Origin: a virus
Lineage: Duplodnaviria > Caudoviricetes
DNA: 35,493 nucleotides
Direction: 5' to 3' (one strand)
Virus record (IMG/VR): IMGVR_UViG_3300020045_002709
Span: 1 to 35,493 of that record
The translations under genes were made by a program, and so were the position numbers. Under the pieces are notes generated by a model, which was not told the origin of the DNA, searched no databases, and worked only from the letters and a program-made list of their open reading frames with translations. Within the stretch, counting starts at the first letter, position 1, and each line of letters opens with the position of its first letter. Below are positions 1-35,493 of this stretch, piece by piece.

Positions 1-213
1 TATCTTTACCTGCAAGGTACAGGTATCACATCGCTTCCCGAACGTCTGACTGTTGGTGGTTATCTTGACCTTAAAGGAACAGGTATCACATCGCTTCCCG
101 AAAATCTGACCGTTGGCGGTTATCTTGACCTTAGAGGAACAGGTATCACATCGCTTCCCGAAGGCTTGACCGTTGGCGGTTCTCTTGACCTTAGCGGAAC
201 GGGCATCACATCC
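1..213 (+). repeat. 60-bp coding tandem repeat, about 3.5 copies visible
   Basis: Units start at 1, 61, 121 and 181. The core ACAGGTATCACATCGCTTCCCGAA is identical at 19, 79 and 139. Confidence 0.95.
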
Positions 214-672
214 ACGGAAAAAGTAATAAGAAATCCACCAACGGTTTATTTTTTTAGAAACCGAAAATACATCAAAGCGGATGGTATTTTTTCCGAAGTA
301 ATTAACGAAAGAGGCAATCTGTTCAAAATTCGGAGTATTGGCGCAAGTAATGTCACATTCTTAGTTACAGACGGACAAAACCATTGGTCACACGGAAATA
401 CACTTAAAGAGGCAAAAGATGATTTGATTTTCAAGGTTTGCGACAGAAATAAATCAGATTATGAACATCTGAAGCTTGATAGCGAATTAACCCATTCCGA
501 AGCAATTGCTTGTTATCGTGTTGTAACTGGGGCTTGCAGTTTTGGCACGAAAGATTTTGTCAATAATCGACTGAACGGACACAAGAAAGCAAAGTACACT
601 ATTGCCGATATAATCAAAATAACGGAAGGAGAATATGGAAACAAAACATTTGCTAACTTCTTTAAAAATTAA
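1..672 (+). CDS. Leucine-rich-repeat-like phage protein (5' truncated)
   Basis: Frame 1 is open from base 1: YLYLQGTGITSLPERLTVGG-YLDLKGTGITSLPENLTVGG-YLDLRGTGITSLPEGLTVGG-SLDLSGTGITS, then a C-terminal domain (HGNTLKEAKDDL...YRVVTGACSFGT). The ORF-track start at 166 is internal. Confidence 0.8.
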   Translation, partial: YLYLQGTGITSLPERLTVGGYLDLKGTGITSLPENLTVGGYLDLRGTGITSLPEGLTVGGSLDLSGTGITSTEKVIRNPPTVYFFRNRKYIKADGIFSEVINERGNLFKIRSIGASNVTFLVTDGQNHWSHGNTLKEAKDDLIFKVCDRNKSDYEHLKLDSELTHSEAIACYRVVTGACSFGTKDFVNNRLNGHKKAKYTIADIIKITEGEYGNKTFANFFKN

Positions 673-676
673 AATC

Positions 677-889
677 ATGCCCTACGAAAAAATCAAAAAG
701 CACATCGGATTCACCATCGATGAACGAATCAAGGAGAAAGGAAAGCCGAAAAGCAAGGTAATCGAGCAAGGACGCATCAACAAGAACGCCCTGCACAATG
801 TAATCAACGGCCGTACATCATACGGTATTGACAACCTTTTAGTGGTTTTGGATGCTGTGGATATGGAGCTAATCGTGCGTAATAAGTAA
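677..889 (+). CDS. Cro/C1-type HTH DNA-binding protein
   Basis: ATG at 677 just after the previous stop. IKEKGKPKSKVIEQGRINKNALHNVINGRTSYGIDNLLVVLDAV fits an XRE-like pattern. Confidence 0.6.
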   Translation: MPYEKIKKHIGFTIDERIKEKGKPKSKVIEQGRINKNALHNVINGRTSYGIDNLLVVLDAVDMELIVRNK

Positions 890-893
890 AGCT

Positions 894-1175
894 ATGGATG
901 CTATTTTAATCATTTTACTGCTTATTATGGTCTATGCGTTCCTTATCCATGTCACTAGACCACGTTTCGACCTCAATACAGCCGTTTCTGACGGTGCAAT
1001 AGTCACGGACGGAGAAAGTCGAATCGAAGTGGTTTGCACGGCATCAACAAGCTCGCAGGCGGTTTTTACGGACGCTATCGGTACGTGTTACCATTGCGAC
1101 CACACTGGACGGGTATTTCAACAGAATATACACATGGAATTAGTAAAGTCAAACCTTAAAATAATCAACCTATGA
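894..1175 (+). CDS. Hypothetical protein with N-terminal membrane anchor
   Basis: Hydrophobic N-terminus; tightly packed with neighbours. Confidence 0.6.
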   Translation: MDAILIILLLIMVYAFLIHVTRPRFDLNTAVSDGAIVTDGESRIEVVCTASTSSQAVFTDAIGTCYHCDHTGRVFQQNIHMELVKSNLKIINL

Positions 1176-1657
1176 AAACATTAACAGTGAAACAGCCTTG
1201 GGCATCATTGATTTGTTCTGGCATAAAGGATATTGAAAATCGAACATGGAAAACGAGTTTTCGTGGACGTATATTAATTCAGGCATCCGCTAAGCCTTCA
1301 ATGTTGCATCCTATTTCTAGCATTTTATCAAAAGAGCAGATTGATTCAATTGATAAAAATTCGAGCGAATTTAACGCAATGATATTTAGCTCAATAATTG
1401 GAAGTGTTGAAATTATTGATTGTCGCATAAACTACCCATCTATTTGGGCGGAAAAATCACGTTGGTACGGACAAAACATATCGGCTTCTCACGGATGCAA
1501 ACATTCAGACTTCCCCGATGACAATCCCATTTACAATTGGGTGCTTACAAATCCTATAATGTTCGCTGAACCTATTCCATGCAAAGGAAAACTATCATTA
1601 TGGGATTATCCAATTACAGAGGAAGAATTGTCAAACCTTAAAATTGTGAACAAATGA
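1172..1657 (+). CDS. ASCH domain protein
   Basis: LTVKQPWASLICSGIKDIENRTW..FRGRILIQAS (GxKxxExR motif), IIGSVEIIDC, PCKGKLSLW. Confidence 0.9.
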   Translation: MKTLTVKQPWASLICSGIKDIENRTWKTSFRGRILIQASAKPSMLHPISSILSKEQIDSIDKNSSEFNAMIFSSIIGSVEIIDCRINYPSIWAEKSRWYGQNISASHGCKHSDFPDDNPIYNWVLTNPIMFAEPIPCKGKLSLWDYPITEEELSNLKIVNK

Positions 1658-2187
1658 AAAACAAAAATCCAATTTGTATTTACGACAAAAAAGAATGTAC
1701 GAATTTTGATTCTATGCTTTGTCATGCTGAATGTGAGATGTGCACAAGATACGGAAATGGTGTTAGAGCAACGGGAGAAATGCCCGCACTACGGCAATTT
1801 TACCACACGTTCAAATCTTTGGAAATGTGGTATAAAATTTGGCGGATGAAGGAGGGAATGGACGCTGAGTCGAAATTAAAAACATTCTGCCATAAAATGA
1901 AGCACTACAAATCGAGGTGCTACGTTTCGGGAAAGATTAGCGGATTGGATGATTTCGAGTGGAATTTTCACGAATCATCAAAGAAGGTTGCCGAACTTGG
2001 TTTTATTCCTGTCAATCCTTGCAATCTTCCACCGAGAAAGTCATGGACTGCCTTCATGTTTTGGGACTTGCTCGAAATGTGTACTTGTCGGAATGCGTAC
2101 TTTATGGCAAACCATACGGACAGCCGTGGTGCGAAAATTGAGCTAATATTTGCGAAACTTGCGCTAAAACACATCATCTATGAATAG
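1654..2187 (+). CDS. DUF4406 / nucleoside deoxyribosyltransferase-like protein with Cys-rich N-terminus
   Basis: C-terminal YVSGKISG..NF..GFIPVNP..W..DL..DSRGAKIE motif. Confidence 0.7.
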   Translation: MKNKNPICIYDKKECTNFDSMLCHAECEMCTRYGNGVRATGEMPALRQFYHTFKSLEMWYKIWRMKEGMDAESKLKTFCHKMKHYKSRCYVSGKISGLDDFEWNFHESSKKVAELGFIPVNPCNLPPRKSWTAFMFWDLLEMCTCRNAYFMANHTDSRGAKIELIFAKLALKHIIYE

Positions 2188-2527
2188 CTTATCCAAACTT
2201 ACCCGCATATCCATACTGCAAGGAAATGAGTATTGCGACTTTGTAAAGGTCAGCGATGTTGAGAAATTGATGGCTGAAAAGAATAAGGCTACATTATTGA
2301 TTAAATCACTAAATGAAACTATTGAAGTTGAATTGACTGATTGCGGGGCAACACATTTGAATAAGTATCACAAGGAATTAAGCGAAAAGTTTAAAACTGT
2401 TACATGGAAATTTGACTATAAAGAATGCGACATTTACAAAGATCAAGCATACAGCATTTTTTCAGTATTTGAGCCATTTTTTCATGCTGGTGCGTCAATG
2501 CCTTTTATAAATTTACGAACAATTTAA
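2180..2527 (+). CDS. Hypothetical protein
   Basis: 115-aa ORF overlapping the upstream gene. Confidence 0.6.
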   Translation: MNSLSKLTRISILQGNEYCDFVKVSDVEKLMAEKNKATLLIKSLNETIEVELTDCGATHLNKYHKELSEKFKTVTWKFDYKECDIYKDQAYSIFSVFEPFFHAGASMPFINLRTI

Positions 2528-2539
2528 AATCCGAAACAA

Positions 2540-3097
2540 ATGAAAACAGGGCAGAAGGTTATATTGAAAAGAAACCCGCTTGATGAGCAACTTGGTGAAT
2601 CAATTACTCTTGGCATAAAGACTATTACAGACACAAAAGACGTTAGCCACTTAAAAGGAACAAGTGGGCTATGGGTGAAAATTGAAGGACATGATGATTG
2701 GATTGACTCAGCTTGTTTTGCAGAAATGACAGACGAACAAGCAGCTAAAGACTACGCCGAAAATAAACACGGTAATTTATCAATAGTTTGCAACGTTGAT
2801 ACAATGATTGAAGAATCAAAGGATGATTATCTTGCAGGTTGCCAACACGCACGAGCCGAAACCAATTCAGACGTAATGCAAGCCTTAGCCGATGTCCGAG
2901 CCGAGGAAATGCAGAAGGGGTTATGCTTTGCGGAATGGATTAGCCAAATCGGATTTAATTACAAGGATATTGATTCTATTTGGTGGAGGGTTATTAAATA
3001 TGAGGCCGATGGTTTAAAGATGGTAAGTTCCACCACCTCCGAACTTTTCACCTCCCCCGAATTCCTTGCCTATTACGAAGAAATGAGGGCAAAATGA
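2540..3097 (+). CDS. Hypothetical protein
   Basis: 185-aa ORF with an A-rich start context. Confidence 0.65.
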   Translation: MKTGQKVILKRNPLDEQLGESITLGIKTITDTKDVSHLKGTSGLWVKIEGHDDWIDSACFAEMTDEQAAKDYAENKHGNLSIVCNVDTMIEESKDDYLAGCQHARAETNSDVMQALADVRAEEMQKGLCFAEWISQIGFNYKDIDSIWWRVIKYEADGLKMVSSTTSELFTSPEFLAYYEEMRAK

Positions 3098-3288
3098 GAA
3101 TAATTGGAGGTATTCAAGACACAAGGACAAACCAAGAAGATTTTGCATTGACTCCGTTTCTTTTCCTAGTTTATGTAAAATTAAAGGCATACGGACTTGG
3201 TTTATGTTGGGGTTATTATGCCATATTTATTGGACTTGGATGTAATATGCCAAAACATATGCCGTCATTTTTAAAGCATATAAAATGA
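3094..3288 (+). CDS. Small hydrophobic hypothetical protein
   Basis: ATGA overlaps at both ends. Confidence 0.55.
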   Translation: MRIIGGIQDTRTNQEDFALTPFLFLVYVKLKAYGLGLCWGYYAIFIGLGCNMPKHMPSFLKHIK

Positions 3289-3419
3289 AAATAGCATTTC
3301 CAAAACCACTAGGCGGTGAATACCACTTAATCGGTATCTACTTCCGAGATCCATTTTTGACGCATGGATACATAATTGAATTGTTGCTGTTTAATTGTTG
3401 CTTGCAAATTGAGCTATGA
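3285..3419 (+). CDS. 44-aa hypothetical protein (not in ORF track)
   Basis: MKIAFPKPLGG...CLQIEL*; ATGA overlaps at both ends. Confidence 0.5.
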   Translation: MKIAFPKPLGGEYHLIGIYFRDPFLTHGYIIELLLFNCCLQIEL

Positions 3420-3577
3420 CACACGACCAAATTAAACAACTAGCCGAAAAACGCTACCAGATGCCAATTAACGGAAATAGTTTCGACCGTGAAGATTTTG
3501 AATTACGCAAATTGATGGTGCAGGTTCAGCGAAAGGCGTGGATTGAAGGGTATGAACAAGGATATTTAGCACAATGA
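3416..3577 (+). CDS. 53-aa hypothetical protein (not in ORF track)
   Basis: MTHDQIKQLAEKRY...RKAWIEGYEQGYLAQ*; ends just before a hairpin. Confidence 0.6.
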   Translation: MTHDQIKQLAEKRYQMPINGNSFDREDFELRKLMVQVQRKAWIEGYEQGYLAQ

Positions 3578-3582
3578 TTTTA

Positions 3583-3610
3583 GAGCCTCCAACAATTCGG
3601 GGGCTTTATT
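3583..3610 (+). terminator. Putative intrinsic terminator
   Basis: GAGCCTCC-aacaattc-GGGGGCTT (with G-U pairs) followed by TATT. Confidence 0.55.
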
Positions 3611-3654
3611 GTGAAATTTTATACCGAAAAAATACAAAAGTGTGCTATTATCGT

Positions 3655-3662
3655 TATATTTG
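3655..3662 (+). promoter_or_regulatory. Bacteroidota -7 promoter element for the peptide/lysis unit
   Basis: TATATTTG matches TAnnTTTG; intergenic, about 40 nt before ATG 3700. Confidence 0.65.
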
Positions 3663-3699
3663 CAAAGTAGAATGAATGTTTAACTAATATTTATGCAGT

Positions 3700-3786
3700 A
3701 TGAAAAAGTACAAGATTGAACCGGATGATGGTGGAGAATTGCCCGATGATATGCCTCCAACCGTTCCAACTCCTAAAAAGCCGTGA
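3700..3786 (+). CDS. 28-aa acidic/Pro-rich peptide (not in ORF track)
   Basis: MKKYKIEPDDGGELPDDMPPTVPTPKKP*; the stop overlaps the next GTG start (GTGA). Confidence 0.6.
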   Translation: MKKYKIEPDDGGELPDDMPPTVPTPKKP

Positions 3787-4172
3787 GAAGCAAGGCTCTG
3801 ATATTGTTAGTCAAGTATTTCCCAATAGCATCGAACATTAACCTGCTATTGCTGATGTCCTGCCTGCTTATCGGAGTCGATTACCGTCCGCAAACATCAT
3901 ATTTTCTAGGTGCTTCGTTTTGGCCTTTATCCGTTTTTTGGATACTATCATATACCTTGCATTTCTGCTTATGGCATCGCATTTTGTTGGCTAGCACAAC
4001 ATTTTATGCGGTGCTTTCTTTTTTAGGAAACAACGGTGTAGAATTTAATTATTATCTTTACCTCGCTTTAACTATTAATTTAATCTGCTTGCTTACCGCA
4101 TTAATACTTTACAAACGGGATGGATGCTACATTAAAAAAGTTAGTCCGAGGGATAAGGAAGTTAGCGAATGA
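3783..4172 (+). CDS. Multi-pass (about 4 TM) membrane protein with FCxWHR motif
   Basis: Four hydrophobic segments; LSYTLHFCLWHRILL. Confidence 0.75.
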   Translation: MRSKALILLVKYFPIASNINLLLLMSCLLIGVDYRPQTSYFLGASFWPLSVFWILSYTLHFCLWHRILLASTTFYAVLSFLGNNGVEFNYYLYLALTINLICLLTALILYKRDGCYIKKVSPRDKEVSE

Positions 4173-4356
4173 AATCGAGTGCGGACTTTGCGACCGCATG
4201 GATGAACAGACATACAAACAATTTCTCGATGGTCTGTATATGATTATTGAGGCAAAAAAAAAGACTGATGGAAGACCTGATAGACCTAGCAAAATTACTT
4301 GCAACCGCCCTGCTTACTTTCGGTGGATCTGTGTTTTATTTCAAGGCAAAAAATAA
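4120..4356 (+). CDS. Small helical hypothetical protein (3' end uncertain)
   Basis: MDATLKKLVRGIRKLANEIECGLCD...; contains an A9 run at 4254-4262 and overlaps the next gene by 89 nt. Confidence 0.55.
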   Translation: MDATLKKLVRGIRKLANEIECGLCDRMDEQTYKQFLDGLYMIIEAKKKTDGRPDRPSKITCNRPAYFRWICVLFQGKK

Positions 4357-4678
4357 AAAGCTGAACGCAGAGGCCGAAAAGATTGAAGCCGAAACGGACA
4401 CCACTACCGTAGCACTACTAACGTCAGCCATTGACGGATTGGAACGCATTTACAGCCTAAAATTCAAAACGTTCGAGGAAACATACGAACTGAAATTAAA
4501 GCACCTCACAGACCAGATATCAGACCTTAACGGTAAGTTGGATAAAACAGAAAAGGTTTACAAGATCGACCGTGAGCTTTTGGCGATTTACAAAAAGGCT
4601 GCCGAAAAAATGAAGGACTGCCCGAACTTTGAGCAGTGCCCAGGTGCAAGGGAATTTCATAGACTAACGAAAATATAA
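4268..4678 (+). CDS. Holin-like / membrane-anchored coiled-coil protein
   Basis: Probable ATG at 4268; one N-terminal TM then coiled coil; directly upstream of the endolysin. Confidence 0.6.
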   Translation: MEDLIDLAKLLATALLTFGGSVFYFKAKNKKLNAEAEKIEAETDTTTVALLTSAIDGLERIYSLKFKTFEETYELKLKHLTDQISDLNGKLDKTEKVYKIDRELLAIYKKAAEKMKDCPNFEQCPGAREFHRLTKI

Positions 4679-4679
4679 G

Positions 4680-5195
4680 ATGGCAAAAATCGACAATTAC
4701 GCTTTAAAGCTTTGGGACTTGGAAGGCGGTTTCGTAAATCACAAGGATGACAAAGGCGGTGCGACAAATCGTGGAATTACGTTTACCACCTACAAGGAAT
4801 ACCGAGCCGATAAAGGACTCACAGAACCAACGCTGAACGATCTTAGAAACGTAGGATTTGCCGAATACAAGGAAATACTTCGTTGGCATTCGTGGGATAC
4901 ATGGCAGGCAGATAAAATCAATTCGCAGCAAGTGGCTGAAATACTTGTCGATTGGGTTTACAATTCAGGTTCGTGGGGTATTAAGAAACCGCAAACATTT
5001 CTAGGATTGAAACCTGATGGATTGGTAGGGCAAAAAACACTTAAGGCCGTGAACGATTACGACCCTAGATTATTGTTTACCCACATCAAGTCAATGCGGA
5101 AAGAGTTTTATCTGAACATCGTAAAATCGAACCCATCGCAAAAGGTATTCCTAAAAGGGTGGTTGAATAGGATTGATTCATTTAATTATGTTTAG
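4680..5195 (+). CDS. Endolysin, glycoside hydrolase family 108
   Basis: EGGFVNHKDDKGGATNRGIT, DWVYNSG, PDGLVGQKT, FLKGWLNR. Confidence 0.93.
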   Translation: MAKIDNYALKLWDLEGGFVNHKDDKGGATNRGITFTTYKEYRADKGLTEPTLNDLRNVGFAEYKEILRWHSWDTWQADKINSQQVAEILVDWVYNSGSWGIKKPQTFLGLKPDGLVGQKTLKAVNDYDPRLLFTHIKSMRKEFYLNIVKSNPSQKVFLKGWLNRIDSFNYV

Positions 5196-5346
5196 TCATC
5201 TACCATACCGCAAGCAGTTTTTCAAGACCATCCAAATGTCTGACGTTCGTGTGATATTGGAATTTGAAACGATTATACGGAATTATCTTAAAATGGATAT
5301 GCTCACTAAAGAATTAGAAAATGAAAAACTTTTGGAACTTCATTAA
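5188..5346 (+). CDS. 52-aa hypothetical protein (not in ORF track)
   Basis: MFSHLPYRKQFF...EKLLELH*; fills the gap between endolysin and holin. Confidence 0.35.
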   Translation: MFSHLPYRKQFFKTIQMSDVRVILEFETIIRNYLKMDMLTKELENEKLLELH

Positions 5347-5521
5347 AACCGCACTTTCTTCTAACTCCGAAGCTAGTGCAAAGCGTATCAACGGTACGAT
5401 AGGCTATTTGGCCTGTGTAGTCTGTATCTGTGGGTGGCATCCCGAACTACTTTCCCAACTGCTGTTTATTTCAGCAGGACTTTTGGCGGCTGGACTTCTT
5501 GAAAAGGCACAACAGAAATGA
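5321..5521 (+). CDS. Putative holin (2 TM)
   Basis: 66 aa, two hydrophobic helices after SAKR, lysis-cassette context. Confidence 0.6.
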   Translation: MKNFWNFIKTALSSNSEASAKRINGTIGYLACVVCICGWHPELLSQLLFISAGLLAAGLLEKAQQK

Positions 5522-6024
5522 AACGGTTAATCTATTTATTGCCGTTATTGCTTATTGGTTGTCGGCCTTTAATCAATCTGACATCACAAGAATACGTTAG
5601 GGTAGAGGTTAGGGATACCGTGATATTTACAAAGCTTGTGCCTTATTCGGTGGCAATTAAAACAAAGGATACCATATCCAAGTTAGAAACGCCTTACGCT
5701 CGATCAATTGCTATGTGGTCGAACGGGTTTCTATCCCACAACATAACCACCAAGGATACAATCATAGGAAACATGGTTTCCGTGCCAACCACGACACGAA
5801 CGGTCGTAAAACAAGTAAATGCACTATCTAAGGAACAAAAGGCTAAAATCGAAGCCTATGACGGTTTAAATGACGATATAAAGCGGCTGAATAAAGACGT
5901 AGTGAAATTGAAGGCATCGAACAAGGATAAAACCGCATTGATCTGGAAACTGATAGTAGCACTTGGATTGTGTGGCGTGTGGATTTTGCGAAAGCCGATA
6001 GGTGCATTAATCAAATTGCTGTAA
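5518..6024 (+). CDS. Putative unimolecular spanin (lipoprotein with C-terminal TM)
   Basis: Lipobox LLIG-C, beta-rich then coiled-coil middle, C-terminal TM LIWKLIVALGLCGVWIL. Confidence 0.7.
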   Translation: MKRLIYLLPLLLIGCRPLINLTSQEYVRVEVRDTVIFTKLVPYSVAIKTKDTISKLETPYARSIAMWSNGFLSHNITTKDTIIGNMVSVPTTTRTVVKQVNALSKEQKAKIEAYDGLNDDIKRLNKDVVKLKASNKDKTALIWKLIVALGLCGVWILRKPIGALIKLL

Positions 6025-6027
6025 ATG

Positions 6028-6062
6028 AAAAAGGCCTCCAAATCGGAAGCCTTCTTTTTTTT
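6028..6062. terminator. Bidirectional intrinsic terminator
   Basis: A-tract, AAGGCCTCC-aaatc-GGAAGCCTT, T-tract, between convergent genes. Confidence 0.75.
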
Positions 6063-6074
6063 GTGGTTTGCGTA

Positions 6075-6548
6075 TCACTGATAATTTAGCGTGACATTGA
6101 AAATTCCACTATATTCGCCAAAGTTAGCTATTGCAGGGATAGAGAGCTTTCCGCCTACTATTATTGAGCAAGCTCCATTCGGGTCGGTTTTAATCATGCC
6201 ATTCGTTAGGTTTGACGTAAACGAAGAAACGTACAGCGTGGTGCTTCCGTTTGTCATTGATGCGGTTTGAGGCAGTGATACGGTTATGTAACAGTTTGGC
6301 ATAGCCGACACGCTGAGAACGCAAGGACTGGCAACGCCACGTGAGGCTATTGAACCCGTTAATACCGTTGATGCGTCAGTTGCAACAGTTAGCGTTCCTT
6401 CGCCAGTAACAGCGATGTTTGAAAAATCGAGCCATGATGCTTCGGTAATAGAAATGCCTTTGGAAAGGAATGCACGGCAATGCCCTTGAAATGATTGACC
6501 AAACGCCACAAGAGGCAGAAAAAGGAATAGGAATGTGAGTTTCTTCAT
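6075..6548 (-). CDS. Secreted DUF4402-like beta protein (moron)
   Basis: Signal peptide MKKLTFLFLFLPLVAFG/Q; LDFSNI; C-terminal VGGKLSI...GEYSGIFNVTLNY. Confidence 0.75.
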   Translation of the reverse strand: MKKLTFLFLFLPLVAFGQSFQGHCRAFLSKGISITEASWLDFSNIAVTGEGTLTVATDASTVLTGSIASRGVASPCVLSVSAMPNCYITVSLPQTASMTNGSTTLYVSSFTSNLTNGMIKTDPNGACSIIVGGKLSIPAIANFGEYSGIFNVTLNYQ

Positions 6549-6591
6549 TGTGATTAATTATTAAACCCCGAAACTGAATTGTAACGGGGTT

Positions 6592-6622
6592 CAAATGTAG
6601 GAATAAGATTTCAAATATCAAA
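6592..6622 (-). promoter_or_regulatory. Bacteroidota -33/-7 promoter for the moron
   Basis: Minus strand TTTG-N19-TACATTTG; a hairpin AACCCCG/CGGGGTT (6564-6591) lies in the leader. Confidence 0.7.
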
Positions 6623-7087
6623 CTACCGATTCAGAAATATTGCTAATAGTATCGTAAAATACGCAAGGCATTCAATCCACCATGTATGGTTTTTCGGTTT
6701 GTATTTTGCCATCAAGTAAATCCCAAGCATGGACGGAAGGGCAACCCACCAAAACGATGTAGTAAGAATCCAAACGAAGGCCGTTAATATTCCCCCTTCC
6801 GCACCTATTGTATGCCACTTCTTTTGGCTAGGCAGTTTGTCATCACAAAGCACGCCTACGGTAGAAAGCAAGAATCCAGCTAAGAAAAGTATTAAGTCCT
6901 TCCAAACGCTTTGTCCTAATCCTGCCAAAACCAAAGGTATTGTATAACCCCAAGTCGACAGAATGAACATCCACTTTTCGCTTTGCTTCAAATTGTGATA
7001 TGAGGCAGAAATGCTACGCTGCACACCGTACCGAAGTGCGATGTACAGGACGTAGGCGGTGAATATGCTAAATGATAGGACTAACAC
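6623..7087 (-). CDS. Multi-pass membrane protein
   Basis: 154 aa with 5-6 hydrophobic segments. Confidence 0.7.
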   Translation of the reverse strand: MLVLSFSIFTAYVLYIALRYGVQRSISASYHNLKQSEKWMFILSTWGYTIPLVLAGLGQSVWKDLILFLAGFLLSTVGVLCDDKLPSQKKWHTIGAEGGILTAFVWILTTSFWWVALPSMLGIYLMAKYKPKNHTWWIECLAYFTILLAIFLNR

Positions 7088-7316
7088 TTGGTGTCGGGTT
7101 TAGTTTTTCAATTTCCTTTGCAGAAAGCTTGAACGGTAATTTGTCAGCCTTAAACACAATGTTCGTGTCGGACTTGATAATTTGTTCGCTTGCGTCCGTT
7201 GCGTCCGTTGCTTCGACTTTCACCACCTGTGATATGTTGCACAGGCAGTCCCCGTTCGGGTATCGCTTCATAATTTCGGCCACATTGTAGCCGTTAAAAT
7301 CAATGGTCTTTTTCAT
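7068..7316 (-). CDS. Hypothetical protein
   Basis: 82 aa; starts 4 nt after the tail-fibre stop. Confidence 0.6.
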   Translation of the reverse strand: MKKTIDFNGYNVAEIMKRYPNGDCLCNISQVVKVEATDATDASEQIIKSDTNIVFKADKLPFKLSAKEIEKLNPTPSVSPII

Positions 7317-7320
7317 ATTC

Positions 7321-9159
7321 TTAAATTATTACTTCGATTTCCATTCCAACACCACCGTTTCCTGTTGCTGTAACCCTCACGTATGAATCTGTGTACGACA
7401 TTGTTTGGTCAACCGTAACGTTAAACGATTTTGTCGTAGCGTTGCAAGCCTTTCCAGTTATCAGCGTTTCAAGTTCCGTTCCATCGTAGGAAAAAAGTTT
7501 AGCTTCGATATTCGTTAGTGAAGTTGTGGACTTGATTTTGATGGTTTTAACGGGCGAATTAAACGGTATTCGTATTGACTTCGGGCTTAATGAGATGTCA
7601 GTAGCAAATAATCCGCTTTTGTATGAGTCGGTAAGAATATTGGGGGTGTTTGAGAATAGACGGAGGTAAAAACCAAATAGCGGCCTTCCCGCTAAGCTGA
7701 CAGCTCCAGTTTCAATTGAGGAATCGGATACACCGTATAACCAACCTAATGAACCCCAATAACTTCCTTTAGCTCCAATTTCAAAAAATAGACCGCTTTC
7801 AGCCCTATTCCCGCCATCCACAAAACTAACCCCCGACTCATTCGTACTAAAAGCATTATCAAACCCGCCAAACAACGCCTTCATCTTTTTACCGCTAATC
7901 GTATCCCCGCCCAAATAATCACTTAGCATTGTAATTTCCAACTCGGAAGGTACGTGGAAACCTTTCGGGGCGTAGGTGTTAATGACAGGAATAGCATAGC
8001 CGTTGTATATTTTTCCATAGATAACCCCATTTGCTACGATGTTGGCGTAATGCGACCATGCTGGGGTGCTTAGTGCTGCCCATGTTGCATCGTCTTGCAC
8101 TTCTGGAATTGCCGTACCTCCAAATACCGTTGCTTCCAAGTTGGACGTAGATACCTGCTGAGAACCGACTGCTATGGTTGGGATGGCTGGAAATTCTGCG
8201 GAAAGAAAGGCGTGGAATTGTTGGGATTCGTAGGCGGAAAGGGTGCGGGAAATTAGTTGAAAATAAGAAATTTGGCCATCAAACGCATACCCATTTAGTG
8301 ACCTTAAAGCCGTAAATACTGCTGCTGCAGAATTAGATGCCGATAACGGCAATGCTTTTCCGTCAAATATTATGGCATTGTTTCCATTTGAGTATCGAAA
8401 TTCAATACTGTGGGATTCCCCAGCAGACAATGGCGTTGGTGCAACCATATAATTTACAGAGCCGTCATCAAATGATAGCTGCCCTGTTTCTATATGCAGG
8501 AAGTTAGAGCCAAGTTGAATAAAGTTTACAACACTTAATGCGTTTGGCTTTACTTTCAACAATACAGTCCAATCGTCTGATGTTCCAAATGATATTGCAT
8601 TATAGCCAAGCTGTGCTGTTGAAATGCCTGAAACACCTTTGATTGATTTTTTTTCGTTTGGTGCGATACCACCGCCAGCGTACCATCGATTTGTGGCTTC
8701 GATAAGGTCATTGTCCGAATCCGCCATGTTGAAAATGCGGGCAATCTTCCCCGCTGATTCGACCATACCGCAAGCGGGAACGGCAAGCAATGGAACGACA
8801 CCTTCGGCAAGGAGGTTTTTGTTTAGGTCGAAAACACGTTGCATAAATGCAATATCTTGTATTGTGCCCGAATTACCTACAACATGAGCATAGTACTCCG
8901 TATCGGGGTAAGTGTCCGAAAACGTAGAGGCTGCGGCTTCTATTTCCACTATTGCATCATCGGCTATCTGTTGGATTTCTGCCACAATTTCAGGCAGTCC
9001 GACAATCTGTTCAGCGTTGAACCGAATATCATCTTTATCTGTCCATGTTGAATGTGCAGGCGTATCAGTGGTTAGCGTTCTGATAGCCTTAACCCCCGAC
9101 ATTGAAGACTGTTCGGGTAGTTGATTTTCTTTTACTGTTGGAAAGCTGTTGTCTGCCAT
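7321..9159 (-). CDS. Tail fibre / receptor-binding protein with LamG-like and FISUMP (Fib_succ_major)-like domains
   Basis: FDGQISYFQLISRTLS (LamG-like); VGSQQVSTSNL, YGKIYN, PKGFHVPS, GKKMKA, TNESG, GGNR, YW (FISUMP-like); at the end of the tail module. Confidence 0.7.
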   Translation of the reverse strand: MADNSFPTVKENQLPEQSSMSGVKAIRTLTTDTPAHSTWTDKDDIRFNAEQIVGLPEIVAEIQQIADDAIVEIEAAASTFSDTYPDTEYYAHVVGNSGTIQDIAFMQRVFDLNKNLLAEGVVPLLAVPACGMVESAGKIARIFNMADSDNDLIEATNRWYAGGGIAPNEKKSIKGVSGISTAQLGYNAISFGTSDDWTVLLKVKPNALSVVNFIQLGSNFLHIETGQLSFDDGSVNYMVAPTPLSAGESHSIEFRYSNGNNAIIFDGKALPLSASNSAAAVFTALRSLNGYAFDGQISYFQLISRTLSAYESQQFHAFLSAEFPAIPTIAVGSQQVSTSNLEATVFGGTAIPEVQDDATWAALSTPAWSHYANIVANGVIYGKIYNGYAIPVINTYAPKGFHVPSELEITMLSDYLGGDTISGKKMKALFGGFDNAFSTNESGVSFVDGGNRAESGLFFEIGAKGSYWGSLGWLYGVSDSSIETGAVSLAGRPLFGFYLRLFSNTPNILTDSYKSGLFATDISLSPKSIRIPFNSPVKTIKIKSTTSLTNIEAKLFSYDGTELETLITGKACNATTKSFNVTVDQTMSYTDSYVRVTATGNGGVGMEIEVII

Positions 9160-9174
9160 TGTTGTATGTATTAA

Positions 9175-11229
9175 TTATTTAGCTGATATTGTGCGAGAGC
9201 CGATGGTATCAACCTGAAAATGGACTCCTACCTGTTCTAAGAACGGGTTATTGATAGGCTCTGTTCCTGTGCCTGCAATTCGTTTGATACGCATTTTTAG
9301 CTGTGTGCCTATCTTTATGCTTGTTCCCGTGATTGTGCCTAGCGAAAGGTAGTAAACAGACTTATCGGCTTGATTTGCAGGTATTGTCAGTTCGGCCGTT
9401 AGGGACGATTCAACGGTGAATACGTTAGCCCCATTGTCAGGTATTCCGTAAGTAAAGAATACCGTATATTTTACCTTTCGAGCCGTAGCGTTATTAAGTC
9501 CGTTGGTCGCTAGATGTAAATGAACCTCTAAATTTGTTCCCTCCTTGTAGCTGTGTGGGATTTCAATAGTTGCCATATCTTTATAATCATCAATGGCAAA
9601 AGTGTATGAATTAGTGTTTGCCGTGAATGCTGTCCATGTCGGTGCGTTCGATGCGGGTTGTGTGCCTGACGCTATGGCTACATTTATATCATCGTAAACT
9701 GGTGTTTCAAGTCGAAAAGTTTCGCCAGTGGTGGCCTTGAAAGGGGTAACATCGTCACGGATAACCTTATTTGATGCATACGTTTCTACTGTATCATATG
9801 TAATCTTTATAATGCTATCAGAAATATTGTATCCGTTGAAATTCTTATTTGATAGCGTGCAATCGGAATCAATGCGTGTGCGGAACATTTCAACGTCCGT
9901 ATTTGAAGTCAAATGACCATAGATTTCACAATCAGATAATTGAACAATATCATCGGTAATTGATCCTCCTATTCGATTTCGATAAGCAGACCCTGCCGCC
10001 CCAACTATTTGAATAACTGGAGTATTATTCCCATCATACTCAAAAATGTTTCCTACGATAATATAAGGGAAGGCTATATTATTTTTAATATCCCCTTGAC
10101 CAGTGTTATCCTTAATAATGGGCAGGTAATCAGCATCACAAAAATTATTATAACATCTCCTTGTTTTGTTCCCACTAAACGTTGCTCCGTCTGCCGCAAA
10201 ATTCCAATCATTATACTCAACCAAGAATCCATCCGTAGGATTAATATACTCACCGAAGATGTTTCCTTTATCATCCCATTGTTTTGAGATATAATCGGTA
10301 GCAAAATCATATATGCATCCGAACACTTCCGATTTATAATCATTATCTTCCATTTGAATTGGTTCGGAATACCCCCAATGAACGCTATCCAAACGCCAAG
10401 GGTCTGAATCGTCAATAGTCCCCGCATTACCGTCCGTTCCCGTTAGCTTATTCCAAACCCTACCCATAAATACGACCTTTTCGCCTGCGTTCGGTGATAA
10501 GGTTGGACGCCAAACGCCTAGCCATGTAGCCCCGTCATATACACCTGCCGTGTAGTGCTGTGGTACTATCCCAATCCTGATAGCTTCTGAATAGAATGTG
10601 GTAGAGGTTGCAGCCTCTAGGATTATACCATTATCGTTCCCGTGGTCAGTAAGACGATAAAGGACTCCCGGTGTTAATTTACCACCCGAAGCCATCGTTG
10701 TAAGTTCAGCCCATGTAGCCATGTAGTTAAACGAAGACCCACCTAGATATATTACATCAGACCAAGACCCTAGCGAATAATTACGCAAGAATAATCCCCG
10801 TGAGCCTTTAATCAATTGCCATGCTGTCGTTCGTACTATCGGTGTTACGTTCGCCTCCCCTATTGCGCTATTGTCGTGAGCCGTAACGCTATATACCTGC
10901 CCTATGATGGCATTGTAGGTGAAAGGAGTTATGGCAGTGTATTCGCCTGAAAAAGCCAAATCCATTGATGCTATGTCGGTGATATTCTTAATCTCCATCC
11001 CTGACCCGTTGATAGAACCATCCGCCTTGATGAACCCCAATTGTGATTTAATTACTGGCGTGGATACCTTTCCTGCGAGTGCTGCGACAAGGCCAGTAAT
11101 CTGACTTATAGGAAAGCTAATATCCTCTTTGTCCGTAAACTCGGATTTTGATTCCGTATCGGTCGACAGGGTGCGAAAAGCTTTCACACGTGCCATTGTT
11201 GAATTATCGGGCAGTTGATTCTCTTTCAT
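9175..11229 (-). CDS. Tail fibre / receptor-binding protein
   Basis: 684 aa, Gly/Asn/Thr rich; LTPGVLYRLTD; C-terminal PHSYKEGTNLEVHLH domain; position in the tail module. Confidence 0.7.
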   Translation of the reverse strand: MKENQLPDNSTMARVKAFRTLSTDTESKSEFTDKEDISFPISQITGLVAALAGKVSTPVIKSQLGFIKADGSINGSGMEIKNITDIASMDLAFSGEYTAITPFTYNAIIGQVYSVTAHDNSAIGEANVTPIVRTTAWQLIKGSRGLFLRNYSLGSWSDVIYLGGSSFNYMATWAELTTMASGGKLTPGVLYRLTDHGNDNGIILEAATSTTFYSEAIRIGIVPQHYTAGVYDGATWLGVWRPTLSPNAGEKVVFMGRVWNKLTGTDGNAGTIDDSDPWRLDSVHWGYSEPIQMEDNDYKSEVFGCIYDFATDYISKQWDDKGNIFGEYINPTDGFLVEYNDWNFAADGATFSGNKTRRCYNNFCDADYLPIIKDNTGQGDIKNNIAFPYIIVGNIFEYDGNNTPVIQIVGAAGSAYRNRIGGSITDDIVQLSDCEIYGHLTSNTDVEMFRTRIDSDCTLSNKNFNGYNISDSIIKITYDTVETYASNKVIRDDVTPFKATTGETFRLETPVYDDINVAIASGTQPASNAPTWTAFTANTNSYTFAIDDYKDMATIEIPHSYKEGTNLEVHLHLATNGLNNATARKVKYTVFFTYGIPDNGANVFTVESSLTAELTIPANQADKSVYYLSLGTITGTSIKIGTQLKMRIKRIAGTGTEPINNPFLEQVGVHFQVDTIGSRTISAK

Positions 11230-12098
11230 ATCTCAAGTATTTGTTCTAGTTCATCAGTCAGAAGTACAGCTTCTTCGTTGGTCAAATAAATACCGCCTAC
11301 CATCGTTTGGGTGTTTCTGTTTGTTGTTGTCTTTGTTCCTATACGAAGGATTTTCTTCATATCCACACCGTCAGACAGTTCAATCTCTCCAACCTTCGTG
11401 CGTTGCATATTATCGTAAAGTAAGGTATCGCAAGCTAGATAAGCATTGATCTTTTGAGCCATCCAACGAGGAAGTCCGTTTGCATCACCTAACGTACAAT
11501 ATTCAACATCATAAGGACTCGAATAGGTTAGGGTATCCTCCTGCGATTGATTCGTGAAGTATTCTTCGTCTGACCGTAGCTCGAAATCATCGGGTTTAAA
11601 CCCTCCCTCTACTCTTATCGTAAACAGGTGGTCTAATTGGAACGCCCCAAAGAAGGTGTTAAATTCATTCCTAGTGTGGTGTGCAGTCAGTTGGATGGTG
11701 TCCTGCGTTGCCCCGATTTCAATAGGCAAAGAATAGGCCATCAATCCGCCACTGTAAGTTATCGTGAAATAAACGACCCCAGAAAGCTTATTGCATGGTA
11801 TGTAGTAATCACCGTAGTAATCGCCATTCGCTAAAAGGGTGTAAGTTGCAGTATAAACCAAAGCCGTAACTCCATCCCACACGGGGGATTCTTTTTGGTA
11901 GTCCATCGCATTAAGTACGACACTGTTTGCCGTAGGGTCTGAAGCGAAATGCAACTGAACGTGGATAGTATCGGAAAGGCCGAACTTCTGAACGTAATTG
12001 AACGCCCTAGGGTAGTGAACCTCCTCCGTTCCGTATGCCACTTGCTTGAATTGCAAGGGACAAAGGTTTGGGATTATTAAGCTGCTATTGTATATCAT
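11226..12098 (-). CDS. Putative tail tip / minor tail protein
   Basis: Synteny only; 290 aa, beta-rich. Confidence 0.55.
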   Translation of the reverse strand: MIYNSSLIIPNLCPLQFKQVAYGTEEVHYPRAFNYVQKFGLSDTIHVQLHFASDPTANSVVLNAMDYQKESPVWDGVTALVYTATYTLLANGDYYGDYYIPCNKLSGVVYFTITYSGGLMAYSLPIEIGATQDTIQLTAHHTRNEFNTFFGAFQLDHLFTIRVEGGFKPDDFELRSDEEYFTNQSQEDTLTYSSPYDVEYCTLGDANGLPRWMAQKINAYLACDTLLYDNMQRTKVGEIELSDGVDMKKILRIGTKTTTNRNTQTMVGGIYLTNEEAVLLTDELEQILEI

Positions 12099-14077
12099 GT
12101 TATGCTTTTAATCATTCCTACCCACGATTGAGCGTTCACGGCTGTCAATCGCAAAGTTATATCTTTTATCCACATTTTATACGTTTTGCCTGCATTATTA
12201 TCCACTAATTCGTAATAATTATACAGATTCGCATTTATGAACGCAAGGTCTTGAATCCTTATTGCCGTTTCAAAGCTGATTTTCTGTGCTAAAAACAAAG
12301 GAGATGCCATTAAGATAGCTAATGATGAGTTCATAGCGTTTTCGTATGTCATAGTGGATTCCCACGGAAACTGGCAATTATAATCTGCCTTACGGCCTGT
12401 TGACGAAAAAATGATGCTAGTGTATGATACTCCAAGGTATTTCCCGTTTGCCATCAATAAACGCATCGGTGATATTGGTAGGTTATATGCCATTGCGGGA
12501 AGATTGCCTTGGGTTATGTACGTCCTATAAAGCGTTGCAGTTGTTGTAAAATTCCCAACAGCGAAAACAAAAATATCATTATCCGAAGTCTTTGTTTTGG
12601 TTGAATCGTCCGATTTATCAGACATAAATTGCTCAATGGTGTACATCGAACCCTTGAACGGATGAACCAGGTCGAGTTCCTTTTCTTCGGTCAGACCTGA
12701 CTCAATAGTAAAAGTATTGATGCAATTTACCTCTAGCGTTCCGTTTACTGCATTCTCATCTGTTTCGTAACCTACCCTAACTTTGTTGTAAACATGGGTG
12801 GTATCTATTTCGGTCTTAACTCCGTTGATAGGTATTACATCACAGGCTTTTGTAGCCGTGAAAAACGTTTCTGGGTAATCAATCCTAACTACCGAACCTG
12901 TAACATCGTAGTCAGCACCGTATTCGCACTGCAATGCTTTCATAAGGTCGGTAAACTTCAATGTAATTACAGGTGCATCCGCTTTCTGCAATCCTGTGGA
13001 TGAAGTCAGCACGGTAACAAATCCTTTCGATGAAGTCAGAACCGGTAAATTATAAGTCAGTGATGCCGTTGGTGCAATCTTGGCTAATATCTGTTCTACT
13101 GCCCATTTATATGTAACGATTGGTATTTGAACGTTCTGAAAGATGGATGCCTCGGTAGTTATAATTCTTAGTGTTGTTCCTGTTGCCTGACATACCGCAA
13201 AAGTAGAGGATGAACCTCCACGAGTCCACCAAAAAGCTAACTTCTCATTGGCTAGGAATGCGGTAGTGAAATTGTAAGTAGCATTAAGGTCGAAACGTGC
13301 CGTATATGCATAGTTTATACCGTTAATCGTACCTCCGAATCCCGTCTTTTCAAACGAGCAATAAACACCACTTGTAGAAGTAAGCACTTCGGCTGAACCG
13401 TTCGTCTTAATTTTGACAATCTGCAAACGGCAATTTTCAGAGGTGTAATTCGTTCCAACATAAACAGACCCGATTTTAAGCTCAATAGAGGCCGTATTTG
13501 CCACTTTGCACGTAGCGTTCATGGATTTACTGCTAATAGTAAACAAATCGCTTGGTGCTATCTGTGTGCGGTTTGACGGTATGAAATAATTTGATGATGA
13601 ATACTTGTCAGTATCTCCGTTACGTGCTGACAGCTTGTTTGTCCTATCCTTTGAAACTCCTACATAATCCAAAATAAGGTCTTTGGGTAGCACTAAATCG
13701 TAAGGTGTTGATTTGTTATCATCAATCTGCTTTCTGACGCTGTTTTCAAGGCATCGAATAGAGGTGTTCCGGCCTTCGTTGGATATCGTGGAGAAATCAA
13801 GTTTGAAGGTGTTGAAATCTGCATACGTCCAGTCATCCTTCCTTTTCTCGAACCTTAAAGCACAAACAGCCTTCATTCCGTACTGTGTCGATAGATTACG
13901 GATGATTTCGGCTGCGTTTCGGGAAAAAGTAAACTCACTCGTAATTTCCCGATTAACCCCAAACTCAACCCCATTTCTAGCGATACCCATTTCGACATCC
14001 CGCCAATTGTTAGGAGTGGCTTCGGCTTCTAGTGCATCACCGTATTGAAGCGTAAACTTCGATTCTTCGCCCATCAT
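12095..14077 (-). CDS. Putative tail tip / baseplate hub protein
   Basis: 660 aa, directly after the tape measure gene. Confidence 0.6.
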   Translation of the reverse strand: MMGEESKFTLQYGDALEAEATPNNWRDVEMGIARNGVEFGVNREITSEFTFSRNAAEIIRNLSTQYGMKAVCALRFEKRKDDWTYADFNTFKLDFSTISNEGRNTSIRCLENSVRKQIDDNKSTPYDLVLPKDLILDYVGVSKDRTNKLSARNGDTDKYSSSNYFIPSNRTQIAPSDLFTISSKSMNATCKVANTASIELKIGSVYVGTNYTSENCRLQIVKIKTNGSAEVLTSTSGVYCSFEKTGFGGTINGINYAYTARFDLNATYNFTTAFLANEKLAFWWTRGGSSSTFAVCQATGTTLRIITTEASIFQNVQIPIVTYKWAVEQILAKIAPTASLTYNLPVLTSSKGFVTVLTSSTGLQKADAPVITLKFTDLMKALQCEYGADYDVTGSVVRIDYPETFFTATKACDVIPINGVKTEIDTTHVYNKVRVGYETDENAVNGTLEVNCINTFTIESGLTEEKELDLVHPFKGSMYTIEQFMSDKSDDSTKTKTSDNDIFVFAVGNFTTTATLYRTYITQGNLPAMAYNLPISPMRLLMANGKYLGVSYTSIIFSSTGRKADYNCQFPWESTMTYENAMNSSLAILMASPLFLAQKISFETAIRIQDLAFINANLYNYYELVDNNAGKTYKMWIKDITLRLTAVNAQSWVGMIKSIT

Positions 14078-14078
14078 A

Positions 14079-16577
14079 TCAGTTCAGTTTTAGGTTACGT
14101 GCGGTTTCGATTTCTTCCCTCAATGAAGGCTTGCGGTAGGTCGATTCCTTGCGTTTGGATTCAATCTCGATCAACTTGTCGAGCTTCTTTTCAAGGTTCT
14201 TCGTGTCGAAATTAATGCCTGCCTCAACCATGATAGACCGCATAATATCCCGATTGTTCAGAACGGAAGCATCAGGGAATATCTGCGTTCCTTTTTCCAT
14301 CGAAACTACGGTAGGCGTTGAAGGTGTGGTGTAAAGTTGTCCATCGGGGGTAAGGACTAATTCGGAACGTCCACCGTCACCAACTAGGGCTATGCCATCC
14401 TTGCCCATTTCGCCACCTTCGGCAAAGGCTGGGATTGTTTGGGCTGCGATAAGTGCCGACATTGCGATAGCTTCGCCCAAGTACCAAGGCTGCAAGGCGG
14501 GGTTAAATCCAGTTGCACCGACTGCCTTTGCGTAATCTACCCAAATCTGTGCGACTGCGATAGCTTGTTCAAGAATAAAGGCATCCCGTTTGGCTTGCCG
14601 TTGCTTTTGGTCTATTTCGTTCTGTTTGGCTACGGAATCGGCTTCAATCTGCATTTTTTGCGTCTGGTAATCCTCATTCGTAATCAACCCTTGTTTATTG
14701 GATTCCTCCAAGTCTGAAAGTTGCTTGTCGGATTGCTCCTTGTTTCGTTCAGATTCGTCCTCTAATTTGTTGTTGTACCATTCAAAATAGGAATCGCCCA
14801 AAGCCTTTGCGGTGTCCCACATTTTACCATAGATGCTTGTTTTTTTGTCTGAAATAGCTTGGTCTTCCTCTAATTGTTTGAGTCCTGAATCAGCTAAGAA
14901 TTTATTGTATTGCTCAATTTGGTCTTTAGACATTAGCTTCTTAAGCGTATCGGCCATTATATTAGCACGGCTTTCAAGACCGCCAAGGTTTAACCCTTCT
15001 GTGCTGAAAATGTCGGTTTTTCCTAATCCTTCATTTGCAAGACCTATTTTTTGCAATGTCGTGCGTAATAGATTTATGCCTTCAACAGTTGCTTTTACTT
15101 TTTTATTGGCATTATCGTTACTATCTGAAAAAATATTTACAGCACCCGACCCCTGCCTTAATTCTTGCCTCATGCCTGCTAGTGCATTTACATACTCAAC
15201 ACTTCTAGTAACACCCAAAGCCAAACCTTCGTTTTCCTTTTTAAGCGAATTTTGCAAAGTAGTGGATTCCATAAAGAATCCTTTAGCCTTGTCCTGCTTA
15301 ATGGTTTCCTCGTTCTGTTTTATTTTAGCCTGTTTTGCTTTGTATAGATTCCTTTCGGCTTCAATTTCCTTGTCAATGTATTTCAATTTGTCCTTTTGTC
15401 CGCTAAGTTCCATTTGGAAATCTTCCAAACGTCCGCTTGTGATATTCTCGGTCGAACGTTTCATCTTTTTGGCGGTCGATTCAAACGTATTACCCAATGT
15501 AACCAATCCTTCGGCTAGTGGAATAACGGCTTTTAAAAGAATACCGCCCAACTGCTCACGTATTTCTCCCCATTGTACACGAAGGTTCGCAAGTTGTCCC
15601 CATTGTGCTTTCATCGCCTCGGTATTTCCACCTTCAAACTTAGTCAGTCCTTCAATGATTTTAGAATAGTTTTCTGCTTGGCTACCTGTGTCCTTGAATG
15701 ATAAACCTAATTGACCTAAAGCGGAGCGAGCCATAACGCCCGAAGTAACACCCTTGTCGATAGCCATTGCCATTTCATCCAACGATTTACCGGAAGCGGC
15801 TGCGGCATCTACCATTTTAGGCAGTAATTCCGTAACCTGTTGCATCGAAAGTCCGTAGTTCAGCATCGTTGTGGCTGCATCCATTATCTGCTCATCGTCA
15901 AAGATTCCCATCAATTTAGATGCTTGCTTCGATAGTTTAGCAATATCTGAATCGCTTCCACCGCCTACGTTCTTAACAGCAAATGAAAGCCTTTGTATTG
16001 ATTTTTCGGATTCCTCGGCATCTTTCGACATTCCGGCAAACGCTGCGCCAATAGCTGCCACGGCTGCCGCCCATCCTGCTGCTGCCAAATTCGATAAAGC
16101 TTTTTCGTACTTCCCAACGTCCAAGGTAGCGTTTCCGGTCGCTTTCTGTGATGCCGACATTGCCTTGCGTAGCTTCTCGGTATCGGTTATAAGTTTTTGC
16201 TTCGATTTGTCGGCCTTAATCTCGGCCTCTGACATCTTATTAATCTCTATTCTATTTAGAGAATATTGAGCCGACATACGGTTAAATGAATTTTCAGCCG
16301 AACGGTTTAATTGTACGGTCAATCTCTTGATTCTATTTCCTTCTTGTAGTGCAATCTTTTCCTCATCGGTTTTCTTAACGGCTTTCTCTTTTGCAACCGC
16401 TAATTTAACTTCGGACTCGGCTACGGCTTTAGTGTCAGCAACGAACTTTGTCATATCAATCGGCTGCTTATTTATTGCAGCAATATCTGACTCAATCTTA
16501 GTCAGAGCCGATTCTAGGCGTTTGAGTTCGTCAAAAACCTCTTTACTGACAATGTTATCTATTATTCCTTGTTCCAT
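14079..16577 (-). CDS. Tape measure protein
   Basis: 832 aa, helical and Ala-rich; TGNATLDVGKY; C-terminal IPAFAEGG...ALVGDGGRSELV. Confidence 0.88.
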   Translation of the reverse strand: MEQGIIDNIVSKEVFDELKRLESALTKIESDIAAINKQPIDMTKFVADTKAVAESEVKLAVAKEKAVKKTDEEKIALQEGNRIKRLTVQLNRSAENSFNRMSAQYSLNRIEINKMSEAEIKADKSKQKLITDTEKLRKAMSASQKATGNATLDVGKYEKALSNLAAAGWAAAVAAIGAAFAGMSKDAEESEKSIQRLSFAVKNVGGGSDSDIAKLSKQASKLMGIFDDEQIMDAATTMLNYGLSMQQVTELLPKMVDAAAASGKSLDEMAMAIDKGVTSGVMARSALGQLGLSFKDTGSQAENYSKIIEGLTKFEGGNTEAMKAQWGQLANLRVQWGEIREQLGGILLKAVIPLAEGLVTLGNTFESTAKKMKRSTENITSGRLEDFQMELSGQKDKLKYIDKEIEAERNLYKAKQAKIKQNEETIKQDKAKGFFMESTTLQNSLKKENEGLALGVTRSVEYVNALAGMRQELRQGSGAVNIFSDSNDNANKKVKATVEGINLLRTTLQKIGLANEGLGKTDIFSTEGLNLGGLESRANIMADTLKKLMSKDQIEQYNKFLADSGLKQLEEDQAISDKKTSIYGKMWDTAKALGDSYFEWYNNKLEDESERNKEQSDKQLSDLEESNKQGLITNEDYQTQKMQIEADSVAKQNEIDQKQRQAKRDAFILEQAIAVAQIWVDYAKAVGATGFNPALQPWYLGEAIAMSALIAAQTIPAFAEGGEMGKDGIALVGDGGRSELVLTPDGQLYTTPSTPTVVSMEKGTQIFPDASVLNNRDIMRSIMVEAGINFDTKNLEKKLDKLIEIESKRKESTYRKPSLREEIETARNLKLN

Positions 16578-17226
16578 TGTGTTGCTTTTCTAGTTCGTTG
16601 CAATAATCCCGATAATCATTCTGGTAACCTATGTACAAAGATAGTTGAATTGTGGATAGAATTGGAAAACCTACGAATTTACTTATCCTGCTGCGTTCTT
16701 GGTTGTAATCGGTCATTGTAGGCCGTTTAACGTCCGATTTGGTTATCAAGGTGTCTATTTCAAGGTCTAAGCCTTTAAGTTCGGCTATGCACCTTCTAAA
16801 TGCCTTCAGTCTGTCCTCGTTCGGCTCGATGATGTGCTGTTTTGTCAAGTAATCCATAACGATACTTGATTCTCGGTTCTTTAGAATCAGATAGCATCCA
16901 TATACAATAGTCCTGCGTTCCGATTTACGGACAATTTTCGCCTGTTTTTCCTTTGTTTGCCGCACTTCGGGGTTCGTTGTCAGTCGATTGTAGTCCTCTA
17001 GCAGCATCGCCAAACCTCGTATAAGTATGCGTTTTTGTGTATAAAGATGCGTTTTTTGCAGCAATTCGTACCTTTCGTAGCAAATAACCTTCAAATAGTC
17101 ACCCAAAGTGATAGAGTCGCACGAAGTACTGACATTCACAAGGAACATCTTATCAATGCGTTCACGTACGACCGATTTGCATCCGTGTAGTGCTATCTTT
17201 AGTGGTTTGAAGGTGTCTTTTGTCAT
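16555..17226 (-). CDS. Hypothetical protein, possible tail assembly chaperone
   Basis: Position immediately upstream of the tape measure gene. Confidence 0.5.
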   Translation of the reverse strand: MTKDTFKPLKIALHGCKSVVRERIDKMFLVNVSTSCDSITLGDYLKVICYERYELLQKTHLYTQKRILIRGLAMLLEDYNRLTTNPEVRQTKEKQAKIVRKSERRTIVYGCYLILKNRESSIVMDYLTKQHIIEPNEDRLKAFRRCIAELKGLDLEIDTLITKSDVKRPTMTDYNQERSRISKFVGFPILSTIQLSLYIGYQNDYRDYCNELEKQHNGTRNNR

Positions 17227-17657
17227 TGTGCGAAATGTTGGTCAATTTTACGCTTTAAAATAGGTCTGACTAGGGTAGCGAGTTCGGACATTTGCGGTTT
17301 TGAGATTAAGAATATCTCATCACCGTATCGCTGCACCAATTCATCCCGCTTCCAATCTTTTGAATCAATGGATATGAAGTTTTCGCCTACCTCGGTAAAG
17401 AAGGATTTCCAAAACTCACCCGTATCAATCAAGGCAATACGTTCGCCCATCAGTATCGTTCCCCGTTCCTGTTTGGATTTCTTGGTTAAATAAGAATAGC
17501 GGGGCATCTGTGTCCCATCGCCCCGCTTTCCTTCTCCTAATTGTTCATGCACTAAAGCCGTAACTTTACCGTCCTTGTCCAATTCTGCCAAACATTCCTC
17601 AACTAAATCAAGGATGCTTAGGGTTTGGACTTTTCTTAGGTATTGGCTCGGATTCAT
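17223..17657 (-). CDS. Putative neck / tail completion protein
   Basis: YSYLTKKSK and LIDTGEF motifs, typical of virion-morphogenesis proteins. Confidence 0.6.
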   Translation of the reverse strand: MNPSQYLRKVQTLSILDLVEECLAELDKDGKVTALVHEQLGEGKRGDGTQMPRYSYLTKKSKQERGTILMGERIALIDTGEFWKSFFTEVGENFISIDSKDWKRDELVQRYGDEIFLISKPQMSELATLVRPILKRKIDQHFAQ

Positions 17658-17787
17658 GCGTTGCGTTCCATGCTAGGTTTCTTTCCGATTCATCCACGTG
17701 GGAGAAGTCTTTGTCGAACTTCGCACGGGTTACTTTGGAAAGATACGCCCGACTGATATAGCCGGACGGTATCCTTACGTCTTCCAT
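17608..17787 (-). CDS. 59-aa hypothetical protein (not in ORF track)
   Basis: MEDVRIPSGYISRAYLSKV...PNPKHP*; TAATG overlap with the tail-tube stop. Confidence 0.55.
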   Translation of the reverse strand: MEDVRIPSGYISRAYLSKVTRAKFDKDFSHVDESERNLAWNATHESEPIPKKSPNPKHP

Positions 17788-18740
17788 TATGCGGTCAGCA
17801 CTTCAATCACATTCGATTCAAATCCGCCCGTGGTCTTACTTCCAACAGGGCTACCCAATGCGAACAATGCGGAAGGGGTGGAAAGGGAAATGTAATACGT
17901 GGTGGCGGTAGTCAGACCTGCAATCATGAAATTCCCTGCGGAAACGGTAACACCCGAAGGAGTAACGGCTGCACCTGTGGCCTTGTTTGTAACGTCCCAT
18001 GCGCCTGCGGCTGCAAGTTCAGTACCGTACAACGTGCTCATATTGGTGAAATTGGCGGGCAGTATGGCTTTTACAGTGGCGGTCGTAGCGGCTTGGCTGA
18101 CGGCTTTCAACTCAACATCATGGATACCGTGGAGAACATCACCAAGGATTGTCGTTGAAGCGGTCGGATAGCTGTACAGCTTTTCTTGATTCAAGAAAGC
18201 GTCCTCTTCGTTCAGGTACACATTGACAACCATGATAGCCTCCGCTGATCCAGTAGCGGCCTTGATTGGTTCTGTGGTAATCTGACAAGGCATAAACTTA
18301 GCACCCGTTCCGCTTTTACGCATAAAGATGGAGTTCGCTTTGTCCACCATTGCGATAGAGATACCCTTGTTTCCGTTGTATTTGAAGAATTGTTGCAACA
18401 GGTGGATGCCTTTGTTTTTCAACGTGAAGGCGTACATTGGTTTACCTATCGTAACACCACGGAAATTACCATATCCGCTCATCTCTGGAGTTGATGCGGC
18501 TGTGTTATCAACGCAATCATCAACACCGTTCAAGAAAGGAACGACACGGGCAGTCTTGGCGGCCAAAGAAGCTGTTTGCAGGATACCGATGAGAGTGGTA
18601 TCGTCAGCAAGGTTGGCGGCTGTCAAAGCATAGGATTGAGGAGCAAGCATGAAACCCTCAAATCTTTCGGGCATCACCGCACACGCTTCGTATCCCAAAT
18701 TACCCAAATCTTGGGTACAAACATCGGTTAAACTTTGCAT
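17787..18740 (-). CDS. Major tail (tube) protein
   Basis: 317 aa, Ala/Thr rich with an Ig-like C-terminal stretch; lies between head-tail genes and tape measure. Confidence 0.7.
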   Translation of the reverse strand: MQSLTDVCTQDLGNLGYEACAVMPERFEGFMLAPQSYALTAANLADDTTLIGILQTASLAAKTARVVPFLNGVDDCVDNTAASTPEMSGYGNFRGVTIGKPMYAFTLKNKGIHLLQQFFKYNGNKGISIAMVDKANSIFMRKSGTGAKFMPCQITTEPIKAATGSAEAIMVVNVYLNEEDAFLNQEKLYSYPTASTTILGDVLHGIHDVELKAVSQAATTATVKAILPANFTNMSTLYGTELAAAGAWDVTNKATGAAVTPSGVTVSAGNFMIAGLTTATTYYISLSTPSALFALGSPVGSKTTGGFESNVIEVLTA

Positions 18741-18742
18741 AA

Positions 18743-19315
18743 TTAGCAGGTTTTAAGTATTCGTAATTTTAAATTATTGATCTCGATGGCATCAACGAAG
18801 TCCGAGAATTTATTCTCTGTGCCTCCGTATAAGCCTGATTTTCCGTAGAAGTAATGGTCTTTCCTTGTTCCTTTGTCCATGACAACGCATTCCCTAGATA
18901 CTGACAACGCTTCGTACAAAAGTGTATAAAGGTTGTTGAGTATCGGCTTGAATGAATAATCATCCCTTTGTTTTGAAGTCCACAAATTGTTTGAGTTCAC
19001 GGCAAGTACTATTTCACCGATTGACACGGTTTGAAGGTTCGAGTCCTCCGTCTGCGTGACCGTCATCGAATTGGCGTACACGAACGGATAGCGTTTCTTC
19101 GCGTTGGACTGACCAACTGAAAGAAGCTCATTGACCCATTCCTGCGGTGTCGAGTATTTGAACTTGAGTGTGAAGTCGTTTTGTGAAACAGGCAGGCCGA
19201 ACAGCTTTCCATCCTCATTGAGTATCACATTGCCGTTATGGTCGGTAATGTAAAACATCGCCTTGAATTTTGCCTCAATGCGCGCCATAAGGTTGAAAAG
19301 TATGTCTTGTGTCAT
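18743..19315 (-). CDS. Putative tail terminator / head-tail joining protein
   Basis: Synteny; KRYPFV motif. Confidence 0.5.
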   Translation of the reverse strand: MTQDILFNLMARIEAKFKAMFYITDHNGNVILNEDGKLFGLPVSQNDFTLKFKYSTPQEWVNELLSVGQSNAKKRYPFVYANSMTVTQTEDSNLQTVSIGEIVLAVNSNNLWTSKQRDDYSFKPILNNLYTLLYEALSVSRECVVMDKGTRKDHYFYGKSGLYGGTENKFSDFVDAIEINNLKLRILKTC

Positions 19316-19818
19316 ATTCCGAAAACGTTTGTAGGCTCAACGAAGTTTGTCCAGTTGTAGTCCTCTCCAATGTAATCATCCGAATTGTCGAGCATGAAGT
19401 CAATCACACCGTCAATACCGTTGTACATCATTGATACCATTTCGTTCCAAACATCGCAAAGGCGTGAGGCGGTCGCAAGTGTGGCATTCTCTACGTTGGA
19501 CTCTACCGTACCAACACCCGCATTCCTGCGAGTGGTGGCCGTGTAGTAGTGCCAAAAAATGTAATCGGCAACAGGACTGACAAGCAAGGTAGAATCCCAG
19601 AGTCTAGCGATTAAGTCCGTCCACTTGGTAGCGGATGGATCTGCTGCGTAGTCGGTGTACAAAGTGCCTAATAGACGCTTCATAAACTCAACCTCGTAGC
19701 GGTCGATATAACGCTGTAATTCGGTCGTGTTGGAAGTATCCGTATGACCACCGATAGTGATGGTCAAATTAGGGACTTCCGTCGTGCCTTGCTGAAAGTA
19801 TGCTACCGTGGTGTTCAT
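19312..19818 (-). CDS. Putative head-tail adaptor
   Basis: Helical, acidic 168-aa protein; YE.EFMKRLLG.LY; synteny. Confidence 0.6.
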   Translation of the reverse strand: MNTTVAYFQQGTTEVPNLTITIGGHTDTSNTTELQRYIDRYEVEFMKRLLGTLYTDYAADPSATKWTDLIARLWDSTLLVSPVADYIFWHYYTATTRRNAGVGTVESNVENATLATASRLCDVWNEMVSMMYNGIDGVIDFMLDNSDDYIGEDYNWTNFVEPTNVFGI

Positions 19819-20267
19819 TGTTTGAACGATGCTTTTAGGAACGTGGTTTTTACTTTTCCGCTTGCAGGGGTTACCAAGATATTGAAGTATCGGTAAATCT
19901 GTCCTGTGGATGCTTCAGAGTAGGTTAATGTGGTGTCCGAGCCTGTGCCTCGATAATTGAGCGTTGTAATTGTAGTGTAGGTATCCGTATCGAACACTTT
20001 ACCCTGCAAAGCAACAGCAACGGGGGTAGCTGCTGTAACTGCGCTGACTTCCGTCAATTTGAAGCGGATGTTGTAGAATACCTTTGAGCCTTTGTTTACC
20101 AACAAGGCTTTAGACCATGTGTTACCAACGGATACGGTGTCAAGGGTTGAACTTCCGACATAGGCGTAAGACCATTGATCGAAAGGCATGGTTACGGTTG
20201 TACCGGATTGAGCCTGTGCGACTGCGAAACCGATAACGGCAATAAGCAATAAAACTAACTTTTTCAT
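19815..20267 (-). CDS. Sec-signal-peptide beta-sandwich protein in the head operon
   Basis: MKKLVLLLIAVIGFAVAQA/Q; ATGA overlaps on both sides. Confidence 0.75.
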   Translation of the reverse strand: MKKLVLLLIAVIGFAVAQAQSGTTVTMPFDQWSYAYVGSSTLDTVSVGNTWSKALLVNKGSKVFYNIRFKLTEVSAVTAATPVAVALQGKVFDTDTYTTITTLNYRGTGSDTTLTYSEASTGQIYRYFNILVTPASGKVKTTFLKASFKQ

Positions 20268-20434
20268 TTCTTTGGTGTTTTGGGTTTAATTTCCTTTGGT
20301 GTTTTGGGTTTAGCATCTGCGTCCACCTCTATTGCATACCCACGGCTTACTAGTAAATTCGTATTGAATATATTGGCGTGGATTTCAACACCCTCACTTA
20401 CGTAAGGGTGTTTTTTGGTGGCTACAATACTCAT
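20264..20434 (-). CDS. 56-aa protein following the capsid gene (not in ORF track)
   Basis: MSIVATKKHPY...LVSRGYA...KPKTPKEIKPKTPKK*; ATGA overlaps on both sides; 19-bp repeat at 20270 and 20294. Confidence 0.7.
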   Translation of the reverse strand: MSIVATKKHPYVSEGVEIHANIFNTNLLVSRGYAIEVDADAKPKTPKEIKPKTPKK

Positions 20435-21699
20435 CCTTGTGGTGCTGCTGTGATAGTGATAACTGCAGCATCAATGTCGGTCACTTTCACAAAGTTATTT
20501 TTGTGAGCCTTCACACGTTGCATTCCGAAGAATTCGCAAAGGATACAATACTGATTGTGAATGAACTGATCATTAATCCAGCCGATTGTGATTTCGGGAG
20601 CTTTGACAAAATTGAATTCTGCCTTTGCAAAAGAGCCTACCAATACGGAACGGTCACCGATATATTCGGTTTCGATGATGCGAGCACCTTTCAATGACTT
20701 GTCCTGTTTTAATACCCAACTTGGGAACAGGTAATCTCCTTGTGCGTTCTTTTGCAGGTCAAGCTCACCGATAAGATCGATAGATACCAACACATTGTCA
20801 GGACGTTGACCACGTACAGCCTTGCGGCTCTGTTGCCATGCAAGCAAAAGGACATCCCAGAAATTGGCGGCTGTGATTTTGGTGCGTGTTCCTGCGGTGA
20901 AGGCTGCCAAATCCAATTCGGTAGCGTAATATCCGTACAGGCCATTGATTTGAGCCGTACCTGTTCCGTTCATGATAGCATCGTTGTACTTGTTCAATAC
21001 CTGATCCACCAAATCTGTGCGTACTTCGTTTTCCAAAGACGGATAGTTCCATTGTGCAATCTTGGAGATAGGAACGTAGGCGGCAATAACCTTGGCGGTA
21101 ACTTCGGCCTCTGTCCAATTGTAATCCATTGCAGGTTTTTCGTTGCCTTCGACAACGTATCCAGGTGCGCCTTCTTTTACGGCACGTTCCATCCATACCC
21201 AAGGATTTGAGCCTTCGCCCAGATTCTTTTCTACGATCAACGAAGAAGGCAGAAATTCGGGAAGGGTGGCGGCTGCATCTACTTCTGTGTCACGTGCGCC
21301 CAAAGACTTCGGAGCAACGATGTTCGACATGGTGATAACACCAGCCTCACGAACGGTAACTTTTACAACACCACCATTGGCAGTACCAAGTATAGCGTCT
21401 TTCTTTTCTTCGATTGCCTGACGGAAAGCACCCCAAAAGCCTGCGTTTTCTTTTGGTGCGTTGCCTGCACGTAGGGATTCGATGGCTTGCATCGTTTCGG
21501 AGTGGCGGGTTGCCAAGGTTTTGTCATCGCCAAAATCGCCCATCTTTTCAGAAATAAGTGCTTTAGCTTTTTCTTCGTCAATGCCTTTCATCGCTCTGAA
21601 AGCATCGTACTGGATGCCCAAGAAGCTGATTTCTTCGGCGGTTAATTCCTTTTTCGCAGCAGAGCGAACGGAATCAATGAAAACTTGTTTTTCGTCCAT
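20431..21699 (-). CDS. Major capsid protein, HK97 fold
   Basis: N-terminal helical scaffold region; YVVEGNEKP, KVIAAYVPISK, IMNGTG, KNAQGDY, VGSF. Confidence 0.92.
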   Translation of the reverse strand: MDEKQVFIDSVRSAAKKELTAEEISFLGIQYDAFRAMKGIDEEKAKALISEKMGDFGDDKTLATRHSETMQAIESLRAGNAPKENAGFWGAFRQAIEEKKDAILGTANGGVVKVTVREAGVITMSNIVAPKSLGARDTEVDAAATLPEFLPSSLIVEKNLGEGSNPWVWMERAVKEGAPGYVVEGNEKPAMDYNWTEAEVTAKVIAAYVPISKIAQWNYPSLENEVRTDLVDQVLNKYNDAIMNGTGTAQINGLYGYYATELDLAAFTAGTRTKITAANFWDVLLLAWQQSRKAVRGQRPDNVLVSIDLIGELDLQKNAQGDYLFPSWVLKQDKSLKGARIIETEYIGDRSVLVGSFAKAEFNFVKAPEITIGWINDQFIHNQYCILCEFFGMQRVKAHKNNFVKVTDIDAAVITITAAPQG

Positions 21700-21701
21700 T
21701 T

Positions 21702-22310
21702 TTAAAATTTGTTAATGATTGAATTGAGAAAATTTTCAGGTTCGTTCTCCTGTTTTATCGTAAGGTCACGTACAACCGTATCGGCTGAACGGACGGTAGT
21801 ACAGTTTACATCGGCAGGTTCTGGAGCAATTGCAAGGTGCATCGGACTCCACTTTGTTGCCTTGTATTGTGTGACGTTGTTGTTTATCGAACGTTCCACT
21901 TCGTAGATTTTTGCACCGATCGAGAAAGACTTGATAACTTCGTCTTGAATATCCTGCCAAAGTGCTTCGTCAGCACGTGCCCCAAGTTTAATTTTGGCTG
22001 TGCATCCACGTTCGGATAGGGTGTATTCCTTTGAAATACCAAGTACGCTCATCGTGCTTCTATCCCAATGTGAAGGGAACAAAGCAATACCAGCATCTAG
22101 TCGAGCCGTTTCGATAGCGGTAGCATCCATTGAGAATACCTCGTCATAGGTTTCTGGTTCGCCCTGATAGGTGTCCTTGTACTTGTAATCCCTGTAACGT
22201 ACCGGAGCATCGGTAAACATGACAACATCAAAAGACCTTTCTTCTTTATTGATGGAGTCTTTTACGATGGATGCCCGCATAGTGTGACCGTTAAATTCAA
22301 TTTTTTCCAT
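21702..22310 (-). CDS. Prohead maturation protease (HK97/U35-like)
   Basis: LFPSH, FSIG and PAD motifs; between portal and capsid. Confidence 0.82.
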   Translation of the reverse strand: MEKIEFNGHTMRASIVKDSINKEERSFDVVMFTDAPVRYRDYKYKDTYQGEPETYDEVFSMDATAIETARLDAGIALFPSHWDRSTMSVLGISKEYTLSERGCTAKIKLGARADEALWQDIQDEVIKSFSIGAKIYEVERSINNNVTQYKATKWSPMHLAIAPEPADVNCTTVRSADTVVRDLTIKQENEPENFLNSIINKF

Positions 22311-23538
22311 AGCGTGCTAGTATTTGTTTCTTTATTTCTTTGATTGCTGCATCATCTTCGCCAGCCAATGCGTTAAGGTTTTCAATCAAGGCTTTATCAG
22401 ACTGCAATTCTTTGAGTCTGTTTTCTTCCAAGAATCCAACGCCTTCGGTCTTAATGGTAAGATAGCCATCCTTAACGTGTGCTGCTAGTGTATAATCCCT
22501 GCAAAATGCCTGAGTTAAAGGTATTGCAACATCATTCATTAGTTTGGCCTCTGCCACTTCTTTGTTCGTGAACGTAGTACCGTCTTTAGTTGGCAATAAG
22601 TCGCGATCAACCTCTAGTATGCCTGCTATTGCGTAACCGTCAGCCGTTGCCTCTGTGTACGGCTCAAGGTCTTTAATCGTTGCTAGGGTGTTGATGGCCT
22701 CTAGTGGTATGCTTGAAATAGCTTTAATACTCTTTGTACCTACCAATCCGTTACGTGCGTTAATATCATCGCTTATAGTTTGGCGGTCGGTAGGATTGAC
22801 GGCTTGATCAAGCGAGCTTTTATCGTTTCCCTTTGGTGCAATAATTACAGCGTTGCCGTTGTTTACAAAGATGTTGTACCTAGCGGAATAAGAAGCTAGA
22901 AGGTTGTCGATGTTTTGTTTTGCTGCCAATAAAGGAGAACGACAGACATACGGATTGTTTACGTTCCTTGTTAGCATCGTATAACGTGAGTGTACAACCT
23001 TATCTGGTGTAATCTTTTCGTTATTCAGCTTATAGACGTATTCTTTTATTACGTCCTCAATCTTTACGGCTGCCAAATATTTACCACTTGATTTGATCGT
23101 TAGTGTGGTCATATCCGGCTCAAGCAAGAAAATAGCGTTTACCGTGTCGGCTGTTGGCTTCTCTGGGGCACGTGAATACAGATAGCTGTTCCCGTCCGAT
23201 AATTGCGAAAATATGTAATTGTATGCAATATCAGCAAGCGAGTAGTACGGGTTTGGGGTTTCAATCAGCTTTTTTAGGTTCGATGGCATCGGTATTTCCT
23301 TTTCTCCATTCGTCAGGTAGATTGATTCTACCAACTTAGCGCACTTGGAAGCGATTATGTCTATCGGTGTGAATACCTCTGAAAGACTTTTGGCTATTTC
23401 GTATCCGTTATCGTCCGTTATTTCAGTGGGAATGTGCATTGTAGTGGCATTGACTTCTTGGAAAGTCATATGTTGCCCGCCTTGTTGCTCGTATTTTAAG
23501 CCTTCTTTTGCTGAAAATCGGTCTCTAAACCATCCCAT
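22297..23538 (-). CDS. Portal protein
   Basis: PNPY, DGNSYLY, SPL motifs; after TerL. ATG at 23538 preferred over TTG at 23544. Confidence 0.88.
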   Translation of the reverse strand: MGWFRDRFSAKEGLKYEQQGGQHMTFQEVNATTMHIPTEITDDNGYEIAKSLSEVFTPIDIIASKCAKLVESIYLTNGEKEIPMPSNLKKLIETPNPYYSLADIAYNYIFSQLSDGNSYLYSRAPEKPTADTVNAIFLLEPDMTTLTIKSSGKYLAAVKIEDVIKEYVYKLNNEKITPDKVVHSRYTMLTRNVNNPYVCRSPLLAAKQNIDNLLASYSARYNIFVNNGNAVIIAPKGNDKSSLDQAVNPTDRQTISDDINARNGLVGTKSIKAISSIPLEAINTLATIKDLEPYTEATADGYAIAGILEVDRDLLPTKDGTTFTNKEVAEAKLMNDVAIPLTQAFCRDYTLAAHVKDGYLTIKTEGVGFLEENRLKELQSDKALIENLNALAGEDDAAIKEIKKQILARYGKN

Positions 23539-23555
23539 TGGCAATTATTTTTATG

Positions 23556-23592
23556 CAAATATATATCATTTTTATACGCTTTATATCATTTT
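23556..23592 (-). promoter_or_regulatory. Promoter for the head/tail operon with an 11-bp direct repeat
   Basis: Minus strand TATATTTG (23556-23563); TATATCATTTT at 23562 and 23582. Confidence 0.6.
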
Positions 23593-23611
23593 CTGCATAA
23601 ATTTTTACTTT

Positions 23612-25015
23612 TTATCCATAAATCTGCTTTGCGTACTTCAGTTTTATTATCTGGGCGGCTCTACTCAGTACGTCAATAGCGTCCTTTTTATGGTTGTTTT
23701 GCCCTCCTTTGACATACGTTGTCAAGTCCTGCATGAATTGCCTATACTCTACATTCTGTGTTGTTGAGAAAACAAAGTATTTCCGTATAAATTCAAAATT
23801 TGACATGATTCTAACTTCCTTATCCTCGGTCGATGCAAATGGTTTTAGTCTCGTTCCGTGGTGAAGTTTAGATTTTAGGTCGATAACCGAAGCCAATCCA
23901 ACACCGTTTGACTCTACGAACAAATCATCAATCTGATACAACTTGCAACGATCAACAATCTGTGGGGTGTTCGACATTATTCCGTCCGTATTGCAAAGCG
24001 CATCCCTCACGTACACACGTAGGCCGTTTTCCGTCTGCGTAACGTAACAGTAAGGCACGGCAAACTTATCCCCTCCCTTGTCGGCAGGGTCAGCAACAGC
24101 GAACCGGAAGGCGTAATTCTGTGGGTGTACGTTCGACAGGTCATCAAACATCAATTCTGATTTAGGCAGTAGCAACCCTTTGACCTCAATCGGTTCTTGT
24201 TGGTATTCTGCCATCCATGTCATCGAGTCCGCTCCAAGTTCGTCACGTATCTTCAGATACTCGGCTGTGCTTTTAACATTGTCACAAAATGTTTCCCCAT
24301 CAACCAAGGCACGAATAACGACAGACTTCTCAATCTTACCGGATGCCATCGCTTTCCCTATCACGTCCGTATTGCTCCACCTAGTTCCGATGAATATCTC
24401 TGGGCAGTTCTTCTCCATTCGTGAATCATGTGCCGAACCTTTCCACATATCAGTACTTGATTGTACTGCATCACTCAGAGCGTCTGCCATATCTTTGTAT
24501 AGGTCATCCGTCATAGCTACGTTTGCACCGAAGCCGATAATCGAACCACCTACGCCCGCACCAAAGTAGGCTACTTGTTTAGATGTTTCGAGCGTCCAGC
24601 CGTCTATATTCTGCTTGTCGGCCTTTAACCGTATTTCGGGGAATATCTGCGAAAAACGTGGATCACGGATTATTGCCCTGGTATCGTATGAAAACTTGTT
24701 ATACAATGCAGCCGTGCAAGTGTTCCGCATTACAGACAGTTCGGGGAATTGAGCCAACCACCATGCAGCGAATAGGGACGTTATATAGGACTTTCCGGCA
24801 CGTGGAGGCATTGATACGCTAACGGTCATCGCTCGGCCTTCTCTGTAAGCGTCTGCAACTTCTTGGAACAACAGAGCAACGTCCTTTAGGAATCTGCGGT
24901 TGATTCTGAAAAACTCCCAATCCCAATAGCAACAGAACGCCCAAAAATTAACCCGACCTGCACTAAGTAGGACGGGCTTTAATTCCTTGTATAACTGTTC
25001 ATCTTGTTCGGTCAT
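23612..25015 (-). CDS. terL: Terminase large subunit
   Basis: Walker A MPPRAGKS, Walker B AMTDD, IGTRW, YQQEP, nuclease motifs DPA..G.D and DAID. Confidence 0.93.
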   Translation of the reverse strand: MTEQDEQLYKELKPVLLSAGRVNFWAFCCYWDWEFFRINRRFLKDVALLFQEVADAYREGRAMTVSVSMPPRAGKSYITSLFAAWWLAQFPELSVMRNTCTAALYNKFSYDTRAIIRDPRFSQIFPEIRLKADKQNIDGWTLETSKQVAYFGAGVGGSIIGFGANVAMTDDLYKDMADALSDAVQSSTDMWKGSAHDSRMEKNCPEIFIGTRWSNTDVIGKAMASGKIEKSVVIRALVDGETFCDNVKSTAEYLKIRDELGADSMTWMAEYQQEPIEVKGLLLPKSELMFDDLSNVHPQNYAFRFAVADPADKGGDKFAVPYCYVTQTENGLRVYVRDALCNTDGIMSNTPQIVDRCKLYQIDDLFVESNGVGLASVIDLKSKLHHGTRLKPFASTEDKEVRIMSNFEFIRKYFVFSTTQNVEYRQFMQDLTTYVKGGQNNHKKDAIDVLSRAAQIIKLKYAKQIYG

Positions 25016-25088
25016 GCTTACAGTCGTTTGTCTTGGCTCGGTGGTGAATTTACGATTTATGCAAAATTTAGGGGTATAATGTTACGAA

Positions 25089-25568
25089 TTATAACTTATC
25101 AATCAAATCAGATACCTGTTCGGGTTTCAGGTCTTGTACAGATGCCTTAATGTTGGCCTCCATTTCCTTCTTATCCGCAATACCCAATTTCCTAGCTACT
25201 AAGCCAGCATCAAAGCCACCCGTGTACCCATGTTCAACGTTCTGCTTGAAGCATTTGTTTCGTGCCCATGCTGAAATATCAAAAAAGTCTTCGTATCCTT
25301 CTGCCTTTTCGTAGTTGTAAAACGTCTGTGTTGATATGTCTAGGTGGTCACATATGCCTTCAATCAAGTACGGTCGTTGTGTAGGTATCTGAATTATTTC
25401 CCCTGCTCTTTCTCCTGACTTTAAGGCTTCATTCTTGTAGATAGGATTCTGATCGCACCAATCGAAGTACTTCTGAATAGCTTTCTTCCATTCCCCAGGT
25501 GTTGCATAAGCCATTGGCCTGCCTTCTCCGCTATCCTTTGCAAACTGGTTGCCCTTTGGTGCTGCCAT
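25089..25568 (-). CDS. terS: Terminase small subunit (P22 gp3-like)
   Basis: MAAPKGNQF, GRP, YFDWC, RPYLIEGIC..L.IS, ARKLG; upstream of TerL. Confidence 0.85.
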   Translation of the reverse strand: MAAPKGNQFAKDSGEGRPMAYATPGEWKKAIQKYFDWCDQNPIYKNEALKSGERAGEIIQIPTQRPYLIEGICDHLDISTQTFYNYEKAEGYEDFFDISAWARNKCFKQNVEHGYTGGFDAGLVARKLGIADKKEMEANIKASVQDLKPEQVSDLIDKL

Positions 25569-25572
25569 TGTG

Positions 25573-25764
25573 TTACTCTCCTATCCCTTTACAAAAGTTT
25601 TCCAAATTGTCCTGACAAAGTTTAAGCATCTTTTTATCGAGTTTCATTCTTTCTTTCAAAAAATATATCTCGGTTTCAATTGCCTTGATTGAATTTGAAT
25701 AGTACATACATTCATTTTCGCAAGTCTGCTTATATACTTCGTTTCGTTCTTTAAAGTTGTCCAT
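25573..25764 (-). CDS. Hypothetical coiled-coil protein
   Basis: 63 aa, tightly packed. Confidence 0.55.
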   Translation of the reverse strand: MDNFKERNEVYKQTCENECMYYSNSIKAIETEIYFLKERMKLDKKMLKLCQDNLENFCKGIGE

Positions 25765-25766
25765 CT

Positions 25767-25952
25767 CTACAATTGTTTTAGTTCGTCACTCGGCAAATCA
25801 CTGATAGCTCTTTCTTGGTCGATTCTGCCTACAACGTGCATAGCTCCATTGTGCCTTTGCGTTTCTTCGCTGACATTACACAACCTTGATATATCAACAA
25901 TATCACCATTTATACAAGCCTTGCCATTTATTTTATACTTAGCGTTTCTCAT
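25767..25952 (-). CDS. Hypothetical protein
   Basis: 61 aa, tightly packed. Confidence 0.5.
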   Translation of the reverse strand: MRNAKYKINGKACINGDIVDISRLCNVSEETQRHNGAMHVVGRIDQERAISDLPSDELKQL

Positions 25953-26077
25953 TTCTTATCGGTTTTAATCGTTTTTGCGACCTTATTTTTTTCCTTCACC
26001 CTCTTATACCCAAATATTCCCATTAAGCTGTCACAGGCTGCGGAATTGGGTTTGTCGGTGTTGTTTGGGCGGTTCAT
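25949..26077 (-). CDS. 42-aa basic protein (not in ORF track)
   Basis: MNRPNNTDKPNS...IKTDKK*; follows a promoter; ATGA overlap with the next gene. Confidence 0.45.
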   Translation of the reverse strand: MNRPNNTDKPNSAACDSLMGIFGYKRVKEKNKVAKTIKTDKK

Positions 26078-26095
26078 AATTTCGTGATTGAACTA

Positions 26096-26126
26096 CAAAT
26101 ATAAACATTCTCAACCACTTTTCAAA
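26096..26126 (-). promoter_or_regulatory. Bacteroidota -33/-7 promoter for the terminase operon
   Basis: Minus strand TTTG-N19-TATATTTG. Confidence 0.7.
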
Positions 26127-26203
26127 TTATTTTGCGGAATTGTTTTGAATTGCGGACTATTTTGTTTTACTTTGCCTGTATTCAATCGCTTAAAACTCAA
26201 TCC

Positions 26204-26518
26204 ATGACAGTCCAAAAACTGCATATCGGCTGTAATTATCATACCACTTGGCAAAGTAATAAGGCTATGCGGTTCGTCCTTGCTGAAATTGACGGGGATA
26301 AGGTCAGATTAACCACACGAACAACGGGTAAGTCATTTTGGACTAATGCAAAGGATTTGATATTTATCGAATCGAAGTACAACAAACAGAAATCAAAGCG
26401 ACTTCGCAAATTAAATACTGCCATTCTTACTAATAATTGGGTAGAACCTATTGATTTGAATCCCGAAAATACGGCTAAAATTGTGAGCGTTTTAAAATCG
26501 GATGAAGTGCCATATTAA
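26204..26518 (+). CDS. Standalone hypothetical protein (104 aa)
   Basis: Probable ATG at 26204 after CTTAAAACTCAA; weak -7-like box TTACTTTG at 26167. Confidence 0.6.
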   Translation: MTVQKLHIGCNYHTTWQSNKAMRFVLAEIDGDKVRLTTRTTGKSFWTNAKDLIFIESKYNKQKSKRLRKLNTAILTNNWVEPIDLNPENTAKIVSVLKSDEVPY

Positions 26519-26550
26519 AAAAGAAAACCCCAAACTAGGTTCGAGGGGTT
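26517..26550 (-). terminator. Intrinsic terminator on the minus strand
   Basis: AACCCC/GGGGTT stem followed on the minus strand by TTCTTTTTT. Confidence 0.65.
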
Positions 26551-26830
26551 CAAACAACCGTATTGCGTTTCGGTTTTTGCGGTTTTCTTATTCTATCTTA
26601 TTTCTTATAAGTAATTAAATCGGGTAATCATGAACTTTAAGAGAGCAACCAAAACGTAAGAAACCCCTACCCCTTACCATCCTTTTTGATTTGGATGCCC
26701 TTTCGGGTAAGGATAATGGATTGCTTTCTTTTCATTGCTTGTAATTAAATCGGTATAAACAGTCACCCATCGCTTCACAACACATACACGGACGCAATAA
26801 CCCCTGAATTCAATAACCGTTTGTCGTATG
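26520..26830 (-). ncRNA. Candidate structured small RNA of about 310 nt
   Basis: Bounded by a TATATTTG box (26836-26843, minus) and a terminator; no long ORF; nested stems at 26671-26713. Confidence 0.4.
26556..26578 (+). terminator. Possible plus-strand terminator
   Basis: AACCG-N10-CGGTT followed by TTT. Confidence 0.35.
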
Positions 26831-26915
26831 CACTGCAAATATAAGCACAAAACAACCTTTTTTGATGAATATCGAAATATTTAACATTTTTAACTAAAAA
26901 TAAATGCTTTTTTGC

Positions 26916-26949
26916 TTGCATCTGTGCAATCTATTGCATACATTTGTCA
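26916..26949 (+). promoter_or_regulatory. Early promoter 1 with overlapping palindrome
   Basis: TTG-N20-TACATTTG; TGCAAT-ct-ATTGCA at 26925-26938. Confidence 0.7.
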
Positions 26950-26984
26950 TATCAAAATACAACAACACTTAAAAACTCAAAGCC

Positions 26985-27203
26985 ATGACAACCGCCACCG
27001 AATTTGAAATCTACTTTAAAGGATGCTTTTGCACAAGTGTTTCAACGGTCAGCGAATTTAAATCTTTTGTGAAAGACGCATACAAACACAATGAATCTCT
27101 TTTAAGTGATGAATATGCTTCTTATTTGCTTAAAGACGAAAATGGAACTTGGATGTTATTAATGTACAAATCAAAAGGCAAATTTGTAATCAATAAATTT
27201 TAA
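26985..27203 (+). CDS. Hypothetical early protein
   Basis: First ORF after the promoter; 72 aa. Confidence 0.65.
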   Translation: MTTATEFEIYFKGCFCTSVSTVSEFKSFVKDAYKHNESLLSDEYASYLLKDENGTWMLLMYKSKGKFVINKF

Positions 27204-27260
27204 CCCTCTCCGCTGTGCTATCGGCTACGGGCATATTAATCACTTAAAACTTGAAACAAA

Positions 27261-27569
27261 ATGAAAAAATTATCGGTTAATGGGAAGGATTTTGACGAAG
27301 TTTTTGCAGAAAAAGGAAATCCGATTTTAATCCAAAACATGATTGAAGGCAATGTGTATTTTTGGCATGACTTTGATTGCCCGCATTTAAGCTCTATTAT
27401 TAAATTCTCTGATTACCACAGAAGTGAGATATTTGTGAAATCTGGGTTATTCGATAATGGACAGGTTATCAGAAAAACATCTTATATGTTTGAATCTTAT
27501 GACATCTTCTTTGAGGCAACTCCAAATCAAATATATTTACTTAATGCTTATAAATCAGTTAAGCCATGA
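27261..27569 (+). CDS. Hypothetical protein, paralogue A
   Basis: Shares N- and C-termini with 27841-28143. Confidence 0.7.
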   Translation: MKKLSVNGKDFDEVFAEKGNPILIQNMIEGNVYFWHDFDCPHLSSIIKFSDYHRSEIFVKSGLFDNGQVIRKTSYMFESYDIFFEATPNQIYLLNAYKSVKP

Positions 27570-27844
27570 TCGAAACCTATTCAACCCTCACTGACCCCCA
27601 AAAGCGACAATTCCGCTTTGCAGTTCAACAAGCCTTCGGAGTCAAGCTACGGCAGTTCTACAACCTTGTAAGCGGGGTTACGGAAATGACTCCTGTGCAG
27701 TCCGAATTCGTAAACCGAGTACTGGCAGACATTAGCAAACCATTCGGGCATTTAAACGCCACCGTAATAACCGTAGATAAAAGCGGTAGTATTCAAAGCA
27801 TTATAGACAAATCAATCGAACAATTAAACAATTCAATCAAATGA
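27566..27844 (+). CDS. Possible Cro-like DNA-binding protein
   Basis: VQQAFGVKLRQFYNLVSGVTEMTP is HTH-like. Confidence 0.45.
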   Translation: MIETYSTLTDPQKRQFRFAVQQAFGVKLRQFYNLVSGVTEMTPVQSEFVNRVLADISKPFGHLNATVITVDKSGSIQSIIDKSIEQLNNSIK

Positions 27845-28143
27845 AAAAATCAGTAAACGGCAAAAGTTTCGATGAGATTTTTGCGGAAAGAGGGGCGCAA
27901 GTCCAAGTAGAAGAAATGAAAATCGGGGAGTATTATTTTACCGAATGTCCGACCTTTTTGATAGATTGGATTTCTATCTTTGACAAGATTGATGAAGGAA
28001 AGGTTTGGCGTATTATATCTATTGCTAATAGCGGTAATTTATACGGTAATGGATCTATTGGTATTAATGAAATTGGTGTAATTTTTACCGCCACGCCCGA
28101 CCAAATTGCCCTCCTAAACCTTTATAAATCCGAATCCAAATGA
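27841..28143 (+). CDS. Hypothetical protein, paralogue B
   Basis: Shares N- and C-termini with 27261-27569. Confidence 0.7.
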   Translation: MKKSVNGKSFDEIFAERGAQVQVEEMKIGEYYFTECPTFLIDWISIFDKIDEGKVWRIISIANSGNLYGNGSIGINEIGVIFTATPDQIALLNLYKSESK

Positions 28144-28361
28144 AAACCAAAATTGCCATTTATTTCAGTGGCGTAATTGTCGGATTAGTCCTTGGATTTA
28201 CATTTGCAATCCTTTCGCCTATCAAGGTTCAAAAGGTGTACGAAAAAACGGATGCACAATACTACTATCCTGCATACGACCCAAAGACGGACACAATCGT
28301 AACCATGCAAACTATATTAAGCTTTGAACGGTATAAATATTATAAAGTCACATTCAAATGA
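28140..28361 (+). CDS. Small membrane-anchored protein
   Basis: N-terminal TM; ATGA overlaps. Confidence 0.6.
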   Translation: MKTKIAIYFSGVIVGLVLGFTFAILSPIKVQKVYEKTDAQYYYPAYDPKTDTIVTMQTILSFERYKYYKVTFK

Positions 28362-28552
28362 AAAAGCCATTTTTAGCCGTTTTCAGCCTTCTTAGCCTTG
28401 TCGGTGTAATTGCAACCGCAGAAACCTTTGAAACCCGTCCTTTGCCATTTATTCTTTGCGTGGTGGCCTTTGTCGTATCGTCATTGTTTTGCGGTGCGAT
28501 TGAAAAGCCGAAAAAGAATGTTACGAGTAATCATGTTTATCCAAAAAAGTAA
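28358..28552 (+). CDS. Small 2-TM protein
   Basis: Two hydrophobic stretches. Confidence 0.6.
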   Translation: MKKPFLAVFSLLSLVGVIATAETFETRPLPFILCVVAFVVSSLFCGAIEKPKKNVTSNHVYPKK

Positions 28553-28556
28553 AGCG

Positions 28557-28799
28557 ATGAAGTACTTTAAAAAGATTAAATTCAATTCTGCAAAATTGGA
28601 TGATGTTGATAAACTTTATAGCCGAATATTGGATATTGCAATATGGGCACAGAATCGGTATGATTTAAGCCGTGGAAATTTTTATGCCAAACTTGGAGAA
28701 TGTGATGATGATTTGATACAAAAGAAGGAAACGCTTATCTTCTTTTATGAATCAGAGCATTTCCCATCGCATTTGCCACACAAATATTCGATGCAATAA
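28557..28799 (+). CDS. Hypothetical protein
   Basis: Probable ATG at 28557 (MKYFKK...). Confidence 0.55.
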   Translation: MKYFKKIKFNSAKLDDVDKLYSRILDIAIWAQNRYDLSRGNFYAKLGECDDDLIQKKETLIFFYESEHFPSHLPHKYSMQ

Positions 28800-28828
28800 A
28801 AATAATTCAAAAATACTTGTGTAATTAG

Positions 28829-28862
28829 TTGCATATTCAAAACCTATTGCCTACATTTGTCA
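28829..28862 (+). promoter_or_regulatory. Early promoter 2 (near copy of promoter 1)
   Basis: TTGCAT-N9-CTATTGC-c-TACATTTGTCA. Confidence 0.7.
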
Positions 28863-28883
28863 AACACTTTAAAACTCACGACA

Positions 28884-29093
28884 ATGAAACGTATCGACAT
28901 GATTCCGGCACTTGCAAGCCTAGTTATTGAATTGCAAGACGAGGGGCACAACGTAAGAATGGATTTGTTCCAACTGCACATTTGGGTTTATGCCTTCAAT
29001 GAAACATCCGCTTTGCGATTCTCAAACTTCATTACGGACGGAATGGATGAACTTTATTTGCAGACTATCAACCAACTTAACGAACTACGATAA
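28884..29093 (+). CDS. Hypothetical protein
   Basis: Probable ATG at 28884, downstream of the promoter. Confidence 0.6.
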   Translation: MKRIDMIPALASLVIELQDEGHNVRMDLFQLHIWVYAFNETSALRFSNFITDGMDELYLQTINQLNELR

Positions 29094-29227
29094 TGGCAAA
29101 GTGCAGACACGACGGAAGCGACCGATTTGATGATGGTTATTCCGAGGAAGAAGAAAGCACAGAATTGCAGGAAATGTCCGAAGCTGACAAGTACGATGAG
29201 TTTAGGGATAACAACATGGAGGATTAA
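29093..29227 (+). CDS. 44-aa highly acidic protein (not in ORF track)
   Basis: MAKCRHDGSDRFDDGYSEEEESTELQEMSEADKYDEFRDNNMED*; TAATG overlap. Confidence 0.6.
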   Translation: MAKCRHDGSDRFDDGYSEEEESTELQEMSEADKYDEFRDNNMED

Positions 29228-29249
29228 TCACTTTAAACAATAAATCACA

Positions 29250-29798
29250 ATGAAAGAAATTGCTACCGCCTTAGTTAAGGCACAGTCAGAAATGAGCAAC
29301 GCTGTAAAAGGCAGTGCAAACCCGTTTTTCAAATCCAAGTACGCTGATCTGAACTCAATCCGTGAGGCCGTTATCCCTGTGTTGAATGCTCACAACATTT
29401 CAGTCATTCAGCCGATGGTAAACATTGACGGGCACAACTTCATTAAAACCGTATTACTTCACGTATCCGGTGAATCAATCGAATCGTTTACGGAAATTAT
29501 CTACGCAAAGACCAACGATGCACAAGCACAGGGTAGCGGAATCACTTACGCACGTAGATATGGACTTCAGTCGCTTGTTTGCATTGGTGCTGATGATGAC
29601 GATGGAAACAAGGCATCCGAACAACCTAAAAAGGAACTGCCAGTAAGCATTGATTCAGCGATAACCGAAATGGGTAAGGCTAAATCCTACACCGACATTG
29701 AAGCCACATGGAAGAAGTTTATCCAATTCCAAAAAGAGCCTACTTTTATCGCTAAGTGTGTAGAAATGCAAAAAACCTACCCAAATGTCAAATCTTAA
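29250..29798 (+). CDS. erf: ERF family ssDNA annealing protein
   Basis: NPFFKSKYADL, LLHVSGE, QAQGSGITYARRYGL, DDDG. Confidence 0.93.
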   Translation: MKEIATALVKAQSEMSNAVKGSANPFFKSKYADLNSIREAVIPVLNAHNISVIQPMVNIDGHNFIKTVLLHVSGESIESFTEIIYAKTNDAQAQGSGITYARRYGLQSLVCIGADDDDGNKASEQPKKELPVSIDSAITEMGKAKSYTDIEATWKKFIQFQKEPTFIAKCVEMQKTYPNVKS

Positions 29799-30693
29799 GC
29801 AATCCCCCGTCACATTTGACGAACTGACACACTCCTACATGACACCCGATGGAAAGTATCTGTCGGGTATCACCGGAATGATTGACCGCCATATATTCGG
29901 TGGTAAATTCGCAAGCGTGAGCCGTGAATTTCTCGCACCGTATGCGGAACGTGGGCACAAAATACATACAGAACTTGAACTGTACTTCAAAGGTAATTTG
30001 TCACTTGTAGGAGTTGAAAGCGAAGAGGCTAATAGGTTTATAAATTGGTGCTTTTGCAATAAATGCTTCATGATTAAACCCGAATATACCGTATCGGATG
30101 AAAAATACTTTGCGACTCAAATAGACAACATATCTGAGGAGTTAGATTTGTACGACTACAAGACCGGAAAGGAAATGAACCTTGAATCCGTTTCGTGGCA
30201 GTTGTCAATTTGTGCCTATCTTTTCAAGAAGCAAAACGGATTTGATTGTGGCAAATTGTACGGTGTGCATCTTTACGGTGACATTTGCGAAGTTATCGAA
30301 GTTGAACGCAAAAGCGATGAAGCTATTTTAGGCTTGTTTTCAGCCGAAATAGACGGTGGTAGATACATGGACACCATTACGGACGAAAACGCTCAAATAT
30401 CGAAGCTGAATGATGTCCTGAATGAAATTAAGCGCATCAAGCAACAGGCAGACGAAGCCGAAGCTCGTAAAACCGAACTATTGGCAGGACTTGAAAAAAT
30501 TATGGACGAGAAAGGTCTGAAATCATTTGAGAACGATTTGATGAAAATCACGAAGGTAGCACCGTCTACGTCCGTAACTTTGGACACCAAGGCATTGAAG
30601 TCCGAACACCCAGAAATTGCCAAGCAATACGAACGGACTACCGAAAAGAAAGGTTTCGTAAAAATTACACTCCGTGGAAATCTATCTGACTAA
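29785..30693 (+). CDS. PD-(D/E)XK exonuclease
   Basis: HSY...LSGIT, ERG.KIH, PE, QID, DYKT, WQLS..AY; coiled-coil C-terminus. Confidence 0.8.
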   Translation: MSNLKQSPVTFDELTHSYMTPDGKYLSGITGMIDRHIFGGKFASVSREFLAPYAERGHKIHTELELYFKGNLSLVGVESEEANRFINWCFCNKCFMIKPEYTVSDEKYFATQIDNISEELDLYDYKTGKEMNLESVSWQLSICAYLFKKQNGFDCGKLYGVHLYGDICEVIEVERKSDEAILGLFSAEIDGGRYMDTITDENAQISKLNDVLNEIKRIKQQADEAEARKTELLAGLEKIMDEKGLKSFENDLMKITKVAPSTSVTLDTKALKSEHPEIAKQYERTTEKKGFVKITLRGNLSD

Positions 30694-31108
30694 ACAGAAC
30701 TTTGCCCTTTATCCCGCAACGGACGATGATGCCGAAAAGCTGATGAGGCTGAAAAAAGGTGTCGTACTCCGTTGTGAGGTGAAGCAGGCGAGGAATTACG
30801 AATTTCTGAAAAAGTACTTCTCCCTGATTAATTGTGCCTACCATTTTCTGACCGAACAAGAAACCGAGGCTTTCAACGGTGTGGATCATTTCAGAAAGCA
30901 GGTCGAAATTGCTTCGGGATGGTGTACTACGGTGTGGTCAATCAAGCGTGGCGAATACGTGGACGAAGCAAAGTCAATCAGCTTCGGCAAGATGTCGCAG
31001 GATGAATTTAATGTTCTTTACGACAATGTGAAGAACACTCTTTTTTCGATGGTGCTGAAAGGCAGGATAAGTGAAACCGACTTCATTAATGAACTTATAA
31101 ACTACTAG
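30674..31108 (+). CDS. DUF1367 family protein
   Basis: RNYEFLKKYFSL and AKSISFGKMSQDEF..LY. Confidence 0.8.
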   Translation: MEIYLTKQNFALYPATDDDAEKLMRLKKGVVLRCEVKQARNYEFLKKYFSLINCAYHFLTEQETEAFNGVDHFRKQVEIASGWCTTVWSIKRGEYVDEAKSISFGKMSQDEFNVLYDNVKNTLFSMVLKGRISETDFINELINY

Positions 31109-31110
31109 CC

Positions 31111-31380
31111 ATGTCAAAAACCAAAGGAATTATTTCAGTATCGGAAGCCGTGCTAAAAGCGTGGAATGACGAGTGCGAACAATGCCGAATCAACGGACAA
31201 AAGGAAATTATCCACATGAATACATTCGTATTTCGTGTACGTGCCTATGTTAATGGAGGCCAAGGACAAGCATACCGACCACTTGACTCGAACATACAGA
31301 GGCGTTGCAGAGAGCTTCGTGAATCGGGGCTAATAAACTACGAATATAAAGACGAAGTATATCAAGTTAAACCAATTTAA
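31111..31380 (+). CDS. Hypothetical protein, possible winged HTH
   Basis: DSNIQRRCRELRESGLI. Confidence 0.55.
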   Translation: MSKTKGIISVSEAVLKAWNDECEQCRINGQKEIIHMNTFVFRVRAYVNGGQGQAYRPLDSNIQRRCRELRESGLINYEYKDEVYQVKPI

Positions 31381-31391
31381 ACCAAAACAAA

Positions 31392-31751
31392 ATGATTACT
31401 CAGTACCAGTACGAAAAAGCGGTCGAACTGTTTAAGACAGATGAAGATTTATTTGCGGATGAGTTTTTTCAATCCAAAATCCGTGAGGCAATTTTAAAAG
31501 TTAGCGGAAGACCTCAACCACCAAAAGGAATGCACTACAAACGTGGTGCGTGGGATTACTTTTCAGAAAACGGATTATTCAATGCTTCAAACCTTATCAA
31601 CGCTTACAAGGCAGTTCGTGACAAGGTTCGCAAAATGCCTATGAATGTCCGTGAACAAATAAAAGGTCTGATAAACGAAGCGGTCAGAGAAACCATTTTA
31701 CACTATGCAGAAACGTTTCCAACAGAACCAATTAATACAGAAACAAAATGA
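31392..31751 (+). CDS. Hypothetical protein
   Basis: 119 aa in the operon. Confidence 0.6.
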   Translation: MITQYQYEKAVELFKTDEDLFADEFFQSKIREAILKVSGRPQPPKGMHYKRGAWDYFSENGLFNASNLINAYKAVRDKVRKMPMNVREQIKGLINEAVRETILHYAETFPTEPINTETK

Positions 31752-32143
31752 TCAAAATCGAAGGAATTTTCACACTTGGCAAAGATGCCGAAATTAAGCA
31801 AATCGGTGACAAACCGTATATCGTTTTTACGGGGGCATCCAATGAATCCTACATGAAGGACGGTCAGAAAGTAACCAACACAACGTGGGTTTCATTCTTG
31901 AAGTACGGAGAATCGAAAGTCTTGGACTATCTAAAAAAAGGAACGCAGGTTTTTGTACGTGGCAGTCTATCCGTGAAGCCATACGGTGAAGGTAAGATTG
32001 ACATATCGTGCAGGGTCGATGAGCTTGAATTGCTAGGCTCAAAGCAGGAAAGCGGTACACAGCAACCACCGAAGGCAGAAAAGGCCGTAGAGAGTCCGTA
32101 TGCAAGCGGAATGCCTGAACAATCAGACGATATTCCGTTCTGA
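31748..32143 (+). CDS. ssb: Single-stranded DNA-binding protein
   Basis: LGKDAE, TTW, YLKKGTQVFVRG, C-terminal DDIPF. Confidence 0.93.
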   Translation: MIKIEGIFTLGKDAEIKQIGDKPYIVFTGASNESYMKDGQKVTNTTWVSFLKYGESKVLDYLKKGTQVFVRGSLSVKPYGEGKIDISCRVDELELLGSKQESGTQQPPKAEKAVESPYASGMPEQSDDIPF

Positions 32144-32556
32144 TGTTCCGTAAAACCTATATATCCAAGTCACCCAAATCGAGTAGAGGAAAAAAGATAG
32201 CCAAACTTGATACTATCTTTTCAAAGTTTATTCGACAAAGGGACTGCACACCGATAGGTAAGTGTATTTCTTGCGGTAAACCGATAACGCTTGAAACGTC
32301 AGATGCAGGGCATTTCCACAATAGAGCTTATATGTCGCTTCGGTACGATGAGCAAAATGTCAATGCACAATGCAGGCATTGCAATAGGTTCAGAGAAGGA
32401 AATATGCAGGGATACCAAAAGGGACTTGTTGATAAAATTGGAGGAAAAGCCGTAGATATGCTTTTTATTAAGCGTTCAAACCTTTGCAAGCTATCCGAGG
32501 TTGAACTTGATTTATTGATTGACCACTATAAAAAACTACTCAAAGATGGAAAATAA
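32143..32556 (+). CDS. ninG: NinG/Rap-like recombination endonuclease
   Basis: FSKFIRQRD, CISCG, DAGHF, RYDEQNVNAQCRHCN. Confidence 0.88.
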   Translation: MFRKTYISKSPKSSRGKKIAKLDTIFSKFIRQRDCTPIGKCISCGKPITLETSDAGHFHNRAYMSLRYDEQNVNAQCRHCNRFREGNMQGYQKGLVDKIGGKAVDMLFIKRSNLCKLSEVELDLLIDHYKKLLKDGK

Positions 32557-32782
32557 GCTAGGCCAAAAATTCACCTTCCGAAAAATCCACTACATAACCA
32601 AAAAAGATACGCAGGTCGATGGTTGTATGCAATGTTGCTTCCGTTCATCTATTGGAGCGTGCAGGAAACCCGAAAAGGCAGGTGAGTGTATCGGGAAGTA
32701 TCGGACGGACGGAAAGGACACGCATTTTGAAATTGTGCCACCGGAAAAGCGGAAAGGTCGAAAAAAGTGTGTAGATTTGTAG
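32546..32782 (+). CDS. Small Cys-rich hypothetical protein
   Basis: Probable ATG at 32546; GCMQCCF...C...RTDG. Confidence 0.6.
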   Translation: MENKLGQKFTFRKIHYITKKDTQVDGCMQCCFRSSIGACRKPEKAGECIGKYRTDGKDTHFEIVPPEKRKGRKKCVDL

Positions 32783-32784
32783 TG

Positions 32785-33143
32785 AGTTTTTAAGAAGTGA
32801 TTATCTTTCAATCTGCCGGTATGTGAATATAGGCAGATACACGGGGTTGAAATTATCGGGGTGTCCCCAATGATAGGCAAGCTGATCGAACGGCAAACCC
32901 CACAATTCAGATGAACAACAACGCAGCAATTACATAGTGGCTGTGATTTGAGAGAATGAAGGAAAGTGTTACCGCAAAGCACTTAAACATAAGCGGTATT
33001 GGTCTCTGGATAAAAGAGAACACGGGATACTGCAAGGTAAGTATCAAACAGGTTCAAAGCGTTGAGCCGATTCCGTCCGGTGATGAACCGCTTTTAGACT
33101 TGCTTGTTGGGGAGTGTGTGAAATCGGACGGATTAATTTTTTT
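32785..33143 (+). ncRNA. Candidate structured non-coding RNA of about 350 nt
   Basis: Dense array of stems, one possible pseudoknot, and a long-range terminal stem with a T-tract. No convincing CDS. Strand inferred from G-U pairs and the T-tract. Confidence 0.45.
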
Positions 33144-33186
33144 GCATTTATTTTTGATTTGCGGTATCAAATGCGGAAATATGTGC

Positions 33187-33194
33187 TAAATTTG
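33187..33194 (+). promoter_or_regulatory. -7 promoter element for the replication operon
   Basis: TAAATTTG, followed by a hairpin ACCCGAT/GTCGGGT (33209-33227). Confidence 0.6.
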
Positions 33195-33255
33195 CAGTAT
33201 TCAAATAAACCCGATTAGTAGTCGGGTATTAGTTTTATTAATTTTTTAACATTGT

Positions 33256-33411
33256 ATGACCGAACAAAAAAGGGAAATAAGGCAGGACATATTCACACAG
33301 GCAGAATACGCTAGAAAGGTGAATAAAACTAGGGCATGGGTAAACCAACAGATCAAAGAGGGGAATTTAAGAACCCTAACGATTAACGGAGCAACGCTGA
33401 TTAAAGCGTAA
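33256..33411 (+). CDS. 51-aa HTH DNA-binding protein (excisionase-like; not in ORF track)
   Basis: TQAEYARKVNKTRAWVNQQIKEGNLRTLTING. Confidence 0.75.
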   Translation: MTEQKREIRQDIFTQAEYARKVNKTRAWVNQQIKEGNLRTLTINGATLIKA

Positions 33412-33447
33412 TTTTTCATTTTGTGTAAAATTTTAACATTGTAAAAT

Positions 33448-33672
33448 ATGGAATTAAGTGTAAATTTGGAGTTTTCAGAATCGCAGGATACATTCAAGTA
33501 TCAGTGTATCACACCACCGAATGAAGTCGATTTTAAGACGATTTCAAGCGATTTATCATACAGCAAGGCAATTGAATTTGTCGTTGATCTACGTGAGCGG
33601 TTTCCGCATCCTTTGCTGTATGTGAGCGTGGTGTGTCAATTTCAAGCGTGGAAACTTAAAAACAATTTATAA
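33448..33672 (+). CDS. Hypothetical protein
   Basis: 74 aa in the operon. Confidence 0.55.
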   Translation: MELSVNLEFSESQDTFKYQCITPPNEVDFKTISSDLSYSKAIEFVVDLRERFPHPLLYVSVVCQFQAWKLKNNL

Positions 33673-33902
33673 TGGAAAAGAAAACGATTGAACAGATTAT
33701 TGAAATCGAGCCAATGTTACAAAAGGTATTCGATAGAGCAAAAGAAGGATACAAAGAAGGCTTTGAAGATTGGAAATTATACACTTCATGCAAAAAAGAA
33801 GCAACACTATTGGTAGGCAGTTTTTGTAGGAATATAGATCTTGCCAATTCGCAGGATTATGTTACCGTAATTAACGAGATTACACGAATTTTAAATCTTT
33901 AG
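33672..33902 (+). CDS. Hypothetical protein
   Basis: 76 aa; TAATG overlap. Confidence 0.6.
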   Translation: MEKKTIEQIIEIEPMLQKVFDRAKEGYKEGFEDWKLYTSCKKEATLLVGSFCRNIDLANSQDYVTVINEITRILNL

Positions 33903-33904
33903 TT

Positions 33905-34276
33905 ATGGCAACATATTCTGAAAAACTTAAATACCAGAGATGGCAGGATTTAAGGCTTAGAGTGCTAGAAGAATACGACAATAGGTGCTCCGGCTGTGGT
34001 GGTAGTAATGAACTTAATGTTCATCATTTAAAATATAAGGAAGGACATGAACCTTGGGAATATAATACTTGCGATTTAACCGTACTGTGCAAGTCATGCC
34101 ATGATGTATTTCATGATAATAAAAAACGATTTGATCAAGTGTGTACCAATGGTAGACTTTTTTATTCATACGAATTTGAAAAAATAATACAGATTATTGA
34201 CGTAATGGCTAGAGTTGATACATCTAATTACGACTCAATTTTAGAGTTTGCCAAATCAAAAGATAATTCATTTTAA
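33905..34276 (+). CDS. HNH endonuclease
   Basis: CSGCG...VHHLKY...LCKSCH. Confidence 0.85.
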   Translation: MATYSEKLKYQRWQDLRLRVLEEYDNRCSGCGGSNELNVHHLKYKEGHEPWEYNTCDLTVLCKSCHDVFHDNKKRFDQVCTNGRLFYSYEFEKIIQIIDVMARVDTSNYDSILEFAKSKDNSF

Positions 34277-34287
34277 AATACATTACA

Positions 34288-35106
34288 ATGGCAAAGGATA
34301 CATATTATTTTTCGCACGATTATAGTGCAAGGTCAGACCAAAAAATTAAAAACCTTATCCGAAAACACGGCATGTTGGGATATGGAATATTCTGGTCCAT
34401 AGTAGAGGATTTATACAATAATGCGAACGCATTGCAAACGGACTACAAAGGCATAGCTTTTGATTTGCATACAACCGAAAATATTGTAAAAAGTATTATA
34501 AATGATTTTGAATTATTTGTAATTGATGAAGAATATTTTGGATCAATTTCTGTTGAAAGGCGTTTGAACGCAAGAAACGAACGGAGTGAAAGTGCCAGAT
34601 TATCAGCTATTTCACGCTGGGAGAAATATAGAGAAAATGCAAACGCAATGCAAACGCATAGCGATGGCAATGCTATAAAGGATAGTAAAGTAAAAGAAAG
34701 GAAAGGAAAAGAAATTAAAATAAACATATCGCAGGACGATATTGAAAGTGTTTATTTGGCATATCCTTCAAAGTGCCCGATTAAAAATTCATCTACAGGC
34801 AAAACAAAAACCGACAAGGATAAAATTAAATCGCTACTTTTAACCAGATCAAAGGATGAACTACTGGCAGTAATAAATTCCTACGTTGCAGACTGCAAAA
34901 AACATGATAGGTTTATCAAGAACTTTAAAACGTTCCTAAACAACATCCCAGACATAGACATATCAGAACCCGTACTAGATAAGCAAAAAGAAAGAATTTA
35001 CATTTACTATCTGCCGGGTATAGGTGAAAGAAGAGGTACGAAGGCTGAATATGATGCTGACGTAAAGCAGTACGGAAAAGATGTTTTCTTTGACAAATAC
35101 GAATAA
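34288..35106 (+). CDS. Replication initiator (DUF4373 / Lin1244-like N-terminus)
   Basis: YFSHD..ARSD.KI...GYGIFW..VE.LY; basic linker; C-terminal Y.AYP...FIKNFKTFLN. Confidence 0.8.
   Translation: MAKDTYYFSHDYSARSDQKIKNLIRKHGMLGYGIFWSIVEDLYNNANALQTDYKGIAFDLHTTENIVKSIINDFELFVIDEEYFGSISVERRLNARNERSESARLSAISRWEKYRENANAMQTHSDGNAIKDSKVKERKGKEIKINISQDDIESVYLAYPSKCPIKNSSTGKTKTDKDKIKSLLLTRSKDELLAVINSYVADCKKHDRFIKNFKTFLNNIPDIDISEPVLDKQKERIYIYYLPGIGERRGTKAEYDADVKQYGKDVFFDKYE
34636..34725 (+). repeat. Putative origin: 11-bp iterons followed by an A-rich tract
   Basis: AATGCAAACGC twice plus degenerate copies, then a purine/A-rich run; similar units at 34420-34441. Confidence 0.6.
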
Positions 35107-35493
35107 TGGAAATACAAGGCTATCACATAGACGATTCAAAGGCATACGGTAAGAACCAATTTAAGGCACGTTGCCCTAAATGCGTTGAGGTAGGAAAGAC
35201 ACACGTAATGGACACACCACTATCAATTAATCGTTCCGAAGGTGTTTTTAATTGTAAGAAATGCGGATGGACTGGAAAATTTGGAGAATCAACATTTAAG
35301 AAAGTGGAATACAAGAAACCGAACACGGTAAACTTTACAGACCTAAAGCTAGAACATTTGCAGTACTTCTCAATGCGTGGGATTACGCAGGGAACAGTAA
35401 ATAGGAACGGGATTAAGTCAGCAACTGAGTGGTATATTTTCCCTTACAACGAGAACGGGGAAATAGTAAATTTCAAGGCACGGAAGCATGGAA
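35106..35493 (+). CDS. DNA primase or primase-helicase, T7 gp4/Twinkle-like (3' truncated; not in ORF track)
   Basis: MEIQG...CPKC...LSIN...FNCKKCGW.G zinc-binding domain; YF..RGI; FPY...G.IVNFKAR. Confidence 0.85.
   Translation, partial: MEIQGYHIDDSKAYGKNQFKARCPKCVEVGKTHVMDTPLSINRSEGVFNCKKCGWTGKFGESTFKKVEYKKPNTVNFTDLKLEHLQYFSMRGITQGTVNRNGIKSATEWYIFPYNENGEIVNFKARKHG

Follow-up and report, generated by a model that had tools for sequence, protein, structure and literature searches.

The lysis genes of the window (the whole stretch of DNA analysed here, an entire virus record of 35,493 bases with an estimated completeness of 46%) are preceded by a module of three overlapping genes, encoding a short peptide, a small membrane protein and a helical protein (ORF3), which is conserved as a unit and widespread among Bacteroidota phages (Table 1). 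We suggest that it could be an intracellular membrane switch, where the membrane protein would bind and likely cut the peptide and tether ORF3, which would likely tune the holin-like neighbour. We consider this reading, built on sequence comparison, quite possible and hold it tentatively. What is new here is the gene module together with its membrane protein family, the mechanism being a proposal.

Distribution of the module

The module is present in the crAss-like gut phages IAS virus, cr3_1, cr106_1 and cr116_1. Other abundant gut phages also have it, as do small Bacteroidota phages from the environment. A phmmer search over representatives with the window membrane protein returned 49 matches and, after dropping 1 self match and 2 spurious repeat proteins, 46 true non-self relatives were kept. 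Word-based searches with the same protein retrieved nothing but itself. Loci were collected by scans of viral and metagenome sequences; 231 were examined and 79 near-identical gut-phage loci were excluded. The motif of the membrane protein was found in 216 of the 231, and there are 84 clusters at 70% identity, 66 of them with enough upstream DNA. From 32 loci given by a scan of genome contigs, the module was found in 2 (L340 and L351, both Bacteroidota MAG contigs), with 1 weak unconvincing match and 29 loci without any. An ESM Atlas search gave only sub-threshold leads, and no description of the module was found in the open literature (subscription journals were outside the scope). Since homologues occur in Crassvirales records and in two Bacteroidota MAG contigs, the host of the window phage probably belongs to Bacteroidota.

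Table 1. Features of the window in and around the module and the lysis genes.
Feature	Coordinates	Strand	Description
Terminator-like hairpin	3581..3608	+	Downstream end of early/middle genes; weak U-tract; z -3.7, 0/200 shuffles; absent from terminator scan
Candidate Bacteroidota -7 promoter element TATATTTG	3655..3662	+	Not conserved in homologues
28-aa peptide	3700..3786	+	Acidic, GG-containing, Pro-rich; stop overlaps membrane gene start (GTGA, 3783-3786)
Membrane protein, 129 aa	3783..4172	+	KxxP and FCxxHR (FCLWHR in the window); four helices; predicted N-in/C-in; no known family
Hairpin and U-tract inside membrane gene	3973..4023	+	-19.9 kcal/mol; 0/150 synonymous shuffles as low; lineage-specific
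ORF3, 78 aa, CGLC	4120..4356	+	Helical-hairpin N-domain (residues ~1-50); HTH of gut-phage homologues missing; tail overlaps next gene
Holin-like protein	4268..4678 (ATG 4268)	+	One N-terminal TM segment, coiled coil, Cys-containing C-terminus; putative holin, by position only
Endolysin, GH108 and PG_binding_3	4680..5195	+	GH108 E 8.8e-19
Second small membrane protein	5321..5521	+	Two TM segments; putatively holin-like; no family match
Spanin-like protein	5518..6024	+	Lipoprotein signal (LIGC) and C-terminal TM segment; putative
Hairpin and T-tract	6027..6062	+	Where the cassette converges on the structural operon; z -1.65; 13/200 shuffles as low

The membrane protein

The structure model has four long helices (pLDDT 87.5), in agreement with the roughly 4-TM protein with an FCLWHR motif described in the initial annotation. 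The GTG start at 3783 is supported, since K11 and P14 precede the database start at Met25 (P0001). Across 48 loci, P14, F61, C62, H65 and R66 are invariant and K11 and S56 nearly so; W/Y64 is variable and the Cys is lost in a few homologues. The i/i+3 spacing of C62 and H65 at the start of a helix is as compatible with a metal site or a helix cap as with a catalytic dyad.

The invariant residues lie in or beside the N-terminus and loop 2. The K+R load is 2.1-2.6 in the N-terminus, loop 2 and the C-terminus and about 0.5 in loops 1 and 3, the outer loops being short and poorly conserved. From this charge bias, the N-terminus, loop 2 and the C-terminus are placed inside the cell, and therefore the conserved P/F/C/H/R face is predicted to be cytoplasmic.

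An already characterised, unrelated family for the membrane protein would have told against the initial annotation. None was found in Pfam, PHROG or NCBIfam, and there was no PADLOC match and no PDB sequence relative. Foldseek gave no match in the PDB at E<=0.001, VIA reached a best Z of 7.9 with generic helical bundles, and the best rows of the BFVD search were uncharacterised phage proteins with E>0.04. In P0117 and P0118, two tandem fusions of the membrane protein with itself, the motif of the first copy is degenerate, and since tandem duplications carry one degenerate motif, the protein likely works as a dimer. Another locus, L199, has two membrane genes in tandem, the motif of one of them being degenerate.

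The peptide

Both the 28-aa ORF and its GTGA coupling to the membrane gene, claimed previously, were confirmed in the sequence. The suggestion that FCxxHR membrane genes of other Bacteroidota phages have a tiny upstream ORF also holds: 57 of 66 clusters have a short ORF (13-60 aa, Pro/Gly/Lys/Arg-rich) whose end lies directly upstream of the membrane gene, compared with 4 of 278 control genes of the same loci, using a filter designed after the peptides had been seen. Homologues thus mostly have the short upstream ORF and, in 49 of 66 clusters, the downstream helical or HTH gene that the initial annotation suggested looking for. Among the 9 clusters failing the filter, 5 have a short upstream ORF by eye, 2 have the motif as a membrane-protein tail and 2 have nothing. 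The stop and start of the two genes overlap in most loci, while the peptide stop of L006 is 62 nt upstream of the membrane gene; 6 of the 57 peptides are in frame with a longer upstream ORF.

Variable sites of the peptides, counted in 10 clusters, are distributed as 25/22/57 over codon positions 1/2/3. This third-position bias indicates that the peptides are coding in the relatives, where they are under purifying selection. The peptides of the window and of L129 share 19 identical residues, 6 of those via different codons.

A GG pair is present in 43 of the 57 peptides (shuffled mean 19.5, maximum 29 in 1000 shuffles) and absent from 14. Cys is found in 21 of the 57 homologue peptides; the window peptide has neither Cys nor Ser. 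No export signal was found in the 57 homologue-cluster peptides, and just 1 has a hydrophobic stretch. The peptides are highly diverse, and their class follows the membrane-protein clade. In the gut subtype, whose ORF3 bears an HTH, they share a conserved motif of their own and are mostly basic (median charge +0.29 per residue) and poor in Pro (0.08); in the HTH-less subtype they are near neutral and Pro-rich (median Pro fraction 0.22), with Pro runs just before the stop. In four loci (L088, L102, L169 and L340) a holin-like membrane protein encoded upstream ends, in frame, with the Pro/Gly peptide motif as its C-terminal tail; in L102 and L169, both apparently missing ORF3, this tail has no internal Met.

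Comparison with Agr and arbitrium

According to the available text of PMC10482373, AgrD/AgrB is also a short peptide gene beside a membrane protein with an invariant Cys and His near the membrane interface, and AgrB is a dimer with non-equivalent sites, which is echoed by the tandem membrane-membrane fusions of the phage family. On the other hand, AgrB has 6 helices and the phage protein 4 in its 129 aa. The AgrB site is His77/Cys84, whereas C62 and H65, although invariant, differ in their CxxH order and spacing, and their catalysis is putative. No AgrB match was obtained from Pfam or NCBIfam for the window protein or among 48 family members. AgrD has an amphipathic leader and a central Cys or Ser for the thiolactone/lactone, all lacking in the window peptide, and neither an AgrC kinase nor an AgrA regulator was found among the scanned neighbours (in a window record 46% complete). 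By analogy, the module may work like AgrB/AgrD, as a membrane Cys/His enzyme with a peptide, but outside Agr membership.

Arbitrium (AimP/AimR/AimX) has a secreted propeptide with a signal sequence and an adjacent RRNPP/TPR receptor. It shares with the module a phage-encoded, highly diverse small peptide next to a regulator. However, here the Sec signal peptide and the TPR/RRNPP receptor are lacking and a membrane protein is present instead, the host is Gram-negative and the link is to late and lysis genes. Beside the peptide, no arbitrium receptor was found, the neighbours being the 129-aa membrane protein and the 78-aa helical protein. In line with the earlier judgement that these sequences do not resemble Agr or arbitrium, neither an AgrB family match nor a signal peptide nor an RRNPP/TPR receptor was found.

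Communication between phages could still be imagined, as in arbitrium or Agr: the peptide would get out of the cell, either at lysis or through an unknown route, and the membrane protein would sense it from outside. The high diversity of the peptides, with classes that track the receptor clade, and a peptide-membrane-HTH layout resembling a signalling relay would fit this, although the co-variation of peptide and receptor is confounded by shared ancestry. Nevertheless, with a hydrophobic stretch in only 1 of 57 peptides, outer loops that are short, poorly conserved and low in K+R, invariant residues facing inward, and a module lacking a kinase, an RRNPP receptor and an exporter, we regard such communication as decidedly unlikely. 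We prefer an intracellular switch over a between-cell signal because of the missing export signal in the peptides and the predicted cytoplasmic position of the conserved face. From the peptide-sensing or peptide-processing switch initially proposed, processing remains plausible, given the invariant Cys/His and the GG-enriched peptides, while sensing of an exported peptide is disfavoured by the lack of a signal sequence and by the cytoplasmic face.

ORF3 and the two subtypes

ORF3 shares 53 nt with the membrane gene and 89 nt with the holin-like gene, and its conservation is confined to the first ~50 residues. The small helical protein with CGLC of the initial annotation is thus present, but the CGLC is not conserved as a CxxC: the consensus of the family reads IDxGNC, where the Gly alone reaches 90%. 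The N-terminal helical hairpin belongs to no known family. PADLOC gave no match for ORF3, and only the HTH of its homologues matches mad1.

This N-domain adjoins the membrane gene in 49 of the 66 clusters. The 17 without an adjacent match comprise 3 contig ends, 2 interrupted by IS605, 4 whose ORF3 lies at another place of the locus, several that are too divergent, and L102 and L169, apparently without it. In L093 and L158, an IS605 transposase gene sits between the membrane gene and the HTH gene. In 31 clusters ORF3 has a longer C-terminal domain with an excisionase-type HTH (HTH_17 match in 23 of the 31 at E<=0.01, the gathering score being exceeded in 7), and the best Foldseek rows for the long homologues are RdfS and Xis (E 0.007-0.04). 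This domain is of the excisionase/MerR-type winged HTH class (HTH_17, TIGR01764; RdfS, Xis), which is lacking in the window ORF3; the P. aeruginosa antiterminator AlpA is also named in this comparison group. The HTH is missing in 17 clusters, including the window. In a quick tree only, 16 of the 17 HTH-less rows group together (SH-aLRT 85); the pattern used for the subtype labels mislabelled L260 as HTH-less.

Two genomes, G008 and G009, have two copies of ORF3: an N-only one at the locus of the membrane gene and a full-length one (N+HTH) elsewhere, which in G009 is without a membrane gene and upstream of a Gly-rich gene. This arrangement suggests that the N-domain goes with the membrane protein, and the HTH with the Gly-rich operon. 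HTH-bearing loci usually end in a hairpin followed by a Gly/Asn-rich gene, with TANNTTTG within 230 nt in 20 of 31, a count with no matched control. A single-protein search, limited in sensitivity, did not find the Gly-rich gene in the window or in three complete HTH-less genomes. Downstream of the HTH gene in L196-L272 there are a hairpin, a GCATTGT-like element (by eye), TANNTTTG and the Gly/Asn-rich gene, of no Pfam family, as a candidate HTH target; DUF7841 comes next after this gene in two loci.

Natural fusions of the membrane protein with ORF3 were also found. In the cr3_1 lineage (8 loci), the junction is fused in 3 (cr3_1, L318 and L319) and split in 5 (L320-L324). The three fused junctions are in frame, each different, at an A-tract of variable length, and fusions arise through small indels in the overlapping genes. 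The singletons P0064 and P0119 are also fused, but these may be assembly errors. The fusions are consistent with ORF3 working at the cytoplasmic C-terminus of the membrane protein. Across this lineage (L003, L318-L324), slipped-strand phase variation at the variable A-tract is possible, and L320 has an early stop in the membrane gene.

Two of the three module genes are often unannotated in known phages and the third is labelled 'terminase small subunit'. In RefSeq, the membrane gene is unannotated in cr116_1 and IAS virus and the peptide in cr106_1, while the HTH gene of cr116_1, IAS virus and cr106_1 (L315, L316 and L317) is labelled 'Excisionase, terminase small subunit'. Taking these labels at face value, together with the 23 of 31 HTH_17 matches and the best Foldseek rows, ORF3 homologues would be DNA-packaging or recombination factors anchored by the membrane protein, and the HTH-less copy a decaying remnant. 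However, 17 clusters have an intact HTH-less form, and three complete HTH-less genomes contain no other clear family member, a full-length ORF3 paralogue being absent from them. Besides, the window has a separate TerS-like ORF (25089-25568, by eye) beside TerL, and the likely TerS of PMC7886860 is a different gene, next to terL. The word 'excisionase' is absent from the available main text and 7 supplements of that paper. We consider packaging or recombination very unlikely, and the 'terminase small subunit' label is likely a misannotation.

The lysis genes

The five genes from the peptide to the endolysin each overlap or abut the next. The holin-like protein has weak holin/spanin PHROG matches (E 0.009-0.07) and no significant match with the cr106_1 holin. 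The product of 5518-6024 is presumably of the unimolecular spanin type. A small unannotated ORF (5173-5346) follows the endolysin, ahead of the second holin-like gene; L086 and L091 have clear look-alikes in this position, and it is another conserved gene of the lysis cassette. A programmed frameshift at the A9 run (4254-4262) was dropped as a candidate, since in homologues ORF3 also extends far into the holin-like gene; gene starts are typically A-rich in Bacteroidota.

In the HTH-less subtype, the gene following the module encodes a TM-coil protein in 16 of 17 clusters, the remaining one ending at a contig edge. The second gene downstream has an endolysin-type Pfam match in 11 of the 14 with sequence (GH108, GH19, phage lysozyme, M15 and DUF5675, the latter being counted as an endolysin by our own assumption), and in L090 the endolysin is missing after the holin-like gene. 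The claimed lysis linkage is thus supported for this subtype. Loci with an HTH often have their lysis genes upstream or lack them, and only 9 show an endolysin-type match among the scanned neighbours; the module is directly upstream of the lysis genes in cr106_1 and directly downstream in IAS virus and cr116_1. Beside the module, endolysins and holin-like genes are freely exchanged, and this exchange speaks against a specific holin partner.

Small accessory membrane and soluble proteins are found with the holin and endolysin in the T4 T/RI lysis inhibition system, according to the available part of PMC11413866. RI of T4 is targeted to the periplasm through a signal peptide, which is absent in the phage module; there is no sequence or family match, and the homologues carry an HTH. 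The location in the lysis cassette that we looked for in an antiholin was found for the HTH-less subtype. Other small accessory proteins of holin/endolysin systems are RIII and the P2 LysA antiholin.

Along these lines, the membrane protein and ORF3 could form a lysis-accessory, antiholin-like or superinfection-exclusion complex, with the peptide as an uncleaved cytoplasmic cofactor or antidote, as in toxin-antitoxin pairs. Such a complex would suit a module that adjoins lysis genes, a conserved face predicted to be cytoplasmic, a small, charged and disordered peptide, and the Pro-rich tail of L102 and L169. Yet the membrane protein has no PADLOC match, the neighbouring holins vary, and the GG enrichment and the HTH of 31 clusters would be left unaccounted for, so we see this complex as possible but rather unlikely.

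Proposed mechanism

In the intracellular switch that we prefer, the chained overlaps would couple the translation of all five genes, from the peptide to the endolysin, within one late unit. The Cys/His site on the cytoplasmic face would likely bind and cleave the GG-containing peptide at the GG, while the helical domain of ORF3 would likely be docked on the same face by the membrane protein. Docking may be set by the peptide level or its cleavage state. The output of the gut subtype would be the release of the HTH towards the next operon; in the HTH-less subtype, ORF3 would act on the overlapping holin-like protein, and lysis timing would be tuned. The fact that the module is separable in relatives counts against this switch.

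A bolder version, which seems improbable to us, would make the four-helix protein a new minimal Cys/His membrane peptidase or transpeptidase cutting the disordered peptide after the double glycine. The GG-ended piece may then pass to a partner like a ubiquitin- or Pup-type tag, and the switch would have been kept from Crassvirales to small environmental Bacteroidota phages, its output being rewired from an HTH regulator of the Gly-rich operon to direct lysis control. If the membrane protein does process the peptide, it would represent a new membrane enzyme family. The available text of PMC6235969 reports incomplete, MOI-dependent lysis for crAss001, and a three-gene candidate switch with five invariant residues touches on the lysis timing and host persistence of Bacteroidota phages.

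Promoter and hairpin elements

The initial annotation placed a terminator and a promoter before the peptide. The upstream hairpin is more stable than all 200 shuffles, but its U-tract is weak and it is unlisted in the terminator scan. As for the promoter, TATATTTG fits the Bacteroidales -7 consensus as given in the available part of PMC8748976, although its frequency is that of chance and there is no enrichment in homologues. In the window, TANNTTTG has 42 copies against 39.5 by chance. Bacteroidota promoters are expected to have a TTTG element at -33 spacing, and none was found at that distance from the 3655-3662 element. The promoter element precedes the peptide in 11 of 57 homologues and 47 of 278 control genes, and a conserved promoter was thus rejected. 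The window phage may nonetheless use TATATTTG, since the same octamer is intergenic at 23556, 26096 and 26836.

No terminator had been noticed between the peptide and the endolysin. The holin-like gene and the endolysin are confirmed as the continuation of the unit; however, a hairpin with a U-tract lies inside the membrane gene and is possibly a polar attenuator in this lineage. It is missing at that position in 16 of 16 other HTH-less loci, and a conserved internal terminator was rejected for this reason.

The peptide could alternatively be a cis-acting leader, where ribosome stalling at its Pro- or Lys-rich end gates the coupled membrane, ORF3 and lysis genes, helped here by the internal hairpin and U-tract. 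The stop/start overlap of most loci, the Pro runs just upstream of the stop in the HTH-less subtype and the hairpin of the window agree with it. Against a leader, the gut peptides are basic and Pro-poor with a conserved motif of their own, the peptide of L006 stops 62 nt ahead of the membrane gene, the hairpin is not conserved and the GG enrichment is unaccounted for. We find a cis-acting leader unlikely, and retain the intracellular switch as our preferred reading.

The hairpins flanking the cassette share the run GCCTCCAA (3585-3600 and 6033-6050), with no longer repeat found; an invertible segment at the cassette was rejected, as no inverted repeat flanking it was convincing. Terminase, portal and capsid genes are on the minus strand of the window, recombination and replication genes on the plus strand, and the lysis cassette (3700-6024) is on this early-gene strand. 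In L086, L130, L140, L142, L147 and L188, the module is located 3' of, and in the same direction as, homologues of the window genes 7321-9159, 7068-7316 or 6623-7087. The cassette appears to be inverted in the window genome, which may explain its own promoter and internal hairpin.
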